A stretch of DNA of 63,966 bases, counting the filler. It is 7 parts of 7 records of this genome, joined end to end, with 100 filler letters (N's around TTAATTAATTAA, not from the genome) between each part and the next. Parts side by side here need not be neighbours in the genome. Positions count along the whole stretch, not along the records: positions 57,951 to 63,966 come from SRR20825010_6884; 6 more parts are not named here. The stretch is one strand, 5' to 3'. This document shows, one piece after another, positions 1-63,966 of the stretch. The notes under the pieces were generated by a model that was not told the DNA's origin, did no database searches, and saw nothing but the letters and a program-made list of their open reading frames with translations. Both the position numbers and the translations under genes were made by a program. Position 1 is the first letter of the stretch. Each line of letters begins with the position of its first letter.

Positions 1-29
1 TGCCCTGCTATCTCTACAATTGCGTACAT
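1..29 (-). CDS. rplU: 50S ribosomal protein L21, N-terminus only (truncated by window edge)
   Basis: Reverse complement reads ATG TAC GCA ATT GTA GAG ATA GCA GGG CA = MYAIVEIAG(Q/H), the typical Bacteroidota L21 start. Not in the ORF track. Confidence 0.8.
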
Positions 30-70
30 AATAGCGTATTATTTATTTTTACTTTCCTAAAATCGGACGA

Positions 71-100
71 CAAAGATATGTTTTTAATTTAAGATTGCAA
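71..100 (-). promoter_or_regulatory. Bacteroidota housekeeping promoter for rplU
   Basis: Minus strand has TATCTTTG (71-78), matching the -7 TAnnTTTG consensus, with TTG 19 nt upstream (98-100). Confidence 0.6.
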
Positions 101-166
101 TAGTGAATGGGTTAGTTTTATAAAATTAAGCGATTTTGTCATTTTATTGGGATTTTGAAAGGGTAT

Positions 167-1141
167 TTACTGGTTAATTTGACCTTTCGTTGTGAAGTAG
201 ACTTTGAGCTCGTCCGCGCAATCAACTAACACATTTTGATAGGTGGGAAAAGTGAGTTTGTCCAATTGAAGCAAGGTGTCGCCAAGCAAATCGTCGAAGT
301 TAAGTCCATAATCAGCATCGTAAGCACCAATGTTTATGTATGGGTTTGGCTCAGAATGAAAGAAGGTTTCCGATCGTGAATGATTAACGAAGTAACTGTT
401 TTTAGATTTTTGATAAATAATTGTTTTGTTATTCGATGAGATAAAAATGCATGCCTCTGGCGTTCCGTCTCCAAAATCGTTGTCCTCACCGCCGAGCTTC
501 TTGAGCGTTTTCGGTTTGTTTAACTTGAGTGACTTGAAATAAGCGCGGGATTCGTAAATGGAGGAAATCTCAAACGGAACTTTGATGACGGCTGAAACGG
601 GAATTTTTTCATTGGAATATTTACCAAAAAAAGACAAGAATTTAAAGTTGACTTCGAAGAGAAGCGTGTCTTTCCCCATTTTGAGGGAGTGAAAGTCGTC
701 TTCATCCATCGTGATTGAAAATGTGGCGCTTCCATGCGAGAGTGATTCTTTGTCCTTTCTAGATGAAAAAAGTTTGGATTCTTTAGTCAAGCCTTTTAGT
801 GTTACTTCGATGTGATCTGCGTCTTCATACTCCTTAAATCCCGAGTTGTAAACTTTTGGAATCCGAACGGTGTCACCAAGATCAACGTGAATGGAAAATT
901 CAATTCTATTGAGAAATTCTTTGGCAGAAATAATGAGCGATTTGTTAGCGATGAATTTATAGCCTTTGAGAAATTCGATAGGAAGGTCATTGTTGATTGT
1001 TTGTTGACTCGGTTGTGTAGAAGACGAGTTTCTAGGTTGCTGTTGCGGCATGTGTGTTGGCGAATGTTGCTTAGAGTTATCTAAATTGCAGCCATAGATA
1101 GTTACAGCTAAAAAAAGCATGAGTAGTAGGGGTTTGTTCAT
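167..1141 (-). CDS. Hypothetical lipoprotein with a C-terminal C2-like domain
   Basis: Likely start MNKPLLLMLFLAVTIYG|C (lipobox-like), then a Q/P/S-rich linker. The C-terminus has the pattern DNDFGDGTPE...IGAYDADYGLNFDDLLG. Confidence 0.6.
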   Translation of the reverse strand: MNKPLLLMLFLAVTIYGCNLDNSKQHSPTHMPQQQPRNSSSTQPSQQTINNDLPIEFLKGYKFIANKSLIISAKEFLNRIEFSIHVDLGDTVRIPKVYNSGFKEYEDADHIEVTLKGLTKESKLFSSRKDKESLSHGSATFSITMDEDDFHSLKMGKDTLLFEVNFKFLSFFGKYSNEKIPVSAVIKVPFEISSIYESRAYFKSLKLNKPKTLKKLGGEDNDFGDGTPEACIFISSNNKTIIYQKSKNSYFVNHSRSETFFHSEPNPYINIGAYDADYGLNFDDLLGDTLLQLDKLTFPTYQNVLVDCADELKVYFTTKGQINQ

Positions 1142-1262
1142 AGATGCTAAATTAGCAATCTCCTTGAATCTCAATTCGTTTTCTATGTTTTAACGAAATT
1201 TTGACTTACTTTTCATGTCGTGATAAATTGGAGGCATTCGTAATGTTTCAAAATTGAAAACT

Positions 1263-2207
1263 ATGAAAAATTTAATTTTCTTAGCTGGTTGTGCGCTTAT
1301 TCTTACTAGTAATTCATGCAGTTCTGGTAGAATTCCACGCGGGTATAAAACAAGAAATGTTATTGTGATTGTTGTTGATGGACCTCGGTATTCAGAAACG
1401 TGGGGCGATACATCTCGACAATATATTCCTTATCAAAATCAAATGCTTCCGAATGGGGTCTTTTTTGATAATTTTTCAAATTTGGGCGAAACAAAAACAA
1501 CTCCAGGCCACACTGCGGTTTGCACAGGCGTGTATGAGTCCATTGATAATAGCGGACTAGAAATTCCATATTATCCATCCATATTCCAATATTGGATGAA
1601 GAGACATAAAAAATCGCCATCCGATGCGTGGGTGATTGCAAGTAAAGATAAATTAGAAGTGCTTGCGAATTGTGAATTTGCAGGATGGAAAGATAATTAT
1701 CAGCCTTCGACGGATTGCGGGAATGGTGGTTTTGGAGTAGGAAGTGGGTATCGGCCAGATGAGTTAACGACAAGCGCAACAATTCAACGTTTGAAGACGA
1801 ATCATCCGCAAATGGTTCTGATTAATTTTAGAAATCCTGATTATGCTGGTCATACAGGTGTTTGGAATGATTACTTGAACGGTATTAAATCTTCGGATAG
1901 TCTTGTGGGGGTCCTTGTAGATTTCTTAAATTCAGATCCTTATTATAAAGACAGAACAGCGATTTTTATAACGAATGATCATGGAAGGCATTTGAATGGC
2001 GTTTCGGATGGTTTTAAATCTCATGGTGATGGATGTGCTGGCTGCAGAAAGATTAGTCTTTTGGCAATGGGGCCTGATTTTGTTCCAGGAAGAATTGTTT
2101 CAACGGCGTATGATCAAAGAGACATCGCGTCGACGATCGCTCAGTTGATGAATTTTAACATTCCAACTTCCGATGGGAAGTCTATTTCGGAATTATTCGG
2201 GAATTAA
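1263..2207 (+). CDS. Alkaline phosphatase/sulfatase-superfamily metalloenzyme, probable lipoprotein
   Basis: Motifs VIVVDG, TTPGH (Thr nucleophile position), DYAGH, TNDHG and HGD. N-terminal signal with Cys (SNSC). Confidence 0.75.
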   Translation: MKNLIFLAGCALILTSNSCSSGRIPRGYKTRNVIVIVVDGPRYSETWGDTSRQYIPYQNQMLPNGVFFDNFSNLGETKTTPGHTAVCTGVYESIDNSGLEIPYYPSIFQYWMKRHKKSPSDAWVIASKDKLEVLANCEFAGWKDNYQPSTDCGNGGFGVGSGYRPDELTTSATIQRLKTNHPQMVLINFRNPDYAGHTGVWNDYLNGIKSSDSLVGVLVDFLNSDPYYKDRTAIFITNDHGRHLNGVSDGFKSHGDGCAGCRKISLLAMGPDFVPGRIVSTAYDQRDIASTIAQLMNFNIPTSDGKSISELFGN

Positions 2208-3108
2208 TTTTCTTTCTACCAATTACGTTAGCGGTGAAGATGCCGAAAATAACAATAAACATTGCTCCGATTTGATACGAATTAATACGCTCTCCGAAGG
2301 ATAATCCGATGATTACCGCTACAATTGGAATCAGGTAAGTTACGCTACTCGCGAAAAGTACAGACGATAGAGCTACGAGTCGGTTAAATAAGATCAATGC
2401 TAGAGCGGTTCCAATAACACTTAAAATTGTAAGGTAAACGAGTCCTTCTGGAGCATGTGGGTTTTCCATTATTGTCGTTAATGAACCTTGTTGCAACGCG
2501 ATTACTATGCTTGGACCAAGAATGATTAAAAAAGCCAATGACGCGATTTCGTAGCTTTTTAAATGCGAAAGTGTATAACGAATGGTGTTTAAGCTAATTC
2601 CGTAACAAAGTGTCGCGAAAATAATCGCGAAAATGTGAATCCATTCTCCAGTTAAGGAAAAGCTCTTCCCAGCGATAACTAATAGAATCACGCCAATTGT
2701 TCCTATTGCTGTCCCGAGAAGCTGAATTTTCGTGAGACGCTCTTTAAAAACGATGAATCCTATCATTAATGCGAAAATCGGAGTGCAGCTATTTAGCATT
2801 CCTGCAAATCCTGAGGATATTCCCGTTTCGGCAAAAGTAAAGAGAAACGCTGGAATGAAATTACCGCAAAGTCCAACAATCCCAAGTCTTAAAAAGATCT
2901 TCCAGTCAGTTATTTTTTTGATTGTTCGCAGTGCAACTGGAAGTAGAACCCCGCCGGCCAAAACCATTCTTAATGCTCCAACTTGGGAGTCCGAAAAGAT
3001 CGCTTCGCCATCAGTGGTGAACATGGATTTTTTCATTAGGATAAATGAACTTCCCCAGATTCCTGCAAGAAAAAAGAGGATAATCCAGCTAAGATTTTTT
3101 TGAAGCAT
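2182..3108 (-). CDS. DMT/EamA-family transporter
   Basis: About 10 hydrophobic segments in two EamA repeats; motifs IWGSSF, ISSGFAGMLNSCTPIF and YLIPIVA. Confidence 0.9.
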   Translation of the reverse strand: MLQKNLSWIILFFLAGIWGSSFILMKKSMFTTDGEAIFSDSQVGALRMVLAGGVLLPVALRTIKKITDWKIFLRLGIVGLCGNFIPAFLFTFAETGISSGFAGMLNSCTPIFALMIGFIVFKERLTKIQLLGTAIGTIGVILLVIAGKSFSLTGEWIHIFAIIFATLCYGISLNTIRYTLSHLKSYEIASLAFLIILGPSIVIALQQGSLTTIMENPHAPEGLVYLTILSVIGTALALILFNRLVALSSVLFASSVTYLIPIVAVIIGLSFGERINSYQIGAMFIVIFGIFTANVIGRKKINSRIIPK

Positions 3109-3174
3109 ACGGTAAAGTTAACTCAATTATTTCTACCAAAGTTGAAGTTTAGTTATTCACATGGAAAATTTCTT

Positions 3175-3299
3175 ACCACTTTATACCACTATTGCTATTT
3201 CCGCTATATTTGTGACTATTGAGCGTTTGAGGTGTAACCTTTTTTCGTTTTGAGCGTTCATACTTATCAACAATGTGAAATGAAGTGGTAAAAAGTGGT
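3175..3299. promoter_or_regulatory. dcw promoter with MraZ-binding repeats
   Basis: 10-nt periodic GTGAA/GTGGT/GTGGT at 3275, 3285 and 3295. An inverted pair ACCACT at 3175 and 3185. A -7 box TATATTTG at 3205-3212. Confidence 0.7.
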
Positions 3300-3332
3300 A
3301 TAATTAAATTATTTTTACCGTAATTATCCGTT

Positions 3333-3791
3333 ATGGCAGGCTTAGTAGGAGAATTTGAAGTGAAATTGGACGCGAAAGGGCGTTTTATGTTTCCTTCCGG
3401 ATTACGGAAGCAACTTCCTCCTGCTGCACAACGAGATTTCATGTTGAATAAAGGGTTTGAGGATTGTCTTACGCTATTTCCAATTCACGAATGGGAAAAA
3501 GTAAGTGAGAAGCTCTCAAAACTTAATCTCTTTAAACCGCAAAACAGAATGTTTTATCGCTTGTTTCATCAAGGGGCTAAAGCAGTAAGTTTAGACAATG
3601 CTGGACGCGCACTCATTCCTGTTGCGCACATGGAGCGTGTCGGTTTAAATCAAGAGGTGATGTTGATCGCATACAATGATCGAATTGAAATCTGGGACAA
3701 GGCTAAGTACTTCGAAATGATCGAAGGTTCCATGGCGGATTTTGCTGATTTGGCAAATGAAGTAATGGGTGGTCTTGAAGATGGAGAGTAA
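3333..3791 (+). CDS. mraZ: Transcriptional regulator MraZ
   Basis: Two AbrB-like repeats (LDAKGR, LDNAGR) and IEIWD; first gene of the dcw cluster. Confidence 0.97.
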   Translation: MAGLVGEFEVKLDAKGRFMFPSGLRKQLPPAAQRDFMLNKGFEDCLTLFPIHEWEKVSEKLSKLNLFKPQNRMFYRLFHQGAKAVSLDNAGRALIPVAHMERVGLNQEVMLIAYNDRIEIWDKAKYFEMIEGSMADFADLANEVMGGLEDGE

Positions 3792-4698
3792 CGAAGAATA
3801 TCATATTCCAGTAATGTTGAACGAATGTTTGGAGGGTCTTGCGATTCGTCCAAACGGCATTTATGTGGACGTTACATTTGGTGGCGGTGGACACTCAAAA
3901 GCGATTTTTAAGTTGTTGAATGAGGATGGTAAATTGATCGTTTTTGATCAAGATCCAGATGCTAAGAAGAACGCATGGGAAGCTCCGAACTTCGAGTTTA
4001 TCCCAGCGAATTTCTCTTTCATTTCAAATCATTTGCGCTTACTCGGAATTAAGCATGTAGATGGAATCTTGGCTGATTTGGGTGTTTCATCTCATCAGTT
4101 TGATGTAGAATCCCGTGGGTTCTCTATTCGTGGTGAAGCTGCTTTGGATATGCGAATGAACCAGCATGGTGATTTGACGGCTGAGAAAGTGGTAAATGAT
4201 TACGAACAGGATGATTTACTCAGAATTCTAAGAGCGTACGGAGAAATTTCAAACGCGTGGAAGTTGGTCAACATCATTATCTCTGAACGAAGAAATAGAA
4301 GAATAAAAACAACAGGTCAGTTTTTGGAAATTGTTGAGAAATGTGCTCCGAAACACCGTGAGCATAAATACTTCGCACAAGTTTTTCAAGCAATTAGAAT
4401 CGAAGTGAATGATGAAATGAGTGCGCTAGAATCCTTCTTGAAACAGTCCGAGAAAGTGCTGAAGCCAGGTGGAAGACTAGTTGTAATGTCATACCATTCA
4501 TTGGAAGATAGATTGGTGAAGAATTTCATGAAACGCGGTTCGCTCACAGGTGAAATTGAAAAGGATTTCTTCGGGAATGTATTAAAGCCATTTACGGAAA
4601 TAGTGCGCCACCCAATTGTAGCGAATGCTGAAGAATTAGAAAGAAATAGTCGTGCAAGAAGCGCGAAACTTAGAATAGCTGAACGAGATGGACAATGA
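3781..4698 (+). CDS. rsmH: 16S rRNA m4C1402 methyltransferase
   Basis: Motifs HIPVML, DVTFGGGGHS, DLGVSS, SYHSLEDR and RARSAKLR. Confidence 0.97.
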   Translation: MESNEEYHIPVMLNECLEGLAIRPNGIYVDVTFGGGGHSKAIFKLLNEDGKLIVFDQDPDAKKNAWEAPNFEFIPANFSFISNHLRLLGIKHVDGILADLGVSSHQFDVESRGFSIRGEAALDMRMNQHGDLTAEKVVNDYEQDDLLRILRAYGEISNAWKLVNIIISERRNRRIKTTGQFLEIVEKCAPKHREHKYFAQVFQAIRIEVNDEMSALESFLKQSEKVLKPGGRLVVMSYHSLEDRLVKNFMKRGSLTGEIEKDFFGNVLKPFTEIVRHPIVANAEELERNSRARSAKLRIAERDGQ

Positions 4699-5116
4699 GT
4701 TTGTAGACCGCTCTCAGCTTGATGAAAAGGAAGCTGTAGAAGCGACGAAAAAGAAGCAGGTAGAAGAAAGAGCGAAGAGAATTCGGGATAAAAAACCGAA
4801 TGCTTTAGTTCAGATTTTAAATGGAGAGTTTTTTACTCGTGAGTTTGTAGTGAAAAACTTGGCGTTCATCTTCTTCGTGATGTTTCTATTGCTATTAACC
4901 GTGAGTAAAGGTTATTACGGGAAACGACTGTCGAAGGATGTGACACAGCGACAAGAAGAGTTAGATGAATTGACTTCTGATTATTTCGAAGCAAAAGCAC
5001 GCTTAGAAGATGAAACGGGTCGAACAAAATTAGTAGAGCAGCTTGAGTCTAGAGGACTAAAAGAAACGGTGAATCCAACGAAGGTGATCCGGATAAAAAA
5101 AGATAACGAAGATTAA
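4688..5116 (+). CDS. ftsL: FtsL-like cell division protein
   Basis: Single TM segment followed by a coiled coil; lies between rsmH and ftsI. Confidence 0.75.
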   Translation: MDNEFVDRSQLDEKEAVEATKKKQVEERAKRIRDKKPNALVQILNGEFFTREFVVKNLAFIFFVMFLLLLTVSKGYYGKRLSKDVTQRQEELDELTSDYFEAKARLEDETGRTKLVEQLESRGLKETVNPTKVIRIKKDNED

Positions 5117-5118
5117 TA

Positions 5119-7239
5119 ATGAGTGAACGCAAAGACATATTTTGGAGGGCTTACCTGATTTATTTCGGGTTTGTCATCATTATGTTGGTAGTGTTGATCA
5201 AAACAGTGATGATTCAGTTTGAAGACGGTGAGCCTATGTTCATGACGTCTACAGATGGGACAACTAAAATGCCTACCCGAACGGTTCTCAAGAAGCCGCG
5301 AAGAGGTCAGATTTTGGATGTGAATTACACGCCGTTGGTCACGTCATTGTCGTTTTATAATATCCACATGGATCCTACCGTGGCTTCAGATGAATTGTTT
5401 AATGCCGAAGTAGCGAATTTATGCATCGCGCTAAATGATCTTTATCCTGAGAAAACGGCTCGTGAATATGAAAATTTGATCCGTCAAGGGCGCGCACGTG
5501 GAGCACGTTACCTTTCAATTCATCGCAAGGCAACAAACGAGGAAAGAAAGTTATTAAGAAAGATGCCGATTTTCGATAAAGGAAGATTGAAAGGTGGGAT
5601 CATTGATAATGAAGAGTTGATCATTCGTCAACTACCGCAAGGCGAAATGCTCCGACGAACACTCGGATATCAGCGAGATGCTATCGATGGAAGAAAAGAA
5701 CTCCTTGTTGGCTTGGAAGGTGCGTACAACGATTACTTGAAGGGTGAACCAGGTGAGGAGATCGAACAAAAGATTTCTACAGGCTGGAAAAAAATGGGAC
5801 CTGTAACCAAAGAAGCTGTTGAAGGTGCAAGTATCGTTACAACGATTGATGTAGAGATTCAAGATGTTGCGCACACAGAATTGATGAAGCAATTGAAAAA
5901 CCAAGGTGCGAAAAACGGCTGCGCAATTGTAATGGACGTTCGTACAGGTGGAATTAAAGCGATTGTAAACTTGAACCGCGACGGCGCATCAGGTGAGTAT
6001 TATGAATCGTACAACCATGCGATTGGGACAAAGGAAGTGCCAGGGTCGACCTTTAAGTTAGCCTCATTGATGGCGCTTTTGGAAGATGGAAAAGTGTCGA
6101 TAAAAGACAAAGTAATGGCAGGTGGAACGTACAAGTTCTACAATAGTAAGTTGGAAGATTCCAATCACGGATACGGTTACGGTGAAATTACGATTCAAGA
6201 AGCGTTTGAAAAATCGTCGAATGTTATTTCTCGCGTTGTGAATAAAGCATACCGAAATGATCCGCAAGCATACATTGATCGCCTAAAAGAGTTTGGGGTT
6301 CATGAACCACTTGGAATTGAGATTGAAGGTGAGCCAACGCCAACCTTGTATTATCCAGGGCACAAGAACTGGTCTGGAATTTCTCTCCCATGGATGTCCA
6401 TCGGTTATGAGGTGCAACAAACGCCACTTCAAACCCTTGCTTTTTACAATGCAGTAGCGAATAATGGAACCTTTGTTCGACCACAATTTGTGAAGGAAAT
6501 CCGTCGTGGAAACCAATTGGTGAAGCAATTTGCTCCGATTGTAATCAAAGAGAATATCTGTTCGGAAAGAACATTAAAGGATTTGCAAAAATGCCTAGTG
6601 GGTGTTGTGGAGCGTGGAACAGGTTCTGCCTTGAAGTCAGCGTACTTTTCGATCGCAGGTAAAACAGGAACAGCTCTGGTATTGAACGATGATCTCCGAT
6701 ATGGAGATAAAGGCGAGAAACGCTATCAGGCTTCGTTTGTGGGTTATTTTCCTGCCAATGAGCCAGTTTATTCGTGCATCGTCGTGATTTCTGCACCGTC
6801 GAAAGATATTTATGGTGCGTCGGTTTCAGGAACGGTCTTCACGGCTATCGCAAACAAAGTGTATGCGTCAAGTTTGAAATACCACAAAGCGGTAAACGAT
6901 CATAAAAACCGATTGAAAACGGTTCCTCAAGTGAAAGTGGGAAATAGATACGATGTCATCCAACTCTTGAAGGAATTTAAAATCCCTTACACATCAGCTA
7001 CAGGAGCTAACTATGTGGTTTCTCAATCGGCAGAGGATAAGTTGAGCATAGAGGAGCGATACGTTGGAGTGAAGACGGTTCCGAATGTTCACGGAATGAC
7101 GGCTAAAGATGCGGTGTATGCAATCGAGTCTACGGGTATGATAACCAGAATTCGAGGCTACGGTAAAGTGACGAGCCAATCAATCAAAGCTGGAACGAAC
7201 GCAGCGCCTGGATTAACTGTTGAAATTATTTTGGAATGA
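5119..7239 (+). CDS. ftsI: Class B penicillin-binding protein with C-terminal PASTA domain
   Basis: SxxK (GSTFK), SxN (SSN) and KTG motifs; N-terminal TM; C-terminal VPNVHGM PASTA; dcw position. Confidence 0.93.
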   Translation: MSERKDIFWRAYLIYFGFVIIMLVVLIKTVMIQFEDGEPMFMTSTDGTTKMPTRTVLKKPRRGQILDVNYTPLVTSLSFYNIHMDPTVASDELFNAEVANLCIALNDLYPEKTAREYENLIRQGRARGARYLSIHRKATNEERKLLRKMPIFDKGRLKGGIIDNEELIIRQLPQGEMLRRTLGYQRDAIDGRKELLVGLEGAYNDYLKGEPGEEIEQKISTGWKKMGPVTKEAVEGASIVTTIDVEIQDVAHTELMKQLKNQGAKNGCAIVMDVRTGGIKAIVNLNRDGASGEYYESYNHAIGTKEVPGSTFKLASLMALLEDGKVSIKDKVMAGGTYKFYNSKLEDSNHGYGYGEITIQEAFEKSSNVISRVVNKAYRNDPQAYIDRLKEFGVHEPLGIEIEGEPTPTLYYPGHKNWSGISLPWMSIGYEVQQTPLQTLAFYNAVANNGTFVRPQFVKEIRRGNQLVKQFAPIVIKENICSERTLKDLQKCLVGVVERGTGSALKSAYFSIAGKTGTALVLNDDLRYGDKGEKRYQASFVGYFPANEPVYSCIVVISAPSKDIYGASVSGTVFTAIANKVYASSLKYHKAVNDHKNRLKTVPQVKVGNRYDVIQLLKEFKIPYTSATGANYVVSQSAEDKLSIEERYVGVKTVPNVHGMTAKDAVYAIESTGMITRIRGYGKVTSQSIKAGTNAAPGLTVEIILE

Positions 7240-8699
7240 CACAATCGCTAAAAGACATATTATACGGTGTAAATATCGTTGCTGTTCATGGGAGCACAGA
7301 CGCAATGGTTGAGCAATTAACGTTCGATTCTCGCGAAGCAAAACAAGGGAGCTTGTTTTTTGCAATTCGCGGTGCGAAGGTAGACGGGCATTCATTTATT
7401 CCGCAAGTGATTGAAAATGGATGTACGCTAATTATCTGTGAGGATGAGGTGGAGAACGTCGAGGGCGTTACAGTTGTGCGTGTAGAAAGGTCTTCAAAAG
7501 CATTGGCGATGTGCGCGAATAATTTCTTCGGAGAGCCTTCTCGTGAGTTGAAGTTGATCGGAGTGACAGGGACAAATGGAAAAACAACCGTGGCTACGCT
7601 CTTGTTTAATCTGTATTCTGAACTCGGCTATCAATGTGGATTACTCTCAACAGTGGTCAATAAAATCATGGACCGAGATATTCCAGCTACGCACACAACC
7701 CCAAATCCAATTGCGCTGAATGCGTTGTTGAGAGAAATGGTTGAGGAAGGTGTTTCACATTGTTTCATGGAAGTGAGTTCGCATGCGATTCACCAAGATA
7801 GAACGGCAGGATTAACCTTTGCGGGTGGAGCGTTCACGAATATTACGCACGACCATTTGGATTATCACAAAACGTTCAAAGAATACTTGGAAGTGAAGCG
7901 TAGATTTTTCGATGATCTTCCAAAGGAAGCATTCGCGTTGACGAATATCGATGATAAAAACGGTGATGTAATGCTCCAGAATACCCGCGCAAAACGCAGA
8001 AGCTATTCCATGAGAGCAATGGCAGATTACAAAGTAAAAGTGCTCGAAAATCAATTTTCTGGACTGGTGCTAAATGTCAACGGAACCGAATTGTGGACAA
8101 AGTTGATTGGAGATTTTAATGCATACAACATTTTGTGTGTTTTCGGAATCAGTCAAGAACTTGGTGAGGACGCTACCGAAGTATTAACGGTTCTGAGCCA
8201 GTTGAAAGCAGTAGACGGAAGGTTTGAGTTTCTGAGAAGTCCATCTGGAATTACCGCAATTGTGGATTACGCCCATACACCTGATGCACTTGAAAATGTA
8301 TTGAAGACGATAGGCAATATTCGAACGAAGAACGAAACAGTTTTCACAGTTGTAGGCTGTGGCGGAGATCGAGATAGAACAAAGCGACCAGAGATGGCAA
8401 ACATCGCGTGTGAGCTTTCTGACAAAGTGATTTTAACATCGGATAATCCGCGCTCTGAAGATCCAAACGAAATTATTAATGAAATGATGGCTGGCGTAAG
8501 TGGGGCTCATTTCAAGAAAACACTTTCTATCGTTGACCGTGCGCAAGCGATTAAAACGGCGATCGCGATGGCGGAGAAAGATGACATCATTTTGGTGGCA
8601 GGAAAAGGTCACGAGAAATACCAAGAGATTAATGGGGTTCGACACGACTTCGATGATCTCGCTACGATAAAGGAACTATTTGAAAAACTAGAGAAATAA
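7236..8699 (+). CDS. murE: UDP-MurNAc-Ala-Glu--meso-DAP ligase
   Basis: Motifs GTNGKTT, MEVSSH, DYAHTPD, DNPR (meso-DAP specificity) and AGKGHE. Confidence 0.97.
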
Positions 8700-9943
8700 T
8701 GTTGGTATACTTATTCAATTACTTAGATGAATTAAATTTTCCGGGAGCCGGATTGTTCAACTATATCTCGTTTCGTGCGGGAATGGCGTTGATCGTTTCG
8801 TTAATCGTTTCGATCATCTTCGGAAAACGAATTATTCGCCTTCTTCAAAAACAACAAATTGGTGAAACGGTTAGAGACCTAGGTTTGGAAGGTCAATTGG
8901 CAAAATCAGGAACGCCTACAATGGGTGGAATCATTATCCTGAGTGCCATCCTCATCCCAACGTTGCTCTTCGCTAAACTGCATAATATTTATGTGATCAC
9001 CATGATTCTCGCAACGGTTTGGTTGGGTGCAATTGGTTTTCTCGACGATTATATCAAAGTATTTAAAAAGAACAAAAAAGGACTCGCAGGGAAATTTAAG
9101 GTCGTTGGACAAATTGGTGTTGGACTGATCGTTGGTTCGATTCTCTATTTCCACCCGGACGTGAAGGTTCACAAGGAAGTCGCGTTAAACTATAAAGTGC
9201 AGCAAAACGAAGTCGAAGTGTCGCACATGCACAGTCAGAACGAAGCGAAAAATTCTAAATGGATTGAAACCGACGCAATGACAACAACGGTTCCGTTTAT
9301 TAATTCAAACGAATTCAACTACAACTGGTTGATCGGAGATTGGAGTAAAAAATACGGTTGGTTGCTCTTTATTCCAGTAGTAATTTTCATTGTAATTGCT
9401 GTTTCCAACGGCGCAAATATGACCGATGGACTCGATGGTTTAGCTACAGGAACCTCGGCAATTGTCGGAATCGCATTGGCTGTTTTAGCTTATGTAAGTT
9501 CGAACGCGCGCTTTGCAGATTATCTCGACGTAATGTACATCCCGTTCGCGGAAGAGCTCGTGATTTTCATAGCCGCCTTCGTGGGTGCGTGTATCGGATT
9601 TCTCTGGTTCAACTCTTTCCCAGCGCAAGTTTTTATGGGAGATACAGGAAGCTTGGCGCTCGGTGGAATCATTGCCGTATTCGCGATTTCCATTCGAAAA
9701 GAATTATTGATTCCAGTGCTTTGTGGAGTGTTCTTAATCGAGAATTTATCGGTCGTCCTGCAAGTCGGTTGGTTTAAAATCACCAAGCGAAAGTACGGCG
9801 AAGGACGAAGGATTTTCCTCATGGCTCCTCTGCATCATCATTATCAGAAAAAGGGATTGCATGAAGCGAAAATCGTTTCCAGATTCTGGATTGTCGCAGT
9901 ATTGCTAGCGGTAGTCACAATTGTCACATTGAAAGTAAGATAG
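8699..9943 (+). CDS. mraY: Phospho-MurNAc-pentapeptide transferase
   Basis: Motifs [33 protein letters not shown] and APLHHHY. Confidence 0.97.
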
Positions 9944-11290
9944 GTGAAAATAACTCCTGGACATATCACAATTTTGGGTGCCGGCGAAAGCGGAGTGGGT
10001 GCTGCAATTCTTGCGAAAAAACAAGGCTGGAGCATCTTTGTCTCGGATTTCGGGAAAATTGGCGACGACTTTAAAAAGGAATTGGATCAACTCGGCGTAG
10101 AATGGGAAGAAGGAGAGCATACGTTGGATCGCATTCTTGCTTCCGACTTAATCATTAAATCACCAGGAATTCCAGAAAAGGCTTCGGTAATGAAAGCAAT
10201 TCGAATCAAAGGAATTCATGTGGTTTCTGAAATCGAGTTTGCAGGATACTACAACACAGCCAAAACGATCTGCATCACGGGAAGTAATGGTAAAACAACA
10301 ACGACTTTGATGACGCATCATATTCTGAAAAAAGCAGGATTGAACGTCGGATTAGCAGGAAATATCGGAGATAGCTTCGCAAAGCAAGTAGCTGAAGAAT
10401 CCTTCGATTGGTACGTGCTCGAATTGAGCTCTTTCCAGTTGGATGATATGCACGAATTCAAAGCGGATATTTCTGTTTTGATGAATATCACCCCAGATCA
10501 TTTGGATCGCTACGATTATCAAATGCAGAACTATGTGGATTCTAAATTCCGCATAATTCAAAACCAAACAAAAAACGATTGGTTCATCTATAACCTCGAT
10601 GATCCAATTATTAAACAAGAGATCGAGAAAAGATCAATTCCCGCTCAACTCGCACCTTTTTCTCTAAAAGAAGAAGTTGCAAACGGAGGTTACGCAAACG
10701 AAGAACAACTAACAATAAACATAAATAAACAACAACTCACAATGGGAATTCACGAATTAGCACTCAAGGGTAAGCACAATACCCAAAATTCATTAGCATC
10801 TGGAATTGCTTCTCGAATTTTAGAAATTAGAAAAGACGCAGTACGCGAAAGTTTAACGGACTTCGTAAATGTTGAACATCGCCTCGAGTTTGTAGCGAAA
10901 GTACACGGGATCGAATTTATTAATGATTCAAAAGCTACAAATGTTAATTCAACATGGTTCGCATTAGAATCAATGGAATTGCCAACTGTTTGGATCGTTG
11001 GTGGAGTGGATAAAGGAAATGATTATTCTGAATTGGAAGCGCTTGTCGTGGAAAAAGTAAAGGCGATTATTTGCCTCGGAAAGGATAACTCTAAAATCAT
11101 CGAAGCGTTCACAGGAAAAATTGAAACAATCGTTGAAACAACATCAATGGCTGAAGCTGTTGCTTGGGGATACCAACTCGCAAAAAAGGACGAGAACGTA
11201 CTTCTTTCTCCAGCGTGCGCAAGTTTCGATTTATTCGAAAACTACGAAGAACGTGGGAATGAATTTAAGAATGCAGTAAGATCTTTATAA
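9944..11290 (+). CDS. murD: UDP-MurNAc-Ala--D-Glu ligase
   Basis: Motifs GSNGKTTT, ELSSFQL, DHLDRY, NDSKATN and SPACASFD. Confidence 0.97.
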   Translation: MKITPGHITILGAGESGVGAAILAKKQGWSIFVSDFGKIGDDFKKELDQLGVEWEEGEHTLDRILASDLIIKSPGIPEKASVMKAIRIKGIHVVSEIEFAGYYNTAKTICITGSNGKTTTTLMTHHILKKAGLNVGLAGNIGDSFAKQVAEESFDWYVLELSSFQLDDMHEFKADISVLMNITPDHLDRYDYQMQNYVDSKFRIIQNQTKNDWFIYNLDDPIIKQEIEKRSIPAQLAPFSLKEEVANGGYANEEQLTININKQQLTMGIHELALKGKHNTQNSLASGIASRILEIRKDAVRESLTDFVNVEHRLEFVAKVHGIEFINDSKATNVNSTWFALESMELPTVWIVGGVDKGNDYSELEALVVEKVKAIICLGKDNSKIIEAFTGKIETIVETTSMAEAVAWGYQLAKKDENVLLSPACASFDLFENYEERGNEFKNAVRSL

Positions 11291-11291
11291 A

Positions 11292-11768
11292 ATGAAAGAG
11301 CAGAAAATAGAAAAATCCATTCAGGATCAGCTGCTCGACGCGCGAAATGAAGCGCTGAAAAACCAAGATGTGCATCAGTCGATACGTGCGCACGGAAAAG
11401 TTGTGGGAATGAATACCTTTTCATGGATTCATCCTCAAGTAGATGTGCTCGCGAAAACAATTGAAGCTTTGCCGTTTCAATTAACATGGATTGGATGTGT
11501 TGATCAGGTGATTGAATTGGCTAAAAACTATCCTGATGTAGCGGAGAAAATTCGTCTTGTGGTCGTGTATGATTCAAGCGAACGAAACGCTGAAGTCAAC
11601 GCAATTAGTGAACTTAAAAATGTTCTGTGCATTGACGATCTCTATTCAGGGTTGAACTTTATTCGATTGTCGAAAAAGGAAGGTGTTAGTTTGTTGTTTA
11701 CTTCCGATTTGACCGATTGGCAAGAGCGTCTTGATCAGTTTGAAATGTACATTTCTAGCATAGGATAA
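11292..11768 (+). CDS. Hypothetical protein resembling a degenerate MurD C-terminal domain
   Basis: Tightly packed between murD and ftsW. Aligns by eye to the last ~160 aa of the adjacent MurD (see findings). Confidence 0.6.
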   Translation: MKEQKIEKSIQDQLLDARNEALKNQDVHQSIRAHGKVVGMNTFSWIHPQVDVLAKTIEALPFQLTWIGCVDQVIELAKNYPDVAEKIRLVVVYDSSERNAEVNAISELKNVLCIDDLYSGLNFIRLSKKEGVSLLFTSDLTDWQERLDQFEMYISSIG

Positions 11769-11774
11769 ATTTAA

Positions 11775-12947
11775 ATGCAAAAAGTCCTCACATATCTAAA
11801 AGGTGATGCCGTAATCTGGGTCATTACACTGTTGATGCTTGCTTTCTCATTGGTGAGCGTCTACAGTTTTGTGCCTATTTTGATTAAAATGGAAGGGGGT
11901 ACGCCGTTCAAGTATCTCTTCAAACACCTCATTTATGTTGGGCTCGGACTTGCAGTAATGTACTGGATTCACAAAAAGGATCCAAAATATGTCTCGCAGT
12001 TTTCAAAAGTGGGATTTTACATGGCTGTGGGATTGCTCATTATTACGTTTTTTTCTGCGCACGATGTCAATAACGCCAAAAGATGGGTAAAGATCCCGTT
12101 TGTAGGACTTACGTTTCAGTCATCGGATTTTGCAAGATTGGCCCTAGTGGTCTATGTGTCTCGACTGCTCGTTAAGAAAAAGGACAAGTTTAAAGAGTGG
12201 AAAGATGGCTTCTTACCGATCGTCTTCCCAATCATAATAATTTGTGGATTAATTGTAAAGGATAACTTCTCTACAGCAGCGATCTTGTTTGCAGTTAGCT
12301 TAGTACTGCTCTTTTTGGGGAAAGTGCCGTTTTTCAAAGTGTTAACGTTAATCGGCGGAGGGATTGCCACGCTTGGTTTAGTAATTACCATTCAATTGGC
12401 ATTGCCGGGTGTAAAGATTTTACCGCGATTAGAAACATGGATTAATAGAATGGTTAATAGTGTTCAAGATGAAGCAAATGTCATCGAAAACGCGCAAGTC
12501 CTCAATGCAAAACTAGCCATCTACAACGGTGGACCGTTTGGGCAAGGTGTGGGAGATGGAAAGTTGAAAGAATACCTTCCGGAAGCCTATGCGGATTTTT
12601 ATTACTCAAGTATGGTGGAGGAGTTTGGACTTCCAGCTGCGTTTATTCTAGCGTTGTTTTACTTGATTTTACTGTATCGAGTCATGCGGATTGGATTGAA
12701 CTCCAAGAATATGTTCGAAACCTATGTCTGTGTTGGCATTGGAGTGCTAATGCTCAGTCAAGCGACGGTGAACATGCTTGTCTGCACAGGCATTTTCCCA
12801 GTTACAGGACAAAATATGCCGCTTCTTGCAATGGGAGGTTCTGCTTTAATCATGACCTGCGTAGGGTTAGGGATTGTGCAAGGGATTGCGAGAAAGCAAA
12901 ATAAACTAGAGAAAAAGGAAGATTCAGCAATAATGGAATCCGAATAA
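11775..12947 (+). CDS. ftsW: SEDS peptidoglycan polymerase FtsW
   Basis: Polytopic membrane protein with AKRW, FQSSDFA, LPEAYADF, EEFG and PVTGQNMP. Confidence 0.93.
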   Translation: MQKVLTYLKGDAVIWVITLLMLAFSLVSVYSFVPILIKMEGGTPFKYLFKHLIYVGLGLAVMYWIHKKDPKYVSQFSKVGFYMAVGLLIITFFSAHDVNNAKRWVKIPFVGLTFQSSDFARLALVVYVSRLLVKKKDKFKEWKDGFLPIVFPIIIICGLIVKDNFSTAAILFAVSLVLLFLGKVPFFKVLTLIGGGIATLGLVITIQLALPGVKILPRLETWINRMVNSVQDEANVIENAQVLNAKLAIYNGGPFGQGVGDGKLKEYLPEAYADFYYSSMVEEFGLPAAFILALFYLILLYRVMRIGLNSKNMFETYVCVGIGVLMLSQATVNMLVCTGIFPVTGQNMPLLAMGGSALIMTCVGLGIVQGIARKQNKLEKKEDSAIMESE

Positions 12948-12957
12948 ACAATAAAGA

Positions 12958-14055
12958 ATGATCAAACGTGCAATAATATCAGGTGGAGGAACAGGTGGGC
13001 ATATTTTCCCAGCAATTGCTATTGCAGATGAAATTATGTGTAGGAATCCTGACGCCGAAATTTTGTTCGTCGGTGCGCTTGGTAAAATGGAAATGGAAAA
13101 GGTGCCAGCCGCAGGATATAATATTGAAGGCTTGCCAATTGTTGGGTTTCAACGGAAATTTAGCATGGCAAACTTCGCGCTTCCATTTAAGATCGTTGGA
13201 AGTATGATCAAAGCCCGTCGAATCATTAAAAAATTCAAACCAGAAGTAGCTGTTGGTGTGGGTGGATTTGCGAGTGGGCCAACACTTAAAGCAACAACCA
13301 TGTTAGGCATCCCATCGATGGTGCAAGAACAGAATTCATTCCCAGGAAAAACGAATAAGATTTTATCCAAGAGTGTTCAGAAAATCTGCGTAGCGTATGA
13401 AGGATTGGAGCGCTTTTTTCCAGCGGAGAAGATTGTGTTGACAGGAAATCCAACCCGTAAGGAAATGGTTTCCATCGAAGGAAAGGAAAAAGAAGGGTAT
13501 GAATTTTATCAGTTCGACGCTTCTAAAAAAACCATTTTGATTATCGGTGGAAGTTTGGGTGCTAGAACATTGAATGAAAGCGTCATCGCGGAATTGGATA
13601 AATTAAAAAGTGCCGATGTTCAAGTTCTTTGGCAGTGTGGAAAATTGTACCACGATAAGCTGAAAGAAGAATTGTCGAATGTGGACCTCGGAGCAATAAA
13701 GATGGTGCAGTTTATCGAACGAATGGATTTAGCGTACGCAATATCAGATGTTGTGATTTCTCGCGCTGGAGCAATTTCGGTTTCTGAATTGTGTTTGGTG
13801 CATAAACCAACCATACTTGTGCCGTCTCCAAATGTTGCTGAAGATCATCAAACGAAAAATGCTATGGCGTTAAGTGAAAAGGGCGCAGCTATTTTGGTGA
13901 AGGATGTGGATAGTAAATCGGAATTAGTGGATGTCGCGCTGGCATTGTTAAACGACGAAGCGCACAGAAACAAGCTGATAAAAAATATTGAGCAATTGGG
14001 GAAGCCAAACGCGACCGCAGAGATTGTAAATGAACTAGAAAAAATGATTCGCTAA
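12958..14055 (+). CDS. murG: Undecaprenyl-PP-MurNAc-pentapeptide GlcNAc transferase
   Basis: Motifs GGGTGGHIFP, GGSLGA, SRAGA and HQTKNA. Confidence 0.97.
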   Translation: MIKRAIISGGGTGGHIFPAIAIADEIMCRNPDAEILFVGALGKMEMEKVPAAGYNIEGLPIVGFQRKFSMANFALPFKIVGSMIKARRIIKKFKPEVAVGVGGFASGPTLKATTMLGIPSMVQEQNSFPGKTNKILSKSVQKICVAYEGLERFFPAEKIVLTGNPTRKEMVSIEGKEKEGYEFYQFDASKKTILIIGGSLGARTLNESVIAELDKLKSADVQVLWQCGKLYHDKLKEELSNVDLGAIKMVQFIERMDLAYAISDVVISRAGAISVSELCLVHKPTILVPSPNVAEDHQTKNAMALSEKGAAILVKDVDSKSELVDVALALLNDEAHRNKLIKNIEQLGKPNATAEIVNELEKMIR

Positions 14056-15426
14056 GTGAACTTATCTCAGCTAAATATCGACCAATTTAATCGTGCCTAT
14101 TTCATCGGAATTGGTGGAATTGGAATGTCTGCGATTGCGCGTTATTTCAAATTGAAAGGATGGAACGTTGCGGGGTATGATAAAACGCCGTCATTTCTTA
14201 CCGACGAACTCGCTTCCGAGGGAATAGAAGTTCATTTCGAGGATTTAGGACAGATTCCAACAGATTTTCAAGACGTGAACAAAACATTGGTCATTTACAC
14301 GCCAGCGGTTCCTAAAGACATGAAGGAATTGTGTTTTGCTCAAGAACATAACTTTATTGTGCTCAAGCGTGCTCAAATTCTAGGCTTAATAACACGGAAT
14401 TCTAAAGCGCTTGGGGTTGCAGGAACACACGGAAAAACGACCACAAGTACGCTTTTAGCGCATATCTTAAACGAATCTTCTTTGGGATGCAACGCATTTT
14501 TGGGAGGGATAGGAACCAACTTCAATTCCAATTTTGTAAGTCACGACAGCAGTCCATACACTGTAGTGGAAGCCGATGAGTTTGATCGCTCATTTTTACA
14601 ACTTCGGCCTTTTGCTTCCATTGTTACATCTACAGATGCGGATCACTTAGATATTTACGGAGATTCCGACGTTTTTCAGCAAGGATTTAAAGAGTATGTG
14701 GATTTAATTGACCCAGATGGGTTTGCGATTATTCAAGCCGATTTAGCACTTCAACCAAAAAATAAGATCACGTATTCCGTCACTTCGAAAGCAGATTACC
14801 AAGGAGTAAACCTTCGCTTTGAAGAAGGAAAATTTCTAATCGACATTCAAACACCAACAAGCTTGTGGGAGGAAGTAGAATTAGGAATCCCTGGAATCCA
14901 CAATGCAGAAAATGCGTTGGCATGTGTTGCTATGGTGGAGCAGTTAGGATTGGAACAAGCGGAGATTCGTGCTGCGTTGAAATCCTTCAGAGGGGTTAAG
15001 CGACGATTCGAGTACCATGTGAAGACACCAAGTTTGGTTTATATTGATGATTACGCACATCACCCAACTGAACTCAAAGCATTAATTGATTCTGTGCGAT
15101 TACTCTATCCTGAGCAAAAAGTAACTGGAATTTTTCAGCCGCATCTTTTTACACGTACGCGTGATTTCTTGGACGGTTTTGTGGAGCAATTAAGTCGTCT
15201 TGATAAACTGATTTTACTCCCTATTTACCCAGCACGGGAATTACCTATTGATGGAGTTTCCAGCGATATTCTTTTAAGTAAAATATCTCTTAACGATAAA
15301 AAAGTGCTTTTACGAGAAGAGGTCTTGGAAGAATTGAAAGGAGAGCAAAGCGGGATTATTCTGACAATTGGCGCGGGAGATATCGATAGAATTGTTCCCC
15401 TAATTTCAAAACAGCTCACGGTATGA
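14056..15426 (+). CDS. murC: UDP-MurNAc--L-Ala ligase
   Basis: Motifs GIGGIGMS, GTHGKTTT, EADEFD, DDYAHHP and FQPH. Confidence 0.97.
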   Translation: MNLSQLNIDQFNRAYFIGIGGIGMSAIARYFKLKGWNVAGYDKTPSFLTDELASEGIEVHFEDLGQIPTDFQDVNKTLVIYTPAVPKDMKELCFAQEHNFIVLKRAQILGLITRNSKALGVAGTHGKTTTSTLLAHILNESSLGCNAFLGGIGTNFNSNFVSHDSSPYTVVEADEFDRSFLQLRPFASIVTSTDADHLDIYGDSDVFQQGFKEYVDLIDPDGFAIIQADLALQPKNKITYSVTSKADYQGVNLRFEEGKFLIDIQTPTSLWEEVELGIPGIHNAENALACVAMVEQLGLEQAEIRAALKSFRGVKRRFEYHVKTPSLVYIDDYAHHPTELKALIDSVRLLYPEQKVTGIFQPHLFTRTRDFLDGFVEQLSRLDKLILLPIYPARELPIDGVSSDILLSKISLNDKKVLLREEVLEELKGEQSGIILTIGAGDIDRIVPLISKQLTV

Positions 15427-16223
15427 AAAGCTGGTTGAAAATAGCGTTGTGGAGCTTCTTTGGAGTCTTGTTAATCGTTTTGATCGTTAGTGTAACGAAT
15501 TATCAAAATAGACGGATAATGAACGCGCCTGAAATTACGTTGAAAACAGACGTCGAGCATCCATTCATTTCGCCAGAAGAATTATTGAGAAGAATCAAGA
15601 ATAAAGGACTCTGGAGAGAAGGAATGCCAAAAGAAGAGTTGGATGTCGCAGCGATAGAAGCGTTGATTACAAGTTATTCACAAGTCAAAAGCGCGAAGGT
15701 TTTTACGAATATAGGAGACACTTGGGAAATAGAAGTAGAGCTTCGGACACCTATCGCTAGAATCTTCAATAAGTTTGATGAATCGTTTTACCTCGACGAA
15801 AACGGGGAGATTGTACATACAACTCCAACGCATACAGCTCGCGTTCTGGTGTTTACCGGAAACATCAATGATAGGATTTCCAGTGTCTCCGTAAGTGACA
15901 TTATTAACAACGATTCCTTGAAAAGTATTCAGAAACTCGATGAAATCTATCGAATTTCCAATTATGTTTGTCATAATCCCTTATTACATTCACTTATAGG
16001 TCAAGTTCACCTGGAAAAGAATGGCGATTTTGTGTTAATACCACTGGTTGGGGATGTGAAGATTGTACTGGGTACAGCAGATTCAGAGGAGGAAGTAAAG
16101 ATGAAGTTTGAGAAGTTGTGTATTTTTTACAAAGAAGCCATGCCAAACGTTGGCTGGAATAAGTATTCGGAAATTAGCCTAAAGTTTGATGGGCAAATAG
16201 TGTGTAAGACCAAACCAGTCTAG
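15423..16223 (+). CDS. ftsQ: Cell division protein FtsQ/DivIB
   Basis: N-terminal TM, a POTRA-like segment and a Bacteroidota-type C-terminus (YSEISLKFDGQIVC); lies before ftsA. Confidence 0.85.
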   Translation: MKSWLKIALWSFFGVLLIVLIVSVTNYQNRRIMNAPEITLKTDVEHPFISPEELLRRIKNKGLWREGMPKEELDVAAIEALITSYSQVKSAKVFTNIGDTWEIEVELRTPIARIFNKFDESFYLDENGEIVHTTPTHTARVLVFTGNINDRISSVSVSDIINNDSLKSIQKLDEIYRISNYVCHNPLLHSLIGQVHLEKNGDFVLIPLVGDVKIVLGTADSEEEVKMKFEKLCIFYKEAMPNVGWNKYSEISLKFDGQIVCKTKPV

Positions 16224-16248
16224 AATTAATAGACGCAAGGAAGATACA

Positions 16249-16958
16249 ATGAGTAAGATAATTGTAGGATTAGATATTGGAACAACAAAGATTGCATGTT
16301 TTGTAGGACGTAGCAATGAACACGGTAAAATTGAGATTTTATCGATGGGGAAAACAGAGTCCCTCGGTGTGATGCGTGGAATGGTTTCAAATATTGATAA
16401 AACTATTCAATCAATTACTGGTGCCGTTGAGGAAGCTCAAAATAGAATAGACGGTGAACTAAGAATTAATTCGGTAAACGTCGGAATTGCTGGTCAACAC
16501 ATAAAAAGCATTCAACATAGAGGAATTTATACGCGTACAAACGTAGAGAATGAAATTTCTCAAAAGGATATTGATCACTTGGTGGATGACATGTACAAAA
16601 TGGCAATGCCTCCAGGAGAACAAATTATCACAGTTCTGCCTCAAGAATACATCATCGACAACGAGCAAGGAATTAAAGACCCAATCGGAATGTCAGGTGT
16701 GCGTTTAGAAGCAAATTTCCATATAATTACTGGAAACGTTGGCGCATCAATGAATATTCATAAATGCGTTGAGCGAGCTGGACTAAAAGTGAAAGACATT
16801 ATACTTGAGCCTATTGCTTCTGCAGATGCCGTTTTAACAGACGAAGAAAAGGAGGCAGGAGTCGTATTGGTTGATATCGGTGGTGGAACAACAGACGTGG
16901 CTATTTTTCATGAAGGGATAATTCGCCATACTGCGGTAATTCCTTTCGGTGGAAATGT
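16249..16958 (+). CDS. ftsA: Cell division protein FtsA (3' truncated at contig end)
   Basis: Actin-like ATPase motifs GLDIGTTK and DIGGGTTD. Confidence 0.95.
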
Positions 16959-17058
16959 NNNNNNNNNNNNNNNNNNNNNNNNNNNNNNNNNNNNNNNNNN
17001 NNTTAATTAATTAANNNNNNNNNNNNNNNNNNNNNNNNNNNNNNNNNNNNNNNNNNNN
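16959..17058. other. Artificial contig linker
   Basis: 44 N + TTAATTAATTAA (stops in all six frames) + 44 N. Confidence 0.99.
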
Positions 17059-17060
17059 AC

Positions 17061-20000
17061 CCTGAGCCCCGTCTGTATCTTTTGAAATATGACGCCAGCA
17101 CTGGATGGGACGACTTGGGGTATGATAGCTTCACGGATCCTCACCGAAGTACTTTAAGTGCTGCGTCTTATCTCAAGCTGGTGATTGATGAAAATGATTT
17201 TCTACACCTTGGCACAGTATCCGATCAAGCTTTAATTTATCAGAGATTCGCTTCAGATGGCACATTGATAGAAGGTGGCACGAACTCTGATAGCGGCTTG
17301 GGGCTTAACATACCCTTTATGGGGAGTTTTAGCAGGAATAATTTTTTCGGACTTGGTGCAGCCGGTGAACCCATGTTCATTGTCAAATCAGGTTCCAGCA
17401 GCATCAGCTCGGTAGTATATGAAGATGGAGCGATCAGTCTGTTCAATGAGCAATACATTACCGGAAGTGATCCTGGGTCTTTCCCAAGCTTTTTTTGTTC
17501 CATTGATCAGCAAACGGGCCAGCCTTACGTGGTTAAAAATGGAATTGGAAATAATGTGGCATATACGATGCAAGGGATATCTCCAGAGCTATCAGTAACA
17601 TTTGATGGCGATCCACTTGAGAGAGGAGCGAACTGGCCAATACAAACCGGAGTGGGAACGTCATACGAATTTGATATGATTGTCTCTAACTCAGGTTTTA
17701 CCAATTTACATCTCACAGGTGACCCGCTACTAGCTATCACAGGTGATCAATCTGCAGAATTGAGTTACAATGCAGATGAATTACCATCTATTTTAAAGAT
17801 TGGAGAAAGTGTAACCATACCAATCACATTTGCACCAACAACCATTTATACAGATAGCGAATTGATGGTGCAATTGTCTACAAATAGTCCGTTTGGAGAT
17901 TTTGAATTTACAATATCATTAAGTTCATTAGATGATACCAACACCGGAGAATGGACTCTTCACACGGATATAATTGATCCGCCCTATACCGATGTAGATA
18001 TGCGTATTGGGAAAAATGGGCAACCTGTTTATACCTACAATACCTATCAGACCATCGTATATCCATCAGGACCCAATGCAGGGGTGACTATTCCCTATGC
18101 GCGCCTGGAAACATATCAAGGATATTCGGGAACCAATACTTTTGATCCAGATATTCTGAACGAAAACATCAATTTGGGTACAGCCTATCCGTTGACTGAT
18201 TACTTTCCGCAGATTCAGTCTCTGGTAAACCCGACAAATAATTTAAACTACTTCGCTTTTGGAAGAATATCGAACGGCATTGTACCAACGCTATATAATG
18301 TTAATCAGGTTGCCGGGCTCAGTGTGGCAGATTATGCATATTCTCTTGCGGGAAGAGCAGATTTTGAATTTGACGAAGAAGGAACTTCCTGGTTCCTTGG
18401 TATTGGGGATGTCTCACCGGGTTACATTCACATTGCCGCAGCACAAGCCGGAGAGCAAAATATTACATTTAGCGGAACAAGCAGAAATTCCAAAGACCTT
18501 GACTTAGAGATTACACCTGACTTCATGTACTCTATGACGCAGGAACATGGCCAATCATTGGGCTATAAGTCACCAAGAGGGACTCATTCAACTGATCAAG
18601 GCGCAGTGACATTTTTGGGTTCAAGTAGTAATCAGCTTCGAAATGGTAACTACTCTGATGAGACCCACAACAAAGACATAGAGCTGTTTGATGGCACAGC
18701 TTACACGGCTTGGATTACTTCAACAGGAGGAATACAATTCTACGAAAACACCTTTTTTGTATCAGCTCCTAGCGCAACGAACGTTATCGATTTGCAGCTA
18801 CAAATCCACCCGGATGGTACTCCATACATTGCCTATATAGAAGATCTGGGAGCTAACCAATTCCCTGTTTCCGTGATTAAGTTGGTAGATGGTGTTTGGG
18901 AGACCGTAGGTGAGCCAAGGTTTTCATATGGTGATTATAATGATCAACATTCAGGATTGACTAATGCGCCTACTAGACCAGCACTGCGAGCGGCTTTCCA
19001 AATCAATGATTTGGGTCAGCTTTTTGTTTTCTACGGTGATATTTATTCAGTTACAGAAGCACCGGAAACGTTCAATCATCCACCTGCCTTCACTTCTACA
19101 CCAGTCACAGAAGTGAACGAAGGAGAAGAATATAGCTATGAAATAGCAGCATCGGATAGTGATTTGGACGCTTTGACGTTTGGCACTGTTGATCTGCCCG
19201 AATGGTTGGCATTTACGGATAATGGAGACGGTACTGCTGAGATTTCCGGTACGCCAACAGACGAGGATGCTATTGAGTATTCGTTTTCATTAGCTGTTTC
19301 GGATGGAAGCCTCACTACTTCTCAGGAAATCACGCTTACAGTAAACGACCTAAATACTGTGCCTTACTTCGATCAACCTGTAGCGACGCTCACAATCGAT
19401 CAGGACGCGGAACTTCAAACACTTGAATTGACAGGCTTGTCTGATGGAGATTTCCATTTGGAGCAAGCTCTTTCGTTTGAGGTGGTAAGCGACAATGAGT
19501 TTTTATTATCATCCTTATCAGCAATAGCTAATGAAGATGGTACAGGCTCTTTGCTATATCAACCCGCAAGTGGGGAATCAGGAGTTGCTATTATCACCCT
19601 GACTTTGCTGGACGATGGCACACCGCAGGAGTCAATTGCTTACGACATAGAAATTACCGTCAATCCAGTGACCGACCCCAATGCAATTGTCGTCACGAAC
19701 ACCAATGACAGTGGAGAAGGCTCTTTAAGAGCGGCTATCATAGCTGCCAATGAAAACCCTGATCATAACGTGATTGATCTTAGGTTCATTGAGGGCACTA
19801 TAGCCTTGGTAAGTTCCTTGCCAGCGCTTACTACGAATATGGATATTGTAGGAACCGATGCTTCACCAGTGACAGTTTCAGGTGAAAATGCCCATCAGGT
19901 TTTTTATGTAACATCAGGCAATGTCCTTCTCAAAGGATTTAAAGTAGCCAATGGATTGAACAGAGGAGGAGATGGCACTCAAGGTAGTGGAGGCGGAGGT

Positions 20001-23000
20001 GGTGGAGCCGGTTTCGGTGGAGCTGTTTTCCTTGACGGAGGCAATCTTATTATTGACCGAATGAACTTCTCAGGCAATGTTGCCCTGGGTGGAAATGGAG
20101 GAAACGCAGGAGCAACAAATGGGGGTGACGGTGGTTCTAGCCTCTTTGGGGCCGGTGGAGCTGGCGGAGCAGCTGGAAATTTTGATACACATGGAGCAGC
20201 TGGAGCATCCGGGCCATTTTACGGCACAGGAGGTGGCGGAGGCGAGAAAGGCTTCAGTGGGTTCTCAGGAGGCAAAGGCGGAGACGGTAATTTTGGAGGA
20301 GGAGCAGGCGGAGGCGCTGGGGTAAGCTCAGGCAGTAGCTATGGAAATCCGGGCAATGCTGGAACCTTTGGAGGCAATGCCGGAAAAGCAAACAATGGAG
20401 GTGCTGGTGGCGGAGGCGCTGGACTTGGTGGTGCCATCTATGCTAAATCAGGTAACTTGATTGTAAACGCAACAACTTTTACTTCAAATGCTGCTACAGG
20501 CGGATCCAAAGGAACCAACTCGGGAAGTACCTCGGTGATTCAGCCCACGAATGGATCAGGTAAAGGAGGAGCTATTTTTCTTTACCAAGATGTAGCGTAT
20601 AAGCTTATAGATGTTGTCTATTCTGGTAACAGTGCCACAAGCGATTTGAATACAACTGGAGATGATAACAATATCTACATAGGAACTGATCAGGGAGCTC
20701 CCTCTATTTTTCTGAGCAATACTTCAATCGATGAAAATCTATCTGGTCCAGTATTGATTGGTAATCTTTCCACATTCACAGGCAATCCGTCTGATGTGTT
20801 TTTCTACAGCATCATTTCATCCTCTTTGGATGAGAATGATTTGGAAATAGACGGAGAGCAGCTCAACTATATTGGGTCCGGGCTGGATTTTGAGACGCTG
20901 GCTTCATTCAATGTTCAGATCGAATCAACTACAGGTGGTGTAACTAATCTAAGCAATTTCACGATTGCGGTAAATGACCTGGACGATCCGGCAACCGACT
21001 TTGATCTAAGTGCAACCAGTTTGGACGAAGGTCAGGACGTAGGAACTGTGGTTGGCTCATTTACCGTAACCGATGAGGATGGCGGAGAGAATACCTTAAC
21101 ACTTTCTTCGGGTTTTGGTGACAATGGTTTTTTCCAAATCGCAGGGGACGAGCTACAAACAGCCGCTGTGCTGGACTATGACGAGCAGACATCTTATTCC
21201 ATTCAAGTCGAGCTCAATGAGTTGGTTCGGCAATTCACCATCACGATCAATAACATCAATGTGGCTCCAGCGGACATCTTACTTTCAGGAGCTTCTACTC
21301 TGGAGAATGGCTTTGCTGATGTACTCATTGGCACTTTAAGTACTGTTGACACGGATGATGAAGACACACATACTTATACCATAGTAGGTGGTACAACATC
21401 TTTAGAAAATGAGGATGTTAAATTGATTGGCAATGAATTGTATACCAACCGAAGCTTTGATTTTGAAATGGAACCTGAAATATTGGTCGAGATTCGATCA
21501 ACAGATAGTGGTCAGGAATCAGTAACGCAAACCCTGGTCATTGCCATTGAAGATGCAAACGATGTGCCGTCGGGAATTGAATTATCAGAGAATACGGTTG
21601 AAGAAAATGTTGAGGTAGGTTTCGTAATCGCCACTGTCGGTGTTGTAGATCCGGACATCAACGATCAGCATACACTTACACTGGCTCAGGGCTATGAGCA
21701 GAATTATGCAGTGTCTATTGACGGACTAAACATCGTTTCAGCGATTCCTCTGGATTATGAAGTTTTAGCATCATTGGCGCTTAGGCTGCTGGTGGAGGAT
21801 GCAGCAGGAGGCCTTAACCAATTTGATGTGATTGTAGATGTGGTCGATGTTAATGAAGCACCTTCTGACATAATCGCTTCCAATACTTCCTTTGATGAAA
21901 ATGCGCAGTATGGAACTGTGATCGGTTCACTGAGTGCGGTAGATCAGGATGCAGACAACACGCATACTTTCAAAGTCTTGAACTTTACCGAAGTTGATGG
22001 TGTCAAAACCTACGACGTTTTTGCGCAAGATGGCAATCTGGTTGTAGGCAATACCATCGATTTCGAAACTACCCCTTCACTGACTATAGACATAGAGGTT
22101 TTTGATCAGGGTGGACTGTCATTTGTGAAAACTTTTGAGTTCACGATCAATGATGTAAACGAACGGCCAGGAGAACCAGAACTTTCTAATCAGATAATTG
22201 TAGAAAATAGTGCAATAGGTTCACTTGTTGGTCAAATCTCATCTGAAGATCCTGATGCAGGAGATGTACTTACCTATACATTGAATTCAGAATATGGTGG
22301 TGGAAGTTTGTTTGAAATTGTGGGTGATGAACTCAAAACAGCCGGCGATGTTGATTATGAGACATGGAATGATCCGGAAATTCTACTCACTGTGACGGAT
22401 AATGATGGGTTATCATATGAAAAGTATTTTACCATTTTGATCAATGACATCAATGAAGCGCCTACAGCACTTACGCTATCAAAAAGTGATATTGATGAAG
22501 ATGCACCTGTTGGTTCGATCATAGGAAGCTTGACAACAACTGATCAGGATGAAGGCGACACACATATTTATGAGGTACTTACACCATACGTTGTTGATGG
22601 ACAGACCTTTTTTCCAATCATAGCTAATGGTTCCGATTTGGTTACAACCGTACCATTGGATTATGAGGTGATTCCTGTGTTCATGATAGAGGTGAAAACG
22701 ACAGATGAGGAAGGTTTGTCCTTCACAGAGACTTTCACATTGACGGCTAATGATAAAAATGATGTCCCAACAGCTCTGGAACTTTCAGGTAATGTTATTG
22801 CAGAAAATGCAGCGATTGGGACGGTGATAGGTACACTTAGCACTGAGGATCAGGATTCAGAAGATATCCATACCTATAATCTGGAGGCTGGATTTGGCGA
22901 CAATGCCTCATTTGAAATTAGTGGAGCTGAGCTAAAAACGAACGAGGCTGTTGATTTTGAAATTAAATCATCGTACAGTATTAAAATTCGTACTGCCGAT

Positions 23001-23384
23001 GGGCGGGGTGGATTGCTTTCAAAGGAATTTACAATTGGTGTAACGGATGTGAATGAAGCGCCAACCGCCATCACACTTTCTGCCAATACAATTGATGAAA
23101 ATGAGGCAGTCGGAACGGTGATTGGTAGTTTGACTGCTGACGATCAAGATGCCGGTGCGGCACACACTTTCACATTGGTTTCGGGATTTGGAGACAATGC
23201 AAGTTTTGGCATATCAGGAAATGAGCTTCAAAATGCAGCTGTTTTTGATTTTGAAACCAAATCAAGCTACATAATCAAAGTAAAAGCGGATGACGGTGCT
23301 GGTGGTGTTTTCGAACAAGAATTTAGTATCAATGTAATTGATGTCAGTGAGGGGTCCCCACAAACGATCACCTTTGAGGCATTG
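17061..23384 (+). CDS. Giant secreted adhesin-like multidomain protein, open at both ends
   Basis: Uninterrupted frame across the whole contig. Contains propeller-like regions, Ig-like domains, a VVTNTNDSGEGSLRAAI beta-helix start, a Gly-rich block, nine cadherin-like repeats and the start of a QTITFEAL-type repeat. Confidence 0.85.
20695..23345 (+). repeat. Nine tandem bacterial cadherin-like repeats of about 100 aa (coordinates approximate)
   Basis: Recurring pattern N(E/D)xP...LS...(I/V)xEN...G...D.D...(L/F)D(Y/F)E...D.GG...I...D, e.g. NEAPTALTLSKSDIDED and NEAPTAITLSANTIDEN. Confidence 0.85.
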
Positions 23385-23484
23385 NNNNNNNNNNNNNNNN
23401 NNNNNNNNNNNNNNNNNNNNNNNNNNNNTTAATTAATTAANNNNNNNNNNNNNNNNNNNNNNNNNNNNNNNNNNNNNNNNNNNN
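23385..23484. other. Artificial contig linker
   Basis: N44-TTAATTAATTAA-N44. Confidence 0.99.
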
Positions 23485-23907
<423 letters not shown>

Positions 23908-23976
23908 TTAAATGATTAGTTATTGTCCGCAAAACTACTTATTTTTATAATGTCCAACAATTAAATTACAGCAGAT

Positions 23977-24993
23977 ATGTTCACTCAAAATTACAATATA
24001 AAACGTTTCATCCCAATCACCATTTTGGGTGTTTTTACACTCTTGCTATCATCTTGTGGGACACACAATAATGGTTATACCAATAATGATGGAATTTATT
24101 CTACTGGAAGCACTTCAAATGTAGAAGAAGAATATGCAACTGATGCTAATTCAAACGAAAAATCGAATTATTACAAACAATATTTCCAAAGTAAATCCAA
24201 CTCCTACTCCGACATTCCAGAAGAAGGAGCCATTTTTACTGACATTGAAGCATATTCTACTACTGAAAGCTTAGATGAAGATGGAAATATAGTTATTGAA
24301 GAAAATTACACCGAAGATGGTTACGGCCCATGGGGAAGCAATGCCGATGATGTAACAGTTAACGTGTACAACTATGGTGGTTACAACTACGGTTTTTACA
24401 ACAGACCTTACTGGTACACAAACTATTGGGGCGGATGGGGTTACCCTTACTATAATTATTACACACCCTATTGGGGCATAAGCTATGGATGGAATTACCC
24501 GTATTATGGCTATGGCGGCTATGGGCATTACCACTATCATAATTACGGATATTACAATAATTATTACAACAATTCATATTACAACGGAGTCTCGTATAAC
24601 CGGGGCAGGAGAAATTCAGATTATAACCGATCTGATGCTAGAGGAAGATCCAGCAATGCTTCAACTCGTAATTCTTCATACAGTCGTACAGAAATCTCAC
24701 GTCGTGTAAATAGAAATAATGTACGTGCAAACAACACAACACGAACTACGCGCAGCACAAATAATGTACGCACCAATAGAACAAACTCAAATGTAAGAAG
24801 CAATAACACTACAACACGCAATAATAGCTATTCGCAACCTACAAGAAGTACAACTAGAAGCACTAGAAATACTACACGTAGCACACGAAACAGTTCGTAT
24901 TCTTCACCTTCAAGAAGCAGTAGTTCTGGTTCTGTTAGAAGTTCTGGCGGCAGTACACGCTCTAGCAGCGGAGGCAGAGGTGGCCGTGGATAA
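23977..24993 (+). CDS. Lipoprotein with Tyr/Gly/Asn-rich and Arg/Ser/Thr-rich low-complexity regions
   Basis: Lipobox LLSS|C, an acidic N-domain, a YG/YN block, an RSTRN-type tail and a terminal GGRGGRG. Confidence 0.8.
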   Translation: MFTQNYNIKRFIPITILGVFTLLLSSCGTHNNGYTNNDGIYSTGSTSNVEEEYATDANSNEKSNYYKQYFQSKSNSYSDIPEEGAIFTDIEAYSTTESLDEDGNIVIEENYTEDGYGPWGSNADDVTVNVYNYGGYNYGFYNRPYWYTNYWGGWGYPYYNYYTPYWGISYGWNYPYYGYGGYGHYHYHNYGYYNNYYNNSYYNGVSYNRGRRNSDYNRSDARGRSSNASTRNSSYSRTEISRRVNRNNVRANNTTRTTRSTNNVRTNRTNSNVRSNNTTTRNNSYSQPTRSTTRSTRNTTRSTRNSSYSSPSRSSSSGSVRSSGGSTRSSSGGRGGRG

Positions 24994-25029
24994 GATTAAA
25001 TCAAATTTACTTTAAATATAAAAACATTT

Positions 25030-25082
25030 AATGCCCATTGACAATTCATTTTTTATTTGAAATGATACTCTGGGCATTTTTT
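25030..25082 (+). terminator. Possible terminator or mRNA-stabilising hairpin
   Basis: AATGCCCA...TGGGCATT followed by a T run; the long interior makes it a weak call. Confidence 0.4.
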
Positions 25083-25105
25083 AGTTATTAAACTATTTTA
25101 TTCAA

Positions 25106-26611
25106 ATGAAAAAAATAACAACTTTCCTATTTATTGCCTTTTTAGTAGCGACTTCCCAAGCTCAAAACAGTACTGATGGCTTGCGTTATAGCACAGACCA
25201 AAATACAGGAACCGCACGTTTTACCGCGCTTAGTGGCGCAATGGGCGCTTTAGGTGGCGATTTTTCAGCAATGAGCATTAATCCTGCTGGAGGAGCCGTT
25301 TTTTTAGACTCAAACTTAATGTTTTCTGCTTCTTTATTTGACGTGGATAATAAAGCAAATTATTTCAATAGTACTGAAAATAGCTTTTCAGACACTGCTT
25401 CTATAAATCAATTGGGAGCTGTTTTTGTTTTAAATAACGCAAACGAAGACTCTAAATTTAAGAAATTCACCCTAGGATTAAATTTTGAAACTACTAAAAA
25501 TTTTAATGATGAATTATTCATCGCTGGTAATGGCGACACTTCAATTGGAGCGTTCTTTTTGGCGCAAGCACAAGGAATTCCATTAAGTCAACTGCAAAAT
25601 TCAGATTATCAATTTTTAGGACAAACTCAAGGAACTGCAGCACAGAATGCATTTTTAGGTTACCAAGCATATCTTTTTGACCCTGTAGACCCAAACAATC
25701 CTTCAAACAGTTTGTATGTTTCAAATATAGCTGGAAACAATTTCAACCAGAAATATATTTATCTTTCACAAGGAAACAATAGTAAGTTTACCATCAACTT
25801 TGCGACTCAGATTACTGATAATTATTTCTTCGGAATTAATTTAAATACTCATACCATTAGTTACGACCAAAGTACATACTTGTTTGAAAACAATAATAAC
25901 CCAGGTTCTACAGTAAATAGTGTAGGTTTTGAAAACAATCTTTCTGTAAACGGAGCTGGTTTTTCGGTTCAAATTGGAGCTATTGCAAGGGTGGCAGAAA
26001 AACTTCGCTTTGGATTAAGCTTGGACACCCCTACATGGTATCAAATTTCTGAAGAAACAACACAAAATCTTGAAAGCGCGAGAGTATTTGAAAACCAAAT
26101 TATTAATGAATTTGTAGACCCGAGAGTTATTAATGTTTATGAAGACTATACCTTGAAAACACCTGCAAAAGCTACTGCTAGCGCAGCTTATATTTTTGGG
26201 CAAAAAGGATTAATAAGCATTGATTATTCGTATAAGGATTATTCATCGATTGATTTTAGCTATACGTTTGATGACAGCCCTTATTTTAACGATTTAAACA
26301 GAACAATAGAAAATACATTAAAAGGCGCCTCATCAATTAATGCTGGGGCAGAATACCGCCTGCGCCAATTAAGTTTTAGAGGTGGATTTCATTATGAAGA
26401 AAGCCCGTATCAAGAAACAGAAGTTGTTGGAGATCTTAGCGGTTTTTCGTTAGGAGCTGGTTATAATTTTGGCAACTACACGCTTGATATTGCCTATTCA
26501 AGATCAGAACAAGAACGCAACCAACAGTTGTATACTGTAGGGTTAACAGATACCGCCACTGTAAATTCTATTTACAGCAATTTTATGGTATCATTAGGGT
26601 TTAACTTTTAA
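25106..26611 (+). CDS. OmpP1/FadL-family outer-membrane beta-barrel
   Basis: Signal peptide, GTARFTALSGAMGALGGD...NPAG hatch motif and C-terminal LGFNF. Confidence 0.85.
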   Translation: MKKITTFLFIAFLVATSQAQNSTDGLRYSTDQNTGTARFTALSGAMGALGGDFSAMSINPAGGAVFLDSNLMFSASLFDVDNKANYFNSTENSFSDTASINQLGAVFVLNNANEDSKFKKFTLGLNFETTKNFNDELFIAGNGDTSIGAFFLAQAQGIPLSQLQNSDYQFLGQTQGTAAQNAFLGYQAYLFDPVDPNNPSNSLYVSNIAGNNFNQKYIYLSQGNNSKFTINFATQITDNYFFGINLNTHTISYDQSTYLFENNNNPGSTVNSVGFENNLSVNGAGFSVQIGAIARVAEKLRFGLSLDTPTWYQISEETTQNLESARVFENQIINEFVDPRVINVYEDYTLKTPAKATASAAYIFGQKGLISIDYSYKDYSSIDFSYTFDDSPYFNDLNRTIENTLKGASSINAGAEYRLRQLSFRGGFHYEESPYQETEVVGDLSGFSLGAGYNFGNYTLDIAYSRSEQERNQQLYTVGLTDTATVNSIYSNFMVSLGFNF

Positions 26612-26702
26612 ATACCTCAAAAAACTAATATTAATTTACAACAGTTACATAAAAACACTTAAAATAAAAACAACCACTTTTCAATACCAAAATGCTATTG
26701 CG

Positions 26703-26710
26703 TATCTTTG
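26703..26710 (+). promoter_or_regulatory. Bacteroidota -7 promoter box for folE-cysS
   Basis: TATCTTTG, 27 nt before the folE ATG. Confidence 0.55.
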
Positions 26711-26737
26711 CAGGCCTAAAAAACGAGATTTTAATTG

Positions 26738-27415
26738 ATGGATTTAGAAAAACAACTAAAAGAAATAGAAGCAATGGGTGATGACCACATTGGTAGTTCT
26801 ACAGAAACCCCAATGCGTTCTAACGCCTTTGAACTTAGCGACATTGAAAAAATCGCAAGTATTAAAAAAGATGTTCACAACATCATGCAAACTTTAGGGC
26901 TCGATCTGAATGACGATAGTTTAAAAGGTACGCCTACAAGAGTTGCCAAAATGTTTGTTCAAGAGATTTTTGGCGGACTTCATCCAGACAGAAAACCAAA
27001 AGCTTCTACATTCGAAAATAAGTACAAATACCAAGAAATGCTTGTAGAAAAGAACATTACGCTCTACTCTACTTGCGAACACCACTTACTTCCAATTGTA
27101 GGGAAAGCACACATTGCATACATTTCTAACGGCACTGTAGTTGGACTTTCAAAAATGAATAGAATCGTTGATTATTATGCAAAACGCCCTCAAGTTCAAG
27201 AACGTTTAACAATGCAAATAGTTAAAGAATTACAAGAAGTTTTAAATACAGAAGATGTTGCTTGTGTTATTGACGCAAAACACCTGTGTGTAAACTCTCG
27301 TGGCATTCGTGATATTGATAGCAGCACAGTAACCAGCGAGTTTGGTGGCGCTTTCAAAAACCCAGAAACACGACGCGAGTTTTTAGATTATATAAAACTG
27401 GATACTGAGTACTAA
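26738..27415 (+). CDS. folE: GTP cyclohydrolase I
   Basis: Motifs TPTRVAKM, CEHHLLP, GLSK, QVQERLT and HLCVNSRG. Confidence 0.96.
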   Translation: MDLEKQLKEIEAMGDDHIGSSTETPMRSNAFELSDIEKIASIKKDVHNIMQTLGLDLNDDSLKGTPTRVAKMFVQEIFGGLHPDRKPKASTFENKYKYQEMLVEKNITLYSTCEHHLLPIVGKAHIAYISNGTVVGLSKMNRIVDYYAKRPQVQERLTMQIVKELQEVLNTEDVACVIDAKHLCVNSRGIRDIDSSTVTSEFGGAFKNPETRREFLDYIKLDTEY

Positions 27416-27465
27416 ACTATTCGCTCAGCTAAAAAAATCCCAATTCACCAATTATATCGAAAAAA

Positions 27466-28941
27466 TTGAAACAGCAAGAATTATACATTTACAATTCGCT
27501 TACTAAAAGCAAGGAAAAATTTAATCCAATTCATGAAGGTGCCGTAGGAATGTACGTTTGTGGCCCAACAGTTTACAGTAATGTACATTTGGGAAATTGC
27601 CGAACTTTTCTTTCTTTCGATTTGGTTTTTAGATATTTGAAGCATTTAGACTTCAAAGTTCGTTATGTACGAAATATTACCGATGCGGGGCACTTAGAAA
27701 ACGATGGTGAAAGTGGCGATGATCCTATTCTGAAAAAAGCGCGAATCGAACAATTGGAACCCATGGAAGTGGTTCAAAAATACACGGTAGATTTTCATAC
27801 AACCATGGCAAAATTCAACGCTTTGCCACCAAGTATTGAACCTACCGCAACTGGGCATATTTATGAACAAATTCATATTGTTGAAAAAATAATCAAGCAA
27901 GGTTTTGCTTACGAAAGAAACGGCTCTGTATATTTTGATGTTGTAAAATTTAACGAATCTAATAATTACGGCAAACTAAGCGGAAGGTTATTAGAAGATA
28001 TGATTGCCAATACACGCGAACTTGCTGCACAAACAGACAAGAAAAACCCGCAAGATTTCGCCCTTTGGAAAAAAGCGGAACCGCAACACATTATGCGCTG
28101 GCCATCACCTTGGAGCGAAGGTTTTCCAGGTTGGCACCTAGAATGTACAGCGATGAGCACCAAATATTTAGGAAACAACTTCGATATTCACGGTGGCGGA
28201 ATGGATTTGAAATTCCCACATCACGAATGCGAAATTGCACAAGCAGAAGCTTGCAATCATGTTTCACCCGTGAATTACTGGATGCATGCCAACATGCTTA
28301 CACTGAACGGTAAAAAAATGTCGAAATCTACTGGAAACTATATTCTTCCGAATGAAATGTTTACAGGAGAAAACGATGTTTTAAGCAAACCATTCTCCCC
28401 TACTGTTACAAAGTTTTTTATGTATCAAGCACATTACCGAAGCATTTTAGACTTTAGTAGCGAAGCATTAGAAGCTTCTGAAAAGGGATACAATAAATTA
28501 ATGGATGCCTACAGAATGCTGGACGAACTTACAACTTCAGAAAAAAGCAGCATAGCCGTTGAAAGCTGGAGAAAGTCTTGTTATGACGCAATGAATGACG
28601 ATTTTAACAGCCCCATTTTGATTGCAAACTTGTTTGAAACAGTAAAATTTGCGAATTCAATAAAAGAAGGAAAGGATATTATTTCTGAAAATGATTTACA
28701 ATTACTAAAACAGACAATGAGCGACTTTCTTTTTGATGTTTTAGGATTGCAAGATGTTGCTTCAGAAACTTCTTTAGACACTGAAAAACTTTCAGGTGCA
28801 ATTGAGCTTCTTATTCAATTAAGAAACCAAGCACGTGCCAATAAAGATTTTGCAATGAGCGATAAAATACGCGACGAACTTTCTGCAAAAGGAATTCAGC
28901 TAAAAGACGGGAAAGACGGAACTACTTTTTCATTAAATTAA
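27466..28941 (+). CDS. cysS: Cysteinyl-tRNA synthetase
   Basis: Motifs [24 protein letters not shown] and KMSKS. Confidence 0.97.
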
Positions 28942-28949
28942 TAAGTAAG

Positions 28950-29183
28950 GTGAAAAAAATTATAACATATCCTTTTATACTTTTAATAAAAGGATATCAA
29001 CAATTTATCTCACCATTTACACCTGCAACCTGCCGTTATAACCCAACTTGCTCCTATTATACCGTAGAAGCATTGCAAACTCATGGTTTAATAAAAGGTG
29101 GCTGGTTGGCTATAAAACGTATTGCAAGTTGCAATCCATGGGGCGGTTCTGGTCATGATCCAGTACCACCAAAAAAGAAATGA
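28950..29183 (+). CDS. yidD: Membrane protein insertion efficiency factor
   Basis: CRYNPTCS...[17 protein letters not shown]. Confidence 0.93.
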
Positions 29184-29247
29184 AAAATATGCGCTATAAT
29201 ACTTTTTCGCTTTTGCTATCTTTACACAGCGCAATAAAATCTTTAAT

Positions 29248-30177
29248 ATGCATTATTTAAGTTTTACATGGAATCCTTCAGAAGGGATTGATCTTGGTTT
29301 TTTTATGATTCGTTTTTACAGTTTAATGTTCGTCGTAGCATTCACACTGGGCTGGATTATCACAAAAAAGATTTATGAAAGAGAAGGTCAGCCACAAGAA
29401 AAACTTGACAGCCTTTTTATATACATGGTAGTGGCCACCCTTATTGGCGCACGTTTGGGTCATGTTATTTTCTACCAACCTGAACTTTTTGTACAAGATC
29501 CGCTTTCGGTATTTTTACCCATTAGCACTGTTCCAGAATTTGAATTTACTGGTTTTCAAGGTTTGGCAAGTCATGGCGCAGCAATCGCTATATTAATTGC
29601 AATGTATTATTATAGCAAAAACGTAATTAAGAAACCTTTTTTGTGGATAATGGATCGTATTGTTATTGCGGTAGCTTGCGGTGGAATATTTGTGCGTATC
29701 GGAAATTTTATGAATTCTGAAATCATCGGAAAGCCTTCAGAAGATTTCCCTTTGGGAGTTCGTTTTGTGCATGAAGGCATCAGCAAACAAGAAGCTGTAA
29801 ACGCAACTGGAATTCAGAATCCGAGTAAAGCATATGATGCTATAGTAAGCAATCCTCAGTTTTCAGAAATATTGAATACTGTACCTTTTCGCCATCCTGC
29901 ACAACTTTATGAAGCAGCAGGATACGTGATTGTATTTTTGGTATGTTGGTATTTATATTGGAAAACGGAGCGCAGAAAACAGATTGGTTATATTTTTGGA
30001 GTATTCTTAATCCTTCTTTTTATGGTTCGTTTTATTGTAGAATATGTAAAAGAAAGCCAAGGTGGATTTGAGTCTGCGCTTGGACTGCTTTCCACAGGTC
30101 AGTGGCTAAGTGTTCCATTTGTAATTGCAGGTATTTACATTATGTGGAAAGCTTCAAAAAAGCCACTTATTGATTAA
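29248..30177 (+). CDS. lgt: Prolipoprotein diacylglyceryl transferase
   Basis: Motifs GARLGHV, GLASHG, RIGNFMNSE, HPAQLYE and GQWLS. Confidence 0.96.
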   Translation: MHYLSFTWNPSEGIDLGFFMIRFYSLMFVVAFTLGWIITKKIYEREGQPQEKLDSLFIYMVVATLIGARLGHVIFYQPELFVQDPLSVFLPISTVPEFEFTGFQGLASHGAAIAILIAMYYYSKNVIKKPFLWIMDRIVIAVACGGIFVRIGNFMNSEIIGKPSEDFPLGVRFVHEGISKQEAVNATGIQNPSKAYDAIVSNPQFSEILNTVPFRHPAQLYEAAGYVIVFLVCWYLYWKTERRKQIGYIFGVFLILLFMVRFIVEYVKESQGGFESALGLLSTGQWLSVPFVIAGIYIMWKASKKPLID

Positions 30178-30246
30178 ATAAAAATACCCAGTGAATAGGC
30201 AAATCATTTTAAAATCCTATATGTATTCTGGGTAAAATATATTCAA

Positions 30247-30741
30247 ATGAAAAAAATACTTATTTCGGCTGCAATTGTAGCTTCACTTTTCTCACTTTAC
30301 AACTGTAAAGACAGTACTAGCTCAGAAAGCAAAAGTCTTACCAAAGAAATTTTATTCAACAAAGAAGGTGAATTAAAGCTTCTAAAAGCGAATAATGATT
30401 CCTTAATTGCAAGTTTGGATATTGAAATTGCAGATGATGAATATTCTACTCAAACAGGGTTGATGTACCGTCATTCCATGGAAAAAAATCAAGGTATGCT
30501 TTTTGTTTTTGATGATTCGCGCCAACGATCATTTTATATGAAAAACACTGAAATTGCACTCGATATTATTTATCTAGATGCTGAAAAGAAGATAATCAGT
30601 TTTCAAAAAAACACAAAACCTTTCACCGAATCTTCTTTACCATCAGACGGGCTTGCTCAATACGTACTTGAAGTAAACGCAGGGCTTTCCGATGTATGGC
30701 AATTAGAGAAAGGTGATAAAATTCAGTACACAAAAAATTAA
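30247..30741 (+). CDS. DUF192-family lipoprotein
   Basis: Motifs GLMYR, GMLFVF, FYMKNT, LDII and YVLEVNAG; signal peptide ending in Cys. Confidence 0.9.
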   Translation: MKKILISAAIVASLFSLYNCKDSTSSESKSLTKEILFNKEGELKLLKANNDSLIASLDIEIADDEYSTQTGLMYRHSMEKNQGMLFVFDDSRQRSFYMKNTEIALDIIYLDAEKKIISFQKNTKPFTESSLPSDGLAQYVLEVNAGLSDVWQLEKGDKIQYTKN

Positions 30742-30805
30742 ACGTAGAAATTAGCCGTGTATTTAATTACTCTGTAAAAGCTTTAATACGCTAGATTTCA
30801 AAAAC

Positions 30806-30841
30806 AAAAAAGACCTTTCCAAATTGGAAAGGTCTTTTTTT
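30806..30841. terminator. Bidirectional intrinsic terminator between DUF192 and secDF
   Basis: Perfect inverted repeat AAAAAAGACCTTTCCAA-A-TTGGAAAGGTCTTTTTT. Confidence 0.9.
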
Positions 30842-30862
30842 ATTCCGAAGAAAAATCAGGGA

Positions 30863-33800
30863 TTATGCTTCAAGAGCAGCTTCCTCTTCTTCTTTTTTAT
30901 CAATTAAATCTTCAACTTTTTTACGCTTCACAGTATCGTACATAATTGGTGTTGCGATAAACAATGATGAGTATGTACCTACAAGGATACCAACTATAAT
31001 TGCAAACAACAAGCCTCGGATAGATTCTGCACCAAAGAAGAACATACATAATAACACGATAAGTGTAGTGAACGATGTATTTAAGGTTCTACTTAATGTG
31101 CTACTTAATGCAACGTCTATAATTCGGTTCATTTTCCATGTTGGGTGTTCCCCAAAGTATTCACGAATACGGTCAAATACAATTACGGTATCATTCAGCG
31201 AGTAACCAATTACCGTTAGAATTGCCGCAATAAATGCTTGATCTATTTCCATGCTAAAAGGCATAAATCTATACGTTAAAGAGAAAACACCTAACACAAT
31301 AACAACATCGTGGAATACGGCAGCAACCGCACCCAAACTAAATTGCCATCTTCTGAAACGTAAAAGGATGTATAAGAAAACTACCACTAACGAACCAAAT
31401 ACAGCCCAGAATGAGTCTTTTTTAATATCATCTGCAATGGTTGGACTTACTTTATAGTATTCCATTCTACCAATAGTTTTTCCGTCCTGATCGCCTACAA
31501 ACATATCATAGGTCATATCTGCTGGCATATTCGTTTTTACTGTTTCAAACAGCATTCTTTCAATTTCTTCATCTACTTCTGTTCCAGTTTCATCAACCTT
31601 ATATTTGGTTGTAATTTTCAACTGGTTATCACCACCGTAAGTTTTTGCTTCAGCACTTCCGAAGGCTTTTACAAGATCATTCTGAATTTCTTGAGAATTA
31701 ACATCTTTTGCAAAACGAACAGTATATGTACGTCCACCAACAAAATCGACCCCTTGGTTAAGTCCATTCGTAAATAATGAAGTAACACTTACTAAAAGTA
31801 AAACTCCAGAAATAATATAAGCAACTTTTCTTTTCTTCAAGAATTCGACACTTACATTTCTGAAAAGGTTTTTAGTAATTGACGTCGAGCAAGGCAATGG
31901 CTTACCATTTTTAGTATAACGATCAATAAACAATCTTGTAATGAAAATTGCTGTAAACAAGGAAGTTGCGATACCTATTAATAAGGTAGTTGCAAAACCT
32001 TGAATTGGACCAGTTCCAAAAACCAAAAGGATTAAACCGGTAAGACCCGTTGTTATGTTCGCATCAAGAATTGAAGATAATGCATTATTAAAACCATCTT
32101 TAATGGCATCTTTTTGTGCTTTACCTTTTGCAAGCTCTTCTTTTATTCGTTCAAAGATAAGTACGTTCGCATCTACAGACATACCTACGGTTAATACAAT
32201 ACCTGCAATACCTGGCAGCGTAAGCACAGCTCCCAAACCTGCTAATATTCCGAAAATAAATAGAATGTTTACCATTAAGGCAACATCGGCAAAAGCACCA
32301 GCTTTACCATAATAACCAATCATCCATAAAAGAACAATGATAAGTGCTACAGCGAAAGACATTACCCCACTGTTAATTGCTTCTTGACCCAACGTTGGCC
32401 CAACAACTTCACCTTGTATAATTTCTGCTGAAGCTGGCAACTTACCTGCACGCAATACGTTTGCTAAATCCTGACCTTGTGGTACTGTAAAGTTTCCAGA
32501 AATCTGGCTACGACCACCTGCAATTGGACCAGAAGTTACACCTGGAGCAGAATACACAATGTTATCAAGCACGATAGCAATCTGGCTTTGGTTTTGGTAC
32601 GCATCACCTGTCATCTGTTCCCAAACTTTAGCGCCTCTACCATTCATTTGCATAGAAACAACAACACGACTCATTTGGTCAAATTCTTGTCTTGCATCTA
32701 CTACCACACTTCCACCAAGTGGAGGAAGGTTATCACGGTTTCCTTTTAAAGCATATAAAGCTGTGGTTTCTTCACCATTTAATCCTGGATTAGATTCTGG
32801 AAGACTCCAAACGAATTTTGCGTAACGCAATTCATTTGGCAACAACGATTTTATTTGTGGGTTTCTTAAATAGCTATCAATTGCAGCGGTATCTTTCAAT
32901 CTAAAAGTAGCAATTACTGGTCCTCCTTGGCTTCCTAAAGAAACCATTTTTGAAAGAATTGGATTTGCTTTACCATCATCTACAAGTGAATCTTTAACAT
33001 CTTCACCTCCTAAAAGCTTACTTACATCGTCATCTTCAGCTTTAGTAGAATCTACAGCAGTTTCTGTAGCCTCAGTTGCTTCAACAGTTTCGGTTGTTTC
33101 TGTAGCAGATTTTGCCATTGCAATTTCACCTGCTTTAGCGTCGGCAGCTTGAAGGAAGCCTGCCATATCTTCAAATTTATACACATCCCAGAATTCAAGT
33201 TGTGCAGTACTTTGAAGTAATTTTTTTACACGGTCTACATCTTTTGCTCCAGGAAGTTCTACAAGTATTCTTGCTGACTTTCCTAAACGCTGAATGTTTG
33301 GCTGTGTTACACCAAACTTATCGATACGTTTTCTTAAAACTTCAAAAGCAGAAGTAATAGACTCATCAATTTTACGCTCAATAACTGGCTTTACCTGATC
33401 GTTGGTCATTCCAACATCAATTACATCTTCCAAGTTTTTATTGAAGAAAATATCTGGCGATGCAAGATTATTTTCACCTGGAAGTGCTTCAAACGCTTTA
33501 AAGAAAGACTCAAGATACGTATCTTGGCTATCCTTTTGAAGCTCGTCTGCACTTTGCAAAGCTTGATTAAACGCAGGGTCTTTAGTATTATTTGCAAGAC
33601 CACTCAAGATATCTTTAACAGAAACCTCAAGAATTACATTGATACCACCCTTAAGGTCAAGACCTTTATTTAATTCTTTCTCTTTGGCAGTTTTGTAGTC
33701 AATTCCTAAAAAAACAGGGTTTGTAGCTACAGAATCTAAATAACGCGTCTCTGCATAGTCGCGCTCATGGGGTTGATCTTCAGAAAATTTGCTGTTGGCA

Positions 33801-33913
33801 AATTCTTTGGCACTATCCTCTACTTTGTTTGCAACAAATGTAAAAGAGAGCTGATAAATACTTACCAATCCAAAAAGGATGGCAAATACGGTAACGAGTC
33901 CTTTATTTTGCAT
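30863..33913 (-). CDS. secDF: Fused protein translocase subunit SecDF
   Basis: Motifs GLDLKGG, RIDKFGV, TLPGIAG, DANVLIFERI, GVDFVGG, GYSLNDT and RTLNT. Confidence 0.97.
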   Translation of the reverse strand: MQNKGLVTVFAILFGLVSIYQLSFTFVANKVEDSAKEFANSKFSEDQPHERDYAETRYLDSVATNPVFLGIDYKTAKEKELNKGLDLKGGINVILEVSVKDILSGLANNTKDPAFNQALQSADELQKDSQDTYLESFFKAFEALPGENNLASPDIFFNKNLEDVIDVGMTNDQVKPVIERKIDESITSAFEVLRKRIDKFGVTQPNIQRLGKSARILVELPGAKDVDRVKKLLQSTAQLEFWDVYKFEDMAGFLQAADAKAGEIAMAKSATETTETVEATEATETAVDSTKAEDDDVSKLLGGEDVKDSLVDDGKANPILSKMVSLGSQGGPVIATFRLKDTAAIDSYLRNPQIKSLLPNELRYAKFVWSLPESNPGLNGEETTALYALKGNRDNLPPLGGSVVVDARQEFDQMSRVVVSMQMNGRGAKVWEQMTGDAYQNQSQIAIVLDNIVYSAPGVTSGPIAGGRSQISGNFTVPQGQDLANVLRAGKLPASAEIIQGEVVGPTLGQEAINSGVMSFAVALIIVLLWMIGYYGKAGAFADVALMVNILFIFGILAGLGAVLTLPGIAGIVLTVGMSVDANVLIFERIKEELAKGKAQKDAIKDGFNNALSSILDANITTGLTGLILLVFGTGPIQGFATTLLIGIATSLFTAIFITRLFIDRYTKNGKPLPCSTSITKNLFRNVSVEFLKKRKVAYIISGVLLLVSVTSLFTNGLNQGVDFVGGRTYTVRFAKDVNSQEIQNDLVKAFGSAEAKTYGGDNQLKITTKYKVDETGTEVDEEIERMLFETVKTNMPADMTYDMFVGDQDGKTIGRMEYYKVSPTIADDIKKDSFWAVFGSLVVVFLYILLRFRRWQFSLGAVAAVFHDVVIVLGVFSLTYRFMPFSMEIDQAFIAAILTVIGYSLNDTVIVFDRIREYFGEHPTWKMNRIIDVALSSTLSRTLNTSFTTLIVLLCMFFFGAESIRGLLFAIIVGILVGTYSSLFIATPIMYDTVKRKKVEDLIDKKEEEEAALEA

Positions 33914-33971
33914 GTTTTATTGTTTTTGGTCAAATTATTTTAACCCATTCCGAAGCCTCGAAACAGGAGCG

Positions 33972-34002
33972 CAAATATATGATTTGCTTATAAATCTGAC
34001 AA
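33972..34002 (-). promoter_or_regulatory. Putative secDF promoter
   Basis: Minus strand TTG-N20-TATATTTG. Confidence 0.55.
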
Positions 34003-34104
34003 TTATCTGGTTTATTTAAAATTAATTTGAAATGCCTCCGAGTGTATACAAACAGAGACCTTATTACATATTAGAATTTTGGGTATTTGTTAGGTAGAAT
34101 TCCC

Positions 34105-34587
34105 TTAAGAAACTGGGCCAGCCCTAACCTCTGGAATTTCGTATGAAGTTTTTGTTTTTGGAAGTGAAACATTGTGATTATTTTCACCTATTTTTCTTTC
34201 AATAACAGGCTTTAAACTAAAGTTAGTTTCTGCTGTTGCAAATGAAATAAACTGGTTTGAATATAAATCTTTTACAGACTTTATCTCAACAAGTAAGCCA
34301 TGAAAACCAATGTCAGACCCGTAATCTTTTTGAATTTTTACTACCTCTAATTTATAGGTTGTAACATCATTATTAAAAGGATTATTAGAAGAACCATCCT
34401 TATTATTAAATGCATCATAACCAATTTGAAGCTCGTTTTGTGTTTGAAATAAAGCTTCAATTACAGCAACATCAAGCGTACTGTAATAGGTAACTTTTAA
34501 CTTACCATCCTGTATTTCAGAAACCCGAATCGCTTCAACACCTAATGATTTTAATTGGTCTGTAATATTCGAAATAGTCTGCTGAGC
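34105..34587 (-). CDS. 5'-truncated ORF ending ...SYEIPEVRAGPVS*; candidate translation-arrest leader upstream of secDF
   Basis: My translation gives 160 sense codons open from the contig edge (AQQTISNITDQLKSLGV...). RAGP lies at 34114-34125 and the stop at 34105-34107. Same strand as secDF, directly upstream. Confidence 0.75.
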   Translation of the reverse strand, partial: AQQTISNITDQLKSLGVEAIRVSEIQDGKLKVTYYSTLDVAVIEALFQTQNELQIGYDAFNNKDGSSNNPFNNDVTTYKLEVVKIQKDYGSDIGFHGLLVEIKSVKDLYSNQFISFATAETNFSLKPVIERKIGENNHNVSLPKTKTSYEIPEVRAGPVS

Positions 34588-34687
34588 NNNNNNNNNNNNN
34601 NNNNNNNNNNNNNNNNNNNNNNNNNNNNNNNTTAATTAATTAANNNNNNNNNNNNNNNNNNNNNNNNNNNNNNNNNNNNNNNNNNNN
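34588..34687. other. Artificial contig linker
   Basis: N44-TTAATTAATTAA-N44. Confidence 0.99.
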
Positions 34688-34716
34688 GTTATAGGTCCTC
34701 AACAAAATTACGTCAA
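34688..34716 (-). promoter_or_regulatory. Near-consensus sigma70 promoter firing off the contig end
   Basis: Minus strand TTGACG-N17-TATAAC with an AT-rich upstream tract. Confidence 0.6.
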
Positions 34717-34929
34717 CGACTATTTTAAATCTTTTTTGACAGGCCATGTTTATGCCGCAAACTTCCCCTACTAACCGCAGTTCCTGCCGTGCGAAATTAG
34801 TTTTTCACCCACTCGGTAAAGTCAAAAACAACGAATGCAGGAAAGCGGTAGGTCCAGAAGGTTGAATCGACCCCAACTTTAAGAAGGAAAACCAAGGTTC
34901 GAAGAACTTAAGGAAAAATTGAGGAATAC

Positions 34930-34990
34930 TTGACAAAATTGCGTTTCGACAGCATCTTTTGTCGCGTCTTTATGGTTAACAGCTTCTAAA
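34930..34990 (+). promoter_or_regulatory. Putative M23 gene promoter with a possible CtrA box
   Basis: TTGACA-N17-CATCTT at 34930-34958; TTAA-N7-TAAA at 34976-34990. Confidence 0.4.
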
Positions 34991-35007
34991 TCAACATATT
35001 ACAGCGG

Positions 35008-36468
35008 GTGGTTCAACGAGTGCTGAAGAAAATGAAATCAAGCGCCCTGTCGGGCGTAGTCGGCAAGTCCTTGCTGATACCTGTCTTAACAATGATTGCC
35101 GGCGGTGCGGCAGGTGCCATACTGGTGACCAGTTTTATGACGAATACCGATGAAGCTGCCGCTATCCCTACGATGAGTACGGCACAGACGCAAGAACCAG
35201 CGGCGACAGAGAATGCCGAGATTGCAACGACAACCCCCGCTGAAACGGAGGAGGCGACGGCCGAAGTTCCGGAGAAAGAGGCCGAAGTAGCAGTAGCCGC
35301 TTATGTTGCCCCTGCCGCCCAAAACCTCAATGAATTGACAAAGACTGTCTCCGTCAGCAAAGGCGATACGCTGATGAAGGTTTTGACCCGCGCCGGTGCC
35401 GATCGGGCCGAAAGCCATGAGGCGATTACGGCCCTTAACGAGATATTCGATCCGCGCAGCCTGAAAATCGGACAGGATGTCACCCTCTATTTCGGCGTGG
35501 ACGAAACCCGGGAAAATGATACCGCCCCCCCGAGCCTCATTCGCGTCTCCCTCAATGAAGATGTGGATCGGCAATTGGCCGCCGTGCGCACTCCGGGGGA
35601 AGGATTCACAGCCCAGGAAACACTTCTGGAACTCGATCGAAAAATGGTCAGGGCGGGCGGCGTTATACAAAGCTCGCTCTTTCTGTCTGCGGCGCAGGCC
35701 GGTATCCCCACCAAAACTATCGTCGATCTTATCCGAATTTTCAGCTATGACGTCGACTTCCAGCGCGAAATACAGCCCGGCGATAGTTTTGAGGTTTATT
35801 TCGAGCGCTTCGCCGATGAAAGCGGCACTATCCTGAAAGAGGGATCCATTCACTGGGCATCCATGACCCTGAGCGGCAAGGAATTTTCCGTTTATCGTTT
35901 TAAGACAGATGACGACGGCTTCACCGATTATTATGACGAAAAGGGTCGCAGCGTTAAAAAGACTTTGATGCGGACGCCAATTGACGGGGCCCGCCTCACA
36001 TCCGGGTTTGGAAAACGCAAGCATCCCACACTTGGCTATACGAAAATGCACCGCGGTGTCGACTTTGGCGCCCGCAGCGGCACGCCGATCATGGCGGCTG
36101 GCAACGGAACCGTTGAATTTGCAGCGCGCAACGGCGGCTATGGCAATTATGTTCGCATCCGTCATAACAGTGAATTTAAAACTGCCTACGCCCATATGCG
36201 GAAATTCGCCAAGGGCATCCGCAAGGGCGCGCGCGTGAAGCAAGGACAGATTATCGGATATGTGGGCACAACGGGCCGTTCCACCGGACCGCATCTGCAT
36301 TATGAAGTGCACAGGAACAGCAAGCAGATTAACCCGCTCTCGGTCAAGCTACCTGCGGGCCGAAAGCTTGGCGGGAAAATGTTGGCGGCTTTCAATGCAT
36401 ATACCGGACAAGTCCGCCAGGAAGTTGCCAGCATCGAGTTGGAAACACAGTTGGCGAGTGTAAAGTAG
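35008..36468 (+). CDS. M23 (LytM/MepM-like) peptidoglycan endopeptidase
   Basis: N-terminal TM, a LysM-like VSKGDTL segment and zinc motifs HRGVD and HLH. Confidence 0.92.
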   Translation: MVQRVLKKMKSSALSGVVGKSLLIPVLTMIAGGAAGAILVTSFMTNTDEAAAIPTMSTAQTQEPAATENAEIATTTPAETEEATAEVPEKEAEVAVAAYVAPAAQNLNELTKTVSVSKGDTLMKVLTRAGADRAESHEAITALNEIFDPRSLKIGQDVTLYFGVDETRENDTAPPSLIRVSLNEDVDRQLAAVRTPGEGFTAQETLLELDRKMVRAGGVIQSSLFLSAAQAGIPTKTIVDLIRIFSYDVDFQREIQPGDSFEVYFERFADESGTILKEGSIHWASMTLSGKEFSVYRFKTDDDGFTDYYDEKGRSVKKTLMRTPIDGARLTSGFGKRKHPTLGYTKMHRGVDFGARSGTPIMAAGNGTVEFAARNGGYGNYVRIRHNSEFKTAYAHMRKFAKGIRKGARVKQGQIIGYVGTTGRSTGPHLHYEVHRNSKQINPLSVKLPAGRKLGGKMLAAFNAYTGQVRQEVASIELETQLASVK

Positions 36469-36549
36469 CATCGTTCGCAAGTAACAAAGTAGCTGCCAGA
36501 TTAAGCCATTATCTTAGCCAATGGAGGCGGATAGCAGGATGGTGTTGGT

Positions 36550-37782
36550 TTGAATAATAAAGCTCTTTTCACATTGTACTTTGTTGTGATGCTCGACGTC
36601 GCCGGACAGGGAATTTTATTTCCGGCCTTAACGACATTAATCATCAATCCGACAAGTCACTTTTTGCCGGAAGGAACAACGGCCTCAACCCGGAACTTTT
36701 ATTATGGCTTGATCACAGGCAGTTTCTTCTTTTGCTGGTTTCTCGGAGCCACAATGATTGCAAGTTACTCCGATGATGTTGGACGCAAGAAGGCCCTGGT
36801 GATCTGCCTGATTGGGTCCGTTCTCGGCTATATCCTGACAATTATTGGCATATATTTACAGAGCATCAGCCTGCTTGTAGTCGGGCGGATCATCGCCGGG
36901 TTTACCGCTGGTAGCCAGTCTGTTTCACAGGCCGCCATCATTGATATCAGCACCGATGAAAATCGCACCGAGAACCTTGGGCGCCTTGTTGCGGCTTTAG
37001 CGGCAGGGCTTGCTTTCGGCCCCATTGTCGGGGGCGTGTTCTCCGACAAGACCCTGTGGCCTGAGTTAAATGTCACCGTTCCCGTCTATATTATCACGGT
37101 ATGCTTGCTTATAAATCTAATCCTTGTTTTGAAGTATTTTAAGGATGTGCGGGAGACCGATGGAAATTTCACCTTTAACATTTTTTCGGCCTTTACCGAG
37201 CTTGCCGCCGCCGCAAAAACAAAGGCCATTCAGAATATTTCCATTGTCTTCTTTATCTGCGTTTTCTCGCTCACGCTTTTTTACATCTATTCCATCGTTT
37301 ACCTCTTCCGGAAATTTGCCTTTACAACCATTGAAAACAGTGCGGCCATGCTCGTAATTGGGATCGGCCTCGCCGTTGGCAGCCGATATCTGATCAAACC
37401 TCTGGCCGACCGGTTTACGCAGGAAAAGATTGTCAGCGGCTCCCTGCTCACCATGGCTCTTTTTCAGGGAATTTTCCTGCTCAGTGGCAATGAATATGTC
37501 GCCGTGGCAAGCATGTTGCCGTTATTGATGGCCTATGGAGTCGCCTATACAAACTGCCTGTCGATCTTCTCCGATGCCGTGTCCGAAGACAAACAGGGTT
37601 GGGTAATGGGCATCTCAATTTCTCTATTCACCTTCGGGGGCGGGGTTGTTTCCCTGATAGGCGAAGAGTTGATGAATATTTTTCTTGAACTACCATTCCT
37701 TCTTTCCATTATCGGAATGGTCATTGCAAGCGCTCTTGCGGTTAGGCTGAAAATACTTCAGCCCTATAAAACACCTGCATAG
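36550..37782 (+). CDS. MFS transporter (DHA1/TetA-like)
   Basis: About 12 TM segments; motif A SDDVGRK, GRIIAG and GPIVGG. Confidence 0.88.
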   Translation: MNNKALFTLYFVVMLDVAGQGILFPALTTLIINPTSHFLPEGTTASTRNFYYGLITGSFFFCWFLGATMIASYSDDVGRKKALVICLIGSVLGYILTIIGIYLQSISLLVVGRIIAGFTAGSQSVSQAAIIDISTDENRTENLGRLVAALAAGLAFGPIVGGVFSDKTLWPELNVTVPVYIITVCLLINLILVLKYFKDVRETDGNFTFNIFSAFTELAAAAKTKAIQNISIVFFICVFSLTLFYIYSIVYLFRKFAFTTIENSAAMLVIGIGLAVGSRYLIKPLADRFTQEKIVSGSLLTMALFQGIFLLSGNEYVAVASMLPLLMAYGVAYTNCLSIFSDAVSEDKQGWVMGISISLFTFGGGVVSLIGEELMNIFLELPFLLSIIGMVIASALAVRLKILQPYKTPA

Positions 37783-37800
37783 AGATACGATACCCTCGTA

Positions 37801-37835
37801 AAAAAGGCGGCTACCACAGCATGGCAACCGCCTTT
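37801..37835. terminator. Intrinsic terminator between MFS and clpB
   Basis: AAAAAGGCGG...CCGCCTTT inverted repeat between convergent genes. Confidence 0.7.
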
Positions 37836-37858
37836 CTAAATCTTAACGCAAATCGAAC

Positions 37859-40447
37859 TTAAGCTGCATCCGCAAGAACATTATTAATCATTAGCCCGTC
37901 CTCGCCGGCGCTTACTTTCACTTTTGCACCGTCCTCGATATTACCTTCAAGTATCAGCGATGCCAGCGGGTTTTGCAGGTACCGCTGGATCACTCTTTTC
38001 AAAGGTCGAGCGCCATAAATCGGGTCGTAACCGCGATTGGCTATCCACTCATAGGCCGACGGGTCGAGATCAAGCTCAATTCTCCGATCTGCCAGCAGGT
38101 TTTGTAAGTGGCCAAGCTGAATATCAACGATGTCGTTCATATTCTCGCGACTCAGACGATGGAAGATGATCTGCTCATCCAGCCGGTTCAGAAACTCCGG
38201 CCGGAAGGAAGCCCTCACGGTTTCCATTACTTTATGGCGAACAAGTTCGTCATCCACATCGTCACCACTGGACATATGCTCGCTGCCAAGGTTGGACGTC
38301 AGTATAATGAGAGTATTCTTGAAATCCACTGTCCGGCCCTGACCGTCGGTCAGGCGACCATCATCGAGAACCTGTAGCAGAATGTTGAAAACATCCGGAT
38401 GCGCTTTTTCAACCTCGTCAAACAGGATGACCTGATATGGGCGCCTTCGTACGGCCTCCGTAATCACACCGCCCTGATCATAGCCAACATATCCTGGAGG
38501 CGCACCAATGAGACGCGCAACACTGTGTTTCTCCATATATTCTGACATATCCACACGGAGCAAGGCGTGTTCGTCATCAAACATAAATCCTGCCAACGCC
38601 TTGGTCAGTTCCGTCTTGCCCACTCCGGTCGGCCCGAGGAACAGGAAGGAGCCAATCGGCTGGTTCGGATCCTGAAGACCCGCACGGGAGCGCCGAACCG
38701 CGTTGGAAACGGCAACAAGTGCCTCTTCCTGACCGATCACGCGTTTGCGAAGCTCCGTTTCCATATTCAGTAGTTTTTCGCGCTCCCCGGAGAGCATCTT
38801 ATCAACCGGAATACCGGTCCAGCGGGAGACAACGCCAGCGATATCCTCTTCCTTGACGCTGTCGCGTACAATGGAAGAACCTTCCGCTTCCTCGGCTTCT
38901 TCTAGCTGCTTTTCAAGTTCTGGAATGGCACCATAAGCGAGTTCACCGGCACGTTGCAGATTTCCCTGCCGCTGAACATTCGCAAGCTCATTGCGCGCTG
39001 CATCAAGCTGCTCTTTAACGCTCTGGGCACGATTGAGCTTTTCTTTCTCCATCTGCCAGCTTTCCGTGAGGTCAGCAGACTGCTTCTCAAGCTCGACCAA
39101 CTCTGTTTTCAGTTTTTCAAGCCGCTCTTTCGAGGCCTTGTCCGTTTCTTTTTCAAGCGCCGAGGCCTCAATCTTCATTTGCAAAATTTTGCGGTCCAGT
39201 TCATCAACTTCCTCGGGCTTACTGTCCACTTCCATGCGGCGACGACTGGCCGCCTCATCCATCAGATCAATGGCTTTGTCCGGCAGGAAGCGATCCGTGA
39301 TATATCGGTTCGACAGCGTTGCCGACGCAACAAGAGCGCTATCGGAAATCTGCACACCGTGGTGAACCTCGTATTTCTCCTTGAGGCCCCGGAGAATGGA
39401 AATCGTATCCTCAACGGTTGGTTCAGAGACGAAGACCGACTGGAACCGGCGCGCCAACGCCGCGTCTTTTTCGATATATTTGCGATACTCATCAAGGGTC
39501 GTTGCACCAACGCAGTGAAGCTCACCGCGTGCCAGTGCCGGCTTCAACAGGTTGGACGCATCCATCGACCCTTCTGCGGCCCCTGCCCCGACAAGTGTGT
39601 GCAACTCGTCAATAAAGAGAATGATTTCACCGCCCGTCGCGGAAATTTCGGACAGAACCGCTTTCAGCCGTTCCTCAAACTCACCGCGATATTTGGCACC
39701 AGCGATCAACTGCCCCAAATCGAGGCTCATCAGTTTCTTGTCTTTCAAACTCTCCGGCACGTCGCCATTGACGATCCGAAGGGCCAAACCTTCGATGATG
39801 GCCGTCTTACCAACGCCGGGCTCCCCGATCAGGACCGGGTTGTTCTTTGTCCGGCGCGAGAGCACCTGAATCGTCCGGCGAATTTCTTCATCGCGCCCGA
39901 TAACCGGATCAAGCTTACCCTTTTTGGCGGCCTCGGTCAGGTCCCGCGCATATTTATTGAGCGCATCATAGCTCGCTTCCGCCCCGCTGCTATCGGCGGT
40001 CCGACCTTTGCGCAGATCATTAATCGCTTCGTTCAGGCTATTGGCCGTGATCTTCGCATTGTCCAGAATTTTTGCGGATTCCGTTCCCTTCTCCAGCGCG
40101 AGCGCAAGAAGAAGTCGCTCCGCCGTTACAAAGCTGTCTCCAGCCTTATCGGCCAGCTTTTCCGCAGAGGCAAAAACGCGTGCAAGCTCCGGCGTCAGAC
40201 TTACCTGGCCTGCACCGCTGCCCGTCACTTGCGGGAGCTTGGCCATCACGGCCTCAATTCCCTGACGCGCAACACTCGCATCACCGCCCGCTTTGGCGAT
40301 CAGTCCGCTTGCGAGCCCTTCCTTGTCATCCAGAAGTACTTTCAGAAGATGTTCCGGCGTTAGTCTTTGGTGATTTTCACGTAACGCCAATGTTTGAGCC
40401 GATTGGATAAATCCTTTCGACCGATCTGTGTATTTTTCAATATCCAT
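37859..40447 (-). CDS. clpB: Chaperone ClpB
   Basis: Start MDIEKYT; two AAA+ modules ([16 protein letters not shown]) and a coiled-coil M domain. Confidence 0.97.
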
Positions 40448-40548
40448 GCTCGTCCTCGACACATAGACCGTTGTTTCTTCGCGCAGCTTCTTATGATCCC
40501 TGAGAGGCAATCATTTTGCAAGCCCGCCAACGGCTTCACTACTAGTTT

Positions 40549-40578
40549 ATATGTGGGCGGCGGGAAGGTGATTTCAAG
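40549..40578 (-). promoter_or_regulatory. RpoH (sigma32) heat-shock promoter of clpB
   Basis: Minus strand CTTGAA-N15-CCCACATAT. Confidence 0.75.
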
Positions 40579-40623
40579 CGGATATTCGAAGCCATTCGCT
40601 CCGGAATATGGCATCGGAAACGC

Positions 40624-40660
40624 AAAAGGGAGGCCTGATCCAGACCTCCCCCATTATTTT
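40624..40660 (-). terminator. Hairpin/terminator after DUF4167
   Basis: GGGAGG...CCTCCC stem flanked by A/T runs. Confidence 0.5.
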
Positions 40661-40697
40661 TTGTTCCGCAAGTTATTCCCGGAAACCGAAATACAAC

Positions 40698-41330
40698 TCA
40701 GTCAGTCGTATTGATTTCTTCCGGGTCTTCTTCACTGACATTCCGGCTGGAGGTCCGGCGCCGAAGGGTTCGCGTCCGGCTCACCTTGCGTTTTGGTTTT
40801 GCCGCTTCGTCACCCTCATCATCCGAAATTTCGGTGGATTTGGACGCGTCACTCTCGCTCGCAAGCTCAATGACGGGCTGTTCCGCCGTGCCCAGATCGA
40901 CAACAACAGGACTACTTTGAGTTTCGTCTTGCCCGCTACTCCCGGACGCTTGTTCTTCATTACTGTGGTTTCTTGATTTGCGCGGCGCCGCGGTCTCACC
41001 CTCTGTCGCCGCCGACGCATTTTCGGAACTTTCAGAAGATTGCTTTTCCTTTGGCGGAACCGTATTCGCAGCAATTATCCGAAAATAATGCTCCGCATGC
41101 TGGAAATAGCTTTCAGCGGCAACACGGTCGCCCGCTGTCTGGGCATCGCTTCCAAGGGCCGTGTACTTATCGTAAACCTGATTTGCCGTCCCCCGGATTT
41201 TTCCATCGGGACCATTGCTGTCATAGTTACGGTTACCGCCATTCTGCCGACGATTGTTTCCTGCTCCGGGTCGATTCCCGCCAGAATTCGTTCGTCCGCC
41301 ACGGGGACGTCTATTACTACTTACTCTCAT
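40698..41330 (-). CDS. DUF4167 protein
   Basis: R/N/G-rich N-terminus, then YDSNGPDGKIRGTANQVYDKY...AESYFQHAEHYFR, then an acidic disordered tail; usual position upstream of clpB. Confidence 0.9.
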   Translation of the reverse strand: MRVSSNRRPRGGRTNSGGNRPGAGNNRRQNGGNRNYDSNGPDGKIRGTANQVYDKYTALGSDAQTAGDRVAAESYFQHAEHYFRIIAANTVPPKEKQSSESSENASAATEGETAAPRKSRNHSNEEQASGSSGQDETQSSPVVVDLGTAEQPVIELASESDASKSTEISDDEGDEAAKPKRKVSRTRTLRRRTSSRNVSEEDPEEINTTD

Positions 41331-41490
41331 AATTGCAATGATTCCGCCAATCTAGAGTTCAAAATTTCACTTTAGTGTAAAATTCATTCAATTCGGGCAC
41401 CTGCAAAACCCCGCTCGCGCCACCATGATGTCCTTAATCCGGAAGCTCAGGCCTGAATTTGAATTAAATAGCGATCATGGACCTTAAGAT

Positions 41491-41590
41491 NNNNNNNNNN
41501 NNNNNNNNNNNNNNNNNNNNNNNNNNNNNNNNNNTTAATTAATTAANNNNNNNNNNNNNNNNNNNNNNNNNNNNNNNNNNNNNNNNNNNN
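41491..41590. other. Artificial contig linker
   Basis: N44-TTAATTAATTAA-N44. Confidence 0.99.
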
Positions 41591-41618
41591 GTTGCTCTAC
41601 CAGCTGAGCTAAGGAGGC
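41591..41618 (-). tRNA. tRNA 5' part (possibly Thr; anticodon not visible)
   Basis: Minus strand GCCTCCT-TA-GCTC-AGCTGGTA-GAGC-AAC gives an acceptor 5' strand and D-arm; truncated by the linker. Confidence 0.8.
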
Positions 41619-41638
41619 TTTTTTCCGTATTGGTGATG

Positions 41639-41670
41639 CAAATATAGAGGTTCACTTTATTCGCTCCAAA
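41639..41670 (-). promoter_or_regulatory. Bacteroidota promoter for the tRNA
   Basis: Minus strand TTTG-N20-TATATTTG, a full consensus match. Confidence 0.75.
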
Positions 41671-41718
41671 CCCTCAGAAAAGAAAAATCCTATCTTCCTT
41701 ATTCTGAGTGAGAAAAAT

Positions 41719-43869
41719 TTAAAACTCCCTTATAATTGACAGCTTACTTTTCAGTTTTTCGACCTCTTCTTCTGCTTTTTGGATCTTTAGATCAAACTGA
41801 TCTTTCAATTTATCTGCAGTTCTAGAAGCAGCAAAGAATTCCAAATTGTTTTTCCACAAGGTGATGTTATTCTCCAATTCAGAAATTTGCTTGCGAATAC
41901 CATGCTCTTTCTTATTAAGAGTTTTCACTGCGTTCGGATCCGACTGTAGTCTATTCAGATTTAATCTGAAAAGGAAGTCTTCTCTTCCGGCTCCATCTGG
42001 ACTCAATTTTTCTAAGTAAAGATCAACGGCTGTTTTAAATTGAGCCTGAATCTCTTTCATAGATTTTCTTGGTACGAAACCAAGGTCATTGAATTCACTA
42101 ACAAATTTTGATAGTTCTTCTTCAGAAACATTTTCATTGGCAGCAGCTTCTGTCAGTTTCTTACAAATCTCTTGCTTGCTTACAAGGTTCTCTTCGAACT
42201 CAGCATTCTCTTGTTTATTAGAGTCTCTCCTGTTGTCAAAGAAAGTATCACAAGCTAATTTAAAGCGCTTATAAAGACTATCTCTGCTTTTCTCAGGTGT
42301 AGGTCCTAGCTTCTTCCATTCCTGCTGCAGCTTCACCAAAGCATTAGAAGTGTTCTGCCAATCCTTATTGTCTTTTAGCTCTTCCGCTTTAGTGATCAAG
42401 TCCTCCGCTTTTGCCTGGTTAGTAGCGCGGATTTCATCGAGTTCTTTGAAGAATAAATTCTTACCATGGAAAAATTGTTTGAAAGCTGCCCAGAATGCCT
42501 TGTTAACATCTTTGCCTGACTCTCTAGGCACTGGTCCTATTTTCTCCCAGTTCTTCTGAATTTCTAAGATCTCTTTAGTCTTGATATTCCAATCACGGAT
42601 TCTATCTGCTTTGAAATCAGCAAATGGTTTCAAAGCTTCTATTAAAGCTTCTTTCTGATCTTGATTTACTTTGAATACCTCTTTTTGGCCTTCATAGAAG
42701 TCCTTTCTTCTGTCATAAACTGCATCAGATGCTCCTTTGAATTTTTGCCACAAAGCTTCCTGCTCATCTCTAGGAACGGGGCCAATATGTTTGAACTCTT
42801 CATGAAGGTCATTCAAGGCTTTGATAGCATCTTTAAGGTCTTTTACATCCTTCAATGCTACTGCCTTGCCAACAAGCTCTAATTTGCTTTCAAGATTCTT
42901 TTTACGATCAAGTTCTTTAAGCTCAAAATAGATACTTCTATTATCGTAGAAGCGATCCATCAAGGCATTGTAGCTCGCCCATAAACTTCTGTTTTGTGCT
43001 GGAGGAACTGGTCCTATGCTTTTCCACTCTTCTTGTAGGCCCTTGATAGTAGCCATACTAAGCGTCGTTTCTTCTCCATCAACTAAATCGCGGAGTTTAT
43101 TAAGCAATTCATTTTTAGCTGTAAAATTGGATTCCTTCTGCTTCTCTGCTTCTTTGCGAAGCGCTCCAAGCTGATGACGGTATTCGTAATAATAGGTGTT
43201 GAATTCTTTCTCCTCATCACTTGGACGGAAGTCAAAATCATCCTCTACTCCACCTTCGGCCTTGAAATTCTCCAAAGCTTCGGCTTTTTCCTTATGAGTA
43301 TATTCATCGAAAGCTGCCTTGATTTCATGGACTAGCTTATCGATTCTATAAATATTATCTTGTTTTACTTTGCTTTTGAGTAAAGCTACTAGCTCTATTT
43401 TAGATAGCACAGTGACATCAATCTCTTCATCATGATGTTCATCTTCCTCCTCATTCTCCTCTGTAGCTTCATCCTCATCAGTATTTGAAGCTTCAACAGT
43501 CTCGGAAGAGGCTGCCTCTTCTTCTGTTTTATCTTCGGAAACTACCTCTTCGGTAGCATTTTCAGATGGGGTTGGAGTTTCTTCAGCATTGGCAGGCGAT
43601 TCGCTCTCTGCAGCTTCAAGTTCTTCGGAAGGCGTTTCATCGGTTACCTCTTCACTAGTTTCTTTAGCTTCTATAGGCTCAGATTCCACAGGTACTTCTT
43701 CAATTGAAGTAGTGGATTCTATTTCAGGTTCAGTCTTGCTGTCCTGATCGGCTACAGTTTCTTTGTTAGCTTCAGAATTAGTTTCATTTTCGATACCCTT
43801 TACCTCTTCAGAATTGGAGGCTTGAGTCACCTTGTCCTTGTCGGACAAATCATTACTTTTCTCAGTCAT
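41719..43869 (-). CDS. DUF349-repeat protein
   Basis: Repeated (L)QxxW(K)xIGPVP...LW..F helical units and an acidic N-terminal tail. Start MTEKSND is supported by TACTTTTG at 43900-43907. Confidence 0.88.
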   Translation of the reverse strand: MTEKSNDLSDKDKVTQASNSEEVKGIENETNSEANKETVADQDSKTEPEIESTTSIEEVPVESEPIEAKETSEEVTDETPSEELEAAESESPANAEETPTPSENATEEVVSEDKTEEEAASSETVEASNTDEDEATEENEEEDEHHDEEIDVTVLSKIELVALLKSKVKQDNIYRIDKLVHEIKAAFDEYTHKEKAEALENFKAEGGVEDDFDFRPSDEEKEFNTYYYEYRHQLGALRKEAEKQKESNFTAKNELLNKLRDLVDGEETTLSMATIKGLQEEWKSIGPVPPAQNRSLWASYNALMDRFYDNRSIYFELKELDRKKNLESKLELVGKAVALKDVKDLKDAIKALNDLHEEFKHIGPVPRDEQEALWQKFKGASDAVYDRRKDFYEGQKEVFKVNQDQKEALIEALKPFADFKADRIRDWNIKTKEILEIQKNWEKIGPVPRESGKDVNKAFWAAFKQFFHGKNLFFKELDEIRATNQAKAEDLITKAEELKDNKDWQNTSNALVKLQQEWKKLGPTPEKSRDSLYKRFKLACDTFFDNRRDSNKQENAEFEENLVSKQEICKKLTEAAANENVSEEELSKFVSEFNDLGFVPRKSMKEIQAQFKTAVDLYLEKLSPDGAGREDFLFRLNLNRLQSDPNAVKTLNKKEHGIRKQISELENNITLWKNNLEFFAASRTADKLKDQFDLKIQKAEEEVEKLKSKLSIIREF

Positions 43870-43917
43870 AAAAACAGTACTATTAGGCGGCAATATGAGC
43901 AAAAGTAGGGATTTTGC

Positions 43918-44496
43918 CTAATTTAATCTTGGATCTAGTGGATAATTTGCTATTACCTTAAACTCCCCTCCCATATTTTTAAGCAAGTTTCTCCAGAGTT
44001 CTTCAGGTGTAAAATCAAATGTTTTCTCTCCAAGGTTTTCCCTACATATAATCCAAGTATCCTCTGATAGCTCGTCATCCAATTGCGTTGCGCCCCAACC
44101 ACTGTATCCTAAGAAAAAGCGAACTGACTCTGGGTCAAAGAGCCCGAGCTTAAGTTTTTCTACCAAAGATTCATAATCACCGCCCCACCAAATATTCTCG
44201 CCTAAGGAGATACTTCCATCTAAAGCCTTTTCTCCTAAGTATATGAAATGCAGAGTATTCTGCTCTACAGGTCCACCTACGAATATATCTTTATCCAAAA
44301 AGTCTAGCGCTTCAACGAGCTCTCCCAGTTTAAGGATCGATGGTTTATTAATAATTAGCCCAAAACTCCCCTCTTCTGAATGCTCACAAAGCAGAACCAC
44401 AGAGCGAACGAAATTCTCGTCCTGCAAAAATGGTTCGGAAATTAGAAGATCACCGGCTTTAGGATTACGCTGTTCATCTTTATTCATTCTGCTCAA
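43918..44496 (-). CDS. YqgE/AlgH (UPF0301) family protein
   Basis: Motifs FVRSVVLLCEH, GGPVE and GYSGW...QL..E. Confidence 0.93.
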   Translation of the reverse strand: MSRMNKDEQRNPKAGDLLISEPFLQDENFVRSVVLLCEHSEEGSFGLIINKPSILKLGELVEALDFLDKDIFVGGPVEQNTLHFIYLGEKALDGSISLGENIWWGGDYESLVEKLKLGLFDPESVRFFLGYSGWGATQLDDELSEDTWIICRENLGEKTFDFTPEELWRNLLKNMGGEFKVIANYPLDPRLN

Positions 44497-44589
44497 AATC
44501 TAAATTCTTGAAAAATATAGATCATAATTTTTTAAATGCAATGCCTATGGTACTTTTATCCATAAGATTTTCTTGATCAACAACCTCCT

Positions 44590-45222
44590 ATGGATATCTC
44601 AGCAATACGTAAAGATTATACAATTAAATCGCTGGACATCAGTGATGTAAACCTAGATCCAATAGCTCAATTTAAGTCTTGGTTTGATGAGGCAATAAAT
44701 GCTGAAGTTCTGGAAGTCAATGCAATGACTGTTTCAACAATTGGATTGGATGGCATTCCCAATGCTAGAATTTTATTATTGAAAGGAATTGATTCTGGAT
44801 TCGTGTTTTTCACAAATTATCAAAGTGAAAAAGGTAAGGAATTGGAAAAGCACAATTCAGCCTCATTGACTTTTTTCTGGCCTGAGCTTGAGCGTCAGGT
44901 AAGAGTTCGTGGATTGGTAGAAAAAGTTAGCGAGAAGGAATCTGACACCTATTTTTTCTCAAGACCAATTGGTTCACAGATTGGGGCATGGGTGTCTCCA
45001 CAAAGCCAAATAATCACTTCTAGAGATGATTTGACCATCAAACAGGTAGATGTAGAGAAAGAATTCGAAGCAAAGCAAATGGCTAGACCACCACATTGGG
45101 GTGGTTATAGACTCATGGCTTCTACAATTGAATTTTGGCAAGGAAGACCTAGCAGACTCCATGATAGAATCAAATACAAGCTACATGAAGGTGAATGGGT
45201 TATCGATAGACTAGCGCCCTGA
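44590..45222 (+). CDS. pdxH: Pyridoxine/pyridoxamine 5'-phosphate oxidase
   Basis: Motifs RILLLK, FFTNYQSEKG, RQVR, EFWQGRPSRLHDR and RLAP. Confidence 0.96.
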   Translation: MDISAIRKDYTIKSLDISDVNLDPIAQFKSWFDEAINAEVLEVNAMTVSTIGLDGIPNARILLLKGIDSGFVFFTNYQSEKGKELEKHNSASLTFFWPELERQVRVRGLVEKVSEKESDTYFFSRPIGSQIGAWVSPQSQIITSRDDLTIKQVDVEKEFEAKQMARPPHWGGYRLMASTIEFWQGRPSRLHDRIKYKLHEGEWVIDRLAP

Positions 45223-45942
45223 TTATTTCAGGTCAAAAAGATCATCAGTTCCTATCATTCGTTCTACGGTGAAGCCTTCACCATATTTAACTAGAATTTT
45301 GTGTCCAAATTCCCTAGCTCTAGCTTCGATAAAAGGAAGAAATTCTGGATCTGAAATAAAGCTCTTAGGCTCATCACTAGATGGATCGTAGAATTGAGAC
45401 TGAAAAGCCAAAATACTGTCAATTTTAGTCTGCCAATAAGGAGTGATATCCATTACAAAATCAGGCTCAATGTAATTATTTTGGATATAGTGATAAACAA
45501 ATTTTGGTCTCCAAGCTTCTTGATTTTCTCCATCCATTTGAGTTTCAATCTTACGAAGACCACTCATAAAGCAAGCTGAACTTGCCAGACTTGATCCTTT
45601 CCCATGATCAGGATGCCTATCCGAAACTGCATTGGCCAACACGATTTCAGGCCTGTATTTTCTGATCATTTCGATCAGTTTCAATTGATGATCCTCATCA
45701 TTTTGAAAATAGACGTCTTTAAAACCTAAGTTTTCTCTAGCGGACAGATTCAATATTTTACTGGCAGTTTCAGCTTCTTCAAGTCGTAAGGCTGGAGTAC
45801 CACGGGTTCCCATTTCACCTTGAGTAAAATCCACCACTCCTACTTTGTGACCTTTTGCTATATGAGAAGCGATAGTCCCAGAGCAACCTAATTCTGCATC
45901 ATCAGGATGAGCAGCAAAAACTAAAATATCCAGCTTTGTCAT
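45223..45942 (-). CDS. bshB1: Bacillithiol biosynthesis deacetylase (PIG-L family)
   Basis: Motifs AHPDDAELG, GEMGTRG, RHPDH and SQF. Confidence 0.85.
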   Translation of the reverse strand: MTKLDILVFAAHPDDAELGCSGTIASHIAKGHKVGVVDFTQGEMGTRGTPALRLEEAETASKILNLSARENLGFKDVYFQNDEDHQLKLIEMIRKYRPEIVLANAVSDRHPDHGKGSSLASSACFMSGLRKIETQMDGENQEAWRPKFVYHYIQNNYIEPDFVMDITPYWQTKIDSILAFQSQFYDPSSDEPKSFISDPEFLPFIEARAREFGHKILVKYGEGFTVERMIGTDDLFDLK

Positions 45943-45954
45943 TTTCTAATTTGG

Positions 45955-46998
45955 CTATTTAACCCGAAGGTTTTGTCCTATTTTTAAAATCGTTCGAGTT
46001 GAGATACCGTTTAATTTGGTCAGCGAACTTACAGAAACACCGTATTTACGTGCTATAGAACCTAGATTTTCACCCTTCTTCACTTTATGATAAGCGTTTG
46101 TTCTAGCCTGAACAATGTTGCCAAAAAGAGCAGGAGTTATTAAATAATTTTGACTCAGTATTTTATTGTCAGAAAAGTCATAAACTTTTTGAGGATCAAA
46201 AGCTAATCCCCTGTATCTCAGTTCGTAGTGCAAATGTGAACCAGTACTCTTTCCTGTACTTCCACCATATGCTATTAAATCTCCCGCTTTGACCTCTTGT
46301 CCTATATCAACGAGTTGCTTAGACAAATGACCATAGAGAGTTTCTAGGCCATTTTTATGGCGTACTACGATGTAATAACCGTAACCATATCTATCATATG
46401 ATTTCACACGAACAATTCCATCAAAACCACTGAAAACGGGATCTCCTGTATTAAGATCTAAATCTGTCCCATAATGCCATCTTCTCCATCTATACCCATA
46501 AGGAGATGTCACTGGCGTAGTTTCTAAAGGCATTTTCCAATTGTAACCGAAAAATTCATCGTACAGCTGAATATTAACGCTGTCTTTGAAGGTCTTTGGG
46601 TCGAAATTGTAAATATCTATTTTGTTGGAATCCCACGCAGAGTAATATTCGTAGGCAGTTACCCAAATACTGTCTATTTGTATTTGCTCGGAAACTTTGA
46701 TCAGCTGGTTTGTGGGTGCCCAGATCATGATATTCTGATCTTCACTGATAATGGACCTAACTCTTCCTAGGTGTACATTATTTTCAAAAATAATGGAATC
46801 TGTAACCGAGGATAATGTTTTGAGATACGACTCCTGATCGAATGAACGGAGTTCAATATTCTTCCTCTCCTGACCTACAGTAGAGGATTGAGTGTTGTTA
46901 TTTTTCTTAATAATCTTTGGAAAAATTTGAGCATTGGCATTTAACACACCAATGCTCAGATTTAAACAAAAGACTACAAATAGGATCGAATACCTCAT
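45955..46998 (-). CDS. M23 peptidase with C-terminal LysM domain
   Basis: Motifs HYGTD, YGHL and HLHYE; LysM HKVKKGENLGSIARKYG. Confidence 0.92.
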   Translation of the reverse strand: MRYSILFVVFCLNLSIGVLNANAQIFPKIIKKNNNTQSSTVGQERKNIELRSFDQESYLKTLSSVTDSIIFENNVHLGRVRSIISEDQNIMIWAPTNQLIKVSEQIQIDSIWVTAYEYYSAWDSNKIDIYNFDPKTFKDSVNIQLYDEFFGYNWKMPLETTPVTSPYGYRWRRWHYGTDLDLNTGDPVFSGFDGIVRVKSYDRYGYGYYIVVRHKNGLETLYGHLSKQLVDIGQEVKAGDLIAYGGSTGKSTGSHLHYELRYRGLAFDPQKVYDFSDNKILSQNYLITPALFGNIVQARTNAYHKVKKGENLGSIARKYGVSVSSLTKLNGISTRTILKIGQNLRVK

Positions 46999-47007
46999 TT
47001 ATTGGGT

Positions 47008-47952
47008 TTAATCATTCTCAAACTCTGCCAAATATCGTTCAGCGTCCAAAGCGGCCATACAGCCTGTACCTGCCGCCGTTACTGCTTGACGGTAGATATT
47101 GTCTTGTGCATCACCACAAGCAAAAACGCCTTCAACGTTTGTTCTGGTACTTCCTGGGATAGTTTTGATATAACCGGCATCATCCATATGAATATAATCT
47201 TTAAATATGCCGGTGTTTGGTTCGTGACCAATAGCAACAAAGAAGCCAGAAATAGCGATTTCTGATTTTTCTCCAGTTTTATTATTGAAGATTCTTATGC
47301 CGTTTACTTCTTCCTCTCCAAGGATCTCATCCGTTTCTGTATTCCAGAGAATTTCAATCTTTGGATTATTCATCACACGCTTTTGCATGATCTGTGAAGC
47401 TCGCATTTCATCCTTTCTAATCAACATGTAGACCTTGCTACAGATATTAGACAAGTATGATGCTTCTTCACACGCTGTATCTCCAGCTCCAACTATCGCC
47501 ACTTCCTGTCCTCTGAAAAAGAAACCATCACATACAGCACAGGCAGAAACACCTTTGCCGTTCAATCTAGTTTCGCTTTCAATGCCTAGCCATTTGGCTG
47601 AAGCTCCTGTAGAGATCAACACTGTATCAGCATGAATCGTGATTTGCTCATCGATGATCACAGTATGAGGCTTAGTGCTGAAATCCACACTAGTTGCCAA
47701 GCCATATCGTACCTGAGTTCCAAATCGTTCAGCTTGCTTTCTAAAGTCTTCCATCATCTCAGGCCCTGCTACTCCGTTAGGATAACCTGGATAATTTTCT
47801 ACGTCATTGGTTATGGTCAACTGACCACCTGGCTGTCCACCAGTATATAAAACAGGAGAAAGTCCTGCTCTAGAAGCATATATCGCTGCAGTGTAACCTG
47901 CTGGTCCTGATCCTACGATCAAAACTTTTACTTTTTCAATTTCTGGATTCAT
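47008..47952 (-). CDS. trxB: Thioredoxin reductase
   Basis: Motifs GSGPAG, CAVC and GVFACGD. Confidence 0.97.
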   Translation of the reverse strand: MNPEIEKVKVLIVGSGPAGYTAAIYASRAGLSPVLYTGGQPGGQLTITNDVENYPGYPNGVAGPEMMEDFRKQAERFGTQVRYGLATSVDFSTKPHTVIIDEQITIHADTVLISTGASAKWLGIESETRLNGKGVSACAVCDGFFFRGQEVAIVGAGDTACEEASYLSNICSKVYMLIRKDEMRASQIMQKRVMNNPKIEILWNTETDEILGEEEVNGIRIFNNKTGEKSEIAISGFFVAIGHEPNTGIFKDYIHMDDAGYIKTIPGSTRTNVEGVFACGDAQDNIYRQAVTAAGTGCMAALDAERYLAEFEND

Positions 47953-48094
47953 TAATAGAATATATTAAATCGGGCAAATTTTATGAATTCTAACTTAGTA
48001 ACAAAGTTGCATATTGTTAAAATTCCCTAAGCTTTCGACTTAAGGAAATAGTATTTGAGCTAGACTCTGATACTAAGGTAGAATATAATGAAAT

Positions 48095-48119
48095 AAAAAA
48101 GGGGGCTAAAACCCCCTTT
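48095..48119 (-). terminator. Intrinsic terminator after the sigma factor gene
   Basis: AAAAAAGGGGG-CTAAAA-CCCCCTTT. Confidence 0.75.
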
Positions 48120-48135
48120 CTACTTGTGTGCTTGC

Positions 48136-48999
48136 TTATCCGAGGTAAGGTTTCAATGTCTTACTACGGGAAGTATGTCTCAGTCGGCGAATAGCCTTCT
48201 CTTTGATTTGTCTTACTCGCTCTCTGGTAAGGTTGAATTTTTCTCCGATTTCTTCCAGAGTCATCGCATGCTCACCATTCAATCCAAAGTAAAGCGTGAT
48301 TACATCAGCTTCTCTTTGTGTCAAGGTGGAAAGTGCTCGTTGAACTTCCTTACGAAGGGAATCATTCATCAAACCATCATCTGGCTTTTCGTCTCCATCA
48401 TTTTCCAATACATCCAAAAGGCTATTTTCTTCACCTTGAACAAAAGGAGCATCCATAGATACGTGACGACCAGAGATTTTCATAGTATCAACTACCTCAT
48501 TTGCAGTTACTTCTAGCACTTCAGCCAATTCTTCTGGAGATGGCTCACGCTCGAATTTCTGCTCTAGCTCGCTGAACGTCTTGCTGATCTTATTCAAAGA
48601 ACCTACTCTGTTCAATGGAAGACGAACAATTCTAGACTGCTCCGCTAGTGCCTGAAGGATAGATTGTCTAATCCACCATACGGCATAGGAGATAAATTTA
48701 AATCCACGAGTTTCATCAAAACGCTGTGCAGCTTTGATCAATCCAAGGTTACCCTCATTGATCAAATCCCCCAAAGAAAGTCCTTGGTTTTGGTACTGCT
48801 TGGCAACTGAAACAACAAATCGGAGATTGGCTTTCGTCAATTTTTCAAGTGCCAATTGGTCACCTTCTCTAATTCTCTTGGCCAGAACTACCTCTTCGTC
48901 TGCTGTCAACAGGTCAACTTTTCCAATCTCTTGAAGATATTTATCCAGGGATTGACTTTCTCTGTTGGTAATCTGTTTGCTAATCTTTAGCTGCCTCAT
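48136..48999 (-). CDS. rpoD: Bacteroidota primary sigma70 factor (lacks region 1.1)
   Basis: Start [11 protein letters not shown]; motifs [22 protein letters not shown] and TRERVRQI. Confidence 0.93.
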
Positions 49000-49087
49000 T
49001 CAGGAATATGATTTGTGAAATTTAATAGTTTAAGAAAATCAAATTAATCAAATGTTTCGATTAACCTTATGCACTCAGTGCTGGTTT

Positions 49088-51208
49088 TTATGGTTTTGGC
49101 AATAAAGCCTTTCTAGAAAGCTTGAATTTGCCAGTTTTCTTATCGACATCGATCAATTTAACCTGTATTTCTTCTCCTGGCTCAAGTACACCGTCCATAG
49201 TTTCTATACGCTCATGCTTGATCTCGGAGATATGTAGTAAACCATCCTTACCCGGCATAAATTCCACAAAGGCACCAAAAGGTTGAATATTTTTTACTTT
49301 ACCTGTATAAGTCTCTCCTATTTCAGGCTGAGCCACGATTGCTTTGATACGCGAAAGCGCAGCATTAAGTTTATCTTGGTTAGCAGAGAAAATGTTGATT
49401 TTACCCTGATTGTCGATCTCTTCGATCACGATAGTAGCTCCAGTATCCTTCTGGATTTCCTGAATTACTTTACCTCCAGGCCCGATCACAGCACCGATCA
49501 ATTCCTTAGGAATCATCATGATGAATGATCTTGGAGTATGAGGCTTCAATTCTGCTTTAGGAGCAGCAAGAGTTTTGGTGATTTCGTCCAAAATATGAAG
49601 TCTACCAGCTTTTGCTTGATGCAAAGCTTCTTTCAATACAGAGTAATCTAATCCTTCTACTTTAAGGTCCATCTGACAAGCAGTGATTCCTTTTGCAGTA
49701 CCAGTTACTTTGAAATCCATATCTCCTAGGTGATCTTCATCGCCCAAAATATCAGAAAGGATAGAATATTTACCAGTTTTCGCGTCAGAGATCATTCCCA
49801 TAGCGATACCAGTTACGGCAGATTTGATAGGAATACCTGCATCCATCAATGCCAAAGAACCAGCACAAACCGTAGCCATAGACGAAGAACCGTTTGATTC
49901 CAGGATGTCTGATACGATACGGATAGTGTAAGGATTCTGCTCAACAGGAGGAAGAACTTTTCTCAAAGCTCTCATCGCCAAGTTACCATGACCTACTTCT
50001 CTTCTTCCAGGACCTCTATTTATTTTCACTTCTCCCGTAGAGAATCCAGGGAAATTGTAGTGAAGATAGAATTTGTTGTAACCTGAGATAGTTGCACCGT
50101 CCACCATCATCTCGTCCATCTTAGTACCTAAAGTACAAGTGGTAAGCGATTGAGTTTCTCCTCTAGTGAACACAGCAGAACCGTGAGCAGATGGTAAGTA
50201 ATCAACAACAGACCAAATAGGTCTTACTTCGTCAAGTTTTCTACCATCCAATCTTTTCTTCTCATTCAATGTCAAGTTTCTAGCAGCCTCCTTGTGGACT
50301 TTGCTGAAATATGGGCCGATTAGGCTCGCTTCGAATCCGTGATCTTCGCCTAAGCTAGCTACGAATTCTTCTTTGATTTCTTTTACTAAAGCAGAACGCT
50401 CAGTTTTGTTGGCAATTTGCTTTCCTACTGAAGCGTAAAGTTTGTCGTAAACATCAGCTCTCATCTTATCGAAAAGTGCCGGATCAGACTTCTCGTGACA
50501 GTATTCTCTTTTTACTTCTTTACCTACAAGTTTGGTAAGCTCAATCTGAGCTTGGCAATGTCTCTTGATCTCCTCATGAGCATATTGCATTGCTTCTAGC
50601 ATCTCTTCCTCTTCGATCTCGTTCGCTTCGCCCTCTACCATAAGGATAAAGTCAAGCGATCCTGCTACGATGAATTCTAGAGAAGCTGTTGCCAACTGTG
50701 TTGGAGTTGGATTGATGATCAACTTACCATCGATTTTCGCTACGCGAACTTCAGAGATAGGACCGTTGAAAGGTATATCGGAAACAGCCAAAGCCGCAGA
50801 AGCAGCAAGACCAGCCAAAGCATCTGGAAGCACATCCTCATCACCACTGATTAAAGTGATTGCAATCTGAGTATCTGCATGGTAATCATCTGGGAAGATT
50901 GGGCGAATAGCTCTATCTACGATACGGCTAATCAAAATTTCGTAATCTGAAAGTCTTCCTTCTCTCTTCAAAAATCCACCAGGAATTTTTCCTGAGGAAG
51001 CAAATTTCTCTTGATAGTCAACAGACATTGGTAAAAAATCCACCCCTTCTCCAGCTTCTTTCTTGGATACTACTGTAGCCAAAAGCATAGCTTTTCCCAT
51101 CTTCACTACTACTGATCCATCAGCTTGCTTCGCCAATGCGCCAGTTTCTATTGTTATTTCTCTGCCATCTTCTAGGGTGATGGTCTTGGTGATTAAGTTC
51201 GGTAACAT
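49088..51208 (-). CDS. pnp: Polyribonucleotide nucleotidyltransferase
   Basis: Two RNase PH domains ([18 protein letters not shown]) followed by KH and S1 domains. Confidence 0.97.
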
Positions 51209-51270
51209 AAATGATTGTTAGTTTGCGTCGTTAGTGATAAAAGTGTTCTTATAACCTTAAAAATAAAAAA

Positions 51271-51298
51271 GTAAGGTTCTCACTCAAGAGAACCTTAC
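51271..51298 (-). terminator. rpsO-pnp intergenic hairpin/terminator
   Basis: GTAAGGTTCTC-ACTCAA-GAGAACCTTAC, followed by a U-run on the minus strand. Confidence 0.75.
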
Positions 51299-51306
51299 TA
51301 GATTGG

Positions 51307-51582
51307 TTATTTTCTGATTCCTAGCTCGGCGATGATTGATCTGTATCGCTCGATCTCTTTCTTGTGAAGGTAATCCAATAGGCTTCTTCTTTTACCTACT
51401 AGCTTCAATAAACCAAGTCTTGAGGAGTGATCCTTCTTATTTGACTTCAAATGTTCAGTCAAATGCTTGATTCTGTGTGTAAAGAGGGCAATCTGAGACT
51501 CAGGAGATCCTGTGTCAGTAGCAGATTTTAACCGTCCATGATTCTTAAATAACTCTTCTTTAATCTCTGAGGATAAATACAT
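51307..51582 (-). CDS. rpsO: 30S ribosomal protein S15
   Basis: Motifs [19 protein letters not shown] and LGIRK; promoter box TACCTTTG at 51610-51617. Confidence 0.97.
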
Positions 51583-51642
51583 GTTTAGCTAAATTTTGTA
51601 AAACAACCACAAAGGTAGGGTTTATTCTGAGAAAGTAAAAAG

Positions 51643-53433
51643 TTAATGCGCTTTTGAGCCAAGAACTTTGAAGCGATTCTTAATACTCTTCCAAATCGCC
51701 AAATAAAAGTCTGGCTCAAACAATCTCGCATCCTTTCTGGCCTGCCTTACAAAGAACAACCCAAAAGGAAGTAAGCATAGATTGGAAAACCAAGTTCCAA
51801 ATAATGGATCTGCAATACCTTCTTTGGCCCACTTCTCCCCTGTTATCGTCAACATATAATACACGATGAAGAATATGATAGAAATCAATACGGGCATACC
51901 TAATCCACCCTTTTTGATAATAGCTCCTAGTGGAGCACCTATCAAAAACATCGCAAAGCAGGCGAAAGCCTGAGTATATTTTTGATACCAAGCTATTTGG
52001 TACCTTCTATATTCCCTTTGATAGTTATCTATCTGGCTCATCTTGATATTAAATGAGTTCTTAAGGTTTCTAGAGTTGGTCAAGGCCATTGAGATTGCAC
52101 TCTTTTCATAGCCACGATTCTCTACAAGAGAGTCAATTCTTTCTCTTTCCATTTCAGTCAAAGCTGCGGTTCGTTCTACTTTGACCACTTCCTTTTTACT
52201 ATTGAGATTGGTGTCCAACTCTGCGAGCTTAATTTCTACCTTTTGTTCATTTTTGCCAGTAGGTTTAAGGAATAATGAATCATTGGATGAAACCTCATTA
52301 GAAATAGTGACAGTTTTTTTATCAATGATTAGGGAATCGCTATTTGTAGTCAGCGTCCGAGACTCAGGCTTATCAACTAGAATCGATGAAGTGTCTTTTT
52401 GTGCTAGATTTTTTGACTGTTCAAGAGAATCCAGTAGTTCTTTCTCCCTATTCATTTTTGCCATCCTAATGGAGTCATCCAAAAATTTTCGTTCGGCTAT
52501 TTTTGCTGAAGGTTTGAATTTTCTATCCCGTGTAAAAAATGGATAAATACTTTCAGCTTCCTGAAAACTCCTAAAGAGCTGCTCATTGACCAATGTTCCT
52601 ATGGAATCCAGACCTACCTTAATTTGCGATATATTTTTAATAGATCTGTTAGTGGACCAAGCATCTTCAGCTGTCCGATTAAGCTTGAATGTATTATTCA
52701 AGTCAAACACAATTTCATTTGTATCAAAAGATATCCTATCAAATTCAACGGGTTTCTCAACAATCCCCCTTGTTGGTTTAGATTCTCTATAATTCTGTCC
52801 ATGATATAAGGACAGCTTCATATAGTTCTCATTGAAAAACGGTTCCATCCTACCCGAATCAGCCAAAGTCACTTTTAAATTACCAGTTCTACCATCGGAA
52901 TGATCATAGATCAAAATGTCTTTGAGCCCAAATTCACCAACTTTTTCATTGACTTTGATACTATAACCTGGGATACCTGCGTAGAAAACCCCAGCTTTTA
53001 TATCCAAAGCAGGCGATTTCATCCGTATATCATAGAGCAAACTGAAGGTCTTAAGGTTAACCTTAGGTACTAGGTAATTATTTGAAAGATATGCTCCAAA
53101 AGCTAACACAATCACAAATACTCCAATCGGACGTAATGCTCTCAAAAGGGATATTCCGCTACTTTTAATTGCAGTAAGTTCAAAGTGCTCACCCAGATTT
53201 CCAAAGGTCATTAAGCTGGAAAGCAATACTGCTAACGGCAGTGCCATAGGAGATATACTGATAACAAAATACCCAATCAGCTCCATATAGATCCAAAAAC
53301 TCAGACCCTTCCCAAAAATCTCATCGAAGTATTTCAGCATGTTGACGGTCAACAGGATGAAATCCACGACAATAAAAGTCAATAAAAATGGGCCCAAAAA
53401 TGACCCAAGTATAAGTTTATCTAGTTTCTTCAT
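51643..53433 (-). CDS. LptF/LptG-family permease
   Basis: Motifs PLAVLLSSLMTFGNLGEHFELTAIKSSGISL and IGAPLGAIIKKGG. Confidence 0.9.
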   Translation of the reverse strand: MKKLDKLILGSFLGPFLLTFIVVDFILLTVNMLKYFDEIFGKGLSFWIYMELIGYFVISISPMALPLAVLLSSLMTFGNLGEHFELTAIKSSGISLLRALRPIGVFVIVLAFGAYLSNNYLVPKVNLKTFSLLYDIRMKSPALDIKAGVFYAGIPGYSIKVNEKVGEFGLKDILIYDHSDGRTGNLKVTLADSGRMEPFFNENYMKLSLYHGQNYRESKPTRGIVEKPVEFDRISFDTNEIVFDLNNTFKLNRTAEDAWSTNRSIKNISQIKVGLDSIGTLVNEQLFRSFQEAESIYPFFTRDRKFKPSAKIAERKFLDDSIRMAKMNREKELLDSLEQSKNLAQKDTSSILVDKPESRTLTTNSDSLIIDKKTVTISNEVSSNDSLFLKPTGKNEQKVEIKLAELDTNLNSKKEVVKVERTAALTEMERERIDSLVENRGYEKSAISMALTNSRNLKNSFNIKMSQIDNYQREYRRYQIAWYQKYTQAFACFAMFLIGAPLGAIIKKGGLGMPVLISIIFFIVYYMLTITGEKWAKEGIADPLFGTWFSNLCLLPFGLFFVRQARKDARLFEPDFYLAIWKSIKNRFKVLGSKAH

Positions 53434-53505
53434 TATTCAAACTGCTCACAAGGCAAGTACGGCAGCCTTGGAGCTGAAGTTCAAATTTGGTAAAATCAAT
53501 TGAGA

Positions 53506-53901
53506 TTACCCACCAATAATTTCTTTGAGTCTTCCTATTAGACCATGCCAGATGGAAATTAGTTCTTCATCATCATATCCATCAGAGTAATCGATCACTT
53601 TCAAAAACAAGGTTTGGGTGAGATCATTCTCTTCCAATTTAAATTCTATAAATGCATGATCTGACTCATCGGGGTTTTTAGGATCGTAAAATTCAAATTT
53701 CACGTGAGAATTACTGCGTTGAGAAGCTAGTCGCGCATAATGATCTTCTCTGTCGAAATTGAAAATATAGTTCTTATCCTCGTTTATTTTCACTTCATCT
53801 GCAAACCACTCTTCTAATCCACTCGCAGTACTTAAATAATGGAAAACTATTTTTTTGGAGGCATTGATTTGATAATCAGCTACAAACTTGTTTTTTACCA
53901 T
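53506..53901 (-). CDS. START-like/SRPBCC domain protein
   Basis: YLSTASGLEEWFAD motif and C-terminal helix W..LI..LK. Confidence 0.85.
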   Translation of the reverse strand: MVKNKFVADYQINASKKIVFHYLSTASGLEEWFADEVKINEDKNYIFNFDREDHYARLASQRSNSHVKFEFYDPKNPDESDHAFIEFKLEENDLTQTLFLKVIDYSDGYDDEELISIWHGLIGRLKEIIGG

Positions 53902-53952
53902 GATAATCGCTTTTACACTATGTAAAAAATCATTTTTTTAAAGAACGTCAAC

Positions 53953-53983
53953 TTGCATTTCACAGTACAAGACCTCATATTTG
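53953..53983 (+). promoter_or_regulatory. Putative promoter for the tRNA locus
   Basis: TTG-N20-CATATTTG, one mismatch to TAnnTTTG. Confidence 0.4.
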
Positions 53984-54160
53984 CATTCCCTTACGAAAGG
54001 GAGGTTTTCTGGGGTTGACAATATACGATTCTCGACCAAAGTGTTTTGATTCTCGAACGTGCTTTAATATAGGCATTAATTTCAAAAATCAATACCCAAA
54101 AAATGTTTCTACTAGGTTAGAAACTCATTGAAGTAATTGAACCGACATTAAAATATAAAT

Positions 54161-54249
54161 GGCGAGGTATCCCGATAGTTATCGGGAGCAGGATTCATAT
54201 CCGCTACGCCACGGCGAATAGGCGCGTCAGACGGGAGTTTAATTTTCCT
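54161..54249 (+). pseudogene. Degenerate tRNA-Met-like copy with the D-arm replaced by a palindrome
   Basis: GGCGAGGTA-[TCCCGATAGTTATCGGGA]-GCAGGATTCATA...GGGAGTTTAATTTTCCT; no matching 3' acceptor strand. Confidence 0.65.
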
Positions 54250-54278
54250 AATTGAAGTGTTAAAAAGAAATTATAAAT

Positions 54279-54308
54279 GGCGAGGTAGCTCAGTTGGTTA
54301 GAGCGCAG
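54279..54308 (+). tRNA. tRNA 5' part, probably tRNA-Met(CAT)
   Basis: GGCGAGG-TA-GCTC-AGTTGGTTA-GAGC-GCAG, truncated by the linker. The anticodon is inferred only from the upstream copy (GCAGGA-TTCATA). Confidence 0.8.
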
Positions 54309-54408
54309 NNNNNNNNNNNNNNNNNNNNNNNNNNNNNNNNNNNNNNNNNNNNTTAATTAATTAANNNNNNNNNNNNNNNNNNNNNNNNNNNNNNNNNNNN
54401 NNNNNNNN
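54309..54408. other. Artificial contig linker
   Basis: N44-TTAATTAATTAA-N44. Confidence 0.99.
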
Positions 54409-54691
54409 GCTTTTCCGAATAGGTATGCTTGCCCGCCGCAAGCGCCCGCAGACCCACCTCGACATGGGCGCGCGGAATGGTCAGGTTGAGGATGATCTCG
54501 ACCTTGGGATCGGTCAGCAGCGCATCGATCGTGCTGGCGGGCACATTGAATTCGGCCGCCTTCGCCTCGGCCGCCGCCTGGTTGAGGTCGGCGATGCCGC
54601 GGATGCCGAGAATGTCGAATCCGGCCATCGCCTTCAGATAGGCGGCCGAAATATTGCCGCATCCGATGATGCCGATACCGATTTTTTCCAT
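54409..54691 (-). CDS. Gfo/Idh/MocA oxidoreductase (3' truncated)
   Basis: Rossmann motif GIIGCGNIS, NLTIP..H and GKHTYSEK. Confidence 0.9.
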
Positions 54692-54725
54692 TTTTCACTC
54701 CTCCCGAAAGCGTTGTGCCCGAAGT

Positions 54726-55925
54726 TCAAAGCGCCGGACCGGTTGTGCTCCATGGCGATTCATACAGTTCGTAAAGCGCGACGGCGGCCGCTCCCCGGGC
54801 CCAGAAAAAATCCGTCGCGTCATCGAAGATCAGCTCGCTGACATCGCTGAGCGACGGCGGGATCGCGCTGTTGAAGGCCTTGGTCAGCCTGTCGATGAAC
54901 GGTTTTCCAAGGGCGAGGCTGGAGCCCACCAGAATGACGCGCGGGGGCGCGAAAAGCGTGACGATATTGGCCACCGTCACGCCCACGGCATCGCCGGCGC
55001 GCTCTGCCGCCGACATGATCTGCGCGTCCTTGGCCTCGATCAGCGTCTGGACATGTGAAATGCCCCGGCCGAGCCGAACGGCATCGGCGTAAAGCCCTTC
55101 GCGCGGTCCGTCGCCGAGGATCGCGCTTTCGCCGGCAAGGCTTGCCAACCGCGACATGCTGTCGGCGCTGCTGCCGAGCACGAGGTCGCCGAGATTGTGG
55201 CTGAGCCCGCCCGCCCCGCGAAACAGCTGGCTGTTGTGCAGGACGCCGAGACCCAGCGTCCGCTCCAGCGATATCAGCACCATGTCCTCCAGGTGGCGGG
55301 CCTTGCCGAACCAGTGATGGGCAAGGGTCACCGCGTGAACGTCGCTTTCAACGATCGTCCTGATGCCGAAGCGCGGCGACATGACGGCGGCGAAATCCAC
55401 ATTCGCGTCGCTGAAGATCGGACTGGAGCGCACGATGCCGGTACGATGCTCGACCACGCCGGGAATGCCGAGACAGATCATGTCGATCTCGGAAAGCGTC
55501 AGCCCGGTATCCATCACGCAGGCGCGCACGCCGTCTTCCACCAGATCGGCGATGACATCGATCGGCATGCGGTCGATGCGCACCGGCAGGGAAAATTCCG
55601 AAAGCACCTCGCCGCAGAAATCGGCAACCACAAATGTCATCCGCGTGGCCGCGATCTTCGCGCCGACAACCCTTGATGCATCGGGGTTGAGCTCGAGCAT
55701 CACCCGGGGGCGGCCGCGCACCGCGGCATTGCGCAGGTCGCCTTCGTGACGCGACAGGATGAGGCCATCGTCGATCAGCGACCCCGTGATCGCCGAGACC
55801 GTGCTGGTCGACAGTTCGGTGCGCTTGCTGATCTCGATGCGCGCGATCGGGCCATTGCGCCGGATCGTGTCCAGCACGCTCAACCGGTTGATTGCTCGCA
55901 TCAATTCAGGATCAGCGGTCTTCAT
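54726..55925 (-). CDS. ROK-family transcriptional repressor (NagC/XylR-like)
   Basis: N-terminal winged HTH (RAINRLSVL...LSTSTVS), GRP motif and a ROK sugar-binding domain. Confidence 0.92.
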   Translation of the reverse strand: MKTADPELMRAINRLSVLDTIRRNGPIARIEISKRTELSTSTVSAITGSLIDDGLILSRHEGDLRNAAVRGRPRVMLELNPDASRVVGAKIAATRMTFVVADFCGEVLSEFSLPVRIDRMPIDVIADLVEDGVRACVMDTGLTLSEIDMICLGIPGVVEHRTGIVRSSPIFSDANVDFAAVMSPRFGIRTIVESDVHAVTLAHHWFGKARHLEDMVLISLERTLGLGVLHNSQLFRGAGGLSHNLGDLVLGSSADSMSRLASLAGESAILGDGPREGLYADAVRLGRGISHVQTLIEAKDAQIMSAAERAGDAVGVTVANIVTLFAPPRVILVGSSLALGKPFIDRLTKAFNSAIPPSLSDVSELIFDDATDFFWARGAAAVALYELYESPWSTTGPAL

Positions 55926-55959
55926 GAAGGCTCGTCGGGCAGGTTCAGGACAGGTTTTA

Positions 55960-55982
55960 ATTTTTCCGCGTTGCGAAATAAT
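55960..55982. promoter_or_regulatory. Candidate ROK operator
   Basis: 23-nt quasi-palindrome ATTTTTCCGCGTTGCGAAATAAT, in the style of NagC/Mlc operators, in the divergent intergenic region. Confidence 0.5.
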
Positions 55983-56152
55983 TGATGTTCGTTTTTAGTC
56001 CTGCGCATGCGACGGATGCAAGCTATTTTTGCACGACATGGCTATTTTTAAGGCGGTTTGCCTCGTTGTTGGCAGATTCGGGTTGACAAAATTCAGGTAC
56101 CGACATTTATTTAATCCGGAGACTGCAAAAAGTACTTTGGGAGGAGTGCGAT

Positions 56153-57445
56153 ATGTCAATTACTGCCAAATGGCTTCGTCATGGCGCCGCCGCCGCCGGC
56201 TTTGCGGCCCTGGCGGCGAGCGCAAATACGGCCTCTGCCGAAACCGTCATCAAATGGCTTCATCTGGAAAATCAGGAGCCGGTCGTGGAAGTCTGGCGCC
56301 AAGTCGCCGATGAGTTCGAACAGGCCAATCCCGGCGTCACGATCGAGATGCAGTTTCTCGAAAACCAGGCCTTCAAGGCCAAGCTTCCGACATTGCTGCA
56401 ATCGTCCGAAATCCCCAGCCTGTTCTACACCTGGGGCGGCGGCGTCCTGAAAGCCCAGTCGGAAACCGGCGTCCTCAGGGACATCTCGACGGCGCTCGAC
56501 GCCGACAACAACAAATGGCGCGACACGCTGAAGCCGTCCTCCATTGCCGGGATGACGTATGATGACAAGGTCTGGGCTGCCCCGGTCCTCAACGGCGTCG
56601 TCTCGTTCTTCTACAACAAGGAATTGTTCGACAAGGCGGGCGTGGACGGCGCCTCGATCGAAACCTGGAGCGACTTGATGGGCGCTGTGACGACCCTGAA
56701 GGACGCCGGGATCACGCCGATTGCCGGCGGCGGCGGCGACAAGTGGCCGATCCATTTCTACTGGGGCTATCTCGCCATGCGCGAGGCCGGCCATGACGGT
56801 TTCATGGCGGCCAAGGCCGGCGAGAACGGCGGTTTTGCGGGCGAGCCCTTCGTCGCGGCCGGCGAGAAACTTGCCGAACTCGGCGCGCTGGAACCCTTCC
56901 AGAACGGCTATCTCGGTGCGACCTGGAACGATGCGCTTGCCACCTTCGGCGACGGTCGCGCGGCGATGATCCTGTCGTTTGAAAACACCGGCCGGACCCA
57001 GATCAGCAATGCCACCGATGGCAAGGGGCTTGCGGAAGACAATATCGGCCGCTTCGCCTTTCCCGTCATTGAAGGCGCGCCGGGTCTTGTCACCGACAAT
57101 ATGGGTGGCCTGACCGGCTGGGCCGTCACCCGGGACGCGCCGCCCGAAACCGAGAAATTCCTCGAATACTACACCAGCCCGGATGTCGCCCGCAGGATAT
57201 CGGCTGTTCAGAAGGTCATTCCGGTCACGATCGGCGTTGCCGATTCGATCACCGATCCGCTTCTGAAGAGCAGCGCCGAGGCGCTGGCCGGGGAAACCTG
57301 GCACCAGAACTATCTCGATCAGGATCTCGGGCCCAATGTCGGCGCGGTGGTCAATGACATGAGCGCCGCGATCGTCTCCGGAGCGACGTCCCCGGAAGAT
57401 GCTGCCCGGCAGATCCAGGACACCTACGAACTGGAAAACATGTAG
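56153..57445 (+). CDS. Carbohydrate ABC transporter substrate-binding protein
   Basis: Signal peptide (ASA|ET); motifs FEQANPGVTI, FFYNKELFDKAG and FGDGRAAM. Confidence 0.92.
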   Translation: MSITAKWLRHGAAAAGFAALAASANTASAETVIKWLHLENQEPVVEVWRQVADEFEQANPGVTIEMQFLENQAFKAKLPTLLQSSEIPSLFYTWGGGVLKAQSETGVLRDISTALDADNNKWRDTLKPSSIAGMTYDDKVWAAPVLNGVVSFFYNKELFDKAGVDGASIETWSDLMGAVTTLKDAGITPIAGGGGDKWPIHFYWGYLAMREAGHDGFMAAKAGENGGFAGEPFVAAGEKLAELGALEPFQNGYLGATWNDALATFGDGRAAMILSFENTGRTQISNATDGKGLAEDNIGRFAFPVIEGAPGLVTDNMGGLTGWAVTRDAPPETEKFLEYYTSPDVARRISAVQKVIPVTIGVADSITDPLLKSSAEALAGETWHQNYLDQDLGPNVGAVVNDMSAAIVSGATSPEDAARQIQDTYELENM

Positions 57446-57454
57446 TTCCCTGTT

Positions 57455-57480
57455 CCGGGCGCCGCTTCGGCGGTGCCCGG
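57455..57480 (+). promoter_or_regulatory. Stable intercistronic hairpin after the SBP gene
   Basis: CCGGGCGCCGC-TTCG-GCGGTGCCCGG with a cUUCGg tetraloop and no U tail. Confidence 0.7.
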
Positions 57481-57603
57481 CATTCAAGGCTCCTGATGTC
57501 CGGGGATCCGCCAGCCGCCGTTTTCACGAAAATCCGACGGCGACGTTCCACCCCCGGCCGCACGGGCAAGGCGGCAGACCGCCGCCGCACTGCATGCGGG
57601 AAA

Positions 57604-57850
57604 ATGCCAATGACAACCACCGATTCCATCCTGCCCGCGCCGGTCGGGCCTGCCCCCGGCGGGCTCAGAAAGCGGCGCTCGCTGGCCCATACCAAATGGC
57701 CGGTGCTGATCATCTTCATGCCGCCGGCGCTGGTGTTGTTCACGCTGCTCGTCATCCTGCCGATGGGCGAGGCGGCCTGGTATTCCTTCTTCCACTGGAA
57801 CGGCTACGGAGAGCCGAGCAAGTGGGTGGATTTCCGCAATTATCAGCTCA
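57604..57850 (+). CDS. Carbohydrate ABC permease (3' truncated)
   Basis: FMPPALVLF...YSFFHWNG...WVDFRNY, a MalF-type N-terminus. Confidence 0.88.
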
Positions 57851-57950
57851 NNNNNNNNNNNNNNNNNNNNNNNNNNNNNNNNNNNNNNNNNNNNTTAATT
57901 AATTAANNNNNNNNNNNNNNNNNNNNNNNNNNNNNNNNNNNNNNNNNNNN
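57851..57950. other. Artificial contig linker
   Basis: N44-TTAATTAATTAA-N44. Confidence 0.99.
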
Positions 57951-58364
57951 AGTATTTCCTGAAGTATTTACAGAAATAAATCCTCCAGCTTGTTGAATTC
58001 TATCAAAAGAGCTTCTATCTACTACCAAATCCTTTATCACAGGAAATGCTTTAGCGCGGAAAGGTTCAATAACAATAGTATCGCCATCGCTAAACATACG
58101 CATATGCAACTGGCAGGTAGTAACCAAACGGTCTGGACCATGAGGCTCACCATTAATTTGTAGCGAGCAACTTCCGCAAATACCTTCACGGCAATCATGA
58201 TCAAAAACCACAGGTTCTTCACCTTTATTAATCAAATCTTCGTTGAGAACGTCTAGCATTTCTAAAAAAGACATATCCCCTTCTACTCCGTCAATAGGAT
58301 ATGTTTTTAGTTCTCCCTTTGTAGCTGCGTTTTTTTGACGCCAAATTTTTAAAGTAAGTTTCAT
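57951..58364 (-). CDS. sdhB: Succinate dehydrogenase/fumarate reductase Fe-S subunit (3' truncated)
   Basis: 2Fe-2S motif [10 protein letters not shown]...TTCQL. Confidence 0.95.
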
Positions 58365-58420
58365 AATTTCATATATATGTAACTCATTGCTGAGATTGAA
58401 TATTTATTCTTTTAAAAAAA

Positions 58421-58444
58421 TAAGTTATTAGGTTATTATGTTAT
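58421..58444. repeat. Three 8-nt repeats directly 3' of the four-helix-bundle gene
   Basis: TAAGTTAT TAGGTTAT TATGTTAT, abutting the stop codon at 58445-58447. Confidence 0.85.
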
Positions 58445-58819
58445 TTAGCCTTTACGGTTTTGAAGGTATTTTATGTACCCATTCAAAATCAATAAAGTTT
58501 TATCATGAACAATTCTAAGCTCATTTAATGTTTCTTCTGAAATATAACCTTCATCCAATGCTATTATTCCATGATCCAATGTTTCATTCAAGGAACCTCT
58601 TCCCATTCTACAAAACTGAATGTTCTCTTGAAAGTGAAATCGACCAAAACCTTCGGCTATATTATTCCCTACTGATCTTGAAGAACGCATTATTTGTGAC
58701 GTTAATCCAAACTTTTCAGAAGAGGGAAATTTTGAAACCATTTCATCTTTCACAAAATTTCGAAGAACACGGGCTGCCTTCCAACATTCCAATTCTTCAA
58801 AAGATTGAAAACTTCCCAT
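58445..58819 (-). CDS. Four helix bundle protein (23S rRNA IVP / TIGR02436-like)
   Basis: Family signature FEELECWK, FPSSEKFGLTSQIMRSSRSVGNNIAEGFGR, RGSLNET and LNGYIKYL. Confidence 0.93.
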   Translation of the reverse strand: MGSFQSFEELECWKAARVLRNFVKDEMVSKFPSSEKFGLTSQIMRSSRSVGNNIAEGFGRFHFQENIQFCRMGRGSLNETLDHGIIALDEGYISEETLNELRIVHDKTLLILNGYIKYLQNRKG

Positions 58820-58824
58820 AATAA

Positions 58825-58856
58825 ATAACTCAATAACTTAGTAACACAGTAACTTA
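58825..58856. repeat. Four 8-nt repeats 5' of the four-helix-bundle gene, inverted relative to 58421-58444
   Basis: ATAACTCA ATAACTTA GTAACACA GTAACTTA. ATAACTTA is the exact reverse complement of TAAGTTAT. Confidence 0.85.
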
Positions 58857-60857
58857 TTTATAACTTCTCGATTTAACTTCTATATTTTCGTATTCCAATG
58901 CTTCTTTATGTAGCACCTCATTTCCTGGATCTCCAGTGTATTCCCATGCGGCAACATACATAAAGTTTTCGTCATCACGAAGGGCTTCCCCTTCTTCAGT
59001 TTGGTATTCTTCACGGAAGTGACCTCCACAAGATTCGTTTCTATGAAGCGCATCTTTTGCAAATAATTCACCCAACTCTAAGAAATCTGCTACACGTGTT
59101 GCTTTTTCAAGCTCTGCATTCATTTCGTCCATGCCGCCTGGAATTTTTACATCTTTCCAGAATTCTTCACGAAGCGCTCTAATTTCTGTCATTGCAGATT
59201 TTAAGTCTTCCGCATTACGTGCCATTCCACATTTATCCCACATAATGTGGCCTAATTTTTTATGGAAATAATCTACAGAATGCGTACCATTATTATTTAC
59301 CAACTTCCCTAAAAGTTCACGAACTTTATTTTCAGCTTCATCAAATTCTTTACTGTCGGTAGGTATTTTTCCTGTTTTAATATCTTTTGAAAGGTAATCA
59401 CCAATTGTATATGGTAAAACAAAGTAACCATCTGCCAAACCTTGCATCAATGCCGAAGCTCCCAAACGGTTAGCACCGTGATCGCTAAAATTAGCTTCAC
59501 CAGTTACATAACATCCTGGAATTGTAGACTGCAAGTTGTAATCTACCCAAATACCACCCATGGTGTAATGCACCGCAGGGTAAATCATCATTGGGCTTTC
59601 GTATGGATTTTCATCTACGATCTTTTCGTACATCTGGAATAGGTTTCCGTATTTATTTTCGATAACCTGCTTTCCTAATTTTGTTATTTCTTCTGTACTC
59701 GGGTTGTGGTTTCCGTGAATTGCAGCTTGTTCTTTTCCGTAACGTTCAATTGCAGAAGCAAAATCAAGGAAAACAGCTTGTCCCGTTTTATTTACACCAT
59801 AACCTGCATCACATCTTTCTTTTGCTGCACGCGAAGCAACATCACGCGGCACCAAGTTTCCAAAAGATGGATATCTTCTTTCTAAGTAGTAGTCTCTTTC
59901 GTCTGCTGAAAGGTCGTTTGGTTTTTTACTACCGTTTCTAATGGCTTCAACGTCTTTTTTATGCTTAGGCACCCAAATTCTACCATCATTTCGAAGTGAT
60001 TCAGACATCAAAGTCAATTTACTTTGGTGATCTCCAGAAACAGGAATACAAGTTGGGTGAATTTGTGTGTAGCAAGGATTCGCGAAATACGCGCCTCTTT
60101 TATGAATTTTCCAAGAAGCAGTTACGTTACTTCCCATGGCGTTGGTTGAAAGGAAAAATACATTTCCGTAACCTCCAGAAGCAATAACCACAGCATGTGC
60201 GGAATGTCTTTCAATTTTTCCTGAAACTAAATCGCGGGCTATAATTCCTCTTGCTTTACCATCAACAATTACCAAATCGAGCATTTCGTGACGGTTATAC
60301 GGGGTAATTTTTCCACGGTTAATCTGACGGTTCATTGCAGAATACGCACCAAGAAGTAGTTGCTGACCCGTTTGTCCTTTCGCATAAAAGGTACGTGAAA
60401 CTAAAACCCCTCCAAAAGAACGGTTGTCTAGCATTCCCCCATATTCACGTGCAAAAGGAACACCTTGTGCAACGCATTGGTCAATAATATTTGCTGAAAC
60501 CTCAGCAAGACGGTATACGTTTCCTTCGCGAGAACGGTAATCGCCACCTTTTACGGTATCGTAAAATAGTCTATAGTTTGAATCGCCATCGCCTTGATAA
60601 TTTTTCGCGGCATTAATACCTCCTTGCGCGGCAATAGAGTGCGCGCGGCGTGGAGAATCTTGATAGCAAAATGTTTTTACGTTATAGCCTAATTCTGCAA
60701 GTGTTGCTGCGGCACTTCCACCAGCAAGACCTGTTCCTACTACAATTACGTCTATACTACGCTTGTTGGCAGGGTTAACTAGATTAATATCATTTTTATG
60801 ATTTGTCCACTTCTCGGCTAAGGGTCCTTTTGGAATTTTGGAATCTAATTTCGACAT
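58854..60857 (-). CDS. sdhA: Succinate dehydrogenase/fumarate reductase flavoprotein
   Basis: Motifs [16 protein letters not shown] (covalent FAD His), HYTMGG, HGANRLG and [10 protein letters not shown]. Confidence 0.96.
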
Positions 60858-60868
60858 CGCTTTTTCTT

Positions 60869-61531
60869 TTAGTGGATTTGATTAAAGTGAAGGTAAAGGG
60901 CAATGAAAATAAACCCTAACGGAATAAATACTGCGTAAAACTGTGTAAACCCTCTAAGTCCTTTTGAATATTTATTGTTCCAGCCCATACTTTGGAAAGA
61001 CGATGAAAAGCCGTGCCAAAGGTGAAGCATTAACAAAACGAACGACAAACAATAAAGACCCGTACGCACTGGGCTTTCAAATTTATGAACCAACTCTGGG
61101 TAATAACGTGTTGCGTCCATCGGGTTGCTTTCAATGTATTTATGAACTATTTCTGGAAACCAAAAATCGTAAAAATGAAGCCCTAAAAACGCCAAAATTA
61201 CCAAGCCACTAATAATCATATTTCGTGAAGCCCACGTTGAGTTTTTATGCCCTTTGAAGGATTTATACTTTATCTGTCTTGCATTATTGTTTCTAATTTC
61301 AAGAACAATCCCCATTACAAAGTGAAAAATCACTCCTATAATTAATACGGGTTGTAATATGCTCTGCACCAAAAAATTGTGCCCCATAAAATGCGACAAG
61401 CTATTAAAGGTATCCGGATCAATGACCGAAGTGAAGTTAATTACAAAGTGTTGTGCTAAAAAGAAGACAAGGAACAAGCCGGAAAGTGCCATTGCTACTT
61501 TTCGTGCAATTGTTGAAGTTAGTATTGCCAT
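60869..61531 (-). CDS. sdhC: Succinate dehydrogenase cytochrome b subunit
   Basis: Motif RKVAMALSG; five TM segments with His ligands (AQH, FHF, LHF, HLWHG). Likely start MAILTST. Confidence 0.92.
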
Positions 61532-61558
61532 TTTGGTTATAGTTCTAGAATAGTTACA

Positions 61559-61590
61559 CAAAAATACACCTCTATCAGGTTGTTGCCAAA
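61559..61590 (-). promoter_or_regulatory. Bacteroidota promoter of sdhCAB
   Basis: Minus strand TTTG-N20-TATTTTTG. Confidence 0.65.
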
Positions 61591-61640
61591 CATTCTTTTG
61601 TTTTTGAAAACTATTTAGAATTAGTTTAAATACATCCTCC

Positions 61641-63965
61641 TTATTTAAGCTCTAATTTTGTAGCTGCTTCTTTACCATTAACCAATACTGTTAGCGTGTA
61701 TTTCCCCTTTGGAAGATAGTATGCGCCATTTTCAGCTTTAGTAACTTTCGTCTCCGTTTTATCAAATAGTTTACTTGACTTTTCTGAAACAGAAAGGTTA
61801 TAAGTAACTGTATTAAAACCTTTTGAAGCAGCTACCTTAAGCTGATGCACTTCTTTTTCAGCTTCGTTTTTTATCCTAATTAATGCTTCTCCAGCTTTAG
61901 GAGTGTAAAATTGTAAAGTTGTTTTAGACTCATACACATCTCTCCAGGTACTAAATTTACTTCCCCAACGCGGTGAAAAATGTATCGGCTCTAGTTCTGA
62001 AACCAATACTTCATTCATAGTGTTTTTTGCTATTTTTTGAAGCAACGAAATATCTGCACGGTAAAGTGAGCGCCCATGGGTTCCTAAAATTAAGTGTTTT
62101 GCATCTGGCTGTATCACTAAATCGTGTACCGCCACATTTGGTAATTCATTAGAAAAAACTTCCCAACTTTCGCCACGGTTAAAGGAAACATACGCACCAT
62201 TATCAGTTCCTAAATACAATAGGTCTTCATTAACAGGGTCTTCTTTTATAACATTTACGGGAGAAGTTGGTAAATTGCTGCTAATGTCTTTCCATGTAGC
62301 GCCATAAGTATCGCTTACATATACATACGGTTTAAAATCGTCCCAACGGTAACCGTTTAAGGTAACATAAACTGTTTCTTTTTTATGGGAAGAAGCAATC
62401 ACGCGGCTTACCCAAAGGTCTTTCGGAAACGATTCTGAAATAACCGTCCAAGAACCGCCACCGTTTTTTGAAATATGCACCAAACCATCATCGCTACCCG
62501 TATAAAGCAATCCAAACTGAAAAGGAGATTCGCTAATACTTGTTAACGTGCCATAGGCTACATTGCCAGGTTTTCCACCCTTGGTTAAATCATCCGAAAT
62601 AGCTGCCCAATCATCCCCTTGATTCATGCTTCGCATCAATTTATTTCCTCCTAAGTATAGAATGTCTTGATTGTGTTCACTTAAAAGTATGGGCGTTTGC
62701 CAGTTAAAACGATACGGACTTTCACCCAACTCATGTTTTGGTTGAATATAAACAGGGGCGCCTCCATTTCTATTCAACCTAAAGTAATTCCCAAATTGAT
62801 AGCCTGTATAAACAATTTTGCTGTTTCTACTGTCTATCTGTACGTGCATACCATCACCTCCAAAAAGAAATTCGTACGGATACTTTCCGTTTTGACGCCA
62901 TCCTGGATTTTCTTCATAGGTATGTGGGCCAACCCAAACTCCGTTGTCCTGCAACCCGCCATACACACTGTAATTTTTTTCAAGATCTACGTTTACAGCA
63001 TAAAACTGACCCACGGCTGGCGCGTTATTTTTAATCCACGTTTCACCATCATCATAACTTATGTTTACCCCGCCATCATTTCCGTTAATTAAATGACCAG
63101 GCTTTTTTGGGTTTATCCAAAGTGCATGGTGGTCTACGTGTAGATTATCGGCATCTATGCTTTTAAAAGTTTTTCCACCGTCTGCAGATTTTAAAATTGG
63201 TACGCCATACACATAGATTTTGTTAGAATCGTTAGGATCTACGTGAATTTTTCCGAAGTAATATCCATACGAATAATACAAATCATCCAAATACCCTTCA
63301 TGTGTTTTCTGCCACGTTTTTCCGCCATTGGTGCTTTTATAAACTTCTGCGCCAATAACAGGGGTGTCAAACAATTGGCTGTTTGCATTTTCTAGATATT
63401 TTGCCAAATCTTCAGGTTTTACAGTACCTACCCGAATCATTTGTTTTATGTTTTCAGCACGGTATTTTTCCTGAAAACCATTCATTTTTAAAAATTGATT
63501 TAGCTTTTTATCCTCTAAATCTAGAAAATCTGCCACCGCCATTGTTTTAAAATCGTCTTTGGTAAGGATATCTGTTTCTTCCTTTTTCGGTTCTTCTTTT
63601 CGGTGAAATTGGTTGTCTACAATCAAATACACCGTGTTATCATCCACAACGGCGGTACCCATGCGCCCCATGCCTTTTCCTATAGGCAACCCACTGTTTT
63701 CAGTAGAAACTTTTGTCCAACTACTTCCTGCATCGGTGCTTTTATAGATGCCACTACCTTCGCCACTCCCTTCAAAATGCCATGCTTTACGGTCTTTGTC
63801 CCACGCAGCTGCGTAGAGTGTATTAAAATTGTTGGGGTTGCTAGAAATTTCAATAATACCCGTTTCATTATTTATAAAAAGTGTTTTATTCCACGTTTTT
63901 CCGCCATCAATGGTTTTAAAAACCCCGCGTTCTTCATTATCAGAATACAAATGCCCCACGGCACC
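61641..63965 (-). CDS. VPS10/BNR (Asp-box) beta-propeller protein, 5' truncated
   Basis: Many SxDxGxTW Asp-boxes; motifs HVDHHALW, GNDGG, GGLQDNG, RFNWQTP and THGRS. Confidence 0.88.
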   Translation of the reverse strand, partial: GAVGHLYSDNEERGVFKTIDGGKTWNKTLFINNETGIIEISSNPNNFNTLYAAAWDKDRKAWHFEGSGEGSGIYKSTDAGSSWTKVSTENSGLPIGKGMGRMGTAVVDDNTVYLIVDNQFHRKEEPKKEETDILTKDDFKTMAVADFLDLEDKKLNQFLKMNGFQEKYRAENIKQMIRVGTVKPEDLAKYLENANSQLFDTPVIGAEVYKSTNGGKTWQKTHEGYLDDLYYSYGYYFGKIHVDPNDSNKIYVYGVPILKSADGGKTFKSIDADNLHVDHHALWINPKKPGHLINGNDGGVNISYDDGETWIKNNAPAVGQFYAVNVDLEKNYSVYGGLQDNGVWVGPHTYEENPGWRQNGKYPYEFLFGGDGMHVQIDSRNSKIVYTGYQFGNYFRLNRNGGAPVYIQPKHELGESPYRFNWQTPILLSEHNQDILYLGGNKLMRSMNQGDDWAAISDDLTKGGKPGNVAYGTLTSISESPFQFGLLYTGSDDGLVHISKNGGGSWTVISESFPKDLWVSRVIASSHKKETVYVTLNGYRWDDFKPYVYVSDTYGATWKDISSNLPTSPVNVIKEDPVNEDLLYLGTDNGAYVSFNRGESWEVFSNELPNVAVHDLVIQPDAKHLILGTHGRSLYRADISLLQKIAKNTMNEVLVSELEPIHFSPRWGSKFSTWRDVYESKTTLQFYTPKAGEALIRIKNEAEKEVHQLKVAASKGFNTVTYNLSVSEKSSKLFDKTETKVTKAENGAYYLPKGKYTLTVLVNGKEAATKLELK

Positions 63966-63966
63966 C

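Follow-up and report, generated by a model that had tools for sequence, protein, structure and literature searches.

Between the succinate dehydrogenase genes sdhA and sdhB of a probably Aequorivita-like bacterium lies the gene of a four-helix-bundle protein, bracketed by complementary arrays of short tandem repeats (arms). Comparison with relatives indicates that this is a real and mobile cassette, which resembles the intervening sequences (IVSs) of 23S rRNA and is located in an mRNA operon. The gene is passed on together with its arms, and lineages with their own repeat unit replace one another and the empty allele. The bases of sdhA and sdhB that adjoin the cassette follow its type over a short distance, and gene loss can leave an arm-only hairpin. 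The explanation to which we give slightly better than even chances is that of a promoterless, hitch-hiking, IVS-like cassette at junctions of polycistronic mRNAs, spread by recombination through its flanks and with arms that pair in the mRNA.

The contig and its sdh operon

The window (63,966 nt) joins seven unrelated contigs of 36–62% G+C with N spacers between them, so that everything left of 57951 comes from organisms other than that of the contig with the finding (57951–63966, 38% G+C). The latter appears to be Aequorivita-like: its sdhB is at most 98% identical to Aequorivita genomes, and the closest relatives of the 124-aa four-helix protein, among the best 80 of 295 relatives, are found in Aequorivita records (85% identity). 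On the minus strand, the gene order is sdhC (cytochrome b558 subunit, first operon gene, 60869–61561), sdhA (succinate dehydrogenase/fumarate reductase flavoprotein, 58854–60857), the 124-aa ORF, and the 5′ part of sdhB (iron–sulfur subunit, 57951–58364), where the contig stops at an N gap. The neighbours of the cassette are sdhCAB and the gene for a BNR/Vps10-domain protein. Neither the contig nor any of five related junction loci matched an Rfam model. Four sequencing runs compared with 57951–60900 yielded no informative joint; their one 706-nt 'skip' was discarded, as it came from a divergent organism whose record is nearly collinear.

The arms are arranged as the earlier note had described them. 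Reading along the minus strand, the 5′ arm (58820–58856) consists of four octamer units with the core GTTAY, TAAGTTAC (58856–58849), TGTGTTAC (58848–58841), TAAGTTAT (58840–58833) and TGAGTTAT (58832–58825), followed by TTATT up to the start codon (ATG at 58819); the sdhA stop codon TAA (58856–58854) forms the first three bases of unit 1. The gene itself (58445–58819, minus strand) is intact, and its stop codon (58447–58445) is directly followed by the 3′ arm (58421–58444, minus strand), comprising the three octamers ATAACATA, ATAACCTA and ATAACTTA with the core ATAAC, complementary to the 5′ arm. Between the arms, GTTATTTA and TAAATAAC pair perfectly over 8 bp. A stem enclosing the ORF is present in both the MFE and the centroid fold, as proposed, yet with 21–25 imperfect pairs rather than about 27 (21 in the MFE and centroid folds, 23–25 in duplex folds, the latter at −14.1 to −16.3 kcal/mol). 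According to the duplex fold, a unit-like core within the final sdhA codons (AAGTTAT, 58860–58866, minus strand) could lengthen it into sdhA. Taken alone, this stem is not significant: the two 60-nt flanks are equalled in pairing by 377 of 2000 dinucleotide shuffles, and the whole-region fold has a z of −1.4, with 12 of 100 shuffles equally good. Its 3′ end lies 53 nt short of the sdhB start.

A lone further unit that had been proposed near sdhB, TGAGTTAC (58386–58379), is not part of the cassette, being one strand (3′) of a small hairpin, CTCA-GCAA-TGAG (58379–58394, minus strand), that lies outside it and also occurs in junctions without the gene. This hairpin has a GCAA tetraloop, precedes the sdhB start by about 15 nt and shows a compensatory U-A/C-G exchange between Aequorivita junctions. 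Since it is kept in three Aequorivita junctions without the four-helix gene (L154–L156), it predates the cassette or is independent of it.

Arms across loci and genomes

As the stem of the contig falls within the range of shuffled sequences, its significance comes from homologs. Our search of species genomes found 295 relatives, of which the best 80 were retained; sdhA and sdhB are both found within 3 kb of 57 of these best 80, and 20 lie elsewhere, the remainder being two with one sdh gene at a contig end and one on a 319-bp contig. Arm pairing was assessed in 79 loci with flanks, including that of the 124-aa gene (L039 and L054, with no flank, were dropped). The flanks of these homologs do carry inverted arrays of 7–8 nt, for which the earlier note had proposed to test the family: 31/79 loci beat all 100 shuffles, and in 44/79 the pairing is matched by at most 5 of 100. 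For comparisons of repeat period and arm strand, 14 near-duplicate loci were removed (79 to 65). In 39 of the 65, both arms allow a period of 7 or 8 to be assigned, and the two agree in 36 of these 39 (p = 1e-7). The 5′ flank has more G than C in 73/79 loci and the 3′ flank more C than G in 61/79, and within the units variable positions are often unpaired and the cores conserved.

Each of five genomes examined carries 4–12 family matches, with units that differ between sites. Of 41 non-sdh loci, 40 are preceded by a long same-strand ORF whose end is no more than 200 nt away, and 40 are followed by one that begins at most 180 nt downstream; this count is restricted to same-strand ORFs, and some of its shortest gaps are frames reading through an arm. 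These neighbours resemble what we take to be nrdB–nrdA, trpC–trpF, nuoF–nuoG, sufC–sufD and fatty-acid genes. At the loci examined, the cassettes lie in sense orientation within their operons. Beyond chromosomes, family matches were found in only 24 plasmid records, and none was found in the phage collection. Of two cyanobacterial plasmid homologs examined, the one from Calothrix has inverted heptamer arms and the one from Pseudanabaena has no arms. At L081, L083 and L092, A/C-rich arrays are also present upstream, suggestive of nested or tandem cassettes.

Similar arms surround genes of an unrelated nuclease-fold family, GxxExxY (PF13366, PD-(D/E)XK), so this packaging is not specific to the four-helix protein. 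Among 11 GxxExxY genes from five genomes, the flanks of 6 beat all 60 shuffles, those of 3 are matched by 4–5 of 60, and 2 have no arms. By eye, their units are 9–10 nt long and form inverted arrays (L287–L295), with repeated arm pairs at L287.

The four-helix protein

The 124-aa protein belongs to PF05635/TIGR02436, scoring 96.9 bits (cut-off 33.8) and 88.3 bits (cut-off 24), respectively. This family was first described some 30 years ago within rRNA intervening sequences, and structures have been solved, although we know of no function for it. The predicted model has four helices (pLDDT 95.6) and confirms a fold link to three structures: Xcc0516 (2GSC, TM 0.88), BT_0352 (2RLD) and Avd (4DWL, TM 0.75), the last sharing the fold at a sequence identity of just 4%. 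The 2GSC structure has five chains, and Avd is described, in the portion of that report used here, as a pentameric, positively charged barrel contacting an RNA element (bioRxiv 10.1101/2023.10.23.563531). From these matches we infer that the 124-aa protein may likewise form a pentameric, nucleic-acid-binding ring. Avd is an accessory protein of diversity-generating retroelements, unlike which the four-helix gene has no adjacent reverse transcriptase or template/variable repeats: none was found in the 6 kb of the contig or in the junctions examined. The cassette also contains no nuclease, transposase or splicing domain, and a PADLOC search with the protein was negative. Purifying selection acts on the protein, with dN/dS values of 0.07, 0.10, 0.13 and 0.12 within the junction types 1–4 introduced below (40 of 58 pairs kept, those with dS <0.02 or >3 being dropped).

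Polymorphism of the sdhA–sdhB junction

Of 57 Aequorivita genomes in which sdhB was matched, 56 were surveyed for the junction. It holds a four-helix gene in 27 of the 56 and not in 29, and the empty sites anticipated among relatives do exist, in 14 genomes with junctions of 3–5 nt. The remaining junctions hold arm remnants only (2 genomes), an 89-nt insert (6), about 155 nt (3), about 35 nt (3), or a gene pair with an ATPase (1). Filled junctions fall into four types: type 1, with the octamer of the contig (11 genomes), types 2 (7) and 3 (4), both heptamers with the type-1 core, and type 4 (5), which has a different heptamer and a protein identity of 37–43%. The reading frame is broken in 6 of the 27, some of which may be assembly errors. 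In a quick protein tree of few columns, from which the 6 broken frames, L095 and duplicates were left out (and in which L021 is labelled 'other' though upstream of sdhB), types 1–4 form separate clades, with type 4 outside the clade of the other three.

Among 64 further genomes from across the family, 8 have the gene, with further unit types, and 32 have a junction of at most 20 nt. Seven (L231, L234, L239, L240, L244, L262 and L279) have, by eye, both arms without a gene. These arm-only hairpins, built from other units, begin at the sdhA stop codon and take up the junction almost as far as the sdhB start codon; three beat all 100 shuffles, three are matched by 2–3, and one by 9. A junction that is empty, filled by any of four lineages, or occupied by arms without the gene bears out the proposal that gene and arms are self-contained. 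The proposed insertion without a transposase also agrees with what was found, as no filled junction contains a transposase gene. Filled and empty alleles compared by eye show no target-site duplication. The idea that the unit inserts at stop codons, on the other hand, proved largely trivial, because empty junctions measure only 1–20 nt; the spread at this site resembles allele replacement via the flanking genes more than new insertion. AGT-TAT codons at the sdhA end were considered as a target mark but found no support, as they also occur at short gene-less junctions of the family.

Other occupants of the junction were also encountered. A conserved, gene-less insert of 89–91 nt (L120, L126, L129, L150, L151 and L152) may adopt alternative hairpins and in most cases opens with a copy of the first sdhB bases; the copy in L120 has no Rfam match, and the insert is possibly a regulatory RNA or a relic of another insert. 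G046 (L200:1886–3545) carries an AAA ATPase and a 144-aa partner resembling PADLOC PDC-M29A/B, in a record whose sdhA is interrupted by a frameshift that may be an assembly error; this pair has no arms. Two family genomes (L258 and L264) have a gene for an unrelated, hydrophobic protein of 118–119 aa directly upstream of sdhB.

Such a permissive junction could also house a host-beneficial accessory gene, e.g. a translational regulator or a defence gene, whose arms serve as an autoregulatory operator and whose alleles owe their shuffling to ordinary recombination and not to selfish drive. The strong purifying selection on the protein is consistent with this, as are the PDC-M29-like ATPase pair and the other genes at the same junction, together with the proposal, in the sections of PMC4679880 drawn on here, that A-rich repeats before start codons are translational control sites. 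Yet the ATPase pair lacks arms, the four-helix protein has no PADLOC match, genomes carry up to 12 divergent family members with units that all differ, and the gene is missing from the sdh junction of 29/56 congeners and apparently broken in 6/27 carriers. We consider this explanation rather unlikely.

A history that is not vertical

In an rpoB tree of 50 genomes (6 of the 56, without usable rpoB, were left out, and bootstrap support is not fully settled), well-supported sisters differ at the junction: G023 is empty and G011 has type 4 at 99% rpoB identity, and G002 has type 1 and G007 type 2 at 98%. In AU tests, types 1, 2 and 4 are each incompatible with a single host clade (p < 1e-4 each), although patchy loss of an old polymorphism could by itself also break monophyly. 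Junction states retain some vertical signal, with 12 changes versus 16.9 in shuffles.

The sequences beside the junction are stronger evidence against vertical history than the clade tests. In pairs of the same state, after regression on rpoB identity, excess identity is highest over the final 30 nt of sdhA (0.084) and the initial 60 nt of sdhB (0.04), the genome pairs compared not being independent. When neighbours are chosen by the 60 nt on each side, 12.7 of 23 filled genomes share their cassette type with the nearest one; the figure falls to 4 with middle flanks, 4 with distal flanks and 5 with rpoB. The clearest tract is that of G011, in which 18 consecutive informative sites, from −37 (sdhA) to +42 (sdhB), match type-4 G015, a more distant relative, and not the empty sister G023, with bounds at −61 and +100. 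Among six such triplets, the tract of G010 is almost identical and that of G040 patchier, and the remaining three (G007, G025 and G037) give short or mixed signals. The direction of replacement could be either, as an empty allele may equally have replaced a filled one, and the bases nearest the junction could have converged through stem pairing.

A single ancient insertion, inherited vertically with many losses and flanked by functionless, AT-rich slippage products, would account for the phylogenetic signal in the junction state and for a contig stem that does not exceed shuffles. It is at odds with four protein clades at one site (type 4 being 37–43% identical and outside the clade of the other three), with units and period that switch together on both arms, and with the flank tracts. 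We regard it as very improbable indeed, and largely refuted. Three patterns that the earlier note had named as speaking against a mobile cassette, namely uniform presence, vertical phylogeny and chance-level arms in homologs, were not found, given the polymorphic junction, the AU tests and the arm pairing of the family.

Arms acting in RNA or in DNA

Under the favoured explanation, an IVS-like cassette hitch-hiking in polycistronic mRNA, spread between relatives would proceed by host homologous recombination or gene conversion via the conserved gene ends, and new junctions would be reached by rare jumps. In the transcript, the arms would pair, placing the cargo in the loop and bringing the upstream stop near the downstream start region. 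Arm pairing may thereby make the insert tolerable, and cleavage by RNase III is possible, as in rRNA. In what is the weakest step, the ring-shaped protein of the Xcc0516/Avd fold would recognise its own arms, favouring expression or spread of the cassette.

Several results bear on the RNA side of this scheme. In all 35 filled junctions, the predicted stem starts within about 15 nt of the sdhA stop, and in 21 of the 35 it ends at most 7 nt from the sdhB start. There is no strand asymmetry of G-U versus A-C (the sense duplex is stronger in 39/65 loci, p = 0.21), and thus no sign of selection at the RNA level. At octamer loci, an arm favours its own partner weakly (−1.6 kcal/mol, p = 0.04, n = 22), and the median rank of the own partner is 27 of 79. 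Since initiation in Bacteroidetes operates without Shine–Dalgarno sequences and is tuned by structure and upstream adenines, according to the part of PMC6847099 consulted, translation of sdhB could be gated when the A-rich 3′ arm is paired.

Alternatively, the cassette may be a non-autonomous element at the DNA level, its arms being terminal inverted protein-binding arrays moved by a trans-acting enzyme, either a transposase or a nuclease of the kind represented by the GxxExxY PD-(D/E)XK proteins, with RNA pairing as a by-product. Endonuclease homing involves co-conversion of short flanks, which the short, insert-centred tracts described above resemble, even though ordinary recombination could give the same pattern. 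The missing G-U strand bias, the often unpaired variable positions around conserved unit cores, and the GxxExxY genes with inverted 9–10-nt arrays in the same genomes point the same way. The sense orientation of the cassettes in operons argues against it, as do filled junctions with no transposase and, by eye, no target duplication, the lack of a phage match, the mere 24 plasmid records, and an rRNA relative that is processed as RNA (PMC4990558, in the part cited here). On balance, movement at the DNA level seems unlikely to us.

For the hitch-hiking, RNA-paired cassette that we prefer, the points against are a contig stem within the range of shuffles, the 53-nt gap to sdhB, the absence of G-U bias, the weak preference for the own partner, the residual vertical signal, an unrelated family packaged likewise, triplets of which 3/6 are short or mixed, and an S23p protein that has gone undetected in vivo in Coxiella.

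Relation to known elements

Homing introns and inteins, and MITE/REP elements, have filled and empty alleles at a conserved site and gene-less inverted-repeat derivatives. The cassette shares these features. Short flanks inherited with the insert, also typical of such elements, are clear in G011 and G010 and short or mixed in the other triplets, and ordinary recombination could produce them as well. It differs from them in having no endonuclease, splicing domain or transposase, and in lying between genes and not within one. As for insertion sequences and MITEs, the filled junctions consist of the ORF and its arms only, with no transposase in cis and no target duplication seen by eye.

The closest parallel is the 23S IVS. 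In Coxiella burnetii, RNase III cuts the IVS in helix 45, which carries an S23p ORF and whose terminal stem of 28 bp contains tandem heptamers; the S23p protein was undetected in vivo, and horizontal transfer of the Leptospira IVS between species is cited in the same source (PMC4990558, in the sections available). Based on these sections, the similarities comprise the same protein family in the loop, terminal inverted arms of tandem repeats, sense orientation in the host transcript, sporadic distribution and horizontal transfer. An inverted-repeat stem around an S23p-type ORF is found here too, weak in this copy and significant in 31/79 loci. Unlike the 23S IVS, the sdh cassette resides in a polycistronic mRNA, with many junctions used and many copies per genome, with rival lineages at one site and with an ORF under purifying selection. 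Because it is located between sdhA and sdhB and not in rRNA, it is not a member of the 23S IVSs. In the literature covered, to which subscription journals mostly do not belong, arm-bracketed four-helix genes are described only in 23S rRNA and none in mRNA operons.

A second parallel is offered by the TAACTGA intergenic heptamers of Beggiatoaceae, cyanobacteria and Bacteroidetes, which are A/C-rich and precede start codons in operons, and for which a mobile repeat-binding protein has been proposed, with S1, Csp and Csr named as candidate binders (PMC4679880, in the portion cited). Their sequence resembles the 3′ arms of the family, and they too are tandem heptamers just upstream of start codons. 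In that portion of PMC4679880 they are treated as direct repeats and not linked to a four-helix gene, and its main text contains neither 'intervening' nor 'S23'.

New here are the four rival lineages at one junction and the junction-centred flank tracts, along with the negative result on RNA-strand bias and the weak stem of this copy. A wider scheme, which we find quite doubtful, would make these cassettes transposase-free elements parasitising operon junctions. In this scheme, an Avd-like ring would bind its own 7–8-nt arms and drive directional conversion of short tracts, and the arms would fold the cargo away from the mRNA until a ribosome finishing the upstream gene opens the stem, thereby freeing the downstream start. 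The GxxExxY cassettes with 9–10-nt arms would then represent a sister class, and the heptamers of Bacteroidota and cyanobacteria would stem from arm hairpins without a gene.

We know of no explanation for these heptamer arrays, and the sdhA–sdhB junction links the PF05635 family to them. At this one site, near-identical sister species carry empty, filled, rival and arm-only alleles, and four natural pairs of protein and repeat are available for comparisons of specificity. If the protein does read its own arms, the family would constitute a naturally diversified repeat-binding scaffold and an example of spread without a transposase.
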